NCBI GenBank assembly: GCA_965116025.1
Contig: OZ220480.1
Location: forward strand, 416,001 to 480,000
From: an uncultured candidatus Porisulfidus sp.
GTDB lineage: Bacteria; Pseudomonadota; Gammaproteobacteria; Poriferisulfidales; Poriferisulfidaceae
Length of the DNA stretch: 64,000 nucleotides
Direction of reading: 5' to 3'
In this document: piece after piece, positions 1-64,000 of the stretch
How positions within the stretch are numbered: position 1 is the first letter of the stretch
Layout of the letters: each line of letters begins with the position of its first letter
The notes under the pieces: model-generated
The model's database searches: none
What the model was told of the DNA's origin: nothing
What the model saw: only the letters and a program-made list of their open reading frames with translations
Program-made: the position numbers and the translations under genes

Positions 1-152
1 CGTCGCCCCAGCCGCGATGCAGAGCGGCCACCCCCGAGCCCTTCGCGTGGATGAAGCCTTCGTTGGTGACCGTGATATCAGTCTCGTCAGTAGAATTGAC
101 CACATTAGTGAACACGCCGTGTCCGCCAACCGGAGTCCCCGCGGTCCCGATC
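1..152. repeat. Near-identical direct repeat of 55778-55929, shared by the two autotransporter genes
   Basis: Manual alignment: first 77 nt identical, 5 mismatches in 152 nt. Confidence 0.9.
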
Positions 153-1710
153 ATCGCTCCCTCGGATACCGTCACCCGGATCGCTCCCCCGTAGATTTGC
201 TGCTGGACGAGCACGCCATGCCGACCCACGGTCGGCTCGTCTCCCTCCACGCCGATCCGCGCCCCGGACTTCAGCGTCACCTCAATGCCGCTGGGTTTCA
301 CGACGGCCGCCGGTTTGGTCGGTCGGAACCGATACGCATGGATGCCATCGCCACCTTCGCCAGCTGTGCCCGTCCGGGTGATCGCGCCCGCCAGATCCAC
401 CTTGACGAGACCCCCGTTATGCTCATGATGAATTTTGATCCCGTGGCCGTTCAATCCGCCCCCCATGAGGCTCCCTCCCGTCACGTTGATCGTGACCGGA
501 ACCACGGAATCGTCGTCCCCTTTCGTCGTGACTCGAATGCCTTCCGTCCACCAATAGGGCGCGACGCCCGGGTCCGTCACGACCTCGATGTCGCCGCTCG
601 ACGTGATCGAGACCTCGCTGCTGGCCTGCCCGTCCGCGGCCGGAGCGCTCTTGTCCTCGTGAAACACGTGAATCCCGGCGCGCGCGTACGCGCTTCGAGT
701 TTCCACATGCCCGCTCTCCGTCGGATTCGCCATTTTCAGATAGCGGAGCGGATGGCTCTGAACCACGATCTTGCCCTCATGGACGATCGTGATGTCACCG
801 CCGCCAGAAGACGAGCCCGGGGCTATCCAAACATCCCTAAGCCAGCGCTCTTCCAGACCCTCGTCCTGGAGATTCCCCGCCGACGCCCGGATCCCTTGCG
901 AGGTCACGCTATTCTTCGCCGTCTTGATCACGGTGTCGCCCCCGCCCGAGCGATGCGCCAGTATCCCGGCATACGTCCCGTAAATCTCGCCCGCGTTCGT
1001 CACGCTGATGTCCGTGTCATGCTGAAAGTACGCTAGAACGCCGTACCCGCCCATCGGTTTGTCCTCGGTTCCGATCCGCGCCTCGTCTCCCACCATCACC
1101 TCGGCGCGGTCCTTCTGAGCGTCGGCGTCGCTTCCCAAGTGCTTCACGTAGACGCCGTGGTTGAGCCCCGCCCCGCGGTCCCTCGAATCAATGGCCTTCC
1201 CGATGCGCGTGACCGTCGTGGACAGCCCCGTCACGAGCCTCCGGGTCGCCCCGCTCTCAATGCGGACCCGCCCATCGAGAACGACTTTCTTCAGGGCGCC
1301 GGGCCCGCTCAGGACGATCCCCGGCCGAGCGTCGCTCGCGCCACTGGGTATTCCACTGGACGTGATGGTGACCGTGCCCGCCCCGGAAGGCTGGACCGTC
1401 AGCGTCACGCTCCGGCCTGGCGCGGCGAGATCGTATCCGATCGGCGGGCCGTCGGCCTTGGTGTAGGTCGGGTCGTCGCAAGTGACTTCGGCGGCGCCCG
1501 AGCCGCTGGGAAGGTCGCCGCAGTTTCCCGTGTCCGCCGCCATGGCGGAGTGCGGAATCAGCGGAATGGAGAGAACGGCCGTCAATCCGGCCAGAACGGT
1601 CAGGAAACGGAGGCTATGCCCCCCCCCCCCCCCCCCCCCCCTACGCGGGAAGACGACGAGGCGACGCGAAACGCGGCGCGAATCTCGGAAACGGACAGGT
1701 TCTTGGTCAT
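1..1710 (-). CDS. Autotransporter (type V) passenger-domain protein, 5' part, runs off the left edge; frameshifted at a G23 tract in the signal peptide (putative phase-variable, OFF as sequenced)
   Basis: ATG at 1710 after AAGGGA RBS gives MTKNLSVSEIRAAFRVASSSSRV-polyG. After the tract, the frame starting at 1618 reads HSLRFLTVLAGLTAVLSIPLIPHSAMA|ADTGNCGD... (signal peptide) and appears open to position 1 (spot-checked), where it reads ...HRGWGD, identical to the autotransporter at 53967-57378. The frames join with G21 or G24, not G23. Confidence 0.8.
1619..1641 (-). repeat. Homopolymer G23 (C23 on +) inside the autotransporter signal-peptide coding region
   Basis: Direct count: gctatg-C23-tacgcggga. 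Confidence 0.9.
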
Positions 1711-1750
1711 TATTCGTCCCTTTTCAAGGATCAATCTCGGATGGCCGCGC

Positions 1751-1829
1751 ATTATACCCCCAGCGCCCGCGCGCTTCCAAACCAAAATAATCGCGCCGAA
1801 TCGCCACCGCCGAGCGCGCCCTGTATAAT
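1751..1829. promoter_or_regulatory. Divergent sigma70-type -10 boxes (autotransporter on -, tRNA-Phe on +)
   Basis: TATAAT on the - strand at 1751-1756 and on the + strand at 1824-1829, each followed by GC-rich sequence; -35 boxes not clear. Confidence 0.45.
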
Positions 1830-1860
1830 GCCACGCTCCGGCTAGCGGCCCCGGACCAAA

Positions 1861-1936
1861 GGCCAGGTAGCTCAGTCGGTAGAGCAGGGGACTGAAAATC
1901 CCCGTGTCGGCGGTTCGATTCCGTCCCTGGCCACCA
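1861..1936 (+). tRNA. tRNA-Phe (GAA)
   Basis: GGCCAGGTAGCTCAGTCGGTAGAGC...CT-GAA-AA...GGTTCGATTCC...TGGCCACCA; 76-nt cloverleaf with encoded CCA. Confidence 0.97.
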
Positions 1937-2003
1937 GATCTCTCTCCGCAACCTCGTCAAGAGCCTCGTGGGCATCCTTCGATCGAGGTCCGGCCCGCGC
2001 CCT

Positions 2004-3372
2004 TCAAAATTCTTGCGAGAAGCTGATCTCGAGATCGAATTGATAGATCTCGATCTCGATCATTTGCGAGGGATCGAACGGATTCGGGCCTCTTTGCCGC
2101 TCCGTCGGAGAGTACATGAAGGCGGCGCTGATCTCCCGATCACCGGACAATTTTTTGGCCAGGCCGATGGTGTAGTGGTTCTCCACGACCGCCGGTGCCA
2201 AGATGTTCAGCAACGTCTCGTCGCGCGGAATGGGGTGCTCGGCGAAGCTCGCGCCCACGCGAAGCGTCAGGTCCGGAGAGATCGCGTACCGCGCGCCGAT
2301 CCTGTACACATTCATATCCTCCCAGCCGAACCCCGCTCCATGGTCGCCCCCGAGGCGGCTTTCCGGTCGTCCCCGCCCAGCGTCGGACAGCGGAAGACGT
2401 TCGAGACCGGATTCGCCACCGAATCGATCTCGCCGTACCAGATTTTCTGGAAATCGAAGACCAAGACCAGACCGCTTGATGATTTCAGGGCGAAGCCAGC
2501 CGTCATCGAGGGTGGAATGTCGAAATCCCCGTCCTCGGCGAACAAACTCGCGTAGTCGTCGAGCTCGGTCATGAACATCCGCGACTGATACGCCAAGCCG
2601 ATGTCCAGATACGAGACCGGGCTCCACAGCATTCCCACCCTCGCTCCGTAGCCGAACGAGAAATCCCGGCCCTTGTCGGTGAGACCGTCGGGCCACTTCT
2701 CTCCGTCGCTTCGCGCGACATCCTCGGTATACCCGGTGAACGCGGAAAGCCCCTTCCCTCGGAACGCCTGGACCGCCAGTACCGGGCTCACGCCCAGCGA
2801 AAGTCGCTCGCCGACCTTCCGCGAGTAGATGATCACCAGGAACAGCTGGGTCAGATCCACGCCGGCGACGCCCCTCCATACGTCCCTGGAAAGCTCTGGA
2901 CAGGCTTGGGCCCGGAGCCATCCGGGTCGAACGTGGCGATTCCCTCGTTCCACACCGTGTTCATCCCGCCATTCGCGTACAGGGTGATGCCCAGCGAGCT
3001 TCGCTCGTCCAACGGGTGGTTGTAGCCGACTGGGGGGACCGGAAAGCAGTCGCGGTCGCTGTCCATGTCGTTGGGCCCCACCGTGAAAGCGACGCCCGGG
3101 CCATTCGCCGCGCTCGCGCCCTTCTCGTAGGCCTGCCGGGGGCTGAAAATGGCCAAGCCCGCGTCGAGTCTTCGTCCTAGATGGACCATTCCCGCGGGAT
3201 TCGTCGCCGCCGCGATCGCGTCTTGCGGAAGCATCACCCCCGCGCCCGCCATACCCTTGCTTTTCGTCCCGTATCCGTGCGCGAAATAGCCATTCGTCGC
3301 CATCGCGCACGGCACCGCCAGCGCGCAAGCCACGCACGCCCACAAGACGCCAGGCCAGATCCCGTCGCGCAT
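2004..3372 (-). pseudogene. FadL/OmpP1/TodX-family outer-membrane transporter split by two frameshifts
   Basis: Signal peptide then ATNGYFAHGYGTKSKGMAGAG...AAATNPAGM (FadL hatch motif) in one frame; middle part GVDLTQLF...GDFDIPPS in a second frame; C-terminus GAGFGWEDMNVYRIG...ISFSQEF (terminal Phe) in a third. Shifts at about 2871-2874 and 2363-2366. Confidence 0.8.
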
Positions 3373-3594
3373 GACGTTCCTCCGCGCGCGCATCCCGGAC
3401 GTCTCGAGTCTACCGAACGCCCCCCGCGAGTCAATTCTCGCCTCTGGCGTCCGCGCGCGCTCGGCCGCGCCTAATTGCAGACATCCTGACCTGGTAGTCT
3501 GATATCGCGGGCGGGCGGCCCCTCGAACCGCCTTGATTTTCCTGTTTTCTCTGGCGTTCCGGGTCGGCGCGCGCTGGCGTTTTTCCCGGTCTCG

Positions 3595-3603
3595 TGATAT
3601 AAT
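3595..3603 (+). promoter_or_regulatory. Extended -10 promoter of the transposase (TGnTATAAT)
   Basis: TGATATAAT at 3595-3603 inside the IS left end, upstream of the RBS and start. Confidence 0.45.
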
Positions 3604-3609
3604 ATTATT

Positions 3610-5838
3610 ATGACGCATAATGTAGGAGATCGCGTGTCCGGACTTCCCCTCAGCCCGACCGAGGCCACCCCCATCAGCGGCTCCCTCTCGTGGGCCGTCA
3701 TCGACGACATCGTCTGGTACTTCTCCGGTCTCCAGCCGATCGACTTCCATCTCGCCGGAGACCGGAAATCCCGGTTGCTGCGGGTGGCGAAGCTACGCCT
3801 GGCCAACCGGGTGCCAGAGGGCGATCTGGCGCGCGCCTTCGACCTATCGCGCTCGACGGTCACGCGGGCGGCGCGGAAGCTTCGCGAGCGGGGCGAGGCG
3901 GCGTTCCGGGAGCCGACGCTTCGGCCCGGGGCCGGGCGGCGGCGCAGCGTGGTGACCCCGGAGAAGGCGCGCCGCGCCGAGCGCATGCTGGCCGAGGGGG
4001 AGACCCGCGGCGCGTGCGCGGCGGCCCTCGGCATCCCGATCAGCACGTTCTACGAGAACCTGCGCGCCGGGGTCATCCACAAGCCGGCGCCCGACCCGGG
4101 GGCGTCCGAGCGCTCCGAGCGCGCGGAGCGAGACCGTAAGCCGGCGCGCGGGCGCGCCTGCCACGACGACGAGCGCCGGCGGCTCGCCGCCGCCGGAACG
4201 CTGGCCGAGGCCGCGCCCCGCTTCGACCGCCCGGCCCGCTCGGTCGCCGGCGGCGGCGTCCTCGCCGCCCTTCCCGCCCTGCTCCGGGAAGGACTGCTGG
4301 AGCCCGCCCGCCGCATGCTCCGCCTGCCCGACGGCTACTACGGACTGTCCGCCGTGCTGCTCACCTGCGCCTTCCTGACCCTCTCCCGCGCCCGCGCCCC
4401 CGAGGCCCTGCGCCACCAGGCGCCCGGAGAGTGGGGCCTCCCGCTCGGACTCGACCGCTGCCCCGAGGTCAAGACCCTGCGCCGGAAGACGGCCCTGATC
4501 ACCGATGCCGAGGAGACCGTCCACGCTTGGCAGAGCGCCCTGGCGCGCGCCTGGATGGAGGACGAGCGCGACGACTGGATGACCTTGGCCGTGGACGGCC
4601 ACGTCAAGGTCTACCACGGACGAAAGGGGCGCTTGCCCAAGGGCTTCGTCTCGCGCCAGAAGCTGTGTCTGCCGGCGTCCGCCAGCTACTGGGTCAACGT
4701 CCTTGGCGGCAAGCCCCTGCTGTGCCTGCATAAGAAGCTGGACCCGAAGCTGACGCGCGCCCTGGAGGAGGACGTCCTGCCCGAGCTGGAGCGGATGGGT
4801 CAGGTTCCCGCGTCCGCGCCAGACCTGCGCCAGGGCGGGCGCCCGATGGCCACCCTGGCGTTCGACCGCGAGGGCTGGAGCCCGCAGCTGTTCGCGCGCC
4901 TGGCGCGCCGTGGCGTCGCCTGCGTGACCTGGCGCAAGGGCTCCCGAGAGGACGACTGGCCGCGCGCCGAGTTCCACTCATGCGCGGTTCCGGTTCACGG
5001 CCCGGTCGGGAGAGGCGGCTCGCTGACCGTCTCGCTGGCCGAGCGCCGGGTCGAGCTGCGCGACGGCCTTCAGGTTCGGGAGATCCGCCGCCTGCTGGAG
5101 AGTGGGCGGCAGGCGGCGCTGATCACGACCCACCCGGACATGCCGACCGAGGAGGTCGCCGGCGCCATGTTCTCGCGCTGGTCGCAGGAGAACTTCTTCA
5201 AATACATGCGCGAGGAGTTCCGGCTCGACGCCTTGCCGGAGCATGCCGTGGAGCCGCTCGACCCGGAGACCCGGGTGGTCAATCCCGAGCGGCGGGAGGC
5301 GCGGAAAGAAGTCGAGCGGATCAAGCGGAGGCTTCAGTCCGTCGAGACGCGGGCTCGCCGGAAGCGCGCGAGGGGAACGGACGCGACCGGGCTTGAGGCC
5401 GAGGCGCGCGCGCTTCGGAAGCGTCTTGAGGAAGAGACGCTCCGCCGCGACGGGCTGCCTGCCCACGTGCGCGCCGGGGAGCTCCCGAAAGAGCGGCGGC
5501 TCGACGCCTTGCCGGTCGCCCGGCGCCTGTTCGCCGATCTCATCCGCATGATCTGCTACCGCGCCGAGACCCGCATGATGGCGGCCTCGGTCGCGGCGCC
5601 GGGGCGGAAGCCCTTGGCGCGCAAAGCGCTCGCCGCCCTGATGCGGGCCGACGCCCATCTCCGGCCCGACCCGGAGCGCGGCGTCCTTGAGGTTGAGCTG
5701 CTCGGCTTCGCCAACGCCGCCGCCGAGCGAGCCCTCCGCCCGCTGCTCGACGAGCTCAATCGAACCGAAACCCGCTACCCCGGAACCGACCTCCAGCTCG
5801 TCTATCGCGTCGCCGGCGAGCCGCCCACCGAGGAATAG
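3610..5838 (+). CDS. Transposase (N-terminal HTHs plus DDE domain)
   Basis: HTH-like segments (LARAFDLSRSTVTRAARKL; ACAAALGIPISTF), putative catalytic motifs AVDGH and AFDREG, and the YREK-like FSRWSQENFFK; lies between the IRs. GTG at 3634 after AGGAG may be the real start. Confidence 0.85.
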   Translation: MTHNVGDRVSGLPLSPTEATPISGSLSWAVIDDIVWYFSGLQPIDFHLAGDRKSRLLRVAKLRLANRVPEGDLARAFDLSRSTVTRAARKLRERGEAAFREPTLRPGAGRRRSVVTPEKARRAERMLAEGETRGACAAALGIPISTFYENLRAGVIHKPAPDPGASERSERAERDRKPARGRACHDDERRRLAAAGTLAEAAPRFDRPARSVAGGGVLAALPALLREGLLEPARRMLRLPDGYYGLSAVLLTCAFLTLSRARAPEALRHQAPGEWGLPLGLDRCPEVKTLRRKTALITDAEETVHAWQSALARAWMEDERDDWMTLAVDGHVKVYHGRKGRLPKGFVSRQKLCLPASASYWVNVLGGKPLLCLHKKLDPKLTRALEEDVLPELERMGQVPASAPDLRQGGRPMATLAFDREGWSPQLFARLARRGVACVTWRKGSREDDWPRAEFHSCAVPVHGPVGRGGSLTVSLAERRVELRDGLQVREIRRLLESGRQAALITTHPDMPTEEVAGAMFSRWSQENFFKYMREEFRLDALPEHAVEPLDPETRVVNPERREARKEVERIKRRLQSVETRARRKRARGTDATGLEAEARALRKRLEEETLRRDGLPAHVRAGELPKERRLDALPVARRLFADLIRMICYRAETRMMAASVAAPGRKPLARKALAALMRADAHLRPDPERGVLEVELLGFANAAAERALRPLLDELNRTETRYPGTDLQLVYRVAGEPPTEE

Positions 5839-5856
5839 CGCGTCATCCTATAATCA

Positions 5857-6189
5857 TTAGGTCAGGATGTCTGAATTGTGGCGCCCGCGCGGGACGTACC
5901 GTCCGTCCTCGAATCCGCTGAAGATCTGGTCGACCAGCGGATGCCGGATCGGGCGCGGGTCCTCCTCCCGCTCCAAGTTGCGCTCCGCGACGTACGTCTC
6001 GACCGGCCGCTCGTCCACCAGAACCCGATACCAGGGCCGGTCCCGGGGTGGGCGGGACCGCGCGTTGCGCTCGTACCACTCGTCGCTCCCCCGGAACGTC
6101 GGGTCCACGTCGAAGACCACGCCCCGATAGCCGAACAGTCGGTGCGCGACCAGTTGTCCCGGGGCGAATAGCGCCTGACTCTCGCGCAT
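5857..6189 (-). CDS. hspQ: Heat shock protein HspQ (YccV-like); last 5 residues and stop supplied by the IS
   Basis: FAPGQLVAHRLFGYRGVVFDVDP...PWYRVLVD...TYVAERNL...IRHP motif; ATG 6189 after GAGGGAG. Confidence 0.9.
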   Translation of the reverse strand: MRESQALFAPGQLVAHRLFGYRGVVFDVDPTFRGSDEWYERNARSRPPRDRPWYRVLVDERPVETYVAERNLEREEDPRPIRHPLVDQIFSGFEDGRYVPRGRHNSDILT

Positions 6190-6249
6190 CTCCCTCAGCC
6201 CTGCTCCCGCCACTTGCTATACTGGCGAAAATCGCTAGGCGCGACGCTT

Positions 6250-6519
6250 ATGGAACGCACCGTCGAACAACGAGTTTTGGTCATGACGCGCAAGATTTTG
6301 GCACAGATCGTGCGGGAAGTCACGCCGCCTCCCGGCATGAAGAGTCCCTTGTCCCCCCAGACCATTCAGGACATACGGAAAGCGTTCGAGCTGATCTCCG
6401 CGCGGGAGCGAGAGTTGATGGAGGCCGCCGGGAACCCAACCCAGGAGCGGCCCCGATACGCGGACGAGCCGAAAACCGCGGCGACCGCGCCGATGCCCAA
6501 GCGAAAGCTGGACTCATGA
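6250..6519 (+). CDS. Small hypothetical protein
   Basis: 89-aa helical ORF (EQRVLVMTRKIL...TPPPGMKSPLS...ISAREREL...RPRYADE); stop overlaps the next start (ATGA). Confidence 0.7.
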   Translation: MERTVEQRVLVMTRKILAQIVREVTPPPGMKSPLSPQTIQDIRKAFELISARERELMEAAGNPTQERPRYADEPKTAATAPMPKRKLDS

Positions 6520-6914
6520 TCGCCACGTCGGAATCGCGGGAGCGGATGGCGCGCCAGGCCATGGCGGCGCTCGACCAATGGCGCCTCAACACGGACGAGA
6601 TCGTGGCCATTCTGGCGTTGCCGGAGAAGACCCGCGGCGCGCAGCTGGAGCGCTTCCGCCACGGCGAGGCCCTGCCGAACGACCCGCCCCTGATGACGCG
6701 CGCGGAGCACATCGTCGGCATCGCCGACGCCCTGCGCACATCGTTTCCCCGCAACAGCCGCATCGGGGCCCGCTGGCTGGTCACCCCGCATCGGCGGTTC
6801 CGCAAGCGCACCCCTCTGTCGCTGATGATCGAGGATGGCGTCAACGGCCTGTGCCGGGTGCGAGCGGAGCTGGACTGCTCCTTCTCCTGGACGCGGTCGC
6901 AGGAGGCCCCCTGA
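6516..6914 (+). CDS. Xre/MbcA/ParS antitoxin-like (DUF2384) protein
   Basis: N-terminal HTH-like region and C-terminal ARWLVTPHRRFRKRTPLSLM...GLCRVRAELD motif typical of MbcA/ParS C-domains. Confidence 0.7.
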   Translation: MIATSESRERMARQAMAALDQWRLNTDEIVAILALPEKTRGAQLERFRHGEALPNDPPLMTRAEHIVGIADALRTSFPRNSRIGARWLVTPHRRFRKRTPLSLMIEDGVNGLCRVRAELDCSFSWTRSQEAP

Positions 6915-7324
6915 TGTCCGAGATCTCCATTCCGGTGGTCGCCGAGGGGGTCGAGATCACCTTGGAGAACAAGTGCGGCTTCTGCACCAACTCCCTGTGC
7001 TGCCACTACGTCACCCAGGAGATCGACACGCCTCGGTCCAAATACGACTACGAGCACCTGCTCTGGCAGGTCTCGCACGACCGGGTCAGCGCCTACAAGG
7101 ACTCCGACGGCTGGACCCTGATGTTCGAGACCGCCTGCGCGCACCTGCGGGAGGACGGGCGTTGCGGGATTTACGAGGCCCGCCCGCAAATCTGCCGCGA
7201 TCATCGCAACGATTTCTGCGAGTACGACCAGCCGGCCGAGGAGGGCTTCGACCTGTACTTCCCGGACTATGAGAGTCTCCTCGCGTACTGCAAGAAGCGC
7301 TTCAAGCGATGGGAGCGGGGCTAG
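6914..7324 (+). CDS. YkgJ-family (CxxCxxCC) zinc/Fe-S cluster protein
   Basis: CGFCTNSLCC...CAHL...RCGIYEARPQICR; ATG 6914 after AGGAGG. Confidence 0.85.
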   Translation: MSEISIPVVAEGVEITLENKCGFCTNSLCCHYVTQEIDTPRSKYDYEHLLWQVSHDRVSAYKDSDGWTLMFETACAHLREDGRCGIYEARPQICRDHRNDFCEYDQPAEEGFDLYFPDYESLLAYCKKRFKRWERG

Positions 7325-7973
7325 GCGGCATGATCTCCGAGAAGTCCCGGATCGCGGGATACGGCAGGCTCCTCCGCTCCGGCTGGCCGCTGTCCGGACG
7401 CCGGACCGTGAGCAGGCAGCCGATGCCCGCCCTTCTCGCGTGCGCCAGAACGTCGACGTCGTCGTCCACCATGAGCGTGCGGGCCGGCTCGTGCGGCACC
7501 GCGTCCCGCAACGCCTTCCAGAATCCCGCGCTTTCCTTAGGCGTCTGGAACTCGTGGGAGCTGATGACCTTCCGGAAATAGGGACGGATCTGGGATTCCT
7601 CCAGCTTGATGTCGACGAACTTCGGGTGCGAGTTGGTGACGAGGTAACAGGGCCTGCGACTGTCGTTGATCCGTCCCAGAAACTCCTCGATACGGGGCAT
7701 CCGCGTCACCCGATGGCGGATTTCCCGCTTCAGCGCGACCACGTCCAGACCCAGCTCCTCGCTCCAGTAGTCGGCGCAATACCACTGCAACGTGCCCCGG
7801 ATCTCGCGGTAGCGCGCGGTCAGATTCGCCCGGGCTTCCGCAACGTCCATCCCGTACGCCTCGGCGAAGCGCCGCGGCAGATGGTGAAACCAGAAGTGGG
7901 AATCGAACCGCAGGTCCAGCAACGTCCCGTCCATGTCCAGAAAGACGGTGTCGATGGCCTCCCAGTCGATCAT
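7302..7973 (-). CDS. yrfG: GMP/IMP nucleotidase (HAD family)
   Basis: IDWEAIDTVFLDMDGTLLDLRFDSHFW, LVTNSH, TLMVDD motifs. Confidence 0.88.
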   Translation of the reverse strand: MIDWEAIDTVFLDMDGTLLDLRFDSHFWFHHLPRRFAEAYGMDVAEARANLTARYREIRGTLQWYCADYWSEELGLDVVALKREIRHRVTRMPRIEEFLGRINDSRRPCYLVTNSHPKFVDIKLEESQIRPYFRKVISSHEFQTPKESAGFWKALRDAVPHEPARTLMVDDDVDVLAHARRAGIGCLLTVRRPDSGQPERRSLPYPAIRDFSEIMPPSPAPIA

Positions 7974-8047
7974 GCGTAATGGCGCTCCGCGCCGGATTCT
8001 ACACTCCCTTCCGCCGCGATTTGCTACGATGGGCGCGAACTCGACCA

Positions 8048-8869
8048 ATGGATTCCGAACAGCTCTCCCGACTTCTGCCCGAGGCCAAGCGAATCGCCAA
8101 GGAGGCCGGCGCGCGCGTCCTAGCCACCCTCCGCGCGGGCTACGAGATCTTCGAGAAGGCCGATCGCTCTCCGGTCACCACGGTCGACCTGGAGGCCCAC
8201 CGGCGCATCGTCGAGCGGTTGCGGGCGCTGAACGAGCGGTGGCCGGTTCTGTCCGAAGAGGCTTCCGTCCTTCCCGCCTGGAAAGTCCGCCGGGACTGGG
8301 AGACGTACTGGCTGGTCGACCCTCTGGACGGCACCCGCGAGCTGTTTCGGCGAAGCGGGGAATTCACCGTCAACATCGCCCTGATTCACCGTCGACGATC
8401 CGTGCTAGGGGTCGTCGGCGCCCCGGCTCTGGACCTCCTCTATCACGCGCGTCGCGGTGGCGGCGCCTGGCGGTCGCGGGCGGAAGAACCCCCGGTCGCC
8501 ATCCGCGCCCGGCCCTTCCCCACCGATGGATCCGCCATCGTGGCGGCGAGCTTCCGTCACGCGCGCCCCGAAACTCAGCGGCTCCTCACGCGGCTGGGCC
8601 CGCACCGGGAGAGGCGCGTCGGGAGCTCGCTGAAGAGCTGTCAGGTCGCGGAAGGCTCCTTGGACCTGTATCCGCGCCACGGCCCCACTCACGAATGGGA
8701 CACGGCGGCGGCCCAATGCGTCGTGGAGGAGGCGGGAGGCCAGGCGCTCGACTGGCGGCTGCGCCCGCTTCGCTACAACGCGGGACCGAGCTTGGTCAAC
8801 CCCAGTTTTCTGGTGATCGGCGACCCCGGCCACGACTGGGCCTCCCTGCTGGATCCGGCGCCGCGATGA
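8048..8869 (+). CDS. cysQ: 3'(2'),5'-bisphosphate nucleotidase
   Basis: KADRSPVT, VLSEE, WLVDPLDGTRE, GEFTVNIALI, GSSLK, EWDTAA motifs. Confidence 0.93.
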   Translation: MDSEQLSRLLPEAKRIAKEAGARVLATLRAGYEIFEKADRSPVTTVDLEAHRRIVERLRALNERWPVLSEEASVLPAWKVRRDWETYWLVDPLDGTRELFRRSGEFTVNIALIHRRRSVLGVVGAPALDLLYHARRGGGAWRSRAEEPPVAIRARPFPTDGSAIVAASFRHARPETQRLLTRLGPHRERRVGSSLKSCQVAEGSLDLYPRHGPTHEWDTAAAQCVVEEAGGQALDWRLRPLRYNAGPSLVNPSFLVIGDPGHDWASLLDPAPR

Positions 8870-9067
8870 CCGCGCGACCGGATCCACCGGCGAGGCGAGA
8901 AAGAGCCCCGCGTCGCCATCTCCGAGAAATCTGGACATCCGCCAAGAGAGGATCCGGGAATCGGCGTGGGACCCGGTACAATGCTGTCCCCGTGACCGCC
9001 CCCTTCCACGCCGCGGACTCCGCGAGCGTTCCGTGAAAGAGACGGCGCGTTCCCGCAAGCCGATCTC

Positions 9068-10822
9068 GTGACCGCCGCTCTCACCGCTGACTTGGCCCAG
9101 GCCTGGCGCGCCCTTCACCAGCAGGGACTATTGCCAGCCGCGAATCCAGACCGCATCGAGGTCACGCCGACCAAGGATCCGCGCCACGGCGACCACGCCT
9201 GCAACCTGGCTCTGATCTTGGCGCGAGAAGCGAACGTCGACGCCCGGGAACTGGCTGAGAGGATCGCCGCGCGTCTCCCGGAGAACCCGGACGTGCAGGC
9301 CGTGGAGGTGGCTGGCCCAGGATTCCTCAACTTTCGGCTGCGGCCGGAAGCCAAGGCCGGGGTGGTGGACCGCGTCCTGGAGCGAGGCGCGAATTACGGC
9401 GCCCGCCCTCCCGGCAGCGAGCAGCGCGTCCTGATCGAGTACGTCTCCGCCAACCCGACCGGCCCTCTGCACGTCGGGCATGGCCGCGGAGCGGCGCTCG
9501 GCTCCTGCCTCGCCCGGATCCTCAGAGCGGCCGGCCACTCGGTCGAGAGCGAATATTTCATCAATGACGCCGGACGGCAGATCGACATCCTGGCGCTTTC
9601 CGTCTGGTTGCGCTATCTGGAACTGTGCGGCGAGCCGGTCGTCTTCCCCGAGGCGGGCTACCGGGGAGACTATATTCTGGACATCGCGGCCGACCGCCAT
9701 CGCGAGCGAGGCGAGGAGTGGCGCGCCTCTTTCGAGAACATCCAGGCGGGCGCGCCGGACGATGGCCCGGACGAGGACGGACGCGACGCGAGCTTGGACT
9801 TCCTGATCCTGCGGGCGCGGGATTTCCTGAGCGATTCGGCGTGGACCGAGCTCGCCTCGACCGCGACCGATACCCTGATCGAGCGCATCCGCCGCGATCT
9901 GGACCACTTCGGCGCGAGCTTCGACCAATGGCGGTCCGAGCGCGCGTTGCTGGACAGCGGCGCGGTCGAGCGGACGATCCGCCAGCTACGGGAGGCCGGC
10001 CACCTGTACGAGATGGAAAGCGCCCTGTGGTTCCGCTCGAGCGAGTTCGGCGACGAGAAGGACCGGGTCGTCCAGAGAAGCGATGGGCGATGGACCTACT
10101 TCGCGACCGACATCGCATACCACGCCGACAAGATGGCGCGTGGCTACGGCACCGTCATCAATATCTGGGGAGCCGATCACCACGGCTACGCCGCGCGGAT
10201 CCGCGCCGCCATCCAGGCGCTGGGGATCGACCCGGATCGGCTGGAAGTCCTGCTGGTCCAGTTCGCCAGCCTCCGTCGGGGCGAGCGGAAAATCTCGATG
10301 TCCACGCGCGAGGGAGAGTTCGTGCCCCTAGAGTCGTTGCGGCGCGAAATCGGACGAGACGCGGCGCGGTTCTTCTACGTCATGCGCAAGTCGGGGCAAC
10401 ATCTCGATTTCGACTTGCGGCTCGCCGCCGAGCGAAGCGCGGACAACCCGGTCTACTACGCGCAGTACGCGCACGCGCGAATCTGCAGCATCCTCAAGCG
10501 GGCGGAAGACGAGGATATCGACGTGCCCGACGCGCCTTGCGACCTTTCGCCCCTGACCGAGGCGGGCGAGCGCGCTCTGCAAAAACGTCTGTCACGCTAC
10601 CCGGACCTGATCCTGCGCTCGGCCCGGGAGCGCGAGCCCCACCATCTGACCGTCTATCTGCGCGAGCTGGCGCAGGAGTTTCACTCGTACTACAACGCCA
10701 TCGTGGTGCTCGCGGACGAGGCCCCGGTCCGTCGGGCCCGGCTTCGGCTGGTCTTGGCGGTGCGCCAGACGCTCGCCAACGGACTGAGCCTGTTGGGCGT
10801 CGACGCTCCCGAGAGCATGTGA
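9068..10822 (+). CDS. argS: Arginine--tRNA ligase
   Basis: IEYVSANPTGPLHVGHGRGA (HIGH), WGADHHGY, MSTREG, NPVYYAQYAHARICSI, C-terminal APESM. Confidence 0.97.
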   Translation: MTAALTADLAQAWRALHQQGLLPAANPDRIEVTPTKDPRHGDHACNLALILAREANVDARELAERIAARLPENPDVQAVEVAGPGFLNFRLRPEAKAGVVDRVLERGANYGARPPGSEQRVLIEYVSANPTGPLHVGHGRGAALGSCLARILRAAGHSVESEYFINDAGRQIDILALSVWLRYLELCGEPVVFPEAGYRGDYILDIAADRHRERGEEWRASFENIQAGAPDDGPDEDGRDASLDFLILRARDFLSDSAWTELASTATDTLIERIRRDLDHFGASFDQWRSERALLDSGAVERTIRQLREAGHLYEMESALWFRSSEFGDEKDRVVQRSDGRWTYFATDIAYHADKMARGYGTVINIWGADHHGYAARIRAAIQALGIDPDRLEVLLVQFASLRRGERKISMSTREGEFVPLESLRREIGRDAARFFYVMRKSGQHLDFDLRLAAERSADNPVYYAQYAHARICSILKRAEDEDIDVPDAPCDLSPLTEAGERALQKRLSRYPDLILRSAREREPHHLTVYLRELAQEFHSYYNAIVVLADEAPVRRARLRLVLAVRQTLANGLSLLGVDAPESM

Positions 10823-11424
10823 TGGCGACTCCCAAAACCCGAGCGACGGCTCCAAAACGCCACGCCGCGTCCCCCAAGCGCGGGGCGGCGACCAAGCGGC
10901 GACGCGAGACCCGCAAGCCCCTGCCCCCGTGGCTCCTGCTCGGCGTCGGCCTGTTCCTCGGCGTCATCTGCGCGCCGCTGGCGCTCAACGTGGCGAAGAA
11001 GGTGGACTGGGCCGGTCTCTGGAGCAAGGCGTCGGCTCCCGTAACGGCCATCGCGCCAGAGCTTCCGAGCGTCCCGCGATTCGACTTTTACACCATCCTT
11101 CCGAACCAAGAGGTCGTGGTGCCGGACCCGGCGCCCCCGGCCGAGCGAAAAGCGAAGCCGGACGAGAAGAAGGCCCCGGCCGCGCCCCAGGGCGTCTACT
11201 ACCTTCAGGCGGGCTCTTTCCGAAAGATCGACGAGGCCAACGGCAGAAGGGCCCAAGTCATCCTGCTCGGAACCGAGGCGTCCATCCAATCCGTCACCAT
11301 CGACCGCGACACCTGGCACCGGGTCCGGATCGGGCCCTACGGAGACCTGGAGCGGCTACGCGAGGCGCGGCGGCGGTTGCGCGAGAACAACATCGATACC
11401 TTGCTGATCCGCGCCCACCGGTAG
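10822..11424 (+). CDS. SPOR-domain cell division protein (FtsN-like)
   Basis: Basic N-terminus, TM helix, FDFYTILP, SPOR motif YYLQAGSF...WHRVRIGPY; usual position after argS. Confidence 0.88.
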   Translation: MATPKTRATAPKRHAASPKRGAATKRRRETRKPLPPWLLLGVGLFLGVICAPLALNVAKKVDWAGLWSKASAPVTAIAPELPSVPRFDFYTILPNQEVVVPDPAPPAERKAKPDEKKAPAAPQGVYYLQAGSFRKIDEANGRRAQVILLGTEASIQSVTIDRDTWHRVRIGPYGDLERLREARRRLRENNIDTLLIRAHR

Positions 11425-11429
11425 CGCCG

Positions 11430-11648
11430 TCACCGCGTCCGGATCTCCCCCTCGACCACCACGCGCAACGGTTCGGCCGGAGGCGAGCTCCCATAATCCG
11501 TCACGTCTTCCAGCGCGCAACGCAGCCGGAGAGGTCCTCCCTTCCCGTCCTCTAATAGCGCCAGATGACGGATGATCGCCTCGTCCGCCCGCACTCCAAA
11601 TGTTTTCAGTAGCATTCGAACGTCTTTCCTGCTCTCTTCGGCCATCAT
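11430..11648 (-). CDS. Small hypothetical protein
   Basis: 72-aa ORF with AGAGG RBS and protein-like composition (RMLLKTFGVRADEAI...LEDVTDYG...VVEGEI); function unknown. Confidence 0.55.
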   Translation of the reverse strand: MMAEESRKDVRMLLKTFGVRADEAIIRHLALLEDGKGGPLRLRCALEDVTDYGSSPPAEPLRVVVEGEIRTR

Positions 11649-11819
11649 CGCCTCTCTCGGGATGCCCCGGATATCGTTATCGAGAAGCCCATTGTAGGCG
11701 CGTCTCGGAAACGCGGAAGCTCATCCTCCGCGAAGCGGGATCCAGGCTGTCGGGAATTCCATGGATAAGGCCGAGCGCTCCTCGGGCTCACGCCGCCGTG
11801 GAACCACCGTCGGGCGGGA

Positions 11820-11895
11820 TGGTGGGCCATCAGGGACTCGAACCCCGAACCTGCTGATTAAGAGTCAGTTGCTCTACCAATTGAGCTAATGGCCC
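11820..11895 (-). tRNA. tRNA-Lys (CTT)
   Basis: Reverse complement GGGCCATTAGCTCAATTGGTAGAGC...CT-CTT-AA...GGTTCGAGTCCC...GGCCCACCA. Confidence 0.96.
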
Positions 11896-11904
11896 ATCCT
11901 GGGA

Positions 11905-11981
11905 TGGGGTGAGCGACGGGACTTGAACCCGCGACCTCAGGAGCCACAATCCTGTGCTCTACCAACTGAGCTACGCTCACC
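11905..11981 (-). tRNA. tRNA-His (GTG)
   Basis: Reverse complement GGTGAGCGTAGCTCAGTTGGTAGAGC...TT-GTG-GC...GGTTCAAGTCCC...CTCACCCCA (includes G-1). Confidence 0.96.
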
Positions 11982-11991
11982 ATCGACCGGC

Positions 11992-12068
11992 TGGCGCGCC
12001 CGGCAGGACTCGAACCTGCGACCCTCGGTTTAGAAGACCGATGCTCTCGTCCACTGAGCTACGGGCGC
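11992..12068 (-). tRNA. tRNA-Arg (TCT)
   Basis: Reverse complement GCGCCCGTAGCTCAGTGG...CT-TCT-AA...GGTTCGAGTCC...GGCGCGCCA. Confidence 0.95.
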
Positions 12069-12101
12069 GATTCCCAAACGACCTCCGCGGGTTCCGACGA
12101 C

Positions 12102-12178
12102 TGGTCGGGGCAGCGGGATTTGAACCCACGACCCCCTGCTCCCAAAGCAGGTGCGCTACCAGGCTGCGCCATGCCCCG
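12102..12178 (-). tRNA. tRNA-Pro (TGG)
   Basis: Reverse complement CGGGGCATGGCGCAGCCTGGTAGCGC...TT-TGG-GA...GGTTCAAATCCC...CCCCGACCA. Confidence 0.96.
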
Positions 12179-12192
12179 CCGCGCGCAGTGTA

Positions 12193-12384
12193 TCAGATGC
12201 CCGGCGCGGCGTGGGAATTCTCTTCCGACGACCCGCGAGTCCCACGTCCTCGACGGAACGCTCCGTCAGGCCGAATGACCCGTTTCTGGCGGACCGGAGC
12301 GAAAGCCCGGCTCACGCTTTCCGGAAGCGCCAGCCGTATGTAGCGGACAACATGATCGCTCTCCAGCAAGTCGTCTCTTTTCAT
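12193..12384 (-). pseudogene. Probable truncated partner gene of 12381-12797
   Basis: ATG overlaps the upstream stop (ATGA); the first about 16 codons (MKRDDLLESDHVVRYI) look protein-like, then the sequence degenerates into GC-rich intergenic-like DNA. Confidence 0.35.
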
Positions 12385-12797
12385 TCGTAGAGTAGCGCGC
12401 TCAGATCGAAAGCGTCAATCTGTCGCGATACGCCGTCGAAAGAATCACGACCGACGACGCGGGAAATTCGCCGCTTGGCCCCGCGCCGCTTGAAGATCAC
12501 GTATTGCGCCATTCCATCGCCAAGGAACTGCACCCCGAGGTGTGACCCATGCCCATCCTTCCAAACCGCGCGGAGGTTGCCGTTATCCATCAGCAGAAGG
12601 CCGCCCTTTCGAAAGCGAGGTGTTAACTTGATAAAGGCCCAGAAGTCGGCCTCCGACTCCGAATTCAGACGATATCCGTCATCCCTCGCGTAGGCTTTCA
12701 ATTCATCAATTCTAGAGGCATAGGCCCGCGCCCGAAGCGACGCGCGCGTTAGACCATCGAGATCGAATGCGAAACTTGGGACATTGCTATCGGTCAT
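12381..12797 (-). CDS. Hypothetical protein (accessory)
   Basis: 138-aa ORF, lower GC than the backbone, motif LLLMDNGNLRAVWK...LGVQFLG...YVIFKRR. Confidence 0.7.
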   Translation of the reverse strand: MTDSNVPSFAFDLDGLTRASLRARAYASRIDELKAYARDDGYRLNSESEADFWAFIKLTPRFRKGGLLLMDNGNLRAVWKDGHGSHLGVQFLGDGMAQYVIFKRRGAKRRISRVVGRDSFDGVSRQIDAFDLSALLYE

Positions 12798-13092
12798 CTT
12801 GGCGGGTCAAGCGAGAGATGATGTGGGGAGTGATCCTCTATTCGCTCCCGGATGGCCTAATGCTTGCCATCAAGAGCGGAGCGCCGTAAAACGGAAACCG
12901 GGCGCGCCAAACTGGCCCGCGAGACCACTCCCCTCGCGCTTTTAGCGACCCCATAAAGACGCGCCCGCCGCCGCACGGCGTTGATAGGCGACGGGCACTA
13001 GCCGGGCCTCGCGCGACACGATATAAGCGCGGCGGCCCGGATTCTTTCATTATCTCATCTCCACCCCAATCGCCAGCGCGTCCGCCGCATCA

Positions 13093-13262
13093 TATATGGT
13101 TCGTCCCCTCCCTGCAAGCCGGAAGCTGAAGCGACGGTCGACTGGCCACGCGCATATACCCGGTCTCTCGGTAGAAGGGCCACCGCCTTCCGGGCCCCGA
13201 TGGGTTCCACACGCTCCGGCCTTATCATTCAAATGGCCTTGAAGGCCTGTGTGCAATCAGGC
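13093..13262 (-). mobile_element. Orphan right end and non-coding (bridge/seek RNA-like) region of an IS110-family, IS1111-group element; no transposase attached
   Basis: - strand ends ...CTTGCAGGGAGGGGACGAACCATATA|TG. Its IR (GGGACGAACCAT) matches the reverse complement of the left IR at 62911 at 11/12 nt; internal hairpin GGCCTT-C-AAGGCC and motifs CCCATC and TATATG. Confidence 0.6.
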
Positions 13263-13399
13263 GGTTCGCGTTTTAAATGGCGTTCGCATGGCTTTCATAT
13301 CTCCATTTGCTGGACTCCCTCGGTAGAGTCGGCGTGACCGGGACCTCCCTTCTTTGCAGATAGATCAGATATCGGAGTCATCGAAACCCTGGACGCGTG

Positions 13400-13426
13400 G
13401 GAACAAACAGGCGACAATGCTGTCCA
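13400..13426 (+). promoter_or_regulatory. Possible ECF-sigma promoter upstream of the DUF2282 gene
   Basis: GGAAC-N17-GTCCA about 45 nt upstream of ATG 13473; pattern match only. Confidence 0.3.
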
Positions 13427-13472
13427 TAGTCCCTGCGGCTATCGCCCCCCTTTATCTCACCCTGAGGCTAAC

Positions 13473-13757
13473 ATGAAAAAATCTCCTTCTCTGGCATCCA
13501 GCCTGATCGCGCTGGCCCTGGGCTCCGGCCTCGCCTCCACCTCCGCGCTGGCGGTTCCCGACGCTCCCAAGAACTGGGAGAAATGCGCTGGCGTCTCCAA
13601 GGCGGGCATGAACGATTGCGGCGCGACGGATGGCGCGCACGGTTGCGCTGGAGCTGCTCCGGAAGACGGCATGGAAACGGAATGGATCTACGTCCCGGAA
13701 GGCACCTGCGAGAAAATCGTGGGCGGGTCGGTGTACGCGACCAAACCCGCGAAGTAA
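13473..13757 (+). CDS. DUF2282 / BufA1-type bufferin precursor (signal peptide, 4 Cys)
   Basis: Sec signal ending ALA, then [15 protein letters not shown]...HGCAG...[16 protein letters not shown], the DUF2282 signature. Confidence 0.9.
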
Positions 13758-13767
13758 GTCTCGCTTG

Positions 13768-14607
13768 ATGCCACCGGGCGCGAATCGGACGACCTCGCTC
13801 GCGGGAATGGGGGTCGGCTTGCGCGGCCCCCATGTCCCGGATATCTTGCGGCAAAGTCCCGCTGTTCCTTGGTTCGAGCTGCTGACCGACAATCACTTGC
13901 GCGACGGGGGCGCGCTCCGGTTCCAAGCCGAGGCGGTCGCGGAACGATACCCCGTGGCTCTGCACGGCGTCAACCTGTCACTCGGCGGCATCGACCCGCT
14001 GGATCATGAATATCTGGGTCAGGTCCGGGACCTCGCCCACCGCGTCGATGCCCGCCACGTCTCCGAGCATCTGGCCTTCGCAGCCTGCCAAGGCATCCAC
14101 AGCCACGACCTGCTGCCATTGCCATGGACGGAAGAAGCGCTGGGACATGTGGCGGACCGGATTTCGAACGCCCAGGATTTCCTCGGCCAAACCATCTTGG
14201 TCGAGAACATCTCCACCTATCTGGAGTACCAGCATTCCACTATGACCGAAGCCGACTTCTTGCGAGAGCTTTGCGCGCGAACCGACTGCGGGCTGCTTCT
14301 GGATATCAATAACGTCTACGTCAACTCAGTCAACCACGACCATGACCCGCGAGACCTGTTGGACTCCATTCCCTGGGCCCGGGTCCGCGAGGTTCATTTG
14401 GCGGGCCACGAGGAGCGCGACGGGCTCCTGGTCGATACGCATGGAGGACCCGTCAGCGATGACGTGCTGAATCTGTTTCTGGACGTGGCCCCCAAAATCC
14501 CGGAGGTTCCCGCGCTGTTCGAATGGGACACTTCTCTGCCCGCATGGCCCGTCGTCTGGCAGGAAGCCCAACGGCTTGACGAGGCCTTCCGGGCCGCGCG
14601 CGCGTGA
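13768..14607 (+). CDS. DUF692 multinuclear non-heme iron oxidase (MNIO, BufB-like)
   Basis: GVGLRGPH, WFELLTDN, HGVNLSLGG, VSEHL, DLLPLP, LVENIS, LLLDINNVYVN, EVHLAGH, VDTHG, FEWD. Confidence 0.93.
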   Translation: MPPGANRTTSLAGMGVGLRGPHVPDILRQSPAVPWFELLTDNHLRDGGALRFQAEAVAERYPVALHGVNLSLGGIDPLDHEYLGQVRDLAHRVDARHVSEHLAFAACQGIHSHDLLPLPWTEEALGHVADRISNAQDFLGQTILVENISTYLEYQHSTMTEADFLRELCARTDCGLLLDINNVYVNSVNHDHDPRDLLDSIPWARVREVHLAGHEERDGLLVDTHGGPVSDDVLNLFLDVAPKIPEVPALFEWDTSLPAWPVVWQEAQRLDEAFRAARA

Positions 14608-15380
14608 ATCTCGCGGACCTCCAGGCCAAAATGCTGGAGGCGGTCACCGGAGCGGCGCGTTCGGATCCTAAGCTCGCCTCCCTGATTCCGCCAGCCCGCG
14701 GAATCGCCCCAGAGACGAGGCTGAACGTCTACCGCGCCAATATCCGGGAAGCGCACCTGAAAGCGCTCGACGATGCCTATCCGGTCACCCGGAAGGTCTT
14801 GGGTCCCCGCTATTGGCGGCAGCTGCTGGCGCGGGAAATCCCGGCGTTCGGGTCCCGATCTCCCGATCTGCATGACTACGGGGGCTTCCTGCCAGAATTA
14901 CTTGACCAAGCACAGAAGCGCCGGGAAGAATTGGCCGACTTCGACTATTTGGGCGAGCTCGCGCGGCTCGAGTGGCTGGTGCGCATGGCGGGATTCCAAG
15001 CCCCCGATCCGGATTTCGACTGGACCGCCTTTCGATCACTGGGAAAGGACCGCCAAGCGCGAGTCCGGTTCGTCTTGAGCGACGCGCTACGCTGGACTCG
15101 ATTCTCCCAGCCCGTCGACGCGCTGTGGCATTCGCACCAAGAAAACGGACAAGACCTTCCCCCGCAAGCCCCGGTCGCCTGCTGCGTCTGCCGGAAACAA
15201 CGCTTCGATGTCACGGTCCGCCGGCTATCCGAGCGCGAATGGACGCTTCTGGAAGCCATCGGCGAAGGCCGATGCCTGGAAGAAATTCCCCACAGTGCTT
15301 CCGAGACCACCGCGAGAACCCTGCTCGACTGGATTCGACGAGGATGGATCAGCGGCTTTCAGGAAGAGCCGCCCGGCTAA
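14604..15380 (+). CDS. DUF2063 / BufC-HvfC-type MNIO partner protein
   Basis: LADLQ...RLNVYRAN...L...YPVT...G...YGGFLP...[10 protein letters not shown]; GTGA overlap with DUF692. Confidence 0.88.
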
Positions 15381-16570
15381 CTCTCAATCAGGCGCACCTT
15401 CGCCACGCGGCGGCGGCCGACCTGTAGCACGAAAGAATGATTGAGGGCAATCTCCCGCTTCAGGTCCTCAACTTTCTCACCATCCACTCGAACAGCGCCA
15501 GCCTCGATCATCCGGCGCGCCTCCGAGGTCGAGGAGCACAGCCCAACTTTTTGGAGGACGTTCGGTAGCGGCAACGTTTCCTTCGCTGGCAACGTGACTT
15601 CCTCCATATTCTCGGGGAGCTGGTGATCACGGAAGCGCGACGTGAAATCCGCTTGGGCCCGTTCCACGGCCTCCTCGCCGTGGAATCGGCCAACCAGCTC
15701 CCGCGCCAATTCCATTTTGGCATCGCGGGGATTGGCTCCAGCCTCCACTCGCTGGCGCAAACCCTCCAGCTCCGACTCCGGGCGCAGGCTCAGCAAATCG
15801 AAATACCGCCACATCATCGGATCCGACAGCGACATGAGCTTGCCGAACATCTGCTCGGGAGCCTCTTGGATCCCGATGGCGTTATCGTAGGATTTCGACA
15901 TTTTGCGCACGCCGTCCAGCCCCTCCAGGAGCGGTAAAGTCATCACGATCTGCGGAAGCATCCCGCGCCGCTTCTGCAACTCCCGCCCCACCAGAAGATT
16001 GAACGTTTGGTCCGTCCCGCCCAACTCCACGTCCACCTCCAGCACGACCGAGTCGTAGCCCTGGATCAGGGGGTACAGAAGCTCATGGATCGAGATAGGC
16101 TGGTTCTCGCTATAGCGCTTGGAGAAATCGTCCCGTTCCAGCATGCGCGCGACCGTGTGTTCCGAGGCTAACCGCACTAGGTCGTCTGGAGTCATTTGGT
16201 CCATCCACTCCGAATTGAACCGCACCTCGGTCTTTTCCCGATCCAAGATCTTGAACGCCTGATCCAGATAGGTTCGCTGGTTGGCCCGCAACTCTTCCGA
16301 TGTCAGAATTGGGCGGGTAGCATTGCGCCCGGACGGGTCCCCAATTCGGCCGGTGAAATCCCCGACCAGAAAGATCACATGATGTCCCAAATCCTGAAAC
16401 TGTCGCATTTTATGCATCAGGACCGTGTGGCCGAGATGCAGGTCGGGCGCCGTCGGGTCGAAGCCCACCTTGACTCTCAGCGGTCGCCCGCTATCCAAAC
16501 GTTCGAACAAGTCTTCCTTGTGGAAAACTTGTTCAGTTCCGCGAAGGATATCTGGGGGTTGGGCGTTCAC
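15377..16570 (-). CDS. tyrS: Tyrosine--tRNA ligase
   Basis: [33 protein letters not shown]-terminal S4 domain. Confidence 0.97.
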
Positions 16571-16702
16571 AAGTGTAGGAGAACAGGTGGATAACTGCTG
16601 AGGACACCGCTACCCAAGAAGCCATCCGTGGAAAGACTGGATTTTCCTGAAAAAATCCTTAAGCAAGCAGTATTGGGAATAAACGGAGAAGGCTTAGAAA
16701 GC

Positions 16703-16734
16703 GAAGCCCCCGGACACGACGACACGAGGGCTTC
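16703..16734 (-). terminator. Possible intrinsic terminator downstream of the RTX genes
   Basis: GAAGCCC...GGGCTTC stem followed by GCTTTCT on the - strand. Confidence 0.35.
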
Positions 16735-16849
16735 TGGCGTGGACAGCATCTAACATGATTCTCATGGATCCACGGACTCCGCGGCGAAGCGAGGCGGAAT
16801 GCCATCCATGAATGATCGCCGCCTGATCACGCGCCTGGCCTGCCGCCTA

Positions 16850-18022
16850 TCAGCCCATAAAGTCGAAGTCAGACTCCGTCAGATCTGAAACGTCGAAATT
16901 CTCAAGCGTGATCGTCCAGTCCGGATTAGGGTCTCTCACGTTCGGACCCGCCGCCGCCTCGCCAGGCTTCGGCTGGTAATACTCTTGAATGATCGTGTGC
17001 TTGCCGTCTTGACGGATATCCAAATCATCCTTCGAGTCGATCCCATCCATCACGATTTGGATTTTGTCATTGCCGGACTTCTTGAAGTCTAGGATGTCAT
17101 CGTGTCCGACCAGCTCTGTAAGGGTGTAAACAAAAGTGTCATCGCCACTTCCGCCAACCATATCGTCATCGCCCTTGCCGCCTTCTATAGTGTCATCGCC
17201 CGCGCCACCGTTTATAAGATCGATGCCGTCCCCCCCGCGCAACGTGTCGTCGCCCGCGCCGCCAGCGATCCCGTCGTCGCCCGCGCCGCCGTCCATAATG
17301 TCGTCGCCATCATTACCGGACATAGTGTCATCGCCGGCGCCACCGTCCATAGTGTCGTCGCCCTTGCCGCCATGTATCTCGTCATCGCCATCGCCTCCCT
17401 TCAGCGTGTCGTCGCCGCCCCCGCCGTATATAGTGTCAACGCCTTTGCCGCCGTCAATCGTGTCGTTTCCTTCGGCGCCATTTTGGCTTTCGCCTTCGGG
17501 AGTCAGCTTCGGGTTGGAGCCGTCCGCGAGCGTGTCGCCGTACAGCTCGTCGTTGCCATCGCCTCCCTTGATCGTGTCATCGCCCGACCCTCCGCGTATC
17601 GTGTCCACGCCCTCGCCGCCAGTGATCACGTCATTTCCTTCATCGCCGTTCATCGTGTTCCCGTCACCGCCACCGGTCATCGTGTCCACACCCTCGCCGC
17701 CGGCCATCGTGTTATAGCCAGCGCCACCTTCCATCGTGTCGTTGCCCGCTCCACCTTCCATATAGTCGTCGCCATCGCCACCGCGCAACGTGTCGTTGCC
17801 ATCACCGCCGAATAGGTCATCGTCACCCGCGCCGCCGAACAGACGATCGTTGCCCCCTTCCCCATATAGCGAGTCATTGCCCAAGAACCCGTATATCCAG
17901 TCGTTTTGATCGTCTTTCCCCTTCAGATTCCCAGCACCAGAACGATAGTTATCGGGGTCACCTGGACCGTAATAGTCTTCAAAATCGGACTCGGGGGTAC
18001 CTTCAGTTTTTTCTCTAGCCAT
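16850..18022 (-). CDS. RTX/hemolysin-type Ca2+-binding repeat protein (putative T1SS substrate)
   Basis: More than 20 GGxGxDxL/I/M nonapeptides; acidic; no Sec signal; C-terminus ...DILDF...[22 protein letters not shown]. Confidence 0.9.
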
Positions 18023-18071
18023 TTTGTTCTTCAGTAGCGTTGTTGTTATCAGACAGGGCGAAGTCAGCGCC

Positions 18072-18761
18072 TCACCCCATGAAGTCGAAATCGGAATCGG
18101 TCAAGTCCGAAACATCTACTATCCAGAGCTCGATGCTCCAGTCACCGTCGGGCCCGGTGATTATCGCGCCGCCTGTTCTGCTCTGCTCGATGGTCAAGTC
18201 CTCGAACGTCAAGCCCATTTCTTCCGCGAACACGATCATGTCCTCGCCGTCTTGGAAGTCCTTGATTATGTCGTCACCTTTATGGCCTGCGAAAGTGAAG
18301 CTATCAGCGCCCTCGTCGCCGGACATCCGATCATCGCCCTGGCCGCCGTGCAGAACGTCATCGCCCTTGCCGCCGCCCAACCGATCATCGCCCTGGCCAC
18401 CGAGCAACGTGTCATCGCCGTCGTGGCCTTCCATCATGTCATCGCCCCGGCCGCCTTTCATCCAATCGTCGCCATCATTGCCGAACAGAAAGTCATCGCC
18501 CCGGCCGCCTTTCATCTTGTCGTCGCCGGCGCCGCCGTGCAACATGTCGTCACCCTTACCGCCTTTCAGAACGTCATCGCCCCCGCGCCCCCCTAGCCGG
18601 TCGTCGCCGTCACCGCCGAACATCTTGTCGTCGCCATCGCCGCGGCCGACAAAGTCATTGCCTGCGGTACCAACGTAATCGTAGTCCGCGTTGTAATCCT
18701 GCCACCATTTAAGGAAAGAATCGTCCGTAAGGATCGGGTGTCCTGTTTTCCAGCTGCTCAT
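18072..18761 (-). CDS. Second RTX/hemolysin-type Ca2+-binding repeat protein
   Basis: ATG 18761 after AAGGAG; about 12 GGxGDDxL nonapeptides; C-terminus ...[22 protein letters not shown] paralogous to the neighbouring gene. Confidence 0.88.
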
Positions 18762-19028
18762 GGTTTGCTCCTTTGTAGTTCCAGTGTGATCCAGCGAGAC
18801 TCGCGCCTCATCTATAAGATATAGCGGTATAGAAATTATAGCAAGACACAAAAACCCCCAAACTTGCTCTCAAACCCATGCCATCCCGAAAAAACTCGCG
18901 CTAGTCCTAGTCATTTTGCCCGTTAAGCCTTACAATTTACCCCCCCGATATAGAATGGGAGAGGGTTTTTTCATTCGCGCACAGCTAGGCGACAGAACTT
19001 CCCTTTGGCCCACGCCGCCCACTTAAGC

Positions 19029-20411
19029 ATGCTTTCATTTCGATTCCCCGAAACCACCCTTTCGAGACCGCATTGGCGGCATGTGACGACTATTTGCGCC
19101 TCACTCTGCCTGGCCGGAGGCATGCTGGCACTCATTCCGAAATCCAGCGAGACCCACGCGTCCATCGCGCCCGCCACGCCACAGCATTCCTCTCGCTTGA
19201 CGCAACCATTAGCTCTCCCACCGAAACTGGCAAAAAAACCGTCCGGCGCTCCTGCCGCCTTACCCAAAAAAACCATCCAAAGCCCCGGAGCCCCGGCCGT
19301 CGCGCGCGAGTGGGACGAGAAAGTCACGGTGCGATCAGGCGATTCTCTGAGCGTTATCCTCAACCGGCTGGATCTGGATCACGCCGTCCCGGCCCTATTG
19401 CGCCTCGGGTCTGGCTCCAAGCCACTGCACCGGTTGCATCCCGGCCAAGTTCTCCATATTCAGCAAGACGAGCAGGGACTGCGCCGCCTAATGTTCCAGC
19501 CGACCCCCTTCCGGGAAACCAGTTATTGGCGCATGCCCGGAAAAGCCTATACGGTTGGGCATATCGATCTGCCTGTGGAGCACAAGCGACGATCCGTCAG
19601 CGGCACGATCAAGCGCACGCTGTTCGAGTCCGGGGATGAAGCGGGTCTCAGTCACTCCCTGATCCAAGAGCTCGCGCATATCTTCGGTTGGGATATCGAT
19701 TTCGCCTTGGAAATCCAGAAAGGCGATCAGTTCAAGCTGATTTGGGAAGAGCGTTGGGCGGGAGGCCGCCATGTCGAGGATGGACCCATTCTCGCTGCCG
19801 AATTCGTGAATCAGGGAGAGACGTATCGGGCCTTGCGCTATGTCCGAAAGGACGGCCAGGCCGACTACTACACGCCGGACGGCCAGCATTTGCGCAAGCA
19901 GTTCCTGCGCACTCCCGTGGACTTCGCTCGCATCAGCTCGCATTTCAACCCGCGCCGGTTGCACCCGATCCTCAAACGAATTCGTCCGCACCGCGGCGTG
20001 GACTATGCCGCCCCGGCAGGCACTCCCGTCTACGCGGCCGGAGACGGAACCGTCACGCATCGTGGCTGGAAAAGCGGCTATGGCCGGGTGATTTTCATTC
20101 AGCACGGCGCCCGCTACACCACCGTCTACGCGCATCTCTCGAAATATGCCAAAGGCGTAAAGGTCGGTAGCAAAGTCGCCCAAGGGCAGATCATCGGCCG
20201 GGTGGGACAGTCCGGCATGGCGACCGGCCCGCACCTGCACTACGAATTCCGGATCGACGGCGTTCACCGCAACCCCGTGAAGGTCAGGTTCCCCTCCATC
20301 AAGCCTCTCCGGCAAGCCGACCTCGCTGACTTTCGGCGACAGGCCTGGCCCATGCTGGTAGCCTTGGGGACGACCTATGACTTGCAGGCGGCTTACGCCA
20401 ATGCCGAATGA
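19029..20411 (+). CDS. M23-family murein DD-endopeptidase (MepM/OapA-like)
   Basis: VRSGDSLS, IFGWDIDF, HRGVDYAA (HxxxD), YAHL, TGPHLHYEF; start approximate. Confidence 0.92.
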   Translation: MLSFRFPETTLSRPHWRHVTTICASLCLAGGMLALIPKSSETHASIAPATPQHSSRLTQPLALPPKLAKKPSGAPAALPKKTIQSPGAPAVAREWDEKVTVRSGDSLSVILNRLDLDHAVPALLRLGSGSKPLHRLHPGQVLHIQQDEQGLRRLMFQPTPFRETSYWRMPGKAYTVGHIDLPVEHKRRSVSGTIKRTLFESGDEAGLSHSLIQELAHIFGWDIDFALEIQKGDQFKLIWEERWAGGRHVEDGPILAAEFVNQGETYRALRYVRKDGQADYYTPDGQHLRKQFLRTPVDFARISSHFNPRRLHPILKRIRPHRGVDYAAPAGTPVYAAGDGTVTHRGWKSGYGRVIFIQHGARYTTVYAHLSKYAKGVKVGSKVAQGQIIGRVGQSGMATGPHLHYEFRIDGVHRNPVKVRFPSIKPLRQADLADFRRQAWPMLVALGTTYDLQAAYANAE

Positions 20412-21502
20412 GCGCGCTGTACGTCGGCGCCTTGTCCGGCACCAGCATGAATTCCATTGACGCCGCGCTTTTCGATTTCTCTTCCGAACGCCCGAAGCTC
20501 CTCGCCCACCACGCGATTCCCTTCCCCGAAATTCTCCAAGAGAAGCTTCGGCACCTGATCCTCAATCCGCACTCGTTGCGGGAGTACGCGCTGGCCGAGC
20601 GCGCGCTCAGCCAAAGTTTCGCACGGTGCGTCCAGACTCTGCTCGAAGACAGCGCGACGGCGCCGAGCCAGGTCGCCGCGGCGGGCATCCATGGCCAAAC
20701 CCTTCTTCATCAAAAAGGCGACGGGGCCGCGCTGACGCTGCAACTTCTCGACCCGAACCAGATCAGCGCCCAGTGCGGGATCCCGGTGATCAGCGATTTT
20801 CGGCGACGCGACCTAGCGGAGGGCGGGGAAGGAGCCCCGCTCGCGCCTCTCGCCCATCACCGCCTGTTTCATTCCTCCACCGAAAACCGGGCCGTAGTGA
20901 ACATCGGCGGCATCGCGAACATCACCACGCTACCTGCCGAAGGGCCCGTTCGGGGCCACGATACCGGCCCGGGTTGCGGGTTGCTGGATGAATGGAGCCA
21001 ACTGCACCTCGGCGAGAATTACGACCGCGACGGCCAATGGGGAAGAACCGGAAAAATTCAGGAAGAACTCCTGGAGATGATGTTGCGCGATCCGTACTTC
21101 ACCCAGTCCCCGCCCAAGAGCGCGGGCCGCGAATATTTCTGCCGTTCCTGGGTCGAGGGCATGATCGTGGAACGGCCAGCCAGCCCTGTGGACATACAGG
21201 CGACCTTGACCGAACTGACCGCGCGCAGCGTCGGAGCCGCGGCGCTCGCCGCCTCTCCAGCCGTGAAAAGAGTGTTGCTCTGCGGCGGGGGAGCGCGAAA
21301 CGCCTATCTCAGGGAGCGCGTCGCCACCCAGCTGTCCACGCCCGTCGAGCTCACAGACGAGCGCGGCCTGGATGCCGAATGGGTGGAATGCTTTTTGTTC
21401 GCCCTGCTCGCCCGTCTTCACGCGCGCGGCGAAGTCATGGACTTGGCGAGCGTCACGGGCAGTCGAAAGGCCACCGCGTTGGGCGCCACCTGGCCCGCTT
21501 GA
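20408..21502 (+). CDS. anmK: Anhydro-N-acetylmuramic acid kinase
   Basis: SGTSMNSIDAA, HGQT, DFRRRD...GGEGAPLAP, NIGGIANIT, DTGPG, CGGGARN. Confidence 0.95.
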   Translation: MSALYVGALSGTSMNSIDAALFDFSSERPKLLAHHAIPFPEILQEKLRHLILNPHSLREYALAERALSQSFARCVQTLLEDSATAPSQVAAAGIHGQTLLHQKGDGAALTLQLLDPNQISAQCGIPVISDFRRRDLAEGGEGAPLAPLAHHRLFHSSTENRAVVNIGGIANITTLPAEGPVRGHDTGPGCGLLDEWSQLHLGENYDRDGQWGRTGKIQEELLEMMLRDPYFTQSPPKSAGREYFCRSWVEGMIVERPASPVDIQATLTELTARSVGAAALAASPAVKRVLLCGGGARNAYLRERVATQLSTPVELTDERGLDAEWVECFLFALLARLHARGEVMDLASVTGSRKATALGATWPA

Positions 21503-21511
21503 GAAACGATC

Positions 21512-21877
21512 TTACGGAGAGAACGACGACCCGCAACCGCACGTCGTGGTGGCGTTGGGATTGCGAATCACGAACTGCGCGCCTTCCAGCCCCTCGGTGT
21601 AGTCGATCTCGGCTCCCATCAGATACTGGAAGCTCATCGGGTCAATCAACAGGGTGACCCCCTCTTTCTCAACCCGGGTGTCTCCATCCTGCGTTTCCTC
21701 ATCGAACGTGAACCCATACTGAAACCCGGAGCAGCCACCCCCGCTGACGAAAACGCGCAGTTTGAGCGCGTCGTTTTTTTCTTCCTCAATCAATTGTTTC
21801 ACTTTCCGGGCGGCGGAATCGGTAAAGATCAAGGGCGCCGTCGAATCCGTCTCGACTGAGAGCATCGTTTCGGCCAT
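21512..21877 (-). CDS. erpA: Fe-S cluster insertion protein ErpA
   Basis: [37 protein letters not shown]. Confidence 0.95.
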
Positions 21878-21934
21878 TATCGGTCCTCGGGGTTCTTTCG
21901 TCCAGAGAGAACAATATAGCACACGGGCCAAGGT

Positions 21935-22290
21935 TCACGCGACTCGGACCGCGCTCCACGAACCATCTCTTCGTGAGATATTCGTCTGTAAGCCAGAAAC
22001 CGGGATCACCGCGCGCCAGCGGGCATTCTCGCTATGGCGTCCAGGCTCTCGACAGTTTGGAAGCGCCGCGGTCTCAATACGCTCAAGCATCGAAAAATCT
22101 GGCAACGGAAACTTCCCGTCCAGCTCCACGAAATAATGGAAAATCGCTCCCATCCAGCTCCCGCGAGATCCGAAAGGCGGTATCGCTTCAGGCCCCCTCC
22201 GCGCGACCGTGCGGCGAAAAGATCATAGCAACCCACGACGACACTGGGATAATGTCTTTGGTAAAGAATCAGACGATATCCCGGTGCCCG
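21935..22290 (-). pseudogene. Probable decayed remnant of the DUF6776-type gene usually found between argC and erpA
   Basis: Frameshifted fragments GYRLILYQ...YRLSDL and FHYFVELDGKFPLP...ERIE resemble, from memory, the C-terminal motifs of that family; the position is syntenic. Confidence 0.35.
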
Positions 22291-22347
22291 CTTTCTACAC
22301 CAACGAAAGCCTCCAGCGCGGCCAAGCCGCTGACGAAAGATGGAATC

Positions 22348-23376
22348 TCACGCTGGCAACGCGATCTGCGACAGCCCGGTCCGCTCTGGAAGATCAAACA
22401 TCAGGTTCATGTTCTGGATCGCCTGCCCCGCCGCGCCCTTGACCAGATTGTCGATCACGGAAACGATCACCATCGGCTCGCCATCGCCAGGATGCAAGGC
22501 GATCCGGCAGACGTTCGATCCACGCGCGTTCTTGGTCTGCGGCAGACTCTCCGGCGGCATCACGTCGACGAATGGCTCTTCCGCGTAACGCCGCTCATAC
22601 AGCGTCCGCGTCACTTCCCCAGACAGATCGGTCCATGCGTACAAAGTCGCCAAGATGCCTCGGACCATCGGAGCCACGTGGGGCGTGAACGTCAATCGCG
22701 CTGATTGACCAGAGATCTGCTCGAGAACTTGGGAGATTTCTGGGCCATGCCGGTGCTGATGGATTCCGTACGCCCGGAAGTTCTCCATCGCCTCGCTCAT
22801 CAGCAGGGGCGTGCTAGCCTGGCGGCCAGCCCCGCTGATGCCGGATTTCGCGTCCGCGATCAATCGCTCGAAGTCCGCCGCGCCGGATTCCAGCAATGGC
22901 AAGAACCCTAAGATCACGGCCGTCGGATAGCAACCTGGATTCGCCACCAGCCGCGCCTGGCGCACCCGCTCCCGGTTTAGCTCCGGTAGCCCATACACGG
23001 CTTCCCCCAGCAAATCTGGGCAAGCGTGAGGCATTTGATAGACCGACTCCCAAACTTGCGGGTCTCGTAGACGAAAATCGGCCGCGAGATCAATCACCCG
23101 ACGCCCTCGCTCCAGAAGCCTCGGGGCCTGCCGCATCGCGGTTCCGTTGGGCGTCGCGAAGAACGCGACCGCGCACTCCGTCTCATACAGTCGGCGGTGC
23201 GGCACATAGGAAAGATCCACCCGTCCGCGCAAATGCGGATGCGCGTCCGCGACAGGCCTTCCCGCCTCGGAATCCGAGCTGACCGCCACCACCTCGACAT
23301 CCGGGTGGTCGGTAAGCAGGCGGAGCAACTCCACGCCGGTATAGCCGGTCGCCCCCACGATGCCCGCTTTAATCAT
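22348..23376 (-). CDS. argC: N-acetyl-gamma-glutamyl-phosphate reductase
   Basis: [51 protein letters not shown]. Confidence 0.96.
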
Positions 23377-23440
23377 CCGTTGACCCGATACAATGCAGGC
23401 GTTCATCTTATCCGATTGGCCGCCGCTCAATACCGGGAAA

Positions 23441-23884
23441 ATGCTCTGGCTCAAGGCGTTGCACCTGATTTTCATGGTGACCTGGTTCGCCGGGCTGTTC
23501 TATCTGCCGCGCCTGTTCGTGTACCACGCGATGAGCGACGACGAGACCAGCCTCCAGCGCTTCCACGTCATGGAACGGAAACTGCTTTGGGGGATCGCCA
23601 CCCCGGGCGGAGCGCTGACTCTGTTGTTCGGATTCTGGTTGCTCGCCGACTATCGGCCCGACCTGCTTTCCGCGGGATGGATGCAGTGGAAATTGATCTT
23701 GGTCGGGGCGCTGGTCGGATATCACGCGTGGTGCGTCCTCCTGCAACGAAGATTCGCGCGAGGAGAAAACCGGCATGGACATATCTGGTATCGCTGGTTC
23801 AACGAGGCTCCGGTCCTCATTCTGATCGCGACCGTGATCTTGGCCGTGCTGCGCCCGCAAGCGGGTTTCGACTTCTTTACCTGA
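23441..23884 (+). CDS. hemJ: Protoporphyrinogen oxidase HemJ
   Basis: [29 protein letters not shown]...MERKL...WYRWFNEAP. Confidence 0.92.
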
Positions 23885-24037
23885 TATGCCCGATTGTTAC
23901 AATAACGGCTGGGCGACTGGCGACCCCTCTTCTGGCCAGAACTCCCTCATGCCTCCGCGCCATTCCGCGCATCGCGAAAGAGAAATCTTAGACAAGCCGA
24001 AACGATCAACCCGATAATTCAATCCGAGCCGAAGCAA

Positions 24038-24868
24038 GTGAGTCCCGTTCAAATTCCACCGTTGAAGATACAGGGAATCAAGACTAGAGCGATACCGTTT
24101 ATTCGGGATCGTGTTGATTGGGAAGGTTCTGGCCGTTGGATAGAACCTTTTGTTGGTTCGGCCGTCGTCCCTTTCAACATAAAGCCGGACCGCGCTCTGC
24201 TTGGCGACGCCAACCCGCATTTGATCCGCTTTTATAAATCCATACAGCGAGAGACCGTCACCAGCGCGACAGTCCGTATTTTCTTAGAACGAGAGGGCGC
24301 ATATCTCCTACGCGACGGACAAGAGCATTATCATCGAGTTCGGGAGCGCTTTAACGACGCGCATGATCCGCACGATTTCCTATTCCTGAATCGCGCCTGT
24401 TTCAATGGCATGATGCGCTTCAACAAGAAAGGATACTTCAACACTCCCTTCTGCCGGAAGCCAGAGCGCTTTCGGCCCGCCTATGTAACGAAGATCTGCA
24501 ATCAAGTTCAGAGAATCGCGGATGTTATGGCCAATACATCATGGAAGTTCGTTTGCGCTGACTGGTCCGACATTATCAGCGAAGCGCGGGAAGGCGATTT
24601 TGTGTATTGCGATCCGCCATACGCTGGACGCTTCGCGGATTACTTCAACTCCTGGGATGACGGCGACGCATCGCGGCTAGAAGACGCTTTGAAGGCATTG
24701 CCATGCCCATTTCTTTATTCCATGTGGTCAGAAAACAAGTACCGGAAGAATGATCGGCTGCATGAATCGTTTTCCCAGTATCGAATTGAGACGTTCTCTC
24801 ATTTCTATCATTTGGGCGCGACCGAGAACTTGCGCAACAGGATAATTGAAGCCTTGGTTTCTGGATGA
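24038..24868 (+). CDS. Dam/D12-class N6-adenine DNA methyltransferase, M.EcoRV-like
   Basis: PPLKIQGIKT, WIEPFVGS, DANPHLI, FLFLNRACFNGMMRFN, YCDPPY...DYFNSW, HFYHLGA closely follow the M.EcoRV motif layout as I recall it. Confidence 0.9.
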   Translation: MSPVQIPPLKIQGIKTRAIPFIRDRVDWEGSGRWIEPFVGSAVVPFNIKPDRALLGDANPHLIRFYKSIQRETVTSATVRIFLEREGAYLLRDGQEHYHRVRERFNDAHDPHDFLFLNRACFNGMMRFNKKGYFNTPFCRKPERFRPAYVTKICNQVQRIADVMANTSWKFVCADWSDIISEAREGDFVYCDPPYAGRFADYFNSWDDGDASRLEDALKALPCPFLYSMWSENKYRKNDRLHESFSQYRIETFSHFYHLGATENLRNRIIEALVSG

Positions 24869-25121
24869 AAGATTATATTCTGAATGCGCTCGCGCAAATT
24901 CAAAACGGCTATTCTCAATGTGGAATCGCTGATCGTATAGTCTCGTGTTCATCCACTTGGTTTGGACGCGAAAGCATGTCCGAACGCATCAAGTCCTGGT
25001 TGAAAGAAAACTCTAGTGACGCGCGGCGACTTTCATCACGACCCTCACTCAGGTCCAAGAAGGCCATGATGCGAACGCCGATCAAGGAAGCGGATATCTG
25101 CCATTTATCTGGGCAGCCGTA

Positions 25122-27758
25122 ATGTACGGTTTGACCCTGTTCCGGGACTTAAAAGAAGCCACCATCTCGTGGCGCGAAAATGGCTACCCTTGCGAGGACC
25201 ACCCCTACATCAGCTTCATTCTTTCGCACCAAACCAGAGATGCGCGAGAAACCCTCAAGGAGGACGAGGCCATTGAGTTGAAGTACCTGCGCGAGCCGCA
25301 GTTTCTAGCCCTGGAGATTTATTGGTATGTTCGATTGATCCTGAAAACCCCCAAGATCGTGGATTTGTACAAGCATTTTTACGGGAACGACAAAAGCGAA
25401 TTCTTCGACGCCATCGGACTCCCCTTGTCGCCAGACGCCTTCGACTACGCTACCATTGACCAGGTCATGGAAAAGGTCAAGCATGACCAGGAGTTCGTGA
25501 AAAGAAAAAGAGCGGACGCGCTACATGAATCAATTCGCCTGGAATATCCGAGCTACATTCTGGCCTTGGCTATGGGAGCGGGAAAGACCGTTCTGATCGG
25601 AACGATAATCTCGACGGAATTCGCTATGTCGATCCGGTATCCTGACAGCGAAATCAAATTCATGAGAAACGCCCTCGTCTTCGCCCCGGGCACGACCATC
25701 ATCGAAAGCCTGCGAGAGCTCAGCGACTTGGCATACGAAGAGATATTGCCGCCGGACGCACGGCGAGACTTTCTCGCGAACCTGAAAATCGAATACCCTG
25801 GAAAGGGAAAGGATATCCAAATCCAGGCCGGTAGCTCCTACAACTTGATCGTCACCAATACCGAGAAGATCAGCCTGCGGGCCAAAACGAGAAAGAATCG
25901 GACGGATTTCGAACGCGACCAAGTGCTCGCGAATCTTCGGCTCCAGAAAATCGCGAGCCTGCCAAATCTCGGAGTGTTCTCGGATGAGGCGCACCACACT
26001 TTCGGAAACGCTTTCGAGAAAATCAAGAGAGTTCGAGAAACCATCGATTACATCAATGACCATGGCGCGCCGATCGTGGCGGTCGTGAACACGACCGGGA
26101 CCCCGTACTACAAAAAGAAACCGCTAGTAGAAGTGATCGCATGGTATGGACTCGGAGAGGGAATCAAGGACAACATCCTCAAGTCTCTGACGAATGGAAT
26201 CCACCGGTATGACATGAGAAACGAGCCCGAAGAGACCGTGATCAACGATATCGTGCGCGAATTCTTCAAGACCTACGGGGACGTGACTCTTCCCGACGGT
26301 GCCAAAGCGAAGATCGCCTTTTACTTCAAGACGCAAGAGCATTTGGAAACGTCCAAGAATTTTATCGAGAAGGCGATGACGGAAATCGGGGAAAGCGTCT
26401 CCCAAATACTGGTCAACACGCAGAAATCTGACAGCTGGCAGCTGGACGCCTTCCGGCGCCTCAATGACCCTGGTAGCCTAATGCGGGTGATTCTTCTTAT
26501 TGGGAAGGGGGTCGAGGGCTGGAATTGCCCCAGCCTGTTCGCCTGCGCCCTGATCAAGCCGCAAACCAGCAAGACCTATGTGCTGCAGGCTTCCACGCGG
26601 TGCTTGCGGCAAGTACCCGGAAATTCGCTCCCGGCGAAGATCTTTTTGGATCACCAGAACTCCGGCATCCTCAATCAGCAACTCCGGGACAGTTTCTCCA
26701 CTGACCTGACAGACCTTATGCTTGGAGCGAGCCAGAAGAAACACGTCGTCTTGCGCATCAGGAAGCCCGATCTACCAAAACTAGAAATCACCAGGAAAGT
26801 CAGAAAAGCCGTAAGAACACGCGAATCAAGCGCGCCCATCCATCTGGCGAGACCGAAATCCAAAGCTCCTCCCACGGTGCTTCGAAACATATTGACCCCC
26901 GCGTTCAGCAGCTCGTTCGATTTGCTCATGCCCACCGGCGAGACGAAAAAACTTGTCGTGGCGGAAAAATCCACGGATCGCTACACCGTCGCCAGAAGAA
27001 TCGCTTCCAGATACCATCTCCCCCTTCTGCAAGTCCTGCAAAGCTTGAGAAAACTCTATCCCAAGGGAACGATTCCGAATGGTCACCTGTATGGACTGCA
27101 TAAGCAGGCCGAGCGGCAACAAGCGAACTATGAAATCGTTGAGGAGGATGTGACCGAGGTGATGGCGCTGATCCGGATTCAGGACGAGAACGGCAACAAT
27201 TTATTCGAGACGGAAGCGGACGACGATGGCGGTAGCGTTTACGTTCACCGGCTACGCATGTTGCGGCGCACTTATGAAAGAATGGAGCAGCTCGACCTTT
27301 TTCAGGATGCGGCGACATGCGCGGATCGTCACGACCTGAGCTATCACTACGTCCCGTACAATTTCGATAGCGGGCCGGAAAGCTCTTTGTTCAAGCAGAC
27401 CCTGTCCGCGCTCAACGCCGACCCTCGCGATGTCGAAGCTTTTCTTTTTACCGGGGGCCTGACGAATCCGAGCATGACCGACTTTCACTTTGAGTACATG
27501 GGGGAAAACGGGCAATACCACCGCTACTTCCCTGATTTCGTGGTGGTCAAAAAGAAAACCCGGGAGTTTTACGTCGTCGAGGTCAAGTCTGAGCGCGATC
27601 GCGAAAACCCTACCGTTGAAGCGAAGAAAAAGGCTGTGGAACGATTGCGGAACATGCAGCCAGAGAAGTTCAAGTATCACATCGTCTACACTGGCGAGGG
27701 AGAGGTTCCACCTAACGAGATTCAACATATTCTGGACTGGGCAGAATCACGGCGATGA
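25122..27758 (+). CDS. Type III restriction enzyme Res subunit (SF2 helicase plus PD-(D/E)xK nuclease)
   Basis: AMGAGKT (Walker A), DEAHH, TGTP, EGWNCP, QASTRCLRQ, C-terminal YFPDFVV...VVEVKS. Confidence 0.9.
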   Translation: MYGLTLFRDLKEATISWRENGYPCEDHPYISFILSHQTRDARETLKEDEAIELKYLREPQFLALEIYWYVRLILKTPKIVDLYKHFYGNDKSEFFDAIGLPLSPDAFDYATIDQVMEKVKHDQEFVKRKRADALHESIRLEYPSYILALAMGAGKTVLIGTIISTEFAMSIRYPDSEIKFMRNALVFAPGTTIIESLRELSDLAYEEILPPDARRDFLANLKIEYPGKGKDIQIQAGSSYNLIVTNTEKISLRAKTRKNRTDFERDQVLANLRLQKIASLPNLGVFSDEAHHTFGNAFEKIKRVRETIDYINDHGAPIVAVVNTTGTPYYKKKPLVEVIAWYGLGEGIKDNILKSLTNGIHRYDMRNEPEETVINDIVREFFKTYGDVTLPDGAKAKIAFYFKTQEHLETSKNFIEKAMTEIGESVSQILVNTQKSDSWQLDAFRRLNDPGSLMRVILLIGKGVEGWNCPSLFACALIKPQTSKTYVLQASTRCLRQVPGNSLPAKIFLDHQNSGILNQQLRDSFSTDLTDLMLGASQKKHVVLRIRKPDLPKLEITRKVRKAVRTRESSAPIHLARPKSKAPPTVLRNILTPAFSSSFDLLMPTGETKKLVVAEKSTDRYTVARRIASRYHLPLLQVLQSLRKLYPKGTIPNGHLYGLHKQAERQQANYEIVEEDVTEVMALIRIQDENGNNLFETEADDDGGSVYVHRLRMLRRTYERMEQLDLFQDAATCADRHDLSYHYVPYNFDSGPESSLFKQTLSALNADPRDVEAFLFTGGLTNPSMTDFHFEYMGENGQYHRYFPDFVVVKKKTREFYVVEVKSERDRENPTVEAKKKAVERLRNMQPEKFKYHIVYTGEGEVPPNEIQHILDWAESRR

Positions 27759-29512
27759 GCGAGAAAGCGATCAAGATACGGCCTATCAAAGGGCGCGCCA
27801 TGCTTTCCTGGGTCGGAAAAAAGGTCTTGGATTCCGTTCGGTATTTTCCTCCTCAACTATGCGAAAGCGTCGGAGTGAAGACCCCACCCGCCGAACCTTC
27901 TTACAAAGAGTTTGAGCGTGGGGGATTCAATCTGCTTTTTCACGGAGACAACAAGGAGACGCTATCCTCTCTCATCAACCTTGGATTCCGGGCAAAAGTC
28001 GACTTGATCTACATCGATCCTCCCTTCGATTCTGGCGCTGACTACGTCAGGAAAATCAAACTGCGTGGCACGAAGCGCGTTTATAGCGGAAAACTTGACG
28101 GAGCGGAACACACGGCGATAGAGCAGGCGCAGTACGAGGACATCTGGGCGAACGACAACTACCTTCAGTTCATGTACGAGCGCTTGATTTTGATGCGAGA
28201 GTTGCTGAGCGATCAAGGAAGCATCTATCTGCATTGCGACGAGCACAAGGGACATCAATTGCGTCTTTTGCTGGACGAGGTTTTTGGAGAGGAAAACTTC
28301 AAGCGGGAAATCGTCTGGGACATAACGGTTCTATCCGGCTTCAAGACAAAGGCCCGCAACTGGATTCGCGGACATGACACGATCCTTTTCTACACGAAAG
28401 GCCAGAGCCAGAAATGGAATTCCCCCAGGATTCCGCACGATCAGAAATACTTGGCTCGTTTTGACCAGATAGATGAGGATGGCCGAAGGTATTTCGGGGG
28501 CAGAGGCCCGCGCCGATATCTGGATGAAGTCAAATCGAGGGGCAAGGCGGTCGGAGACGTATGGTCGGACATTATGTCCTTTCAGCAACAACCAACTTCC
28601 ACGGAAAATGGGCAATATCCCACGCAAAAGCCAGAGAAGCTGTTAGAGCGAATCATTCAAGCGTCCAGCGACGAGGGATCCATAGTTTTGGATTGCTTCT
28701 GCGGCTCCGGGACGACGGCCGCCGTGGCGGAAAAACTTAATCGCCGCTGGATCATGGCGGATCTCAACAAGGGCGCCATCCAAACCACCGTCAAAAGACT
28801 GCAGAAGGCGCATGCGGAAAATGAGGGCGGCAAGTTGATTCATTACCGCGTCAACAACTATGACGCCACGAAGCAAAACGCTCTAAAGAAAGTCATTATC
28901 GCGAAATACGGCATCCAGTCAGATCGCAAGGATCTGTTTTTTGATGGCACGGTGGGCGGGCAACTGGCCAAGATCGTGGAGCTGGACAAGCCATTGACCG
29001 TTTTGGATATCCAAAACATCAAAGAGGAAATTCGGAGCAATAGGCCAGAGGACACTCGGAACGTGGTCGTTTTCTGCAACGGGTCAGAAATAGAAACGCT
29101 GGAAGCTCTGGAAAAAGAGAAAAGCCCAATTAACCGGATCGTCGCTCTCGATATTCAGCGAGACTCGGTGTTCACGAATCAACCCGCGGAAGCGGAAGTT
29201 GAGGTACGCAAAGCCGGGAAGCGCGTCCAAATTGAAATCTCGGACTACATCAGCCCGACCATCCTCGCTCGATTGGACGTTGACCGAACACTGCTTGATG
29301 AGCAAATAGACGATTTTCGAGCGCAAATCGATTATGTGCTGATCGACACGGATTACCGCGAAGAATATTTCCAAATAATGGAAAGCGATGTGCCACGCGC
29401 GAAGAGCGATTTGATTAAAGGCGCATATGACCTGCCTCTGCCTCGAGCCAACGCGACCGTGGCCGTGAAAATCGTGGATATGGTCGGAGAGGAAGTCCTA
29501 GTCGTGAAATAG
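27755..29512 (+). CDS. Type III R-M Mod subunit (beta-class N6-adenine methyltransferase)
   Basis: LIYIDPPFDSGADY, YPTQKPEKLLERII, VLDCFCGSGTT; ATGA overlap with Res. Confidence 0.92.
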   Translation: MSEKAIKIRPIKGRAMLSWVGKKVLDSVRYFPPQLCESVGVKTPPAEPSYKEFERGGFNLLFHGDNKETLSSLINLGFRAKVDLIYIDPPFDSGADYVRKIKLRGTKRVYSGKLDGAEHTAIEQAQYEDIWANDNYLQFMYERLILMRELLSDQGSIYLHCDEHKGHQLRLLLDEVFGEENFKREIVWDITVLSGFKTKARNWIRGHDTILFYTKGQSQKWNSPRIPHDQKYLARFDQIDEDGRRYFGGRGPRRYLDEVKSRGKAVGDVWSDIMSFQQQPTSTENGQYPTQKPEKLLERIIQASSDEGSIVLDCFCGSGTTAAVAEKLNRRWIMADLNKGAIQTTVKRLQKAHAENEGGKLIHYRVNNYDATKQNALKKVIIAKYGIQSDRKDLFFDGTVGGQLAKIVELDKPLTVLDIQNIKEEIRSNRPEDTRNVVVFCNGSEIETLEALEKEKSPINRIVALDIQRDSVFTNQPAEAEVEVRKAGKRVQIEISDYISPTILARLDVDRTLLDEQIDDFRAQIDYVLIDTDYREEYFQIMESDVPRAKSDLIKGAYDLPLPRANATVAVKIVDMVGEEVLVVK

Positions 29513-29593
29513 CCCTCGATTTCGGAACCCTCCAAGATCGCGATAAGGCATGAGCCCGCGCGTCCTGCCCCGTCCCATCTCGCGCACGTCCGC

Positions 29594-30283
29594 ATGAACG
29601 CGACCGCCTTCTACGATTTGGACCACACGCTGATCGGTTGCGACAGCGATTACGAGTGGGGACAGTTTCTGGCGGACTCCGGGGAGATCGATGGAGATGC
29701 CTACCGTTCGCGCAATCAGGCTTTCTACGACGATTACCTCGGAGGAAGACTGGACTCCCTCGCGTATCTGGAATTCGTCCTGACTCCGCTTGGGCAAATC
29801 GATGGGCGACGTCTGCTGGAGCTTCGCGCGCGATTCATGGAAGAGCGGATCCGGCCAGCTTTGCGACCAAAAGCGGAACGGCTGATCGCGAAGCATCGCG
29901 CGCGCGGCTTTCGTCAGATTGTCGTGACCTCGACCAACGCTTTCATCGCGGAACCGATCACGAGGATATTGGGCATCCCAACCTTGATCGCGCCACGACC
30001 CAAACTACAGTCGGGACGATACACCGGAGAGTTGCTCGACGCGCCGTGCTTCGCCGCCGACAAGCCAAAGCGAATTCGAGCCTGGGCGGAGCGCGCGGGG
30101 ATCCAGTTGGAGGAAACCTGGGGGTATTCCGATTCCTTCAACGACATCCCGTTGCTGGAGTTCGTCGATCATCCGGTGGCCGTGGACCCGGACCCATCCC
30201 TGCGCGCGCGCGCCCAGGAGCGGAAGTGGGAAATTATCAGCCTGAGCGAAGCTACTCCGGGGAATACCCGAACGCCTCCTTGA
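29594..30283 (+). CDS. HAD-IB family phosphatase (SerB-like)
   Basis: FYDLDHTLIGCDSDYEWG, VTST, GYSDSFND, PVAVDPD. Confidence 0.88.
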   Translation: MNATAFYDLDHTLIGCDSDYEWGQFLADSGEIDGDAYRSRNQAFYDDYLGGRLDSLAYLEFVLTPLGQIDGRRLLELRARFMEERIRPALRPKAERLIAKHRARGFRQIVVTSTNAFIAEPITRILGIPTLIAPRPKLQSGRYTGELLDAPCFAADKPKRIRAWAERAGIQLEETWGYSDSFNDIPLLEFVDHPVAVDPDPSLRARAQERKWEIISLSEATPGNTRTPP

Positions 30284-31187
30284 AGCGCTCCCTCATCTCC
30301 TCCAGCGACAGGGTATGGTTTTGCGCGCCCTGGCGTCGCGCCTTGCAGGCCCCCATCAGGGAACCGACCCGCCCACAAGTTCCCCAATCCATGTCGCTCA
30401 GGATGCCGTACAGCAAACCGGCCCGATAGGCATCGCCGCACCCTGTCGGATCCACGTCCTCTTCCACCGGCACCGCCGGGATCTCGAGAATCGGCTTTCC
30501 TTCGCGGTAGATGCGGGAGCCCTGCTCGGAGTGCGTCACGACGACCGCGTCCAGCCGTTCCGCCAGCTTCTCGATCGTCAATCCGCTTTTCTCCCGCATC
30601 ATCTCGGCCTCGAAGCCATTGAACGCGGCCCAAGTCGCCAGTTCCACGAACCGCAGGAGATCCTCTTTCTGGAACATTGGCATCCCTTGGCCGGGGTCGA
30701 AAAGAAAGGGCATGCCCCGATCCGACATCTGCTCGGCGTGCTGGATCATCCCCACGCGGCCCTCTGGAGAGATCAGGCCCAGCCGAACGTCGGCCGGATC
30801 CACTTCCTGCTCGTGGCAGAAATCCATCGCGCCGGGATGGAACAGGGTGATCTGGTTGTCGTCCAGGTCCGTCGAGATGAACGCTTGGGACGTGAACATG
30901 CTTTCCAAAGTCTTCACTCGGCTTCGCGAGACCCCCTTTTGATCCATCCACGTGGCGTAGTCCTGGAAGTCCCGGCCCACCGTCGCCATCGGATAGCCCG
31001 TCACGCCCAAGAGATTCAGGTTGTAGGCGATATTCCCGGCGCATCCCCCGAATTCGCGACGCATGTGGGCGGCCAAGAACGAGACGTTCAGGTGGTCCGC
31101 CGCTTCTGGGAGAATGTTCTCCCGGAAGCGACCATCGAACCGCATGATGGTGTCGTAGGCCAGAGAGCCGCAGATCAGGACGGACAT
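30252..31187 (-). CDS. PfkB-family carbohydrate/nucleoside kinase (adenosine kinase-like)
   Basis: ICGSLAYDTIM, FGGCAGNIAY, FDPGQ, DPTGCGDAYRAG. Confidence 0.9.
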   Translation of the reverse strand: MSVLICGSLAYDTIMRFDGRFRENILPEAADHLNVSFLAAHMRREFGGCAGNIAYNLNLLGVTGYPMATVGRDFQDYATWMDQKGVSRSRVKTLESMFTSQAFISTDLDDNQITLFHPGAMDFCHEQEVDPADVRLGLISPEGRVGMIQHAEQMSDRGMPFLFDPGQGMPMFQKEDLLRFVELATWAAFNGFEAEMMREKSGLTIEKLAERLDAVVVTHSEQGSRIYREGKPILEIPAVPVEEDVDPTGCGDAYRAGLLYGILSDMDWGTCGRVGSLMGACKARRQGAQNHTLSLEEMRERFKEAFGYSPE

Positions 31188-31272
31188 GGAATGATTAGAA
31201 TTCCGGCGAAGCCGGGGCAATTATAGAGAAGCCCGTTCCTCACGGTCTCAGATCCTCGCGATAGCGCGCGGG

Positions 31273-32622
31273 CTATCGACTCCCCGACACGAACCCGCCG
31301 GTTCGCTCGATTTTCCAACTGTAATACCCAAGCGTCGCGCCGCGCGCGACCATGAAGCCGATCAACGCCAGCCACAAGCCGTGATTTTCCAGACTCTCCG
31401 CCGTCGCGAACCAAAGAGACAGATACGCCAGAATCGAGAGGACCATGCTGTCGCGGATCTCTCGAGTTCGCGTGGCGCCGATGAACAGGCCGTCCAGCAG
31501 AAAGGGTGGAAGACAGAACGCGGGCAACGCGATCAGCCAGGGAAGATACAGAGCCGCCGCGTCCCGAACGTCGGGCAGTGAGGTGAGCCAGCCGATCAGG
31601 ATCGCCCCGGCTGTCGCGAAAATCCCGACCAGCAGAACCCCGATCAGCGCGCACCAGAGCGACGCGGCCACGACGACGCGCTCAAGCCGTCGTCGATCTC
31701 GCGTTCCGACGGCCTGGCCGCAAAGCGCCTCCAGACCATGGGCGAAGCCGTCCATGCCATAGGCCGTGATGTAGAAGAAGTTGATGAGCACGGCGTTGGC
31801 GGCCAGCGTGACCGCCCCGAAACTCGCCCCCTGAGCCATGAAGAACGCGAAGGCGAAGAGCAGCAGAACCGTGCGCGCGAACAGATGATGGTTGACCGTG
31901 AACAGCTTTTTCCATGCTGGCGCGCTCCACAAGTCGCGCCGCGTCATCCGCGGCATCGGCCGGAGCATGCGCCACAGGATCCAAGCGCCCAGGAGCGCGC
32001 CGCTGTAGTTCGCCACCAGAAAGGCGTACGCCACTCCCCGCGTTCGCAAGTCGAAGTGAAACACCAAGATCACGTCCAGCAGCATATTGACGACGTTGAT
32101 CCACAGGGCCAAGCACAGCGGGGCTTTCGCGTTCCGCATCCCCAGACACCAGCCCCAGATCACCATATTCAGCAACACCGCCGGCATGCTCCAGATACTG
32201 ATCTCGAAATACAGTCGAGAGCGCGAGTCGATCTCCTCCTCCAGAGCCAAAAAACCATAGCTGAACTCCTGTATGGGCTCCCTCAGAAGCAGCGCCGTCG
32301 CCGAAATTAACGCGGCGGACAACAAGCCTCGCGACAGCGCCAAGCGAGTCTCGTCGGGATCATGCGATGCCTGCGCGGCCAGCGCGGTCGAGCTCATTCG
32401 AAGGAACCCGAATCCCCAGAACAGCAACTGGATCAGGGACGACCCCACGGCTACCGCGCCCAAATAGTGGGCCGCGTCCAGATGCCCCATCACGAACGTG
32501 TCGACCATCCCGAGCATCGGGGTGGCGAGCCCGGCCAGAGTCATCGGCCCGGCGATTCGCCACAAGCGCGCGTGGTCGTCCCGCGTCGGCAGGCGGGCGC
32601 GAAGCGCCGCTGGCGAGATCAC
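31273..32622 (-). CDS. MATE efflux transporter (DinF-like)
   Basis: PMLGMVDT, FWGFGFLRMS, LAANAVL, MDGFA; about 12 TM helices. Confidence 0.9.
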   Translation of the reverse strand: MISPAALRARLPTRDDHARLWRIAGPMTLAGLATPMLGMVDTFVMGHLDAAHYLGAVAVGSSLIQLLFWGFGFLRMSSTALAAQASHDPDETRLALSRGLLSAALISATALLLREPIQEFSYGFLALEEEIDSRSRLYFEISIWSMPAVLLNMVIWGWCLGMRNAKAPLCLALWINVVNMLLDVILVFHFDLRTRGVAYAFLVANYSGALLGAWILWRMLRPMPRMTRRDLWSAPAWKKLFTVNHHLFARTVLLLFAFAFFMAQGASFGAVTLAANAVLINFFYITAYGMDGFAHGLEALCGQAVGTRDRRRLERVVVAASLWCALIGVLLVGIFATAGAILIGWLTSLPDVRDAAALYLPWLIALPAFCLPPFLLDGLFIGATRTREIRDSMVLSILAYLSLWFATAESLENHGLWLALIGFMVARGATLGYYSWKIERTGGFVSGSR

Positions 32623-32728
32623 GCCATTCCGCCGTTCCGGCCAGCTCTTCTACAATACGGGGTCATGCTTTTCTGGAACCCCGGCCGGCGCCATTCTGCG
32701 AGGCGATGTCCAGAGAGATTTAGAGCCC

Positions 32729-33349
32729 ATGATGATCTGTCCGAGGGGATTGTACGCGCTGACTCCTGACGACTGCCCCGCCTTTCTTGAGCGCGTCGGG
32801 AAAGCCATCGCGGGTGGCGCGCGCATGATTCAGTACCGTGACAAGACGGCATCCGCGGCGGAGCGCGGAGCGCGCGCGGAAGCTCTGCTCGCGCTGTGCC
32901 GCTCGCGACGCGTTCCCTTGATCATCAACGACGACCTGGAACTGGCCCTCGCGCTGGACGCGGACGGCGCGCACCTTGGCGCGCGCGACGCGCCCATCCA
33001 TGAGGCCCGAAGCCGGTTCCCCCATGGATTGATCGGCGCCTCTTGCTACAATGATCTAGCGCGGGCCCGCGACGCCATCCAAGCGGGCGCTTCCTATGTG
33101 GCCTTCGGGAGTTTCCATGAGAGCGCGACGAAACCCGAAGCCGTGACCGCCCGACCCGATCTCCTGACTCGCGCGCGCCAAGAGCTGTCCGCCCCGATCT
33201 GCGCCATTGGAGGCATTCGCGCGGAGAACGCCGCTTCCATGATCCAGGCCGGCGCCAACTTGCTGGCGGTCAGCGGCGGAATCTTCTCGCGGCCGAACGT
33301 CGCCGCCGCCGCCCGCTCCATCGCGTCCAAGTTCCCGCCAGATGACTGA
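32729..33349 (+). CDS. thiE: Thiamine-phosphate synthase
   Basis: GLYALT, IQYRDK, LIINDD, ADGAHLG, IGASCY, YVAFG...TKP, AIGGI. Confidence 0.93.
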   Translation: MMICPRGLYALTPDDCPAFLERVGKAIAGGARMIQYRDKTASAAERGARAEALLALCRSRRVPLIINDDLELALALDADGAHLGARDAPIHEARSRFPHGLIGASCYNDLARARDAIQAGASYVAFGSFHESATKPEAVTARPDLLTRARQELSAPICAIGGIRAENAASMIQAGANLLAVSGGIFSRPNVAAAARSIASKFPPDD

Positions 33350-34634
33350 TTCGCGCTGGTTCGACGCCGCGTCGCGCAGCATTCCCGGCGGCGTCAACTC
33401 TCCGGTCCGCGCCTTCGGCTCCGTCGGGGGAACCCCAGTATTCGTGCGGAGCGGAACGGGCGCCTATATCCGCGACGTGGAGGGACGCTCCTATCTTGAC
33501 TACGTCGGCGCCTGGGGACCGATGATCGTCGGACACGCGCACCCTTCCGTGCTGGAAAGCGTCAAGGGCGTGGCGGACCAGGGACTCTGCTTTGGCGCTC
33601 CCCATCCGCTGGAGACCGAGATGGCGGAAAAGCTCCGCCAGCGAATTCCTTCGTTGGAGAAGGTGCGCATGGTGAACTCCGGCACGGAAGCGACCATGAG
33701 CGCCATCCGGCTCGCGCGCGGGTTCACGGCGCGGGAGCGGATCGTCAAATTCGCGGGCTGCTACCACGGCCACGCGGACGCCCTGCTGGTGCAAGCCGGC
33801 TCTGGGGCCTTGACGCATGGCGTTCCCTCCTCGCCCGGCATTCCCGCGAGCGCGGTCGAGCATACCGATATCGCGCAATACAACGATGCCGAGGAGGTGC
33901 GGGCGATTTTCGCGGACCGGGGCGACCGGATCGCCGCGATCATCGTCGAGCCGATCGCGGGCAACATGGGATGCATCCTCCCGGAGCCGGGCTTTCTGGA
34001 AACCCTGCGGGATTGTTGCGATCAGCATGGCGGCCTCTTGATTTTCGACGAGGTGATGACTGGATTCCGAGTCGGGCCTGGCGGCGCGCAACAACGCTTC
34101 GGCATCACGCCGGATCTGACCACGCTTGGGAAAATCATTGGCGGCGGCCTTCCTGTAGGAGCGTTCGGAGGTCGCGCCGACGTGATGAACAGGCTAGCGC
34201 CCCTGGGCCCGGTCTATCAGGCCGGCACTTTATCTGGTAACCCTGTCACCATGGCGGCGGGGCTGGCGACGCTGAGTCTGACCGAGCGGGAAGGCTTCTA
34301 CGAGGAATTGGGCGAAAACGCAAGGCTCCTGACGCGAGGAATGCGCGAACAAGCCGCCGCGCGCGGCATTCCGCTCGAGATGGTCGAGGCAACCGGCATG
34401 TTCGGCGCGTTCTTCACGTCTGGGGGCCCGGTTCGCGGCTATGCCGACGCCACGGCATGTCGGGATGAGGATTATCGCCTCTTCTTCCACCATATGCTGA
34501 GGCAAGGAATTTACCTCGCCCCGTCCCGCTATGAGGCGGGGTTCCTGTCCAGCGCGCACACCCGGGAAGACATCGAGCGAACCATCGCGGCCGCTGGAGT
34601 CGCGTTCGACGCGATGCGAGGCGAGCGTCAGTGA
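33342..34634 (+). CDS. hemL: Glutamate-1-semialdehyde 2,1-aminomutase
   Basis: IPGGVNSPVRAF, MVNSGTEATMSA, FDEVMTGFR, GKIIGGGLPVG, YQAGTLSGNP. Confidence 0.97.
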   Translation: MTDSRWFDAASRSIPGGVNSPVRAFGSVGGTPVFVRSGTGAYIRDVEGRSYLDYVGAWGPMIVGHAHPSVLESVKGVADQGLCFGAPHPLETEMAEKLRQRIPSLEKVRMVNSGTEATMSAIRLARGFTARERIVKFAGCYHGHADALLVQAGSGALTHGVPSSPGIPASAVEHTDIAQYNDAEEVRAIFADRGDRIAAIIVEPIAGNMGCILPEPGFLETLRDCCDQHGGLLIFDEVMTGFRVGPGGAQQRFGITPDLTTLGKIIGGGLPVGAFGGRADVMNRLAPLGPVYQAGTLSGNPVTMAAGLATLSLTEREGFYEELGENARLLTRGMREQAAARGIPLEMVEATGMFGAFFTSGGPVRGYADATACRDEDYRLFFHHMLRQGIYLAPSRYEAGFLSSAHTREDIERTIAAAGVAFDAMRGERQ

Positions 34635-36442
34635 CGCTGTCCAGAATACAGCTTCGCGTACAGGCCGTCCTGGTCCAGCAACTGCCGCGGTTCGCCTTGC
34701 TCAATGATCTTTCCATCCTCCATAACGTACACATGGTCGGCATGCCTGACGGCGCTCAGGCGGTGCGCCACGATCAAGGTCGTGCGCCCTTGGAAACGGG
34801 CGAACAAATCGCGGTGCAGGCGATCCTCGATCCGCGTGTCCAGCATGGAAGTGGCCTCATCCAGAATCAGTATCTTCGGATCCATCAGCGTCGTCCGGGC
34901 GATCGAGAGACGTTGCCGCTGACCCCCCGAGAGCCGAACGCCGTCCACGCCGAGCTGGGTTTCCATCCCTCGCGGCAGCTCGCGCGCCCACTCCCGTAAC
35001 TGAGACACCCGCAGAGCCTCCCACAGCGCGTCGTCCGGGTGGTCCTGTCCCAAGGTCAGGTTCGATCGAAGCGTATCGTTGAACAACGTCGGGTGCTGGA
35101 GCGCGATCGCGACGTTGTCCCGGATCACGTCGAAGCCGATGTCCCGAGCGGGCCATTCCCCAAAGCGAATCTCTCCGGAGTCCGCCGGATACAGGCCGAG
35201 CAGTACCTGCATCAGCGTCGATTTCCCCGCGCCGCTGGCCCCCACGAACGCCACCTTCTCCCCCGCCGCCACCCGCAAGGTGACGCCGTTCAGGATCGGC
35301 CGTCCGGCGGTGAAGGAAAAACGCACGTCCCGAAGTTCCAGCGAGGTGGTGGAGACGCCGGCGAACGGGTCATGGACGCGAGCGTGGCGAGGCTCTTCCC
35401 GGAAGCGCGAAATTCGGTTGATCCGCCCCAGCGCGGCGGAAGCCGAATAGTAGGCGTACTGCACGCCAAGCAACTCCTGCACCGGCCCGATCATGAACCA
35501 GAGGTAGCCGAACACCGCCATCATTTGCCCGATGCTGAGATCGGAAAATACCACCATCAACATGCTCACCGCTCGGAAGATGTCGAACCCCAGAAGAAAC
35601 ACGGTGCCCGAGGCGCGGCCCGCCATCTCGCTCTTCCAGAAATAGGCGGTGGACCAGTCGCGCACGCCCCGGGCCTCGTCCATCACGCGGCGAATGTAAT
35701 GACGCTCCCGATTGTGCGCCCGAATCTGATGGATCCCGTCCAGGGTCTCGGTCAAGGCTTGCTGAAAATGCTCGATCGCCGAATTCTCTCGCTTCTTCAA
35801 TTCCTTGACTCGTCGCCCCAGCATGATCGTGAAGTAAATCACCAAGGGATTCATGCAGAGAATGAATAGCGCCAAACCCCAATGCAGCCAAAGCAGCACG
35901 GCCGCCGTTCCCGCGATGGTGAGGCAGGCGACCACGAACTTCCCGACGGTGACGGCCACGAAATCGTCGATGGTCTGGAGGTCGGTGACCAGATGGGCGG
36001 AGACCGTGCCGCTGCCCAGGGTCTCGTATTCGGACAGGGACGTTCTCTCAAGCCTTCGCAACAGCTGGCAACGTAGCCGGTAGACCATATCCTTGGAGAC
36101 GGTCGCCAGCTCTCGGACTTGCGCCGCGTGCAACAGGATCGAGATGACTCGCAACAGGACCGCGAGCAGCAGAACCGCGCCCACGTACAAGATCGGCCCA
36201 TGCCAAGATTCGGGCGACCACGCCTGAATCAGGGGAACCAAAAACTCCGGCTTCTCCAACAGGACCTCGTCCACTAGCAACGGCATGAGAAGCGGCAACG
36301 GCACGCTCGCGGCCGTGGCGCCGACCGCCACCAGATGCGCGCGGACCAATTGCTGGCGGTGATGCCGGGCCAGACGGACCAGGTAGCGGAGCGTGTATTC
36401 CGCGGGCGGCCCGCCGTCGGCGGGCTCCGTCGCCATGTTCAT
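34628..36442 (-). CDS. ABC exporter, fused permease/ATPase
   Basis: TM domain plus GASGAGKST, LSGGQRQRLSIAR, ILDEATS, IVAHRL; ATG overlaps the thioredoxin stop. Confidence 0.92.
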   Translation of the reverse strand: MNMATEPADGGPPAEYTLRYLVRLARHHRQQLVRAHLVAVGATAASVPLPLLMPLLVDEVLLEKPEFLVPLIQAWSPESWHGPILYVGAVLLLAVLLRVISILLHAAQVRELATVSKDMVYRLRCQLLRRLERTSLSEYETLGSGTVSAHLVTDLQTIDDFVAVTVGKFVVACLTIAGTAAVLLWLHWGLALFILCMNPLVIYFTIMLGRRVKELKKRENSAIEHFQQALTETLDGIHQIRAHNRERHYIRRVMDEARGVRDWSTAYFWKSEMAGRASGTVFLLGFDIFRAVSMLMVVFSDLSIGQMMAVFGYLWFMIGPVQELLGVQYAYYSASAALGRINRISRFREEPRHARVHDPFAGVSTTSLELRDVRFSFTAGRPILNGVTLRVAAGEKVAFVGASGAGKSTLMQVLLGLYPADSGEIRFGEWPARDIGFDVIRDNVAIALQHPTLFNDTLRSNLTLGQDHPDDALWEALRVSQLREWARELPRGMETQLGVDGVRLSGGQRQRLSIARTTLMDPKILILDEATSMLDTRIEDRLHRDLFARFQGRTTLIVAHRLSAVRHADHVYVMEDGKIIEQGEPRQLLDQDGLYAKLYSGQRH

Positions 36443-36804
36443 GAAGCGGAGCGCTTCTGGATTTGGTCGTAAATCGGCCGCATGTCCAGCTCGCGCGCCT
36501 TCTGGATCAGAGCCTCCAGGTACGCGATGGACAACGCCCCAGGTTGCGCGAACAGCTGAATCCGCTCTCGGAACAGCATGAGCGTGGGGATGGATCGGAT
36601 CCCGAACGCGCGCGCCAGCTCCACCTGCTCCTCGGTGTTGATCTTCCCGAACACGATTTCCGGGTGACTCTTCGACACCCTCTCGAACACCGGCGAGAAG
36701 CTCCTGCACGGCCCGCACCATTCGGCCCAGAAATCCACTACCACGATATCGTTTCCGTCTATGACGCTCGTGAAGTTTTCCTTGGTCAGCTCAATGGCGC
36801 TCAT
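36439..36804 (-). CDS. Thioredoxin
   Basis: DFWAEWCGPC, IRSIPTL. Confidence 0.93.
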   Translation of the reverse strand: MSAIELTKENFTSVIDGNDIVVVDFWAEWCGPCRSFSPVFERVSKSHPEIVFGKINTEEQVELARAFGIRSIPTLMLFRERIQLFAQPGALSIAYLEALIQKARELDMRPIYDQIQKRSAS

Positions 36805-36826
36805 GGAGTTTCCACGCTTGATTCCG

Positions 36827-38173
36827 TCACAAGCGCGATTCCAGATATCGGCAAACGCCTGACCCGGCGCGGTTGCTCATGACCAGGACGACCCCGTCGG
36901 GCGCGAGTCGCTCGCGAATCCGCGCCTCCAGGTCCGCGAGGTCCGTCGTGACGCCAAGCTTCCCGTGGGCCCGCCCCCACTCCGCGACATCCCACCGCGT
37001 CTCCAGCGACGCATGCACCCAGCTTCGGTCCGCCCCCTCCAGCGCCTCGGCGAGAGAATCCTGATGCGCCCCCAGCCGCATGCTGTTCGAGGCCAGCTCG
37101 ACGACCGCCAGAATTTGTCGATCCGGGTGATTCCCTCGCACCGCTTCGATGCTGGCGCGAATTTCCGTGGGGTGATGGGCGAAATCGTCATACAGGCAAA
37201 TCTCTCCATTCCGGGCGGAGCGCTGGGTCAGTCGGCGCGAGACTCCCTCGAAAGAGCCTAGCGCGTCCGCTGCCGTCTGGACCGAGACTCCCGCTCTCGC
37301 CGCCGCCGCCACGGCGGCCGTGGCGTTCAGCGCGTTGTGCGCTCCCACAGGTCGATGCCCCCGAGCCACGTGGCGCCCCCCGCCATGAAGAACCTCCAGC
37401 TCTTCGCCCGGACGCCATTGGCAGCGCCAGTCGCTGTCCTCCTCAAAGCCAAACGTCTCCACCGGAGTCCAGCAGCCCATCTCCAGAACTTCCCGAAGAT
37501 TCCGGTCTCCCGCCCGGCACAGGACGCGGCCCTCTCCCGGAACCGTGCGCAACAAGTGATGAAACTGGCGCTGGATGGCGGCCAGATTCTCGAAGATGTC
37601 CGCGTGGTCGTATTCCAGGTTGGTCAGGATCAAGGTTCGCGGACGGTAATGCACGAACTTCGAGCGCTTGTCGAAGAACGCCGTATCGTATTCGTCCGCC
37701 TCGATCACGAAGCAGGGCGGTCGCCCGGCCTGGGCGCTTTTCCGCGTCCGCGCGGGCACCCCTCCGATCAAATACCCTGGAGACAGGCCCGCTTCCGTAA
37801 GGATATGCGCCAGCATCGCGCTGGTGGTGGTCTTGCCGTGCGTGCCCGCCACCGCCAGCACATGGCGCTCATGCAGCAAATGATCGCGCAGCCATTGCGG
37901 ACCCGAGACATAGGGGATGGAGCTGTTCAGCAGCTTCTCGATGATCGGGTGCCCCCGACTCATCACGTTGCCGACGACCACGCGATCCGGGGCCGGCCGC
38001 AAGCGCGACCATTCGTAGCCCACCTCGCACTCCACGCCAGCCTTCTCCAGCTGGACGCTCATGGGGGGGTGCAGAGCCTCGTCGGAGCCGGTCACCCGGT
38101 GCCCGAGCTCGGAGGCGATCCGGGCGACGCCGGCCATGAAGCTTCCGGCCACGCCCAAGATGTGAAGATGCAC
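36827..38173 (-). CDS. mpl: Murein peptide ligase Mpl
   Basis: MHLHILGVAGSFM, AGTHGKTTT, IEADEYDTAFFDKRSKF, YDDFAHHPT. Confidence 0.95.
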   Translation of the reverse strand: MHLHILGVAGSFMAGVARIASELGHRVTGSDEALHPPMSVQLEKAGVECEVGYEWSRLRPAPDRVVVGNVMSRGHPIIEKLLNSSIPYVSGPQWLRDHLLHERHVLAVAGTHGKTTTSAMLAHILTEAGLSPGYLIGGVPARTRKSAQAGRPPCFVIEADEYDTAFFDKRSKFVHYRPRTLILTNLEYDHADIFENLAAIQRQFHHLLRTVPGEGRVLCRAGDRNLREVLEMGCWTPVETFGFEEDSDWRCQWRPGEELEVLHGGGRHVARGHRPVGAHNALNATAAVAAAARAGVSVQTAADALGSFEGVSRRLTQRSARNGEICLYDDFAHHPTEIRASIEAVRGNHPDRQILAVVELASNSMRLGAHQDSLAEALEGADRSWVHASLETRWDVAEWGRAHGKLGVTTDLADLEARIRERLAPDGVVLVMSNRAGSGVCRYLESRL

Positions 38174-38192
38174 GCCGACCGGATCTCGCCGC

Positions 38193-38957
38193 CTATCTGG
38201 CGAACACCCACTCCGTTTCCGTCGACATCTCCGGGGCGTGCCGGTAGCCCTCCTCGGCGAATCCAGTGATCTCGTCCACCGATGTCAGGCGATTCTTGAC
38301 GATGTAGCGGGTCATCATGCCGCGCGCCTTTTTGGCGAACAGCGCGATCACCCGGTATCGCCCCTCCTTGCGCTCCTTGAACACCGGGGTGATGACTGAA
38401 ACGCCAAGGGACTCCGAACGCACCGCCTTGAAATACTCTCGCGACGCGAGGTTGACCAACGGCGGGCCGTTTTGGCCCGACATGGCGTCGCGGACGCCCT
38501 CGGTAATCCGATCACCCCAGAACTGGTACAGATTATCGCCGCGCTCCGTGCCCAGACGCGCGCCCATCTCCAAACGATACGGCTGGATCAGATCCAGCGG
38601 GCGTAGCAGACCGTACAGGCCAGACAGAATGCGCACGTGCTTCTGGGCGAACGTCAGGTCCTGCCGCGTGAAATCGTCCGCCCCCAGTCCCGTGTAGACA
38701 TCCCCCTTGAAGGCGAGCGCGGCCGGTCGCGCGTTGTCCACGGTGAAGGGCGTTTTCCACTGCTGGAAGCGCTCGAAGTTCAGGTCGGCGAGTTTCATGC
38801 TCACGCGCATCAGCTCCGCGATATCGATCGGCGACAGTTCTCGAAGGCGACGAATCAACTGGCGAGATTCTCTTAGATGGCCCGGTTGCGTGCAGATCGC
38901 GGCATCCGCGGGAGCGTCCGGATCCAGCGTTTTTGAGGGAGAAAGAACGACGAGCAT
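38193..38957 (-). CDS. yaaA: Peroxide stress protein YaaA (DUF328)
   Basis: LSPSKTL, FKGDVY, ILSGLYGLLRPLD...YRLEMG, NLASREY, AKKARG; start could be 38957, 38966 or 38969. Confidence 0.93.
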   Translation of the reverse strand: MLVVLSPSKTLDPDAPADAAICTQPGHLRESRQLIRRLRELSPIDIAELMRVSMKLADLNFERFQQWKTPFTVDNARPAALAFKGDVYTGLGADDFTRQDLTFAQKHVRILSGLYGLLRPLDLIQPYRLEMGARLGTERGDNLYQFWGDRITEGVRDAMSGQNGPPLVNLASREYFKAVRSESLGVSVITPVFKERKEGRYRVIALFAKKARGMMTRYIVKNRLTSVDEITGFAEEGYRHAPEMSTETEWVFAR

Positions 38958-38991
38958 GAACGACATCACCAGCGCGCTGTGGAAACTCCGA

Positions 38992-43078
<4,087 letters not shown>

Positions 43079-43086
<8 letters not shown>

Positions 43087-46000
43087 GATCCATCTCCGCC
43101 CGCTCGACCATCTCCATGGCCTGCGCCACGTTCACGCTGACCAGCCGAGACACGCCCGGCTCGTGCATGGTCACCCCAATCAACTGGTCAACGTGCTCCA
43201 TGGTGATCTTGTTGTGCGTGACGATGATGAACTGAATGCGGTCGCCCATCTCGCCGACGATCCGGCAGAAACGCGACAGATTGTCGTCCGACAGCGGGGC
43301 GTCCACCTCGTCCAGGATGCAGAACGGGGCCGGGTTCAGCAAGAACAGGGACAGAACCAGCGACACGGCCACCATCGCCTGCTCCCCCCCGGACAGCATA
43401 TGCATGTTGCGATAGCGTTTCCCCGGAGGCCGCGCCCGCACCTCGACGCCCGCGCTCAGGGGGTTCTGGTCGGTCATCACCAGACTGGCCTCGCCGCCCT
43501 CGCCGATGATGCGCGGAAACGTCCGTTTCAGGTTCTCGTTAACCTGGCCGAACGTGCGACGAAAACGCTCGCGCGTCTCGCTGTCGATCCGCGCCATGGC
43601 GCGGTTCAGCTTCTCCAGCGCCTCGCGCACGTCGCCCAGACGCTCCTCTTCTCGGGTTTTCTGCTCCATCAGCTCGTCGTACTCCCGCGCCGCCGCCATG
43701 TTGACCGGGGGCATTCTCTCGAGCTTGCCCAAAACTCTGGACACCTTGGCCTCCCACCGCGCGGCCTCGGCGTCTTCCGGCAAGGTCTTCAGAATCTCCT
43801 CGGGATCGAGTTCCTGCTCCCGTAGCCGGCCCAGCAGCTGCTCGCAGACTCCCTGGATCTCCCGCCGCTTCAAATCCTCGTCGTGCAAGTCCTTTCCCAA
43901 ATCCAAAAATTTTCGATTCGCCTCCCAACGCTCGCGGTCCAACTCGCCCAGCTCGTCGCTCAGCCGGTCCAGCTCGGACCGCCGTTCCCGCAAATCTCGC
44001 TCGGCCTCCCGCTCCTTCGTCCGATTGGCTTTCAGCCGCCGCGCCAGATCCGCGTCCTCCTCGACCGAGGCCAGACTCCGAGTCAATTCGCTTCGCCGCT
44101 CGCGGCACCGCCGCAACGCGTCGCTCTCGCGCGCCAGCCGTTGCTGATGCGCCTCGATCCGCGCGCGCGCCGTGTGGGTCTCCAGCTGCAGCCGGTTGCA
44201 TTCCTCGGACTGCCGCCGAAGATCCTCGTCGCTTTCCCGCAAAACCGCCTCCGCGGCGGCCCGCGCCTCCTCCGCGCGGACGCGGTCCCGCTCCAAAGAC
44301 TGGATTTCGGATTCGCGCTGACGCGCCCGGCTTTGGGACAGCCGAACGTTCTTCCGCAACTCCTCCAGCCGGCCGGCTTGGCTTTCCCAGCCCTGCAGGC
44401 GCGCCTTGCTGGAGGCGAACGCCTCGAAGGCTTGATCGTACTCAGCCTGCAGGGCGGAGCGCCGCTCCTCTCGTTCTCGCAGCTCCTTCTCGGCCGCCCG
44501 CTCGCGCCGCTCGAGATCCCGAGATTCGGTTTCCATCCGTCTCAGCGCGCCGCTCAGCGAATCGATTTCGCGCCGGCGCTCCAGAGCCCCTGCCGCCAGC
44601 CCCTCGGCGGCGGGAAACCGCGCCCAGTGCGACCCCATCCAGACTCCGTCCCGGGTGATGACCGACTGGCGCGGCCGCAACGAGTTCCGCGCGGCGCGCG
44701 CCTCCTCCAGGGTCTCGACGGCCAGAACGTCGCCCAGCTGGGGAACGAGCGAGAAGGGACTCTCGACCCGACTCGCCAGCGACGCGCGGTCCGGCTCGCT
44801 CTCTGTTCGCGACGAGCGATCCAGAAGCGTCAGCGCGCGCGCGCCGGGCACGCGCGTCTCGGGAAACGTCTCCGGCAATTCGTCCACGCAGAAGGCGCCC
44901 AGGCTCTCGGCCAGAACGGTCTCCACCGCGAACTCCCAGCCGCTTTCCACCTTGATCTGGTCCATTAGGAGCTTCCCTTGCAAGCGCATCCCCTCAAGAA
45001 CTTTCGCGTGCGCGGCCGCGTCGCCCGCCAGGCTGGCCTGCTGCAAGGCCTCCAGCGAGGCCAAGCGCCCTTGCGCCCGGGTCTGATCCTCGCGCAGCGC
45101 GGCCAAGGCCTCCTCGCGCCGCCGCAGTTCCGCGCGCGCCTTCTCCGCTTGATCCCGGTTCTCTTCCAGTAGATCCTTGCGCCGTCGCCACGCGACGCGC
45201 GCGGCCTCATTCCGGCTCTCCAGCGCGGCGCGCGGATCCTCGCCCTCCTCCACCGCGATTCCCGCTTCCCGCATATGCCGCAACTCGTCCTCGTACTGCC
45301 GTAGCTGGGTCTCTTCCTTGGTCCGGTCCTCGCGGCCGCGGCCGATCCGCTCGCGAATCTCGTCGGACCGCTCTTGGCGCGCGCGCAGGGCCGTCGCGCG
45401 CTTCGCTCTCAGGGCCTCCGCCTTCTCCTGGGCGGCCCGGACCTCGGACCATTCCCGATCATTCCGGTCGCGCTCCTCCTCAAGGCGTCGCAGCTCCTCT
45501 CGAACCTTCTTTCCGCTCTCCTCCAGCTCGGCGATTTCCGCGTCCAGCCGCTCGATCTCCCGGGTGGACCGGTCCCGCTGATCGCGCCGCGCGCGGATCC
45601 GCTGCTCTTGGGAAGTCGCCTCCGCCAGCAATCGCTGGTGGAGCGTCACCGCGTCATCCGTGGACCGTCGCGTCGCGTCGCATTCCGCGCGCTTGGCCTC
45701 CAGGCTCTCGTTCAGCGCTTTCAGCCTGGCCTCCTCCGCGTCGCGCCTTTTCTCGGCCTCGGCGTACGTCTCTTCCCGCTTTCGCAGAATCTCGCGCCGC
45801 TCCCGCAGCTGCAGACTCACCCACTCGCCCTCGCGCGCGCGGCGCTCCCGATGCAGGGCCTCCTGCTCGCTCGCCTGCTCTTTTTGTCGCTTCAGATGCC
45901 GCAAGCGGCGCTCGTGCTCCTTCAGGATGTCGCCCAACCGATCCAGATTCTCCTCGGCGCGGCGAATCCGATTCTCGGTCTCCCGGCGCCGCTCGCGATA

Positions 46001-46519
46001 CAGGGAGATCCCAGCCGCCTCCTCGATATATCGGCGCGCCTCGTCGGGCTTGGCCTCGATCAGCCCCTGCACCATGCCCTGGGCGATGACGGCGTAGTTG
46101 CCCCGCCCCAGGCCGGTGCCCTGAAAAAGATCGGCGACGTCCTTGCGCCGGACATGGGCGCCGTTGATGTAGTAGCGGGACTGGCTCTCCGCGCTCCGCG
46201 ACGCCTCGCGACGGATCCGGATCTCGCTGAACCCCGCGTATTCGCCGCCGACCCGCCCGAGGCTGTTGTCGATCACCACCTCGACCGAAGCCTGGTCCAA
46301 CCGTTTTCGGGAGTCAGAGCCGTCGAAGATGATGTCGTCCAGGGTCTCGCCCCGGAGGTTGCGCGCGCGCTCTCCCAGCACCCAGCGAATGGCGTCGATG
46401 ATGTTGGACTTGCCGCAACCGTTGGGGCCGACCACGCCCGTCAGCGGGTGATCGAAGGCGACCCGGGTCGGCTCCACGAAGGACTTGAACCCGGACATCT
46501 GGATGCTGGTGAGGCGCAT
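43079..46519 (-). CDS. smc: Chromosome segregation protein SMC
   Basis: GFKSF, VGPNGCGKSNIIDA, coiled coils with hinge, LSGGE, LDEVDAPL. Confidence 0.97.
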
Positions 46520-46598
46520 CTCAGATTCAACCCTATATTAGAATGGGAACGACCGCGTCATCATTCGGGGCGGAAAATCGACTCGGGAGCGGCGCCCC

Positions 46599-46997
46599 TT
46601 GACTGCCCAGCCATCCAAAACGCTTGAGACTTTCGACAACCCGGAGCCCGGGCGGGATTATACCATTCGCCTGGAAATCCCGGAGTTCACGTGCCTGTGC
46701 CCGCTGACCGGGCAACCCGACTTCGCGGCGCTGACCCTGGAGTACGTCCCGGACGGGCTGTGCGTCGAGCTCAAGTCTCTGAAGGGATATTTCTGGTCGT
46801 TTCGGGACGAGGGCGCGTTTCACGAGACCGTCACCAACCGGATCCTCAGCGATCTGGCCGAGACCCTTTCTCCCCGTTTTCTGCGGGTGCGCGCCGCGTT
46901 CCGGGTACGCGGCGGCATCACCACCACGGTCGTCGCGGAGCGCCGAAAAGAAGGCTGGATCGCGCCTGAGCCCGTCTCCCTCCCGCCAGCGCGATGA
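46599..46997 (+). CDS. queF: preQ1 synthase (short type I QueF)
   Basis: [30 protein letters not shown]. Confidence 0.95.
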
Positions 46998-47725
46998 CGA
47001 GCTTCCTGATCGGCTTCGCCTATCCGTGGCGCGGCCTCGGCGTCTTGTTGCGGCCTCGCCTGCGCGCGCTGGTATGGTGGCCGATCGCCATCAACGCCGC
47101 GTTGTTCTCCGCGGCGTTCTATTTTCTGGCCGTGCGAGTCCACGCGTGGTTCGACGATCTCCTGCCCGCGTGGCTGGGGTGGCTGGAATGGTTGCTGTGG
47201 CCGCTGTTCATCCTGTTCGCGCTGGTCACCACCTTATTCGCCTTCGCCCGCGTCGCCAATCTGGTCGCCGTGCCATTCAACGCCCGCCTCTGCCGCGCGC
47301 TCATGCGGACGCGACCGGACGACCCCCTGACGCGGGCGGCGGAGAAGCAAACCTGGCGCGACGACTTTCGGCTCATCGTGAACGAGGTGGTGAAGCTAGC
47401 GTTCTTTCTCGCGTGGTTCCTCCCCCTGCTCGCCTTGTCTCTCCTCCCCTTCGTCGGCCTCCTCGGCAAGGCGGCGCTGCTGTACTTCGGAATCTACTGG
47501 TACGCCGTGGAATACCTGGACTATCCGTTCGGCGAGGCCGGAACGCCCCTGCGGAAACTGCGGGCGCGAATGAGGCGAATGGGAATCGTGACCCTCGGAT
47601 TCGGAGCCGGGCAAATGCTCCTCACCCTGACCCCGGTCCTGAATCTTGCGGCCATTCCTGCCGGCGTGGTCGGCGCCACCCGGCTTTGCCAAGACCGCCC
47701 TCTCGACTCTACCCAATCGGACTGA
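46994..47725 (+). CDS. cysZ: CysZ / EI24-domain membrane protein
   Basis: [50 protein letters not shown]. Confidence 0.8.
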
Positions 47726-47740
47726 GTCGAGCGCGGGACC

Positions 47741-49054
47741 TCAGGCGCGATCCCGCGCCTTCCGGCAGGTCAGCGCGATCGGAATTCCCGGCAACCGGAG
47801 CTCCTCCCGAAACCGGTTGGTCAAGTACCGACGATACGCCGGCGACAACGACTCGAGGCGAGAGCCATGCAGGACGAGCCGCAGAGGATGGTTTCCTCCT
47901 TGGTGGCCGTAGCGTATCTGGACGCGTCCTCCGCGCGTCCGCGCCGGTGGGTTCCGCCGCGCGGCGCTCCGCAGGAAATCGTTGATCTCGGGCGTGGAGA
48001 AGCTCCGCTCCGCCGCGTCATGCAGCGAGACCGCCTCGCGCAACAGGCGGGAGAGTCCCGAGCCTCGGGCCCCGGAGGCGCGGACGACCGGGAGGTAGGG
48101 CGCGAACCTGAGCCGGCGGGCCGCGCGGCGCTCCGCCCATGCCTGTCGCTCCGAATCCAGCAAATCGCACTTGTTCAGCGCGACCACGACGGCGCGGCCG
48201 GCCTCCAGCGCCAGCGCGATCAGCGCCGCGTCCTGCTCCACCGCTCCCTGCTCGGCGTCCAGCACCGCCACCACCACCCGGGCGCGCTGGATGGAGCGCA
48301 GCGCCTGCGCGACGCTGAACCCCTCGATCGAGTCCGGCTCGACTCGACTCTTGCGGCGGATTCCCGCCGTGTCCACCAAGACCATTTCGCGACCGCGGAA
48401 CTCCATCCGCGAATCGACGCTGTCCCGGGTCGTTCCCGGCTCCGGGGACACGACCAGCCGATCGCTGCGTAGCAAGCGATTGATCATCGTGGATTTTCCG
48501 ACGTTGGGCCGGCCGATCACGGCGACCCGGATTCGTCCAGAATCCGGCTCCGGAATTTCCGGGACGACTTGATCCGGAATCGCGGAATCCAGCAAGGCCG
48601 CGACCCCGGAGCCCCGCTTCGCGCTGATCCCGAACAGCGCGTTCGCGCCCAACTCGGCGAACTCCGAGACCGCCGCGCGCGGGTCGCGCCCGTCCACCTT
48701 GTTGACCGCGACCAGAAGCGGCTTGTCGCGCGCGCGCAGCCGCGCGTGGAGAGCCCGGTCGCTGGTCAGACAGCCCGCGCTCGCGTCCAACATGAGCAAC
48801 AAGACGTCGGCCTCCTCGATCGCTCGCTCGGTCTGCCGCATCAGACTCCGCTCGATCTCGGTGTGGGCCACGGTCAGACCGCCCGTGTCCACCGCCACGA
48901 AAGCGCGGCCGTCATGGCTCGCCAGCCCATAGCGCCGATCCCGGGTCACCCCGGGGACATCGGCGACCAGGGCGTCTCGACTACCGGTCAGACGGTTGAA
49001 AAGCGTGGATTTACCGACATTCGGTCGGCCAAGCAGGGCGACGACGGGAATCAT
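47741..49054 (-). CDS. der: Ribosome biogenesis GTPase Der (EngA)
   Basis: Two GRPNVGKST P-loops, DTGG/DTAG, NKVD/NKCD, KH-like tail. Confidence 0.96.
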   Translation of the reverse strand: MIPVVALLGRPNVGKSTLFNRLTGSRDALVADVPGVTRDRRYGLASHDGRAFVAVDTGGLTVAHTEIERSLMRQTERAIEEADVLLLMLDASAGCLTSDRALHARLRARDKPLLVAVNKVDGRDPRAAVSEFAELGANALFGISAKRGSGVAALLDSAIPDQVVPEIPEPDSGRIRVAVIGRPNVGKSTMINRLLRSDRLVVSPEPGTTRDSVDSRMEFRGREMVLVDTAGIRRKSRVEPDSIEGFSVAQALRSIQRARVVVAVLDAEQGAVEQDAALIALALEAGRAVVVALNKCDLLDSERQAWAERRAARRLRFAPYLPVVRASGARGSGLSRLLREAVSLHDAAERSFSTPEINDFLRSAARRNPPARTRGGRVQIRYGHQGGNHPLRLVLHGSRLESLSPAYRRYLTNRFREELRLPGIPIALTCRKARDRA

Positions 49055-49069
49055 GGCCGGAGGACCGGA

Positions 49070-50272
49070 TCATGAGTCGCCCGCGTCCGCCCCGAGCAGC
49101 GGCACGAACTGGTACGCCGCGAACCGGCCGCCGCGATGCAGCAGGTAGATCCGGCCCGCCCGCGCCTGCGGGGGCGCCTGCAGGGGTCCGTCCACCTTGT
49201 GGCGCGCCACGATCTCCCCGTCGGTGATCCGAAGCCAGTGCAGATAGCCGTCGAAATCCACCACGATCACGTGCAACCCGGTCGGAGCCGGAGCGCTGAG
49301 ATTTCGATAAGCCAGCGCGTCCTGCTCCCAGTACGCTCCTCCGCTCTTCCGGTCCAGCGCCCACACGCTGCTACTCAGGTCGGTCACGTACACGGCCACG
49401 TCATCGACCGCGGGCGCGTGCAGGGCCTTGATGTCTTTCGACCATAGCAGATCGCCCTCCACCGTCTCTACCGCGCCGACCTGGTTGCTCAGCGCGGCGG
49501 CGTAGGCCACGCCTCCCTCCAGACGTACTGGACCGTCCACGTCCACGATCCGCTCCAGTTCCGTTCGTCCGGTCGGAATCGCCAACCTCGCTTTCCAATG
49601 CTGCAGCCCGCTCTCGGCATCGAACGCGATCAGCTGGCCGTCGTCGAACCCGGCTAGCACCCGGTCGTCCTGCGCCTCCGGCTCGCCCGCGCCGCGCAAG
49701 GTCAAACTGGGACTCCCGTGGACATGGTTCCACAGCGTCTCTCCATCCTCGGCGTCCAGCACGCTCATCCGCCCGTCATTGGTGCGGACCGCCAGCCGGC
49801 CTCCCGGCAACGCCTTCAAGCTCAGAACCTCGCTCGACATCGTTTTCTTCCAGAGCTCGGCGCCCGACGCCCGGTCCAAGGCGAAAATCTCCTGCTCCCA
49901 GGTCCCGACATAGGCCGCTCGCTCATCGGCCGCGACTCCGGCCAACACCGTTCCCGGGACGCTCGCCTCCCAGATCCTCGCCCCGGTCTCGGCCGCCAGC
50001 GCGACCACCGCGCCCTCGTTGGAAGCCAGCAACACCTGGTCGCGATCAATCCACGGGGCGATATGGCTGTCAGGATCGCGGTACTGAGACCCGACCGAAT
50101 AGTTCCACAGCGGGGTCAGCGCGATTCGGTTGGCCACCGGCCGCAACTCGGCGACCCGCGTCGGGGTTTTCTCCCAAAGCTCCTGAATGCCGGACAGCGG
50201 CGAGGAGTCGGCGCACGCCGACAGCCCCACCACGCAGGCGACCAGCAGGACCGTCGAGTCAGTCGACCTCAT
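49070..50272 (-). CDS. bamB: Outer-membrane protein assembly lipoprotein BamB
   Basis: Lipobox LSAC, PQQ-like beta-propeller repeats, GRTELERIVDVDG; syntenic. Confidence 0.93.
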   Translation of the reverse strand: MRSTDSTVLLVACVVGLSACADSSPLSGIQELWEKTPTRVAELRPVANRIALTPLWNYSVGSQYRDPDSHIAPWIDRDQVLLASNEGAVVALAAETGARIWEASVPGTVLAGVAADERAAYVGTWEQEIFALDRASGAELWKKTMSSEVLSLKALPGGRLAVRTNDGRMSVLDAEDGETLWNHVHGSPSLTLRGAGEPEAQDDRVLAGFDDGQLIAFDAESGLQHWKARLAIPTGRTELERIVDVDGPVRLEGGVAYAAALSNQVGAVETVEGDLLWSKDIKALHAPAVDDVAVYVTDLSSSVWALDRKSGGAYWEQDALAYRNLSAPAPTGLHVIVVDFDGYLHWLRITDGEIVARHKVDGPLQAPPQARAGRIYLLHRGGRFAAYQFVPLLGADAGDS

Positions 50273-50882
50273 CTCGCCCTCCGAGCTCAGCGAGCTTCCA
50301 CTCGAGAAACTCTCCACCATCGCCATCCTCCAAAGCCCGCGCGTACTCCTGACGAGCTTCCTGGACCCGACCCAACCCCCGGTACAGGTCGCCGCGGATT
50401 TCGCGCGCCAGACCCTCGTAGCCCTCCAGCGGCGCGTCGGCCAAGACCGCCAGCCCCTCTTCCCACCGTCGCTGAGCCGCGTGAACCCTGGCGAGGCGCA
50501 ACGCCGCCACCGGCGTGAACAGCGGATCGTCCGAGTTCTCGAGCGTCCAGAGCAGCAAGCGGGTCGCCTCCTCGAGCCGCTGGCTCTCCTGATGCGCCCG
50601 GGCGGAAATCAGGCTCGCCATCAAGGCGTACGAAGTGTCGCCGTACTCGGCGCGCAAGCGCTCCCCCAGCGCGCGCGCGCGCTCGCTCCCGAGTTCCACT
50701 CGATACTGCTGATACAGCGCGGCCGCGTCCCGAGCCCTCTGGTCCTGCCAATACTCCCAGCCCTTGTAGCCGCCTCCTCCCCCGAGGACCAGCCCCACGC
50801 CCAAGAAAATCCATACGCGATTGGTCTTCCACCAATCCCGGATTTCCTCGAATTGACGCTGCTCTTCCGGGCTTAAGGCCAT
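50259..50882 (-). CDS. yfgM: YfgM-family TPR membrane protein
   Basis: EEQ...RDWWKTN, TM helix, AALRLARV, RGDL...ARQEY; between hisS and bamB. Confidence 0.88.
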   Translation of the reverse strand: MALSPEEQRQFEEIRDWWKTNRVWIFLGVGLVLGGGGGYKGWEYWQDQRARDAAALYQQYRVELGSERARALGERLRAEYGDTSYALMASLISARAHQESQRLEEATRLLLWTLENSDDPLFTPVAALRLARVHAAQRRWEEGLAVLADAPLEGYEGLAREIRGDLYRGLGRVQEARQEYARALEDGDGGEFLEWKLAELGGRDEVD

Positions 50883-52150
50883 GGCGATGATCCTGTGGAA
50901 ACGAAATGCTCGGCGAGAGCCGGCTGGATATTATCCAACAAAATCTTCCGCTGCCCCTCCGACCCCCGCAAGAACTTCAAAAGGACGACGTTCTCGCCGA
51001 GCTCCTCCTCCCCCATGATCAGGACGGCCCGCGCGCCGCTTTTGTCGGCGCGCCGCAACTGGGCCTTCATGCTGCCCGCGTCCATGTTCATGCGAACTCT
51101 CAACGCGGGCATTCCCTCTCTCAGACTCAGGCCCAAGGAGCGCATGCGGGACGTCGCGGCCTCTCCCAAAGCGACCAGATAGACATCGACTCCCGCCGTC
51201 GCGGCGATATCCAGACATTCACGGATCCTCTCCAAGCCGAGCGCGAAACCAGCCGCCGGAGTGGCCCGGCCTCCCAGCTGCTCGACCAAGCGATCATAGC
51301 GTCCCCCTCCTCCAAGCGCGGATTGGGATCCCAAGCCATCTTCCACCCATTCGAACACCGTATGATCGTAGTAATCCAGCCCCCGGACCAGCCTCGGATC
51401 GACGACGTGGTCGATCCTCTGGTCGTCCAGCGCCTTTCTCAGTCCCTCGAAATGCGCGCGGGATTCCTTCCCCAGCAAATCCTCCAGCTTGGGGGCCTCT
51501 TCCAGCAAGTCCCGAATCGCGCTCGACTTGCTGTCCAATAGCCGCAGGGGATTAGTCTTCAGCCTGCGCCGGTCGTCCTCCTCCATGCTCGACTCGAACC
51601 GGGTGAAGTGCTCCACCAGCCGCTCTCGCCAAACGGCGCGCTCCTCCGAGTTGCCCAAGGTGTTCAGCGTCAGCCGCGGAGACAGGCCGAGTCGTCGCCA
51701 GCCCTGCCAGCCAAGCGACAGGATTTCCGCGTCAACATCCGGCCCGCTCATGCCGAACGTCTCCACTCCGAACTGGTCGAACTGCCGCAAGCGACCTTTC
51801 TGCGGACGCTCATGCCGGAAAAACGAGCCCAGATACCACAGGCGCTGCTGGCGATTGGGAACGAGCCCGTGCTGGATCGCCGCGCGCGCGCAACTCGCCG
51901 TCCCTTCGGGACGCAAGCTCAATGATTCTCCGTTGCGATCCTCGAAGGTATACATCTCCTTCTCCACGATGTCAGTCGCCTCTCCAATGGAGCGCCGGAA
52001 CAAGGCGGTCGGCTCCAGCGTCGGAAAACGGATCTCCTCATAACCGAACCCGCGCGCCACCTCGATCCAGACCCGCTCAATCTCCCGTCGAACGCGCGCC
52101 TCCTCGGGAAGAACGTCGCGCATCCCGCGCACCGACCGCAACCGATTCAC
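50873..52150 (-). CDS. hisS: Histidine--tRNA ligase
   Basis: VRGMRD, DIVEKEMYTF, LRPEGTA, FRHERPQKGR, LVRGLDYY, GGGRYD; GTG overlaps the rlmN stop. Confidence 0.97.
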   Translation of the reverse strand: MNRLRSVRGMRDVLPEEARVRREIERVWIEVARGFGYEEIRFPTLEPTALFRRSIGEATDIVEKEMYTFEDRNGESLSLRPEGTASCARAAIQHGLVPNRQQRLWYLGSFFRHERPQKGRLRQFDQFGVETFGMSGPDVDAEILSLGWQGWRRLGLSPRLTLNTLGNSEERAVWRERLVEHFTRFESSMEEDDRRRLKTNPLRLLDSKSSAIRDLLEEAPKLEDLLGKESRAHFEGLRKALDDQRIDHVVDPRLVRGLDYYDHTVFEWVEDGLGSQSALGGGGRYDRLVEQLGGRATPAAGFALGLERIRECLDIAATAGVDVYLVALGEAATSRMRSLGLSLREGMPALRVRMNMDAGSMKAQLRRADKSGARAVLIMGEEELGENVVLLKFLRGSEGQRKILLDNIQPALAEHFVSTGSSPWP

Positions 52151-53274
52151 GCCATCGCTCCTGGCGTCGCCAACGGCCGCTCGCTCGTCGAAATGAAGGG
52201 GCGCGGCCACGCCATGTCGGGACGAGGGATTCGCGAGCCGCCCGCCAACTGCCCGCAAGCCGCCGCGATATCGTCGCCCCGAGGTCGGCGGGTGGTGGCG
52301 ACGATTCCTTTCTCGCGCAGAATCTCGCGGAATCGGGCGCGCGCCGACTCGGGCGACGCGGCATAGCCGCTCCCGGGAAAGACGTTGAAGGGAATCAAAT
52401 TGACCTTGCAGGGCAAGCCGCGCAACCGCTCGCCCAGCGCCCGAGCGCGCTCGGGACTATCGTTCACATCGCGCAACAACACGTACTCAATGATGATCTT
52501 GCGCTTGCGCGACCGCCCCTCGGCGTAGCGCCAGCAGGCGTCCAGCAGATCTCTGATCGGATAGCGGGCGTTGATCGGCATCAATCGCGAGCGCAACGCG
52601 TCGTCTGGAGCATGCAACGATACCGCCAAGCCCACGTCGGCCAGTCTTCGCAAACGATCCATTCCCTGGACCAAGCCGGCCGTGCTGACCGTGACCTGGC
52701 GACCGCCCATAGCGTGGGCGTGGGGATCCTGAAACAGGCGGATCGCGCCGACGACCGCGTCGAGATTCGCTAACGGCTCCCCCATCCCCATGAACACGAC
52801 ATGCGTTACCGGCATATCCGGTTGCAAACGATGCCGCGCCAGCCACAACTGGGATACGATCTCACGCATCTCGAGGTTGCGCGTGAACCCGCTCCGCGCG
52901 GTCCTGCAAAACGCGCAATTAAGAGCGCATCCCGCTTGGGAAGACAGGCACAGGGTGACGCGACCGGCGCTCGGAATCAGAACCATCTCAATGACATCAC
53001 CGCCATCCAGACGCAAAAGCCACTTGCGCGTGCCATCCCGGGCGCGACGAGAATCCACGACATCCGGCAACGAGAGATCCACCCGCGCGCGCGCCGCTTC
53101 GCGCGCGCGGCGCGGAACGTCATCCATCCTCTCAAAATCCAACTGACCATGACGGTGGATCGCCCGGATCAAGGCGTCCGCATGAATTGGCGAGTGGCCT
53201 CGCTCAGCGAGCCAGCCCTCCCACCGCCTTCGACTCCATCCGAGCGGATCAATGTGGCCCCGCGCGAGTCTCAT
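52147..53274 (-). CDS. rlmN: 23S rRNA/tRNA m2A methyltransferase RlmN
   Basis: [44 protein letters not shown]. Confidence 0.95.
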
Positions 53275-53702
53275 CGAGTTCGAGGACAAATCTCCTCAGG
53301 GCGAAAGAAAAAATCGATCTCCGCCCGCGCGGTGTCGGGACCGTCAGAGCCATGCACCGCGTTCTCGTCCACTTGGGTCGCGAAATCAGCGCGGATCGTT
53401 CCAGGAGCCGCCTGGACCGGATCGGTCGCGCCCATGACCTCGCGATTGCGCGCGATCGCGTCCTCTCCCTCCAAAACTTGCGCGATAATGGGACCGGATG
53501 TCATGAAATCGACTAGGTCCGAGAAAAACGGACGTTCCCGATGCACCGCGTAGAACGCTTCCGCCCGCTCCCGGGAAAGGCGCGTCATGCGGGCGGCCAC
53601 GATGCGCAGACCCGCTTTCTCGAAACGCTGGTAAATGGAGCCGATATGGTTGTTTCCAACCGCGTCCGGCTTGATGATAGAGAGGGTTCGCTCTACGGCC
53701 AT
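53271..53702 (-). CDS. ndk: Nucleoside diphosphate kinase
   Basis: [27 protein letters not shown]. Confidence 0.97.
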
Positions 53703-53966
53703 GGTCTTTCCTTGACCCGAAATCCCGAGTCGCGAGTGATGGAGTATGGGGTTTAATGACGGCCTATTGTAGCGAAGAGATTCAAACTGACATACCGCTC
53801 CCGTGAACTCGTCAATCCCGATAGATGGAGCGGACTCAACGAAACGCGGGCGAAAACGCCTTCGCGCGCGAGCGCGGGAATTGAGAAACCTCCCGTCTCC
53901 GGCGCCTTCAATTCTTAAAGCGAGGCGCGGCGACGCGGCCCCAGCCGAAACGCGCCAACGCCGCGG

Positions 53967-56900
53967 TCAGAAGCGAACCTTCAGCAGGGCGCCCACGCCG
54001 TAATCGTGATTGTCACCGCCCGACACCGCGTAGTGCGCCTCCCCCGATAGCGTCGACTCTCCCTTCGCGTCCAGCGTCATCACGCCCCCAACGCCAATCC
54101 GCACCCACGTGGACTCCGCCTCCGAGCGCAAGCGCGACCCCGACGCCATCACGGCGCGATCCTCCGAAAACTCATGCTCCACGTCCAAAGAGGCATACGT
54201 CTGGCCATTTTCCAGCAATGCCCCGATCCGCGCGCGCACGCTGTCCTCGGAGCGGAACGACACCTGACCGCTCCCATCGACACCCGAAACGTCGTCGAAG
54301 CCGTCAATGTCCGCCCAAGTCCACGTCAATCCCCCGCGCGGAACCAGCGCGAAGCCGTCCATCTCCATGCGCCTGCCGACCTCCACGCCGATCGCGTGAC
54401 CCTCTCCGTCCAGACCGGACGCCACCATCCCTCGCGCGTCCGAACTCAAATCAATGTCCTCGAAACGCGTGTACGAGAACTCCCCGTCCGCGTACCAGCC
54501 GTCCTCACCCCGCCAGGTCGCCGACGCCCCAACGCCCACGCCCGAGACCTCGATCTTCCCGCCACGCGCGACATCCGCCTCGCCGTCACGGTAGTGCGCG
54601 CTCACGCCCAGCGTCAGCCCCGGCGCGTCCGTGGGAACGACGAAGCCCGTCTCCACGCCCCAGCGCTCGAAGTCCCATGACAGATCATGTCCGGCCGTGT
54701 CCATGGAAGTCGTGGACATATCCGCCTCGCGCTCGCCATCGCTCGCCATGACCCGCGCCCAAACGCCCTCGCCGTCCCGCGTCGCCGACAAGCGCGCCTG
54801 GCGACCGCCCGGCGCGCTCATCTCCAGCAGCACCGACGGTAACGCCTCGTACACCCGCGCTCGGTCGTGATACGCCCGACCCGACTCCTCGAACTGGTGC
54901 CCGCCCTCGATCGTCTTCAGGGTGACTCTGGAGACGTCGTGCACGCCGCGCGTCTCGACGCCCGGGCTGAGCGCGTACTCCCCGCCCACCTTCACCCCAT
55001 CGAAGGTCGTCGTTCCACTGTTGAGCATCTTCCCTTTGACGTCGCCAATGCGTCCGACCGCGTCCTTCTTCATGGTGATGGTCAGCCTCCCGTCCGACCT
55101 CACCGCGGTTCCGGATGCCGCCTCCACCTTCGCCTTCGGCCCAACCACCAGCGTTCCGCCATTCACCATCCGAACGCCGGCGTGGTCTCCGCCGCCGCCC
55201 ATTACCTTGCCGTTGATCGTGACCGTCTGGTCATATTGCCCTTTCCGGGCGTGGTCGGACGCGAAGGTCCGCATCCCCTTGACGTGCACTCCGTCCTTCT
55301 TGGCCTTCACCGTCGCCATCTCCCCCACCGTGACCTCAATCTTCCCGGCTTTCGGCGCGTCCTCGTCCTCGTAGGTGGTGGCCGTCTCCGCGTAAACCCC
55401 GTGACCGTCCGCCATGATCGTTCCGCCAGCCACGTCGATCTTGATCGGAACGATCGTCTCGACGCCCTGTATCCCCTCCGCGTCGTTCAAGTCTTTCACA
55501 TAGGCGAGAATGCCGTCGCCCTTCGACGTGACGCTCCCTTTCGACGTGATCTCGATCTTCCCGATCTTGGCCTCGTAGGTGGAGGGGGCTTGAGAGTCGA
55601 CCGCCGTCTCGTCGGAAGCCGCTTGGGGCTCCGAGCCCCCATGAATGGCGAGAATGCCGGCGGTCCTGCCTTTCAGGTCCGCCAATTTCGTCTTTTCAGA
55701 ATCCACTAAAGTGTTCAACTTTAGTATGTCAGGCGCGTCGCCCGCGACGATCTCGCCCATCGAATGCGTCACGACCACGTCGCCCCAGCCGCGATGCAGA
55801 GCGGCCACCCCCGAGCCCTTCGCGTGGATGAAGCCTTCGTTGGTGACCGTGATAGCAGCCTCGTCAGTAGAATTGACCACATTAGTGAACACACCGTGTC
55901 CGCCAACTGGCGTCCCCGCGGTCCCGATCCTCGCCCCCTCGGAGATGGTCACCATGATCGTCCCACCGTGGGCTATATGGTGGATCGCCACGCCGTGCCG
56001 ACCTATGGTCGGCTCATCTCCATCCATTCCGATGCGCGCAGCGGGCTTCAGCGTCACCTTGGTGTCCCGATTGACCGGATCATCCGGATCAGTCTCTGAG
56101 TCCCGGTAGACGTAGATCCCGTCCCCCAAGGTCGCCGTCGAGGCGATCTCGCCCGCGAGGTCCACCTTGATAAGACCACCGATATGGTGCCGGGTATCAA
56201 CGCGAATCCCAGAATCCCCGCTCGTCTTCAAAACGCCCCCCGTCACGTCGACCGTCACCGGAATGATCGTATTCCCTTTTTCTCCGGTCGTTTCGACGGA
56301 AATGCCACGCCGGCGAGCGGTGATGTCGCCGCTCGAGGTGATCGTGATCGCGCTGGCGGTAGCCGGGGTCGTGTCCTTGTGGATGACCGTTATGCCATCG
56401 AAGGTGAACTCATTGGTGGTGCTATCAAAAAGCGTGGCCACCTTGCCGTTTGCCCCGTCCGTGAGCGTCGCCGCGTAGAGAGGCCGCTGCCTCTTGGTGA
56501 CGAGCGTCCCGTGGTTCGTGATGGCGATGTCGCCTCCTTTCCTGGAATTCACGTAGATTCCCTTGCTGGTCACGCTGTTTTTCGCCGTCTCGACGGTGAC
56601 ACCCCCGGCTCCCTTGTGCTCCACATGAATTCCCCGGTAATACCCGTAGATCTCGCCCCGGTTCACGATGGACACGTCGCCCTGAGCGGAAACGTTACTG
56701 TAATGCGCCATCACGCCCGTCCGGCCCACCGGAACTTCCTCAGTTCCGATCCTCGTCTCGGCCCCGACCACGATCTCGATCTTGTCCGCTCTGTTGGCGT
56801 CGCCGGCTTGGTCGTTCCTGACAACGATCCCGTAATTTCTGCTACCCCGATTATATTGGGGTTCGATGAAGGTCGCGCTGAGCCCAGCAGTGGTATACGT

Positions 56901-57378
56901 GGCCTGGACGGGCGAAGTCCACCCACCGGCCTCGTTCGCGATCCGCACCTTGCTTTCCAGATGGACCGTCAGCGCCCCGGCGCCGATCACGGCGATCCCG
57001 GAATTCCGGCCCTGGGTGATATCGGTGGGAGAGGTGGCGGGATTCTCGGGAGGAAGGAACGACTTGATGGTCGTCATCTCTCCCGAAGGCCTCACGGTCA
57101 GCGTCAGGCCCCCCGTCTCACCCGTGTACTCGATGGGAGTGGGAGTGGCGCTGGTGCCGCCGTAGGCCGCGTCGCTACAAGTGACCGCGTTGGAGGAGGT
57201 GGGCGCGCCGCACTCCTCCCCCGCCTCGGCGGAGGACGGAATCAGAGGAACGGAAAGAACGGCCGTGAAGCCGGCCAGAACGGTCAGGAAACGGGGGCTA
57301 TGCCCCCCCCCCCCCCCCTAGGCGGGAAAACGCTGAAGCGTCGCGAGCAGTATTGGAAATGGTAGAAACCTTCTTCAT
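53967..57378 (-). CDS. Autotransporter (type Va) with beta-helical passenger and C-terminal beta-barrel; frameshifted at a G16 tract in the signal peptide (putative phase-variable, OFF as sequenced)
   Basis: ATG 57378 after AGAGGA RBS: MKKVSTISNTARDASAFSRL-polyG. From 57302 the frame HSPRFLTVLAGFTAVLSVPLIPSSAEA|GEEC... is continuous with the 1042-aa ORF, which ends RARVYEALP...VWARV...YGVGALLKVRF. In frame only with G15 or G18. Confidence 0.88.
57303..57318 (-). repeat. Homopolymer G16 (C16 on +) inside the autotransporter signal-peptide coding region
   Basis: Direct count: gctatg-C16-taggcggga. Confidence 0.9.
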
Positions 57379-57469
57379 TAGAATCGTCCTCTTGACGAAG
57401 TTGAAAAACCACGCGCGATTGTAATGCGACTCTGCCATGAAAGCAACTTCGACATCACCCGAGGTCCTC

Positions 57470-57504
57470 AAAAGGAGAAGGGCCTCGAAAAACGAGGCCC
57501 TTCT
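57470..57504 (-). terminator. Intrinsic terminator of groESL
   Basis: Perfect 12-bp stem AGAAGGGCCTCG/CGAGGCCCTTCT with a 5-nt loop, followed by CCTTTT on the - strand. Confidence 0.8.
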
Positions 57505-57527
57505 GTCGATAGCGCCGTCGAGCGCGA

Positions 57528-59523
<1,996 letters not shown>

Positions 59524-59610
59524 AAAAACTCCCAAAATTTCCAGTTTATCAAAAAGTTAACAAGGCATGGCGGTGATAGGGACGAACCTCCCCGCCTCCT
59601 TGCCTCCTAT

Positions 59611-59640
59611 ATATGGGGAACGTTAAACCAGATACAAGGG
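59611..59640 (-). promoter_or_regulatory. Sigma32 (RpoH) heat-shock promoter of groESL
   Basis: - strand CCCTTGTA-N14-CCCCATAT matches the sigma32 consensus (CTTGAA-N13/14-CCCCATnT). Confidence 0.75.
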
Positions 59641-59700
59641 GGCGCCGCCGGGTACAATGCGCGTCAACTCTTTTGATCTTTCGGCTTTCCTCGCGCGCCC

Positions 59701-61272
59701 ATGATCTCATCCGAAGCCCTGCCCGTGCGCCGGGCGCTTCTGAGCGTGTCGGACAAATCCGGCATCGTCGAGCTGGCCCGGACTCTGGCCGAGCGGGGCG
59801 TCGAGCTGATCTCCACCGGCGGCACCGCCGCGGCGCTTCGCGGGTCCGGCATCGCCGTCCGCGAGGTCTCCGAGCTGACCGGCTTCCCGGAAATCATGGG
59901 CGGGCGGATCAAGACTCTCCACCCCAAGGTGCATGGCGCCTTGCTGGCCCGCGGGGAGCGGGATCGCGACGTCTGCGCCGCGCGCGGGATCGAGCCCATC
60001 GACCTGCTGGTGGTCAACCTGTATCCGTTCGCGCGAACGGTCGCTCGCCCGGACTGCGATTTTCAGGAGGCGATCGAGAACATCGACATCGGGGGGCCAG
60101 CCATGCTGCGGGCCGCCGCGAAGAATCACGAGCGTTGCTGCGTCGTGGTCGACCCCGGCGACTACGCGGCGCTCTCCCGATCCATCCGCGCTCAAGAGGG
60201 CGTCAGCGGAAAAACCAGGTTCGAGATGGCCGTCAAGGCGTTCTCGCATGTGGCGACGTACGACGCCGACATCGCGCGCTATCTCTCCGGCCAGCTGGAA
60301 TCGGACGGAGATCTCGGGCCGAGCATGCATTTGGCCTTTCGGCGCGAATCCATCCTCCGATATGGCGAGAACCCGCACCAGCGGGCGGCTCTGTACCGTC
60401 TTGAGGACCCGCCCCCGGGAACCCTGGCCTCCGCCACCCTTCATCAGGGGCGAGAGCTCTCCTACAATAACATCGTCGACGCGGACGCCGCTTGGGAATG
60501 CGTCCAGGAGTTCGACCGTCCCGCATGCGTCATCGTGAAGCATACCAACCCCTGCGGGGTGGCGGAAGCCCGTGACATCGAGGACGCGTACGAGGGCGCG
60601 TACCGGACCGACCCCACCTCGGCGTTCGGCGGCATCATCGCGCTCAACCGCCCGATGACCGCCGCGCTCGCCCAAACCATCATCGACCGGCAGTTCGTGG
60701 AGGTTATGATCGCGCCGGACTTCGACGAGGAAGCACTAAGGGTCCTTTCCAAAAAACCCAAGGCGCGCGCGCTCGCCGCTGGCGTCGCGCGACCCACCGA
60801 CTCCCCCCGCCCAACTCTGCGCGGCGTCAGCGGCGGGTTGCTCGCGCAAACGCCCGATCACGCTCTCCTGAATCGCGACGAGCTGCGCGTGGTGACCGAG
60901 CGGATTCCCGGAGAGAGGGAGTACCGCGACCTTCTGTTCGCATGGAAAGTCGCGAAGTTCGTGAAGTCCAACGCGATCGTTCTCGCGCGCGGCCAGCGCA
61001 CCGTCGGGATTGGCGCGGGGCAGATGAGCCGAATCTATTCGGCCCGCATCGCCGCCATCAAGGCCGCGGACGAAGACCTCTCGCTGGAGGGCGCCGCGAT
61101 GGCGTCAGACGCGTTCTTTCCGTTCCGCGACGGCATCGACGCGGCCCGCGAATTCGGAGTCACAGCGGTCATTCAACCTGGCGGCAGCCTGAAAGACGAG
61201 GAAGTCATCGCGGCGGCCAACGAGCACGACATGGTGATGCTCTTCACCGGGATGCGGCACTTCCGGCATTAA
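59701..61272 (+). CDS. purH: Bifunctional AICAR transformylase/IMP cyclohydrolase
   Basis: RALLSVSDK, STGGT, KTLHPKVHG, IDIGGP, RYGENPHQ, SDAFFPF, TGMRHFRH. Confidence 0.98.
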   Translation: MISSEALPVRRALLSVSDKSGIVELARTLAERGVELISTGGTAAALRGSGIAVREVSELTGFPEIMGGRIKTLHPKVHGALLARGERDRDVCAARGIEPIDLLVVNLYPFARTVARPDCDFQEAIENIDIGGPAMLRAAAKNHERCCVVVDPGDYAALSRSIRAQEGVSGKTRFEMAVKAFSHVATYDADIARYLSGQLESDGDLGPSMHLAFRRESILRYGENPHQRAALYRLEDPPPGTLASATLHQGRELSYNNIVDADAAWECVQEFDRPACVIVKHTNPCGVAEARDIEDAYEGAYRTDPTSAFGGIIALNRPMTAALAQTIIDRQFVEVMIAPDFDEEALRVLSKKPKARALAAGVARPTDSPRPTLRGVSGGLLAQTPDHALLNRDELRVVTERIPGEREYRDLLFAWKVAKFVKSNAIVLARGQRTVGIGAGQMSRIYSARIAAIKAADEDLSLEGAAMASDAFFPFRDGIDAAREFGVTAVIQPGGSLKDEEVIAAANEHDMVMLFTGMRHFRH

Positions 61273-61304
61273 GGGCCGCGCGCGGCCATCTCGCGTTGAG
61301 AGTC

Positions 61305-61820
61305 TCAACGATTGAACGGCAATTTCGCGAGCATCATGGCCATCCCGCAAGAACCGGTAACGCCCGAGAAAACCAGTCCCGCCCCGATAAAGCCGGACAG
61401 CCAGAAGAATCCGGCATCGACCCACGTCCCCAGAATGACACCAAGCAACACCAAGCCGCCCGCCGCGATCTGAACCTGGCGCATGATCTCGATCGGGGCC
61501 TTTGAATCCGAGACCACCGGATACCCGGCTTTCTTCCACGCCATGATGCCTCCTTCGAGCGTATACGTCTCGGGGTAGCCCACGCCCTCCAGCCGGTCCG
61601 CATGCGTTCGCGTCCTGCCACCGCTACGGCAGTGGAAAATACCGATCTTGTCATGCGGCTCGACTTTCAGCCCCGCTTCCAGACCGGCTAGGGGAATCCA
61701 CCGCGCTTCGGGAATTCTCAATTGGTCGCGCTCCCCCGAATCGCGAACATCGATCAACTCGGCGCGACCCTCCCGCAACCAGCGCCTAGCCTCTTCCGGC
61801 TTGATTTCCTGAACGCTCAT
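61305..61820 (-). CDS. Rhodanese plus DUF2892 membrane protein (YgaP-like)
   Basis: LIDVR, FHCRSGGRT, LEGG..AW, RQVQIAAGGL, FIGAGL...GSCGM...LPFNR. Confidence 0.9.
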   Translation of the reverse strand: MSVQEIKPEEARRWLREGRAELIDVRDSGERDQLRIPEARWIPLAGLEAGLKVEPHDKIGIFHCRSGGRTRTHADRLEGVGYPETYTLEGGIMAWKKAGYPVVSDSKAPIEIMRQVQIAAGGLVLLGVILGTWVDAGFFWLSGFIGAGLVFSGVTGSCGMAMMLAKLPFNR

Positions 61821-61969
61821 AGATCAAATGTCCTTCCGCCAATCATGGCCCGATTGTACACCGGGAAGTTCAGCGACGACCGTCCGCGCGGTCCCCGCGG
61901 CCGTTCGCGCGCATGCGCCAATCCTTCGCATTCCGTAGAAGCTTGCGGAATTGACGTTCCGGGAACTTT

Positions 61970-62308
61970 TCAAGCGAAAAAGATCACTATCGCGGCCATC
62001 ATGACCGCCGTCAAGGTCATGGCCACGCTCGCGCTCGCCCACAGGTGGAAATAGAGCCTGGTGAAGTGCCGCTGGATATTAACCTCCATCTCCTTCATAT
62101 CCAGCTTAATTTCCATCCTAAACATCTGGATCTCCTGGCGCAGGCATTCCTTCGTGACGAACCCGCGGCGCGCACGGAGCCAATCGTCCTGATCGCGGCG
62201 TTCGCCCGCTTGAGAAAAACGTTGCTTGAGAAAAACGTTGCTCGAGAGAAGCGCTGATCATCATAGCTCACCCATGGCTCCCATCGTATCATCAACAACG
62301 TGCGGACG
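61970..62308 (-). pseudogene. Disrupted paralog of the neighbouring coiled-coil membrane protein
   Basis: ...DDTMGAMGEL* then out-of-frame FVTKECLRQEI...MKEME...FTRLYFHLW...IFFA*; a 16-bp tandem duplication TTGAGAAAAACGTTGC at 62210-62241. Confidence 0.7.
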
Positions 62309-62433
62309 CATCTTCGACAACCTTTGGAACGGAGACTCTGGGGAGGCGCAGTCATCTCGCCTCACGGAAGCTCCCAGTATTCGAAGCCCTCCGCCTCGTG
62401 AGTTGCTTGGACTGAAAACTTCGGGAGAGCAGA

Positions 62434-62901
62434 TCAGGCGAAAAAAGCCACCATCGCGCCCATCAGGCTCGCCATCACGGTCATGGTCATACCCATGACT
62501 AGCCACAAATGCCAATAAAGCCTGGTGAATCGCCGCTGGAAGTCGCTTTCCATCTCCTTCATCTCTCCCCGCAGGACGCCAGCATCCTCTTTCATCTCCA
62601 TCCGCAACCCGCCAAACACCGCTCTCATCTCTCCTCGCAGGCCACCAACATCCTCCTTCATCTCCATCCGCAACCCGCCAAACGCCTCTCTCATCTCCAG
62701 CCGCAACCCGCCAATCTCTTCACCCACCTCCGCTCTCAGGCAAACGAACGCTTTCTCCATATCTGTCCTCAACGCCCCGATCTCTTGGCGCAGATAGCCT
62801 TTTGTGACGAGCTCGCGTTGCGCGTCGCGAATCGTCCCAACCACGGCGCTCGCCTGCTCGGGAGGAAAACCGGCTTTCATCAGTTCGTCCATGGCCCCCA
62901 T
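62434..62901 (-). CDS. DUF1640/CCDC90-like coiled-coil protein with 11-aa repeats and a C-terminal TM anchor; 5' end abuts the IS110 insertion
   Basis: LMKAGFPPEQA...LVTK..LR; repeated (F/I/V)GGLRxEM(K/R) units of 33 bp; hydrophobic C-terminus. Confidence 0.75.
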   Translation of the reverse strand: MGAMDELMKAGFPPEQASAVVGTIRDAQRELVTKGYLRQEIGALRTDMEKAFVCLRAEVGEEIGGLRLEMREAFGGLRMEMKEDVGGLRGEMRAVFGGLRMEMKEDAGVLRGEMKEMESDFQRRFTRLYWHLWLVMGMTMTVMASLMGAMVAFFA

Positions 62902-62903
62902 GG

Positions 62904-64000
62904 TGATGGGATGGTTCGCCCCGCTTCCCTGCTTGGCCTTGAGCGGGCACAATGAGAGTACAACCAACCCATCGCGAAAGCGGGACGACCCTTATGAAGC
63001 AGACTCTACATCAACTGGCCATCGCCCATCTGGGCGTGGACCTGGGCAAGCAGGCGTTTCACGCTTGCGGGATGACGCGCGCCGGCAAGATCGTTCTGGA
63101 GAGGCGCTTCACGCGGGCTCAGCTGGAACGCTTCGCGGAGGAGCTGCCGCCATGCCGGGTCGGGCTGGAGGCCTGCGGCGGCGCGCATCACTGGGCGCGG
63201 CTGTTCCGGCGTCATGGGCATGACGCGCGGCTGATGGCGCCGTCCTTCGTGAAGCCGTTCGTGAAGTCGAACAAGAACGACGCGCGCGACGCGGAGGCGA
63301 TCTGCGAGGCGCGGAGCCGTCCGAGCATGCGCTTCGTGCCGGCGCGGACGGAAGCCGAGCAAGCGATCCAGCAATGCCATCGGACGCGGGCGCGGCTGGT
63401 GCGGAGCCGCACCCGGCTGGTCAATCAGTCGCGCGCGTTCCTGCAGGAGTACGGGATCGTCATGCCGAAAGGGATCGGGGTCTTTCGCGCGCGGCTGCCG
63501 GAGATCCTGGAGGACGGCGAGAACGGCTTGCTTCCGGAAGTCCGCGAGGCGCTGGCGGAAGGTTACGAGGAGGTGCGGGAGCTGGACCGGCGGGAGGGGC
63601 GTTGCCGGGCGCGGATCCAGGCGCATGCCGAGGCCGACCCGGGCTGTCGGCGGCTGATGACGATCCCGGGCATAGGCGCGCTGTCGGCCAGCGCCCTGGT
63701 CGCGAAGCTGGGCGACGGCAGCGAGTTCCGCGACGGGCGGGAGGCGGCCGCCTACCTCGGCCTGGTTCCGAAGCGGTATTCCACCGGCGGAAAGCCGAAG
63801 CTCGGAGGGATCAGCAAGCGGGGGGACCGCGCCTTGCGCGGCCTGCTGATCTTGGGCGCGAAAGCGGTATTGCGGGTCTCGGACCAGCGCGAGGACGCGC
63901 TCGGCGCTTGGCTTCGCGGCCTGCGCGAGCGCCACCACGACAACGTGGCGGCGGTCGCGTTGGCGAACAAGAACGTCCGCATCGCCTGGGCGCTGCTCCG
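62904..64000 (+). mobile_element. IS110-family (IS1111 group) element, left part; runs off the window
   Basis: Left end TGATGGG-ATGGTTCGCCCC (7-nt lead plus subterminal IR, the IS1111/IS4321-type layout) followed by the transposase ORF. Confidence 0.85.
62994..64000 (+). CDS. IS110-family DEDD recombinase/transposase (3' end outside the window)
   Basis: Translated by hand: MKQ...LGVDLGKQAFHACG...GLEACGGAHHWAR...VKPFVKSNKNDARDAEAICEA...TIPGIG...AAYLGLVP..YSTGGK..LGGISKRG...VALANKNVRIAWALL. Confidence 0.93.
   Translation, partial: MKQTLHQLAIAHLGVDLGKQAFHACGMTRAGKIVLERRFTRAQLERFAEELPPCRVGLEACGGAHHWARLFRRHGHDARLMAPSFVKPFVKSNKNDARDAEAICEARSRPSMRFVPARTEAEQAIQQCHRTRARLVRSRTRLVNQSRAFLQEYGIVMPKGIGVFRARLPEILEDGENGLLPEVREALAEGYEEVRELDRREGRCRARIQAHAEADPGCRRLMTIPGIGALSASALVAKLGDGSEFRDGREAAAYLGLVPKRYSTGGKPKLGGISKRGDRALRGLLILGAKAVLRVSDQREDALGAWLRGLRERHHDNVAAVALANKNVRIAWALL

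Follow-up and report, generated by a model that had tools for sequence, protein, structure and literature searches.

A 5'-truncated right end of an IS1111-type element, probably a decaying relic, retains the distal part of a bridge/seek-RNA gene in an uncultured candidatus Porisulfidus genome

Bridge and seek RNAs are currently of interest as programmable guides for recombination. In the IS1111 group, according to published accounts, the transposase gene is followed by a long non-coding region, and the guide RNA is likewise found downstream of that gene (PMC11187229, PMC11208160); a promoter is proposed to form when the ends of the element are joined (PMC11187229). RNA supplied in trans is described as working in experimental systems (PMC11187229), and for IS621 separate target-loop and donor-loop RNAs are reported to support recombination in vitro (PMC11208158). 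The nearest precedent for the locus described here is MITEPpu9/ssr9 of ISPpu9 from Pseudomonas putida KT2440, whose modules, as characterized in PMC12288879, carry both end boxes (A' and B'), are present in 8 copies and form their own minicircles, and whose Ssr9 RNA is not a bridge RNA. In the portions of the IS1111 seekRNA and IS110 bridge-RNA literature cited here, no description of a functional stand-alone bridge RNA was found. A transposase-less natural guide RNA that retargets a recombinase made elsewhere would, if true, be a new layer in the biology of mobile elements. A preliminary description of this locus had raised that possibility; the evidence gathered here points the opposite way, to a truncated, decaying and ordinary copy.

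The window, meaning the whole 64,000-nucleotide stretch of DNA that was analyzed, corresponds to positions 416001-480000 of a 2.02-Mb single-contig genome. It includes most of one full copy of a resident IS1111-type element (copy A), with the following features (window positions unless marked as genome).

62904..64000, plus strand, continuing past the window edge to genome position 480305: full copy A of the IS1111-type element (BLAST, domain matches)
62911-62922, plus strand: left repeat of copy A (sequence read)
62994, plus strand: start of the copy A transposase (open reading frame)

The genome contains seven full copies of this element, six of 1400-1402 bp at 95-98% identity and a seventh of 1368 bp at 91% (BLAST with the element at 62904), and each spans TGATGGG to CCATATA. 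The transposase gene is uninterrupted in six copies and carries one in-frame TAG in copy B. It encodes a protein of 348 amino acids that matches PF01548 and PF02371 and scores 339.9 bits on NF033542 ("IS110 family RNA-guided transposase"; cutoff, 140). The inverted repeats are subterminal and 12-13 nt long, and the non-coding stretch from the stop codon to the element end is 266 bp in full copies. These features agree with the published description of the IS1111 group. Empty paralogous sites read CCATTG^TATC(A/G)AA, and the same conserved half-site adjoins four copies. Three of the four, the window copy among them, lie 2 nt upstream of an ATG, the start codon of a small coiled-coil gene from a paralogous family. 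The coiled-coil gene itself gave only a weak, sub-threshold CCDC90-like match. Full copies are inserted site specifically and without a long target duplication. The genome also holds partial copies, namely a tandem 653-bp 3' piece, three left-end-only pieces and two right-end orphans, and relics with only the left end and relics with only the right end number three each. One of the two right-end orphans lies in the window and is the subject of this report; the second, at genome positions 1475612-1475773, is about 150 nt long at 75% identity and is about 74% identical to the window orphan.

The window orphan was recognized from the following features, all of which lie on the minus strand.

13093..13261, minus strand: orphan IS1111-type right end, 5' truncated, with the distal part of the bridge-RNA gene, the subterminal inverted repeat and the terminus (homology, score on covariance model R1)
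13204-13199, minus strand: CCCATC (sequence read)
13158-13153, minus strand: TATATG (sequence read)
13117-13112, minus strand: TTGCAG (sequence read)
13096..13108, minus strand: right subterminal inverted repeat GGGGACGAACCAT (sequence read, alignment to full copies)
13095-13091, minus strand: terminus ATAT/G (sequence read)

When the sequence was reread, every string quoted in the preliminary description was present on the minus strand where it had been placed. Homology to the resident element starts near 13261 (CCTGA), 13093 is the last position of the element, and T13092 is a base common to element and target. BLAST comparison of 13500..12900 with the whole genome recovered the right ends of the 7 full copies and 1 partial copy at 81.8-85.4% identity over 160-170 nt, with E values of 2e-46 to 7e-41, as well as a ninth, weaker match at 73.8%. 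This similarity is far above chance, and the proposed identity of the fragment, an IS1111-type right end related to the copy at 62904, was borne out as the last ~169 nt of such an end at 82-85% identity. The reported agreement between the terminal repeats was also reproduced: the reverse complement of GGGACGAACCAT, the last 12 nt of GGGGACGAACCAT, matches the left repeat ATGGTTCGCCCC of copy A (62911-62922) at 11 of 12 positions. Nor was there reason to revise the statement that neither a transposase nor a left end is adjacent, since tblastn returned 0 matches at E<=10 within +/-1.5 kb, no suitable open reading frame was present there, and the 15-nt left-end motif occurs only at 8 other places in the genome. 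Measured against the characters of the IS1111 group, the full copy has a transposase with PF02371 and the orphan has none. Of subterminal inverted repeats of 7-17 bp at both ends, the orphan has the right one with no left repeat adjoining; of the long downstream non-coding region, it is homologous to the last ~169 bp of 266 bp; and of site-specific insertion, only the right junction survives. Outside its own genome, the best match to the orphan among 41 genomes is 78-79%, no full-length parent with a closer right end was found among those 41 genomes, and exact-pattern scans of a metagenome collection for such a parent returned 0 matches.

Between elements whose transposase amino-acid identity is only 66-73%, the non-coding region of the family is ~82% identical. 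An initial structure was obtained with RNAalifold from 8 sequences. The predicted RNA has three parts: two outer stems; a target domain comprising a basal stem, a 3-bp CCU/AGG clamp, an internal loop and a GGCC hairpin; and a donor domain comprising a short closing stem, an internal loop and a stem with a hairpin. A covariance model, R1, was built from 12 sequences with 167 positions and 41 pairs, and it gave 56 matches over 57 sources, every one of which spanned the whole model. In loci fetched via the transposase, the R1 match lies downstream of the transposase match, and the R1-positive elements include members from other phyla with transposase identities of 45-53%. Across 54 distinct sequences, in an alignment that was fitted to the R1 model itself, 92.7% of cells pair; the corresponding values are 73.3% for shuffles and 33-41% for slid controls. 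Changes on both sides were seen in 35 of the 41 pairs. The 8 complete RNA copies in the genome scored 180.9-197.6 bits on R1, and those in congeners scored 174-186 bits. Rfam 15 returned 0 matches to the orphan at E<=10 and 0 matches at E<=1 to the full copy L001 and the congener relic L121. Of the scan with covariance models that the preliminary description had proposed, the Rfam 15 part was uninformative, as a full copy also went unmatched, whereas R1 detected the orphan at 70.4 bits, compared with ~181-198 bits for complete copies. Folding stability relative to shuffles did not discriminate either, the z-score being -0.35 for a full RNA and 0.15 for the orphan, whose folds are no more stable than shuffles. 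A by-product of this work is a covariation-supported model for the right-end RNA of an IS1111 subfamily that Rfam 15 missed at either test locus.

Mapping of the orphan onto R1 gave the following parts.

13249..13256, minus strand: remnant of the target-loop 5' (top-strand) guide, TTGCACAC, 1 nt shorter than in all 12 aligned full elements
13235..13247, minus strand: target-loop distal hairpin GGCC-TTCAA-GGCC, with 5/5 model pairs kept
13224..13234, minus strand: target-loop 3' (bottom-strand) guide ATTTGAA, then constant TGAT (flank matches in full elements)
13211..13219, minus strand: 3' strand of the target basal stem, CCGGAGCGT, with its 5' partner missing (model mapping)
13148..13210, minus strand: donor-binding loop domain, with closing stem, 5' loop with CCCATC, stem and hairpin, and 3' loop with TATATG; 13/14 pairs kept
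13132..13146, minus strand: 3' strands of both outer stems, GCCAGTC and CCGTCG, partnerless (model mapping)

Missing from the orphan are the 5' ~35 nt of the RNA, the source of one strand each in both outer stems and in the target basal stem; upstream of the basal-stem 3' strand the orphan reads ACGCGAACCG in place of ACGCTCCG. Among the proximal pairs, 7/19 form, which is the level of chance and of the slid controls, and with the 1-nt gap assigned to the guide 21/22 of the distal pairs form. In the family the target-loop distal helix is 94% paired, with 5/5 pairs covarying among 54 distinct sequences, and the suggestion that the fragment contains a bridge/seek-RNA region is sustained by a covariation-supported structure that covers the distal part of the orphan. 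The donor stem is broken by a C-A apposition at model pair 101/130, a compensatory change from G-C to A-U is found at 106/119, and three C-to-U changes leave G.U pairs. Two further substitutions, at columns 151 and 152 in an outer-stem strand, fall where none of the 12 full elements varies. The orphan has the same donor guides as the resident copies, and its target guides differ from those of every resident copy. In neither of two predicted folds of the fragment do the target guides lie in an internal loop with a basal stem, and the 5' guide is placed in a small hairpin loop. Of the parts that characterize a bridge RNA, the orphan has a donor loop with guides that match the junction, and it has neither a target loop closed by a basal stem nor the outer stems.

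The target- and donor-loop assignments are supported by the correspondence of guides to flanks in 12 elements. The 8 nt that follow CCTGR are complementary to the right flank, with cognate scores of 8, 5, 5, 4, 7, 2, 6, 8, 8, 6, 7 and 7 of 8, and this top-strand guide has a cognate mean of ~6/8 and a non-cognate mean of 2.9 with a standard deviation of 1.5 (124 comparisons). The constant TGAT is identical to the left end's first 4 nt. The 6 nt that precede it equal the 6 nt on the left side of the element, with a cognate mean of 3.7/6 versus 1.9 for non-cognate comparisons, and the last 3 nt of the bottom-strand guide agree at 2.4/3 versus 1.1. Sister copies with different guides occupy correspondingly different sites (A, D, E and F versus B and C). 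Targets built from the copy A guides are of the CATTGTATCAAA type, and those built from the orphan guides are of the TTTGA(A/G)T-GTGCAA type. The left flank of copy G matches the guide of copy D at 5/6 and its own guide at 0/6, which hints at guidance from another copy in the genome. These natural guide/flank pairs, a second by-product, show reprogramming between sister copies of one genome. As for the donor loop, CCCATC pairs with the left-end start GATGGG, and TATATG corresponds to the right-end terminus with the left end's first base added. Because the two hexamers match the halves of the right-end/left-end junction, their earlier assignment as donor guides is right; they lie in the two strands of the donor-binding internal loop and match the junction CCATATAT/GATGGG.

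The orphan is most likely a 5'-truncated, decaying right-end relic of an IS1111-type element amid mobile-element debris. The analyses above establish the homology and the truncation, the architecture of the family's RNA and the lost pairing partners, and from them we infer an order of events. The source would have been a sister lineage that had diverged from the IS1111-type element now active in the genome. A complete element would have inserted at the locus, and a later deletion, or a replacement tied to the neighboring IS1380-family element, would have taken away the left end and the transposase gene, together with ~100 nt at the start of the 266-nt downstream non-coding region, including the 5' ~35 nt of the bridge/seek-RNA gene. 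Still present are the distal target loop, in which the hairpin and the two guides persist, a donor loop that is almost intact, and the terminus with its subterminal repeat. We infer a lack of function as well: since the outer and basal stems cannot form and there is no evident promoter, the orphan is most likely inert as a guide RNA. The preserved distal part (21/22 pairs) could mean a lingering constraint, but divergence before the parent ceased to function would account for it just as well.

One further feature is located directly upstream of the orphan, in the same orientation.

13290..13377, minus strand: IS1380-family left-end remnant, 75-77% identical to three left ends

The three IS1380-type copies used for reference lie elsewhere; two are full length, and of the third only the first ~460 bp are known. 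The protein of the copy at genome positions 1873603-1875469 scored 190.6 bits on NF033539 (cutoff, 180) and matches PF13701. Between the orphan and this remnant are 28 nt (13262-13289) that are assignable to neither element. Insertion of the fragment into an IS1380-type element was considered and rejected, as its right flank has no similarity to that element (blastn, tblastx). A cluster of tRNA-Pro/Arg/His/Lys genes and a DUF2282/MbnB-like/DUF2063 operon lie 0.9-3.3 kb apart on one contig in 9 of 15 congeners, and the sequence between the cluster and the operon differs in each congener. The ~1-kb segment at ~12340-13389, which includes the orphan and an open reading frame of 138 codons, had no counterpart in the 15 congeneric genomes. 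The edge at ~13389 was rejected as an insertion junction; it marks only where a conserved promoter-region block, lying upstream of the DUF2282 gene, stops. A syntenic 5.1-kb contig from a diverged relative (run X3, ~92% identity) is ~91-95% identical to the window and covers 12343-12874, 12945-13153 and 13387-14300 in order, with 561 other letters replacing 13154-13386. Since this contig carries the right junction and the last ~60 nt of the relic, both predate the divergence of the X3 lineage, and the 5' side differs between lineages. The retention of these ~60 nt together with the right flank also indicates that the relic is old and has not been purged.

The right flank bears on whether the element decayed where it had inserted. 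Ungapped, the top-strand guide of the orphan matches the right flank at 2/7; with one bulge and two U.G pairs it matches at 7/7, by a scoring that was chosen after the data had been seen and that 0.6% of random genomic 12-mers starting with T also reach. Two C-to-T transitions and a deletion would account for the difference between guide and flank. Each of the six substitutions at paired positions that are specific to the orphan is a transition, either C-to-T or G-to-A. The fit of guide and flank is only suggestive of decay in place. It was also considered whether the right flank is a degenerate left end, as in a fossil circle junction or a tandem dimer, and this was rejected because the semi-global score was 1.0, compared with a shuffle mean of 2.0. 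Beyond TGATG, the flank is identical to the left end at 8/12 positions, a value that was equaled or exceeded at 1070 of 4830 TGATG control sites. No sign was found that the left-end relics and the orphan are parts of one element split by a rearrangement, since their break points are not complementary (ends near element positions ~153, 195 and 330 versus an orphan start of ~1237).

Relics that keep the RNA gene are not confined to the window. In the genus, R1 matches 6/16 genomes with 22 matches in total. A transposase was detected by tblastn at 11 of 15 genus loci checked, and the four without one are the window orphan, the second orphan, a locus cut by a contig end and a relic in the congener G006. 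The G006 relic has no transposase; it retains ~100 nt from the 3' end of that gene, an RNA that is complete (39/41 pairs, 121 bits on R1) and the right end, and it is flanked by an AAA_14/DUF4143 gene and by tyrS. Of the genomes sampled from the class, R1 matches 22/151, or 20/149 when the unpublished G079 and G180 are left out. By tblastn, the 24 loci from published class genomes comprised 14 with a near-full transposase, 6 with a C-terminal piece only (one of them near a contig start) and 4 with none (one of them with an IS110-type open reading frame on the opposite strand), so that 10/24 loci that match the full-length model have a 5'-truncated transposase or none. Genome G103 contains three internal-deletion derivatives and at least 5 5'-truncated copies, one of which is a 229-bp piece that starts in the target basal stem. 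C-terminal-only pieces outnumber N-terminal-only pieces in the class sample (~11 versus 5), but a retention bias cannot be claimed because G103 supplies 6/11 of the former and the genome of the window shows 3 versus 3. Relics that retain the RNA gene are frequent and merit a proper survey. It is nonetheless unlikely that such right-end relics, instead of being random debris, are a recurrent and persistent by-product of IS1111 elements of which some, the orphan included, still act, whether through a donor-loop RNA, a donor-like junction or a fixed circle-junction promoter. If true, relics could supply donor-loop RNA, offer donor-like junctions to a recombinase made elsewhere or bring the promoter into neighboring genes.

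A narrower form of activity would be the co-option of this relic alone, either as a promoter toward the 138-codon open reading frame (12797-12381) or as a donor-like junction, CCATATAT/GATGCG, for recombination. The relevant sequence is the following.

13089..13117, minus strand: putative outward-facing hexamers TTGCAG and TATGAT with a 17-nt spacer, formed by the element end and the flank TGATG (sequence read)

These are the same hexamers and the same spacing that a circle junction joining the right end to the left end would give, the right junction matches the donor junction at 13/14 positions, and the last ~60 nt with the flank are retained in the diverged relative (X3). The hexamers, however, match the consensus at only 8/12 positions, under the scan threshold of 9/12, and the flank is not derived from a left end beyond TGATG, so it lacks the left inverted repeat that a donor would have. 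We regard co-option as quite improbable, and a residual role of the orphan as a donor-loop RNA, a promoter or a recombination site would at present be unsupported.

There is very little to recommend the second half of the preliminary description's proposal, which had offered either a relic or a stand-alone guide RNA that retargets a recombinase supplied in trans. Such an RNA might be produced by read-through from the IS1380-type remnant and redirect the recombinase of the 7 resident copies. It would carry the donor guides of the resident copies on a donor domain that keeps 13/14 pairs, together with target guides unlike those of all resident copies; split loops suffice in vitro for IS621 in the published assays (PMC11208158), trans-supplied RNA is described as working in both experimental systems (PMC11187229), and the flank of copy G fits the guide of copy D (5/6) and not its own (0/6). 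Since split IS621 loops work in vitro, a transcribed donor-loop fragment could in principle be active. The donor loop of the orphan, however, would only duplicate the resident ones, and a donor-loop-only RNA would duplicate the resident product. The target loop is the only part able to retarget, and it is the damaged part: it lacks the 5' strand of the basal stem, and its guide carries a 1-nt deletion. A consensus scan of 12700-13500 found 0 promoter-like sites at the threshold of 9/12. At <=1 mismatch, 0 genomic sites fit the target that the present guides imply, and at 2 mismatches 11 do, no better than the 11 obtained with a reversed-pattern control; the inferred ancestral target (14 positions) also has 0 genomic sites at <=1 mismatch. 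The fragment is single copy and was present in 0/15 congeners searched. What stands of the proposal is the relic: the 5' stem is missing, which the preliminary description had itself named as evidence against a functional RNA, and the stand-alone guide is disfavored by the damaged target loop and by the lack of a promoter-like site in the scan and of a genomic target.

The least credible reading, and a very unlikely one, is that of a MITE-like mini-element (compare MITEPpu9/ssr9), a ~170-bp unit that begins at a pseudo-left end TGATTGC and was moved by a recombinase in trans, because, although the fragment starts within 3 nt of TGAT much as the true left end TGATGGG does, ISPpu9 is described as forming minicircles with the small-RNA module only (PMC12288879), and another class genome has two 5'-truncated copies with one truncation point, the 6 nt to the left of the orphan TGAT match its own bottom-strand guide at only 1/6, on which ground movement of the ~170-bp unit alone was rejected, no resident guide fits by eye, the left inverted repeat is absent, the fragment is single copy with a second orphan only 74% identical, its left side is an IS1380-type end with no target half-site, and the copies elsewhere that share a truncation point also share 60 nt upstream and so belong to a larger repeat. 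The second orphan was likewise rejected as a mini-element with a GATAGG start read by its own donor guide; in the alignment, that start is a target-guide remnant with internal deletions.

As a probable decaying right-end relic, the orphan is compared here with known systems through the resident family. Like the elements whose right ends encode seekRNA (ISEc11, ISPa11 and ISKpn4; Siddiquee et al. 2024, PMC11187229), the resident family has a DEDD transposase, a long downstream non-coding region and subterminal inverted repeats. In the seekRNA as described there and in the RNA of the family, the top-strand match lies 5' of the bottom-strand match and the two overlap at the insertion point, and the long form of seekRNA is ~154 nt, compared with 167 model positions here. 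The resident family is not among the IS1111 elements named in that account, and its targets differ from theirs (PMC11187229). Unlike the seekRNA-encoding right ends, the orphan comprises the 3' ~169 nt only, without the transposase, the left end and the 5' ~35 nt of the RNA.

Comparison with the IS621 bridge RNA as published (Durrant et al. 2024, PMC11208160; Hiraizumi et al. 2024, PMC11208158) shows that both RNAs have target and donor internal loops, each of which pairs with both DNA strands. The position of the RNA differs, being in the left end and upstream of the recombinase in IS621 and in the right end in the resident family, as in the IS1111 group (PMC11208160). The "handshake guides" of IS621 (Hiraizumi et al. 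2026, PMC13626964) are resembled by the constant TGAU, which stands after the bottom-strand guide and equals the left end's first bases; by analogy TGAU may have a handshake role in the resident family. MITEPpu9/ssr9 shares with the orphan the character of a small-RNA-bearing piece of an IS110-family element that lies away from the transposase in a genome with full copies (PMC12288879). Unlike ssr9, the orphan has a right end only, is single copy and has flanks unfit for insertion as a unit; it is a partial copy of an already known kind of element.

One route by which 5'-truncated right ends such as the orphan in the window (the truncated right end of an IS1111-type element) can arise is indicated by a tandem arrangement elsewhere on the contig, whose structure is consistent with one copy having inserted into another (at element position ~753) and homologous recombination having acted afterwards. 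Remnants of both ends are found at a second locus, and G103, another published genome of the same class, contains a related element whose termini are the same.

Genome 1413615-1415668 (locus L004, outside the window): full element copy with a 653-bp 3' piece of another copy directly after it
Genome 1471590-1475773 (locus L138, 790-4974): left-end relic and second right-end orphan, in the same orientation
Genome G103, loci L169-L178: related element, sharing the termini TGATGGG ... CCATATAT

The G103 element has given rise to many defective derivatives, including three internal-deletion forms that retain both ends and at least five that are 5' truncated. Two of the truncated forms are cut at the same position and share the 60 nt upstream of it, and their right flanks differ. 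At L138, the left-end relic (~150 bp, 86% identity) is separated by 3.9 kb from the second right-end orphan (75% identity), and between them lies an open reading frame of 1,186 amino acids whose product carries an autotransporter beta-domain (PF03797, 88.6 bits). The guides of this second orphan, that is, the bridge RNA segments that match target flanks, do not fit its own flanks. The pair may be the fossil of a cargo-carrying derivative or may be a coincidence.

Targeting by the full copies was examined at the following sites.

Window 62434-62903, minus strand: small coiled-coil gene, with paralogous sites near genome 1697475, 595865, and 254724
Genome 94937-96304 (locus L139): copy G, 1,368 bp, 91% identity

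The insertion points of copies A, E, and F lie 2 nt before the ATG start codons of small coiled-coil genes that are paralogues of one another; the products of these genes contain internal GGLR.EM repeats and a hydrophobic segment at the C terminus. The target, CCATTG^TATC(A/G)AA, is kept in paralogues that carry no insertion; at the empty site at genome ~254724, 13 consecutive nucleotides match the copy E and copy F guides, yet no element is present. The left flank of copy G agrees with the copy D bottom-strand guide at 5 of 6 positions and with its own at 0 of 6, as would be expected either if the RNA of another copy had placed it or if its own guides had drifted after insertion.

The orphan in the window is flanked by the following features.

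Window 12381-12797, minus strand: 138-codon open reading frame, with the orphan on one side and the tRNA cluster on the other
Window 12960-12977, minus strand: terminator-like hairpin with a T-rich tail, between the orphan and that reading frame
Window 13473-15380, plus strand: operon encoding a DUF2282 precursor-like protein (PF10048), an MbnB/TglH/ChrH-type enzyme (PF05114), and a DUF2063 protein (PF09836)

The 138-codon frame had no matches in Pfam, NCBIfam, or PHROGs, and no copy was found at nine syntenic loci of congeners. Ten of the 15 differences listed inside it relative to the X3 contig (a 5.1-kb contig ~91 to 95% identical to the window) fall at third codon positions, a pattern that suggests a real gene. 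The hairpin was the single terminator-like site found by the scan, against 0.6 expected from shuffles. In the operon, the enzyme matches PF05114 at 324.6 bits, and an upstream block of ~80 nt beginning CTGGAC(A/G)CG..GGGAACAAA is kept in eight congeners. We take this set of DUF2282, MbnB-like, and DUF2063 genes to resemble operons for bufferin-type copper-binding peptides.

Follow-up and report, generated by a model that had tools for sequence, protein, structure and literature searches.

Surface protein genes with a proposed switch by simple repeats

The closest described counterparts of the locus analysed here are surface protein genes interrupted by a simple repeat. In the opa genes of Neisseria the repeat is CTCTT and lies in the region coding for the leader peptide, according to the account given in PMC3960869; chlamydial PmpG proteins, as portrayed in PMC6740158, have poly-G/C tracts of 8–24 bp, for which a combinatorial ON/OFF control of surface display has been proposed. 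Type Va autotransporters that are switched by a simple repeat in their coding sequence have been described too, among them NalP and MspA/AusI of Neisseria, Lav of Haemophilus and CapA-like proteins of Campylobacter (accounts in PMC3723659, PMC9022572 and PMC7168839). The mechanism class is known; its use here is on a large scale and with a cassette of its own. Judging from the sequence, it is very likely that slipped-strand phase variation, together with recombination, acts on 24 paralogous type Va autotransporter genes, each with a putative promoter of its own.

Anatomy of the leader cassette

The window (the whole stretch of 64,000 nucleotides that was analysed) has a gene content, including BamB-Der-HisS, Mpl, AnmK and HemL, that suggests a beta- or gamma-proteobacterium. 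Runs of G10 occur in it only in two autotransporter genes, here called copies A and B, and their 21 overlapping matches compare with a mean of 0.61 in 100 shuffles of the window, none of which (0/100) reached 21. The parts of copy B are the following:

57418..57423, minus strand: TACAAT, a -10-like hexamer ~45 nt 5' of the ATG, of putative function
57384..57390, minus strand: AGGACGA, Shine-Dalgarno-like, 5 nt ahead of the ATG, of putative function
57319..57378, minus strand: first leader segment (MKKVSTISNTARDASAFSRL), the ATG and 19 codons, N-region of an extended signal peptide
57303..57318, minus strand: run of 16 G, proposed to switch by strand slippage; multiples of 3 would be ON (poly-Gly), G16 is OFF
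57298..57300, minus strand: TAG stop in the G16 frame (GCA TAG), truncating the product to 26 aa
57271..57302, minus strand: conserved 3' half of the cassette, CATAGCCCCCGTTTCCTGACCGTTCTGGCCGG; the ON frame reads HSPRFLTVLAG and the two OFF frames carry TAG and TGA
57222..57302, minus strand: remainder of the signal peptide in the ON frame (HSPRFLTVLAGFTAVLSVPLIPSSAEA), with a positive residue, a hydrophobic core and A-E-A at the presumed cleavage site
53967..57302, minus strand: intact frame after the tract, 1111 codons and a stop, for the signal-peptide core, the passenger and the barrel (genome 469967-473302)
55023..57221, minus strand: passenger domain, opening with a conserved Cys pair (ECG...VTC) at the mature N-terminus and predicted to fold as a right-handed parallel beta-helix
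54069..54764, minus strand: autotransporter beta-domain (translocator barrel), residues 847-1078; PF03797, E 1.1e-27, 97.9 bits (cut-off 26)

Copy A is cut by the edge of the window:

1642..1710, minus strand: leader segment (MTKNLSVSEIRAAFRVASSSSRV), ATG at 1710-1708, TATAAT at 1751-1756
1619..1641, minus strand: G23 tract, OFF, with a TGA 19 nt past the tract
1..1618, minus strand: 5' part of the frame; the gene leaves the window, the whole frame occupying genome positions 414121-417618 (1166 codons)

In copy B, translation from the ATG at 57378-57376 (minus strand) passes through 20 leader codons ending in ...TTTTCCCGCCTA and then enters the G16 run (57318-57303), which starts 60 nt past the ATG. 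Since this run is read as GGGx5 GCA TAG, copy B is OFF, the consequence that the initial annotation had drawn, albeit from the letters GGGGGA-TAG, which differ from those actually present. With G15 or G18 the open frame would comprise 20 + 5 or 6 + 1111 codons, i.e. 1136 or 1137 aa, in agreement with the earlier figure of about 1,136 aa. From the tract to the hydrophobic core there is no in-frame ATG, GTG or TTG; the next listed start is 69 codons downstream, and a secreted product must therefore start 5' of the tract. The tract is thus placed where changes in its length would shift the frame, as is expected of a contingency locus.

The same elements follow one another in copy A, where the start region reads GGGACGAATAATG on the minus strand (ATG at 1710-1708) and the order is ...TCTTCCCGCGTA, G23 (1641-1619), CATAGCCTCCGTTTCCTGACCGTTCTGGCCGG, ...HSAMA and ADTGNCGDLPSGSGAAEVTC. 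All the cassette elements attributed to both genes in the initial annotation (ribosome binding site, ATG, tract, flank and Cys-pair N-terminus) are present, GGACGA being common to copies A and B, and where a -10 box had been placed about 40 nt upstream we find -10-like hexamers ~45 nt 5' of each ATG (in copy A the TATAAT at 1751-1756). Either TATAAT or TACAAT is visible at the analogous place in most of the 24 paralogs. These hexamers may belong to promoters; the best -35 for copy B, TTGCTT, is weak (3/6 by eye), and a consensus scan called no full sigma-70 site at the copy B promoter position.

Signal peptides of this family are long (~55-60 residues), a conserved N-terminal segment being added ahead of the usual n-h-c regions, and they share a leader peptide pattern, M.K..S.S.I.RAALRGASSSSR(I/V). 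In copy B the hydrophobic stretch FLTVLAGFTAVLSVPLIP, preceded by a positive residue as judged by eye, and SSAEA lie ahead of the probable mature N-terminus, GEECGAPTSSNAVTC; the structure model has a helix at residues 3-16.

Copy B carries the C-terminal PF03797 barrel that marks type Va autotransporters, and its passenger is predicted to form the right-handed beta-helix that these proteins usually have. The passenger model has pLDDT values mostly of 80-97 over residues ~100-750, and VIA-align matches the copy B model to beta-helix proteins with Z of 23.4-15.2: RbmB lyase (Z 23.4, rmsd 3.8, 314 aligned), the Vag8 passenger (Z 18.7, rmsd 4.1, 386 aligned) and UpaB (Z 15.2, rmsd 5.1, 370 aligned). 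The barrel part of the model is poor and unreliable (pLDDT ~25). Foldseek of the model against the PDB gave no match at E <= 0.001, and a PDB sequence search with alignment A1, in which C31, G32 and C42 are invariant, gave 0 matches.

A family of 24 paralogs

The initial annotation had proposed a dispersed autotransporter family with separate poly-G switches and a search for the cassette pattern in the genome and its relatives. The genome part of this search succeeded, with 22 copies by a strict pattern and 24 by a looser scan, while the cassette DNA pattern, with up to 3 mismatches allowed, was not found in 40 relatives. These 24 paralogs in a 2.02 Mb genome, all with PF03797 (24/24) and with tracts of G16 to G27, point to such a family, whose genes sum to 80.5 kb of 2,019 kb (~4% of the genome). 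Tract lengths are G23 in eight paralogs (perhaps a genuine mode, perhaps a product of the consensus), G22 in four, G17 in three, G21 in two, and 16, 19, 20, 24, 25, 26 and 27 in one paralog each. A further paralog (508081-510720) has no tract, and the tract is therefore not obligatory for the family.

At these lengths four of the paralogs are in frame and 20 out of frame, a soft count since consensus lengths of 16-39 nt may err by at least one base in a single-contig assembly. ON copies fall below one third, although not significantly so (P(<=4 of 24) = 0.059). Beyond the tract, frames are open for 889-1166 codons in all 24 paralogs, and in 18 of the 20 OFF copies the TAG or TGA of the cassette itself ends translation 5-19 nt past the tract. 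Constraint was compared in 190 OFF-OFF and 6 ON-ON pairs (of 276 pairs): median dN/dS in the passenger is 0.572 for the former and 0.598 for the latter, and in the C-terminal part 0.320 and 0.290. Being equal in this respect to ON copies, the OFF copies cannot be regarded as decaying.

When the 24 copies are compared pairwise without gaps, nucleotide identity is highest round the tract, at 0.71-0.82 over -40 to +40. By a hand tally with origin and terminus taken from skew, 22 of the 24 family genes are co-directional with replication, against 9/21 for the other long tracts of the genome. A strand bias of G runs was considered as a tract property and rejected; since those other 21 tracts have no bias, co-direction is taken to reflect gene orientation.

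Mosaicism among the paralogs

Over 24 windows along the genes the nearest paralog switches 4-14 times, and identical runs of up to 576 nt are found between paralogs that are 92% identical overall; recent exchange is visible between OFF and ON copies. Synonymous divergence (dS) is 0.31 in the leader, 0.36 in the barrel and 0.74 in the passenger. Across the tract (200 nt upstream against 200 nt downstream) the nearest relative stays the same in 0/24 paralogs, against 7-13/24 for adjacent 200-nt windows inside the gene. Calls upstream of the tract are noisy, given short windows with an identity of no more than 65-87%, and the same picture of nearest relatives would arise from plain homologous recombination within the conserved leader.

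A three-tetrad G-quadruplex, such as the pilE G4 of gonococci, needs a run of at least 15 G, and the shortest long G/C run in the genome is likewise 15 nt. One may speculate that the G run and its conserved flanks serve as a 5' recombination anchor, or even an initiator, for the exchange of passengers among the 24 paralogs, a role that seems to us unlikely. If it were true, a single module would drive both ON/OFF switching and antigenic mosaicism.

Other G/C runs and mismatch repair

In all, 45 G/C runs of 15-39 nt were counted in the genome, which lacks runs of 9-14 nt; 21 of the 45 fall outside the autotransporter family. Among the latter are tracts in or before restriction-modification loci (a Type ISP R-M enzyme, an Eco57I-like enzyme and two DNA methylases) and GT1 and GT2 glycosyltransferase genes, poly-C at the 5' end of six large FN3-repeat proteins, and runs that form promoter spacers, as in TTGACAA-G20-TATAAT and, for an RTX-repeat protein, TTGACA-G15-TATACT. 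Judged by their positions, these 21 tracts in restriction-modification, glycosyltransferase and FN3 surface-protein genes and in promoter spacers would make up a classic phasome. MutS and MutL are intact, both scoring above their cut-offs. Loss of mismatch repair was for this reason rejected as a cause of instability, and an instability as high as that of repair-deficient Campylobacter or Helicobacter cannot be assumed.

Conservation outside the genome

Only three full-length relatives were found outside the genome, P0024 (55% identity), P0027 (48%) and P0028 (42%), all of them single-member clusters. Directly before the hydrophobic core they carry GGGGGGG, GGGGGGGG and GGGGGGGGG respectively (Gly7-9), and a run of at least 5 Gly or Pro is found in the leader of 5/146 more distant representatives. 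Within the genus there are only distant autotransporters (best E 1.4e-33), and the 52 other genomes of the order have no family members at E <= 1e-40. All 16 genomes of the genus have runs of G12 or longer, and C12-C23 occurs in the leader of 7/8 congener autotransporter genes with a readable 5' end; one of these, in G011, reads ATGCCATTG-C14, out of frame given that the frame needs a multiple of 3. The argument that a conserved tract position indicates selection, put forward when the locus was first described, gains from the Gly7-9 runs of the three outside proteins and the poly-C of the congeners.

Searches of contig collections from which the genome itself may have been left out gave 0 stretches for a degenerate cassette pattern in genome contigs, 78 stretches with 0 confirmed for the A1 peptide patterns in genome contigs, and 45 stretches with 0 confirmed for the A2 patterns in metagenome contigs. 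Public sequencing data bearing on the tract come from three runs of one study, as Logan contigs; these cover the stretch in numerous short pieces, some of which stem from paralogs or other strains, and none spans the whole. A contig of run X1, possibly the source sample, covers 57265-58023 and bridges the copy B tract with 0 differences, and G16 is therefore not an assembly slip in the X1 data. That of run X2 stops exactly at the tract edge (57303) and is for this reason uninformative on tract length.

Explanations for the tracts

The switch that we favour would operate as follows. In each of the 24 paralogs the N-region of an extended signal peptide is interrupted by the long poly-G run, and slipped-strand mispairing in replication or repair would alter the run by one or more G, presumably at a high rate. 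Lengths divisible by 3 would add a harmless poly-Gly that is cleaved off, the beta-helix passenger being exported and displayed (ON); the other two length classes would meet TAG 5 nt or TGA 18-19 nt past the run, both stops being part of the cassette's conserved 3' half, and only a peptide of 26-38 aa would be made (OFF). Expression would thus follow the frame. Because the paralogs are proposed to switch independently, a clonal population would display shifting combinations of diverged passengers, which may act as surface adhesins or antigens, while recombination between paralogs, for which the conserved leader cassette and the barrel would provide homologous ends, would reshuffle passenger segments.

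The same tracts could be read as leaky attenuators. If RNA polymerase, or the ribosome on poly-GGG, slipped on them, every paralog would yield a mixture of frames and a constant expressed fraction at all loci, with DNA length of minor importance. Transcriptional slippage on homopolymers is established in bacteria, as PMC1088944 and PMC5009743 report for A and T runs; the tracts far exceed the RNA-DNA hybrid, with no run of 9-14 nt in the genome, and the 20 of 24 consensus copies that are out of frame are constrained like ON copies. A switch in DNA nevertheless accords with the stops conserved in each wrong frame and with the phasome gene classes, and slippage in RNA could not act through the tracts in promoter spacers. 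Slippage on G/C runs is, moreover, less efficient than on A/T runs, and we give this explanation only a small chance. Smaller still is the chance that the tracts are real but stable, ON and OFF being consensus errors in constitutive autotransporters with a poly-Gly leader: homopolymers this long are hard to call, G23 recurs in 8/24, and the outside homologs are called as proteins reading through a Gly run, but the X1 contig gives exactly G16, an OFF length, lengths vary from 16 to 27 among paralogs while the flanks are 71-82% identical, out-of-frame tracts occur in congener assemblies too (G011, C14), the cassette retains stops in both wrong frames, and similar runs lie in promoter spacers and R-M genes. 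That the family is decaying in a reduced genome, its 20 out-of-frame copies being dead pseudogenes, as the small genome size (2.02 Mb) and the 20/24 out of frame might lead one to believe, seems scarcely credible, since over 889-1166 codons 0/20 contain a further stop or frameshift, OFF-OFF dN/dS equals ON-ON and is well under 1 in the barrel region (0.32), and OFF copies have recently exchanged sequence with ON copies.

If, as slipped-strand switching would have it, the tracts change length, ~4% of a 2 Mb genome would be given to 24 independently switchable, recombining beta-helix surface proteins. Along with ~21 further poly-G/C loci, such a repertoire would point to strong and changing selection on the surface by host immunity, phages or grazers. 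One conserved cassette at 24 loci would also offer a clean natural system for long homopolymers (15-39 nt) in a repair-proficient cell, and one suited to the study of frame switching combined with paralog recombination. For annotation there is a warning, as gene callers will name 20 of these genes pseudogenes or assign them false upstream starts, P0011 being an example.

Comparison with known systems

The initial annotation had supposed the leader cassette to be undescribed, and a literature search made without the organism name found none. The nearest likeness in placement is to Opa: in both cases the repeat lies in the cleaved signal-peptide part of the gene (for Opa as described in PMC3960869), and in-frame length variants therefore yield the same mature protein. 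The same account has several paralogous opa loci per genome, each switching alone, as the 24 loci would do here, and Opa diversity arising largely from recombination between loci of one isolate, matched here by strong mosaicism. The Opa repeat is a pentanucleotide, whereas that of the poly-G family is a homopolymer of 16-27 nt, and the two have no sequence relationship. Opa proteins are also small 8-stranded barrels, as opposed to the ~1130-aa autotransporters with a predicted beta-helix passenger found here.

NalP, MspA/AusI, Lav and the CapA-like proteins share with the family the type Va architecture and a simple repeat in the coding sequence, but they are encoded by one or few genes per genome, compared with 24 paralogs and ~4% of the genome here. 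Their tracts are shorter than those of the family. The long signal peptide with its extra conserved N-terminal segment recalls the ESPR (PF13018), of which a poly-Gly insert is not a feature; at E <= 0.01 no PF13018 was detected in the four in-frame full-length proteins, PF03797 being their only Pfam family.

PmpG, in the account of PMC6740158, likewise comprises paralogous autotransporters that carry tracts of G or C, and frameshifted copies among them have not accumulated further damage. A Pfam scan of the 24 paralogs (E <= 0.001) found PF03797 only and no Chlam_PMP repeats, and the gene content of the organism here, unlike that of Chlamydia with its Pmp proteins, is beta/gamma-proteobacterial. 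In the expanded PmpG groups covered by PMC6740158 it is the passenger that contains the tracts, at ~500-1900 nt from the end of the gene, a tract near the start being given there only for the single-copy PmpG of C. trachomatis type. In the family described here, by contrast, all 24 tracts (24/24) occupy one conserved position in the leader, with stops in both wrong frames.

A poly-G leader cassette in two autotransporter genes

Copy B, an autotransporter gene on the minus strand of the window, and copy A, a second gene of the window, share one plan, in which a poly-G run and its conserved flanks (the cassette) lie in the part encoding a predicted signal peptide. The initial annotation had described both copies, and this description proved right in all essentials when their elements were re-read.

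Elements of copies B and A and the neighbouring groEL gene (window coordinates; elements read from the sequence)
57528-59174: groEL (PF00118)
57423-57418, minus strand: TACAAT, -10-like hexamer of copy B
57390-57384, minus strand: AGGACGA of copy B, about 28 nt past TACAAT
57378-57376, minus strand: ATG of copy B, followed by 19 codons, MKKVSTISNTARDASAFSRL
57318-57303, minus strand: G16 run of copy B
57302-57271, minus strand: 3' half of the copy B cassette, CATAGCCCCCGTTTCCTGACCGTTCTGGCCGG, directly after the run
1756-1751, minus strand: TATAAT of copy A
1710-1708, minus strand: ATG of copy A
1641-1619, minus strand: G23 run of copy A, out of frame, with TGA 19 nt past the run

G10 runs are found at these two places only in the window (21 overlapping matches, against a shuffle mean of 0.61). 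At G16, copy B reads GGG five times, then GCA and TAG, while the frame entered at the first base past the run is open for 1111 codons, to 53967, and starts with HSPRFLTVLAGFTAVLSVPLIPSSAEA followed by GEECGAPTSSNAVTC. As no in-frame ATG, GTG or TTG occurs from the run to the hydrophobic core (the earliest listed one comes 69 codons later), a secreted protein must start upstream of the run. In copy B the -35 that goes with the -10-like hexamer is weak, and the consensus scan returned no full promoter. A hairpin followed by T's just past groEL (approximately 57470-57503), seen by eye and not listed by the consensus scan, suggests a separate transcription start for copy B.

Autotransporter domain and passenger

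The PF03797 autotransporter beta-domain covers residues 847-1078 of copy B (E 1.1e-27) and is the only Pfam match in the post-run frame. An AlphaFold2 model built from the alignment of 24 paralogs (mean pLDDT 61.8) has high confidence for residues ~100-750 and low confidence for the barrel. Foldseek returned nothing at E <= 0.001 for this model, its weak top rows being beta-helix proteins, including Fap2, pertactin and Ag43. VIA-align matched the model to right-handed parallel beta-helices, namely a polysaccharide lyase (Z 23.4), phage tailspikes (Z ~20), the Bordetella Vag8 passenger (Z 18.7) and UpaB (Z 15.2). Copy B is predicted to be an autotransporter of the classical type Va whose passenger is a beta-helix.

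A family of 24 paralogs

The window occupies positions 416001-480000 of a single-contig genome of 2,018,984 bp (62.7% G+C), in which the strict cassette pattern recovers 22 copies and a looser scan 24. All 24 carry PF03797 and an open frame of 889-1166 codons past the run, and together they sum to 80.5 kb, about 4% of the genome. Their pairwise protein identity is 58-90% (median 67%), ranging by region from 45-59% in the first two thirds of the passenger to 83-94% in the barrel. A shorter 25th paralog (~876 aa; 508081-510720, minus strand) has no G run, reading KEGASRPS where P0028, a homolog from outside the genome, has KEGGGGGGGGGAMPS; it may be a natural tract-less, perhaps constitutive, version. 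A further fragment, at 885911-886279, comprises the barrel alone.

Counted from the conserved ATG upstream of the run, four of the 24 copies are in frame, or ON (G24, G21, G21, and G17 with an extra A before it), and 20 are out of frame, or OFF. Seven OFF copies meet TAG 5 nt past the run and eleven meet TGA 18-19 nt past it; the remaining two, with a variant cassette, reach a stop at 124 and 262 nt. With 18 of the 20 stopping at TAG or TGA in this way, one frame of the cassette's 3' half opens the signal-peptide core, and the other two frames each contain a stop. Where a copy is ON, its run encodes 5-8 glycines, which belong to the N-region of a ~55-60-residue signal peptide and would be removed with it. 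With this layout, in-frame length variants would give one identical mature protein.

Around the run, from -40 to +40, pairs of the 24 copies have an ungapped nucleotide identity of 0.71-0.82; this falls to ~0.4 by +100 and is at random level (0.26) beyond -80. The run is the best-conserved spot of the 5' region, and its length is nonetheless variable, with eleven different values from 16 to 27 (G23 eight times).

Mosaicism among the paralogs

When the nearest paralog was scored in 300-nt windows of the codon alignment (24 windows), it shifted often, with 4-14 different ones per gene, and identical runs of 142-576 nt occur in gene pairs that are 74-92% identical overall. Copy B, for instance, matches the paralog at 1261154 at 98% identity close to the N-terminus, copy A at 87-96% in the middle, and the paralog at 1003940 at 99% close to the C-terminus. 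The passenger has a dS of 0.74, above that of the leader (0.31) and of the C-terminal part (0.36). In none of the 24 genes is the nearest paralog the same on both sides of the run (+/-200 nt), against 7-13 of 24 for adjacent 200-nt windows within the gene, the upstream windows being low in signal; this is a hint that exchanges between paralogs may end in the cassette. Promoter/leader kinship and passenger kinship appear uncoupled across the family.

Relatives outside the genome

The cassette pattern was not found in the 40 relatives searched or in a collection with one genome per species, and profile searches detected no close relative of the family in the order's 52 other genomes. Among 5.8 billion proteins, only three full-length relatives were found outside the genome (55, 48 and 42% identity), each with 7, 8 or 9 glycines at the corresponding place in the leader. 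Runs of at least five Gly or Pro are found in the leaders of five of 146 more distant cluster representatives, a count that would miss OFF copies. Gene callers have given out-of-frame copies false long N-termini (database proteins P0011 and P0024), by placing the start ahead of the -10 box in a different open frame, so that the OFF state is hidden in database entries of the family.

Runs of G12 or longer occur in 16/16 genomes of the genus. Seven of the eight congener autotransporter genes with a readable 5' end (a ninth, cut by a contig end, is not counted) carry, in the coding sense, a run of C12-C23 immediately ahead of the signal-peptide core (G003, G006, G009, G011, G015 and two genes in G013); that of G011 is a C14, out of frame, right after ATGCCATTG. 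The eighth, in G012, has G12 upstream of the frame. The run-in-leader design recurs among relatives. Homologs lacking the tract, which the initial annotation had named as evidence against a switch, are not what is seen, the one tract-less paralog aside. The congener leaders (loci L054, L056, L042, L112-L115) have poly-C (poly-Pro), not poly-G (poly-Gly), and their mature N-termini share an (E/N)CG...C motif at very low overall similarity. One congener contig (L077, G005:C20) ends in a 50-G run. Since long runs break short-read assemblies of this genus, tract counts from draft genomes are underestimates.

Other long runs in the genome

The length distribution of G/C runs is bimodal: a few measure 7-8 nt and 45 measure 15-39 nt, led by C39 (at 97045) and C30 (at 90005), with nothing at 9-14 nt. 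No A or T run exceeds 10. Twenty-one of the 45 lie outside the autotransporter family, one of them at an ABC/HlyD junction.

Further loci with long runs (G000:C1, the source genome; restriction-modification loci in the order L084, L087, L097, L090)
11481 (L084): Type ISP restriction-modification enzyme, run 18 nt into the gene
154914 (L087): Eco57I-like enzyme, run inside the gene
1038751 (L097): N6 DNA methylase, split by the run into 567 + 212 codons
605518 (L090): N6_N4 methylase, run in the gene
87005-100083 (L085): GT1 and GT2 glycosyltransferase locus, C30, G16 and C39 within 7 kb
385736, 1154002, 1747365, 1839275, 1986077, 137569 (L088, L098, L100, L101, L102, L086): six FN3-repeat proteins
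789208-789222: TTGACA-G15-TATACT, promoter spacer 50 nt upstream of an RTX-repeat protein
772596-772615: TTGACAA-G20-TATAAT, promoter spacer

The restriction-modification genes are candidates for phase-variable, phasevarion-like methylation, and L085 is probably a switchable surface-glycan locus. The FN3-repeat proteins, all >990 aa (running off the loci), carry a poly-C run (18-29 nt, coding sense) that lies at their 5' end or shortly before it, and five of the six loci have a common flank, CCATATA-Gn-C on the opposite strand; they form a predicted second switchable family. The spacer optimum of promoters is 17 nt, and the two spacer tracts give 15 and 21 nt, both off this optimum, a hint of phase variation at the level of transcription. 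The genome has intact MutS and MutL. In the window, long homopolymers are absent from an MNIO-family bufferin maturase gene (13630-14607, plus strand; 323 bits, cut-off 310), an RTX calcium-binding repeat protein gene (16850-18022, minus strand) and a restriction endonuclease and adenine methyltransferase pair (25122-29512, plus strand).

Interpretation and comparison with known systems

The best-supported reading, a likely one, is that the 24 genes are a set of contingency loci that switch by strand slippage. Each gene would move between ON and two OFF frames as G's are added or lost, which would give changing combinations of diverged passengers, with recombination among paralogs adding mosaic variants.

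That the OFF copies are pseudogenes is highly improbable, as none of the 20 has a further stop or frameshift in its post-run frame and their constraint is that of the ON copies. By the Nei-Gojobori method, median dN/dS over all 276 paralog pairs is 0.57 in the passenger and 0.33 in the C-terminal part; the respective values are 0.572 and 0.320 for the 190 OFF-OFF pairs, and 0.598 and 0.290 for the six ON-ON pairs. The out-of-frame genes are therefore kept as coding sequence. It is also very unlikely that the tracts are stable and the frame pattern reflects consensus errors. Three public sequencing runs from one study cover the stretch wholly or partly, as contigs only. A 759-nt contig of one (X1) bridges the copy B run over 57265-58023 with 0 differences and 38 letters on the short side, and so reproduces G16; X1 may be the source sample. 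A contig of another (X2) stops right at the run edge, 57303. RNA-level slippage blurring the DNA-encoded frame is somewhat less improbable, if still unlikely.

Slipped-strand phase variation is itself a textbook mechanism. New are the gene family, with a passenger for which Pfam and PDB sequence searches found no family or sequence relative, the conserved cassette in the leader, which has a stop in either wrong frame, the 24-copy size and the run length regime. The cassette had been thought undescribed, and literature searched by feature rather than organism name yielded no description. Neisseria, Haemophilus and Campylobacter build their phase-variable repertoires from the gene classes that carry the other long runs here (PMC5953494, PMC6321876). 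As is the case for Opa (PMC3960869), the family combines a repeat in the leader-peptide region with many loci and recombination within an isolate, without being a member of the Opa family. It likewise resembles, and does not belong to, chlamydial PmpG, a set of paralogous autotransporters with poly-G/C of 8-24 bp and no degradation of frameshifted copies (PMC6740158).
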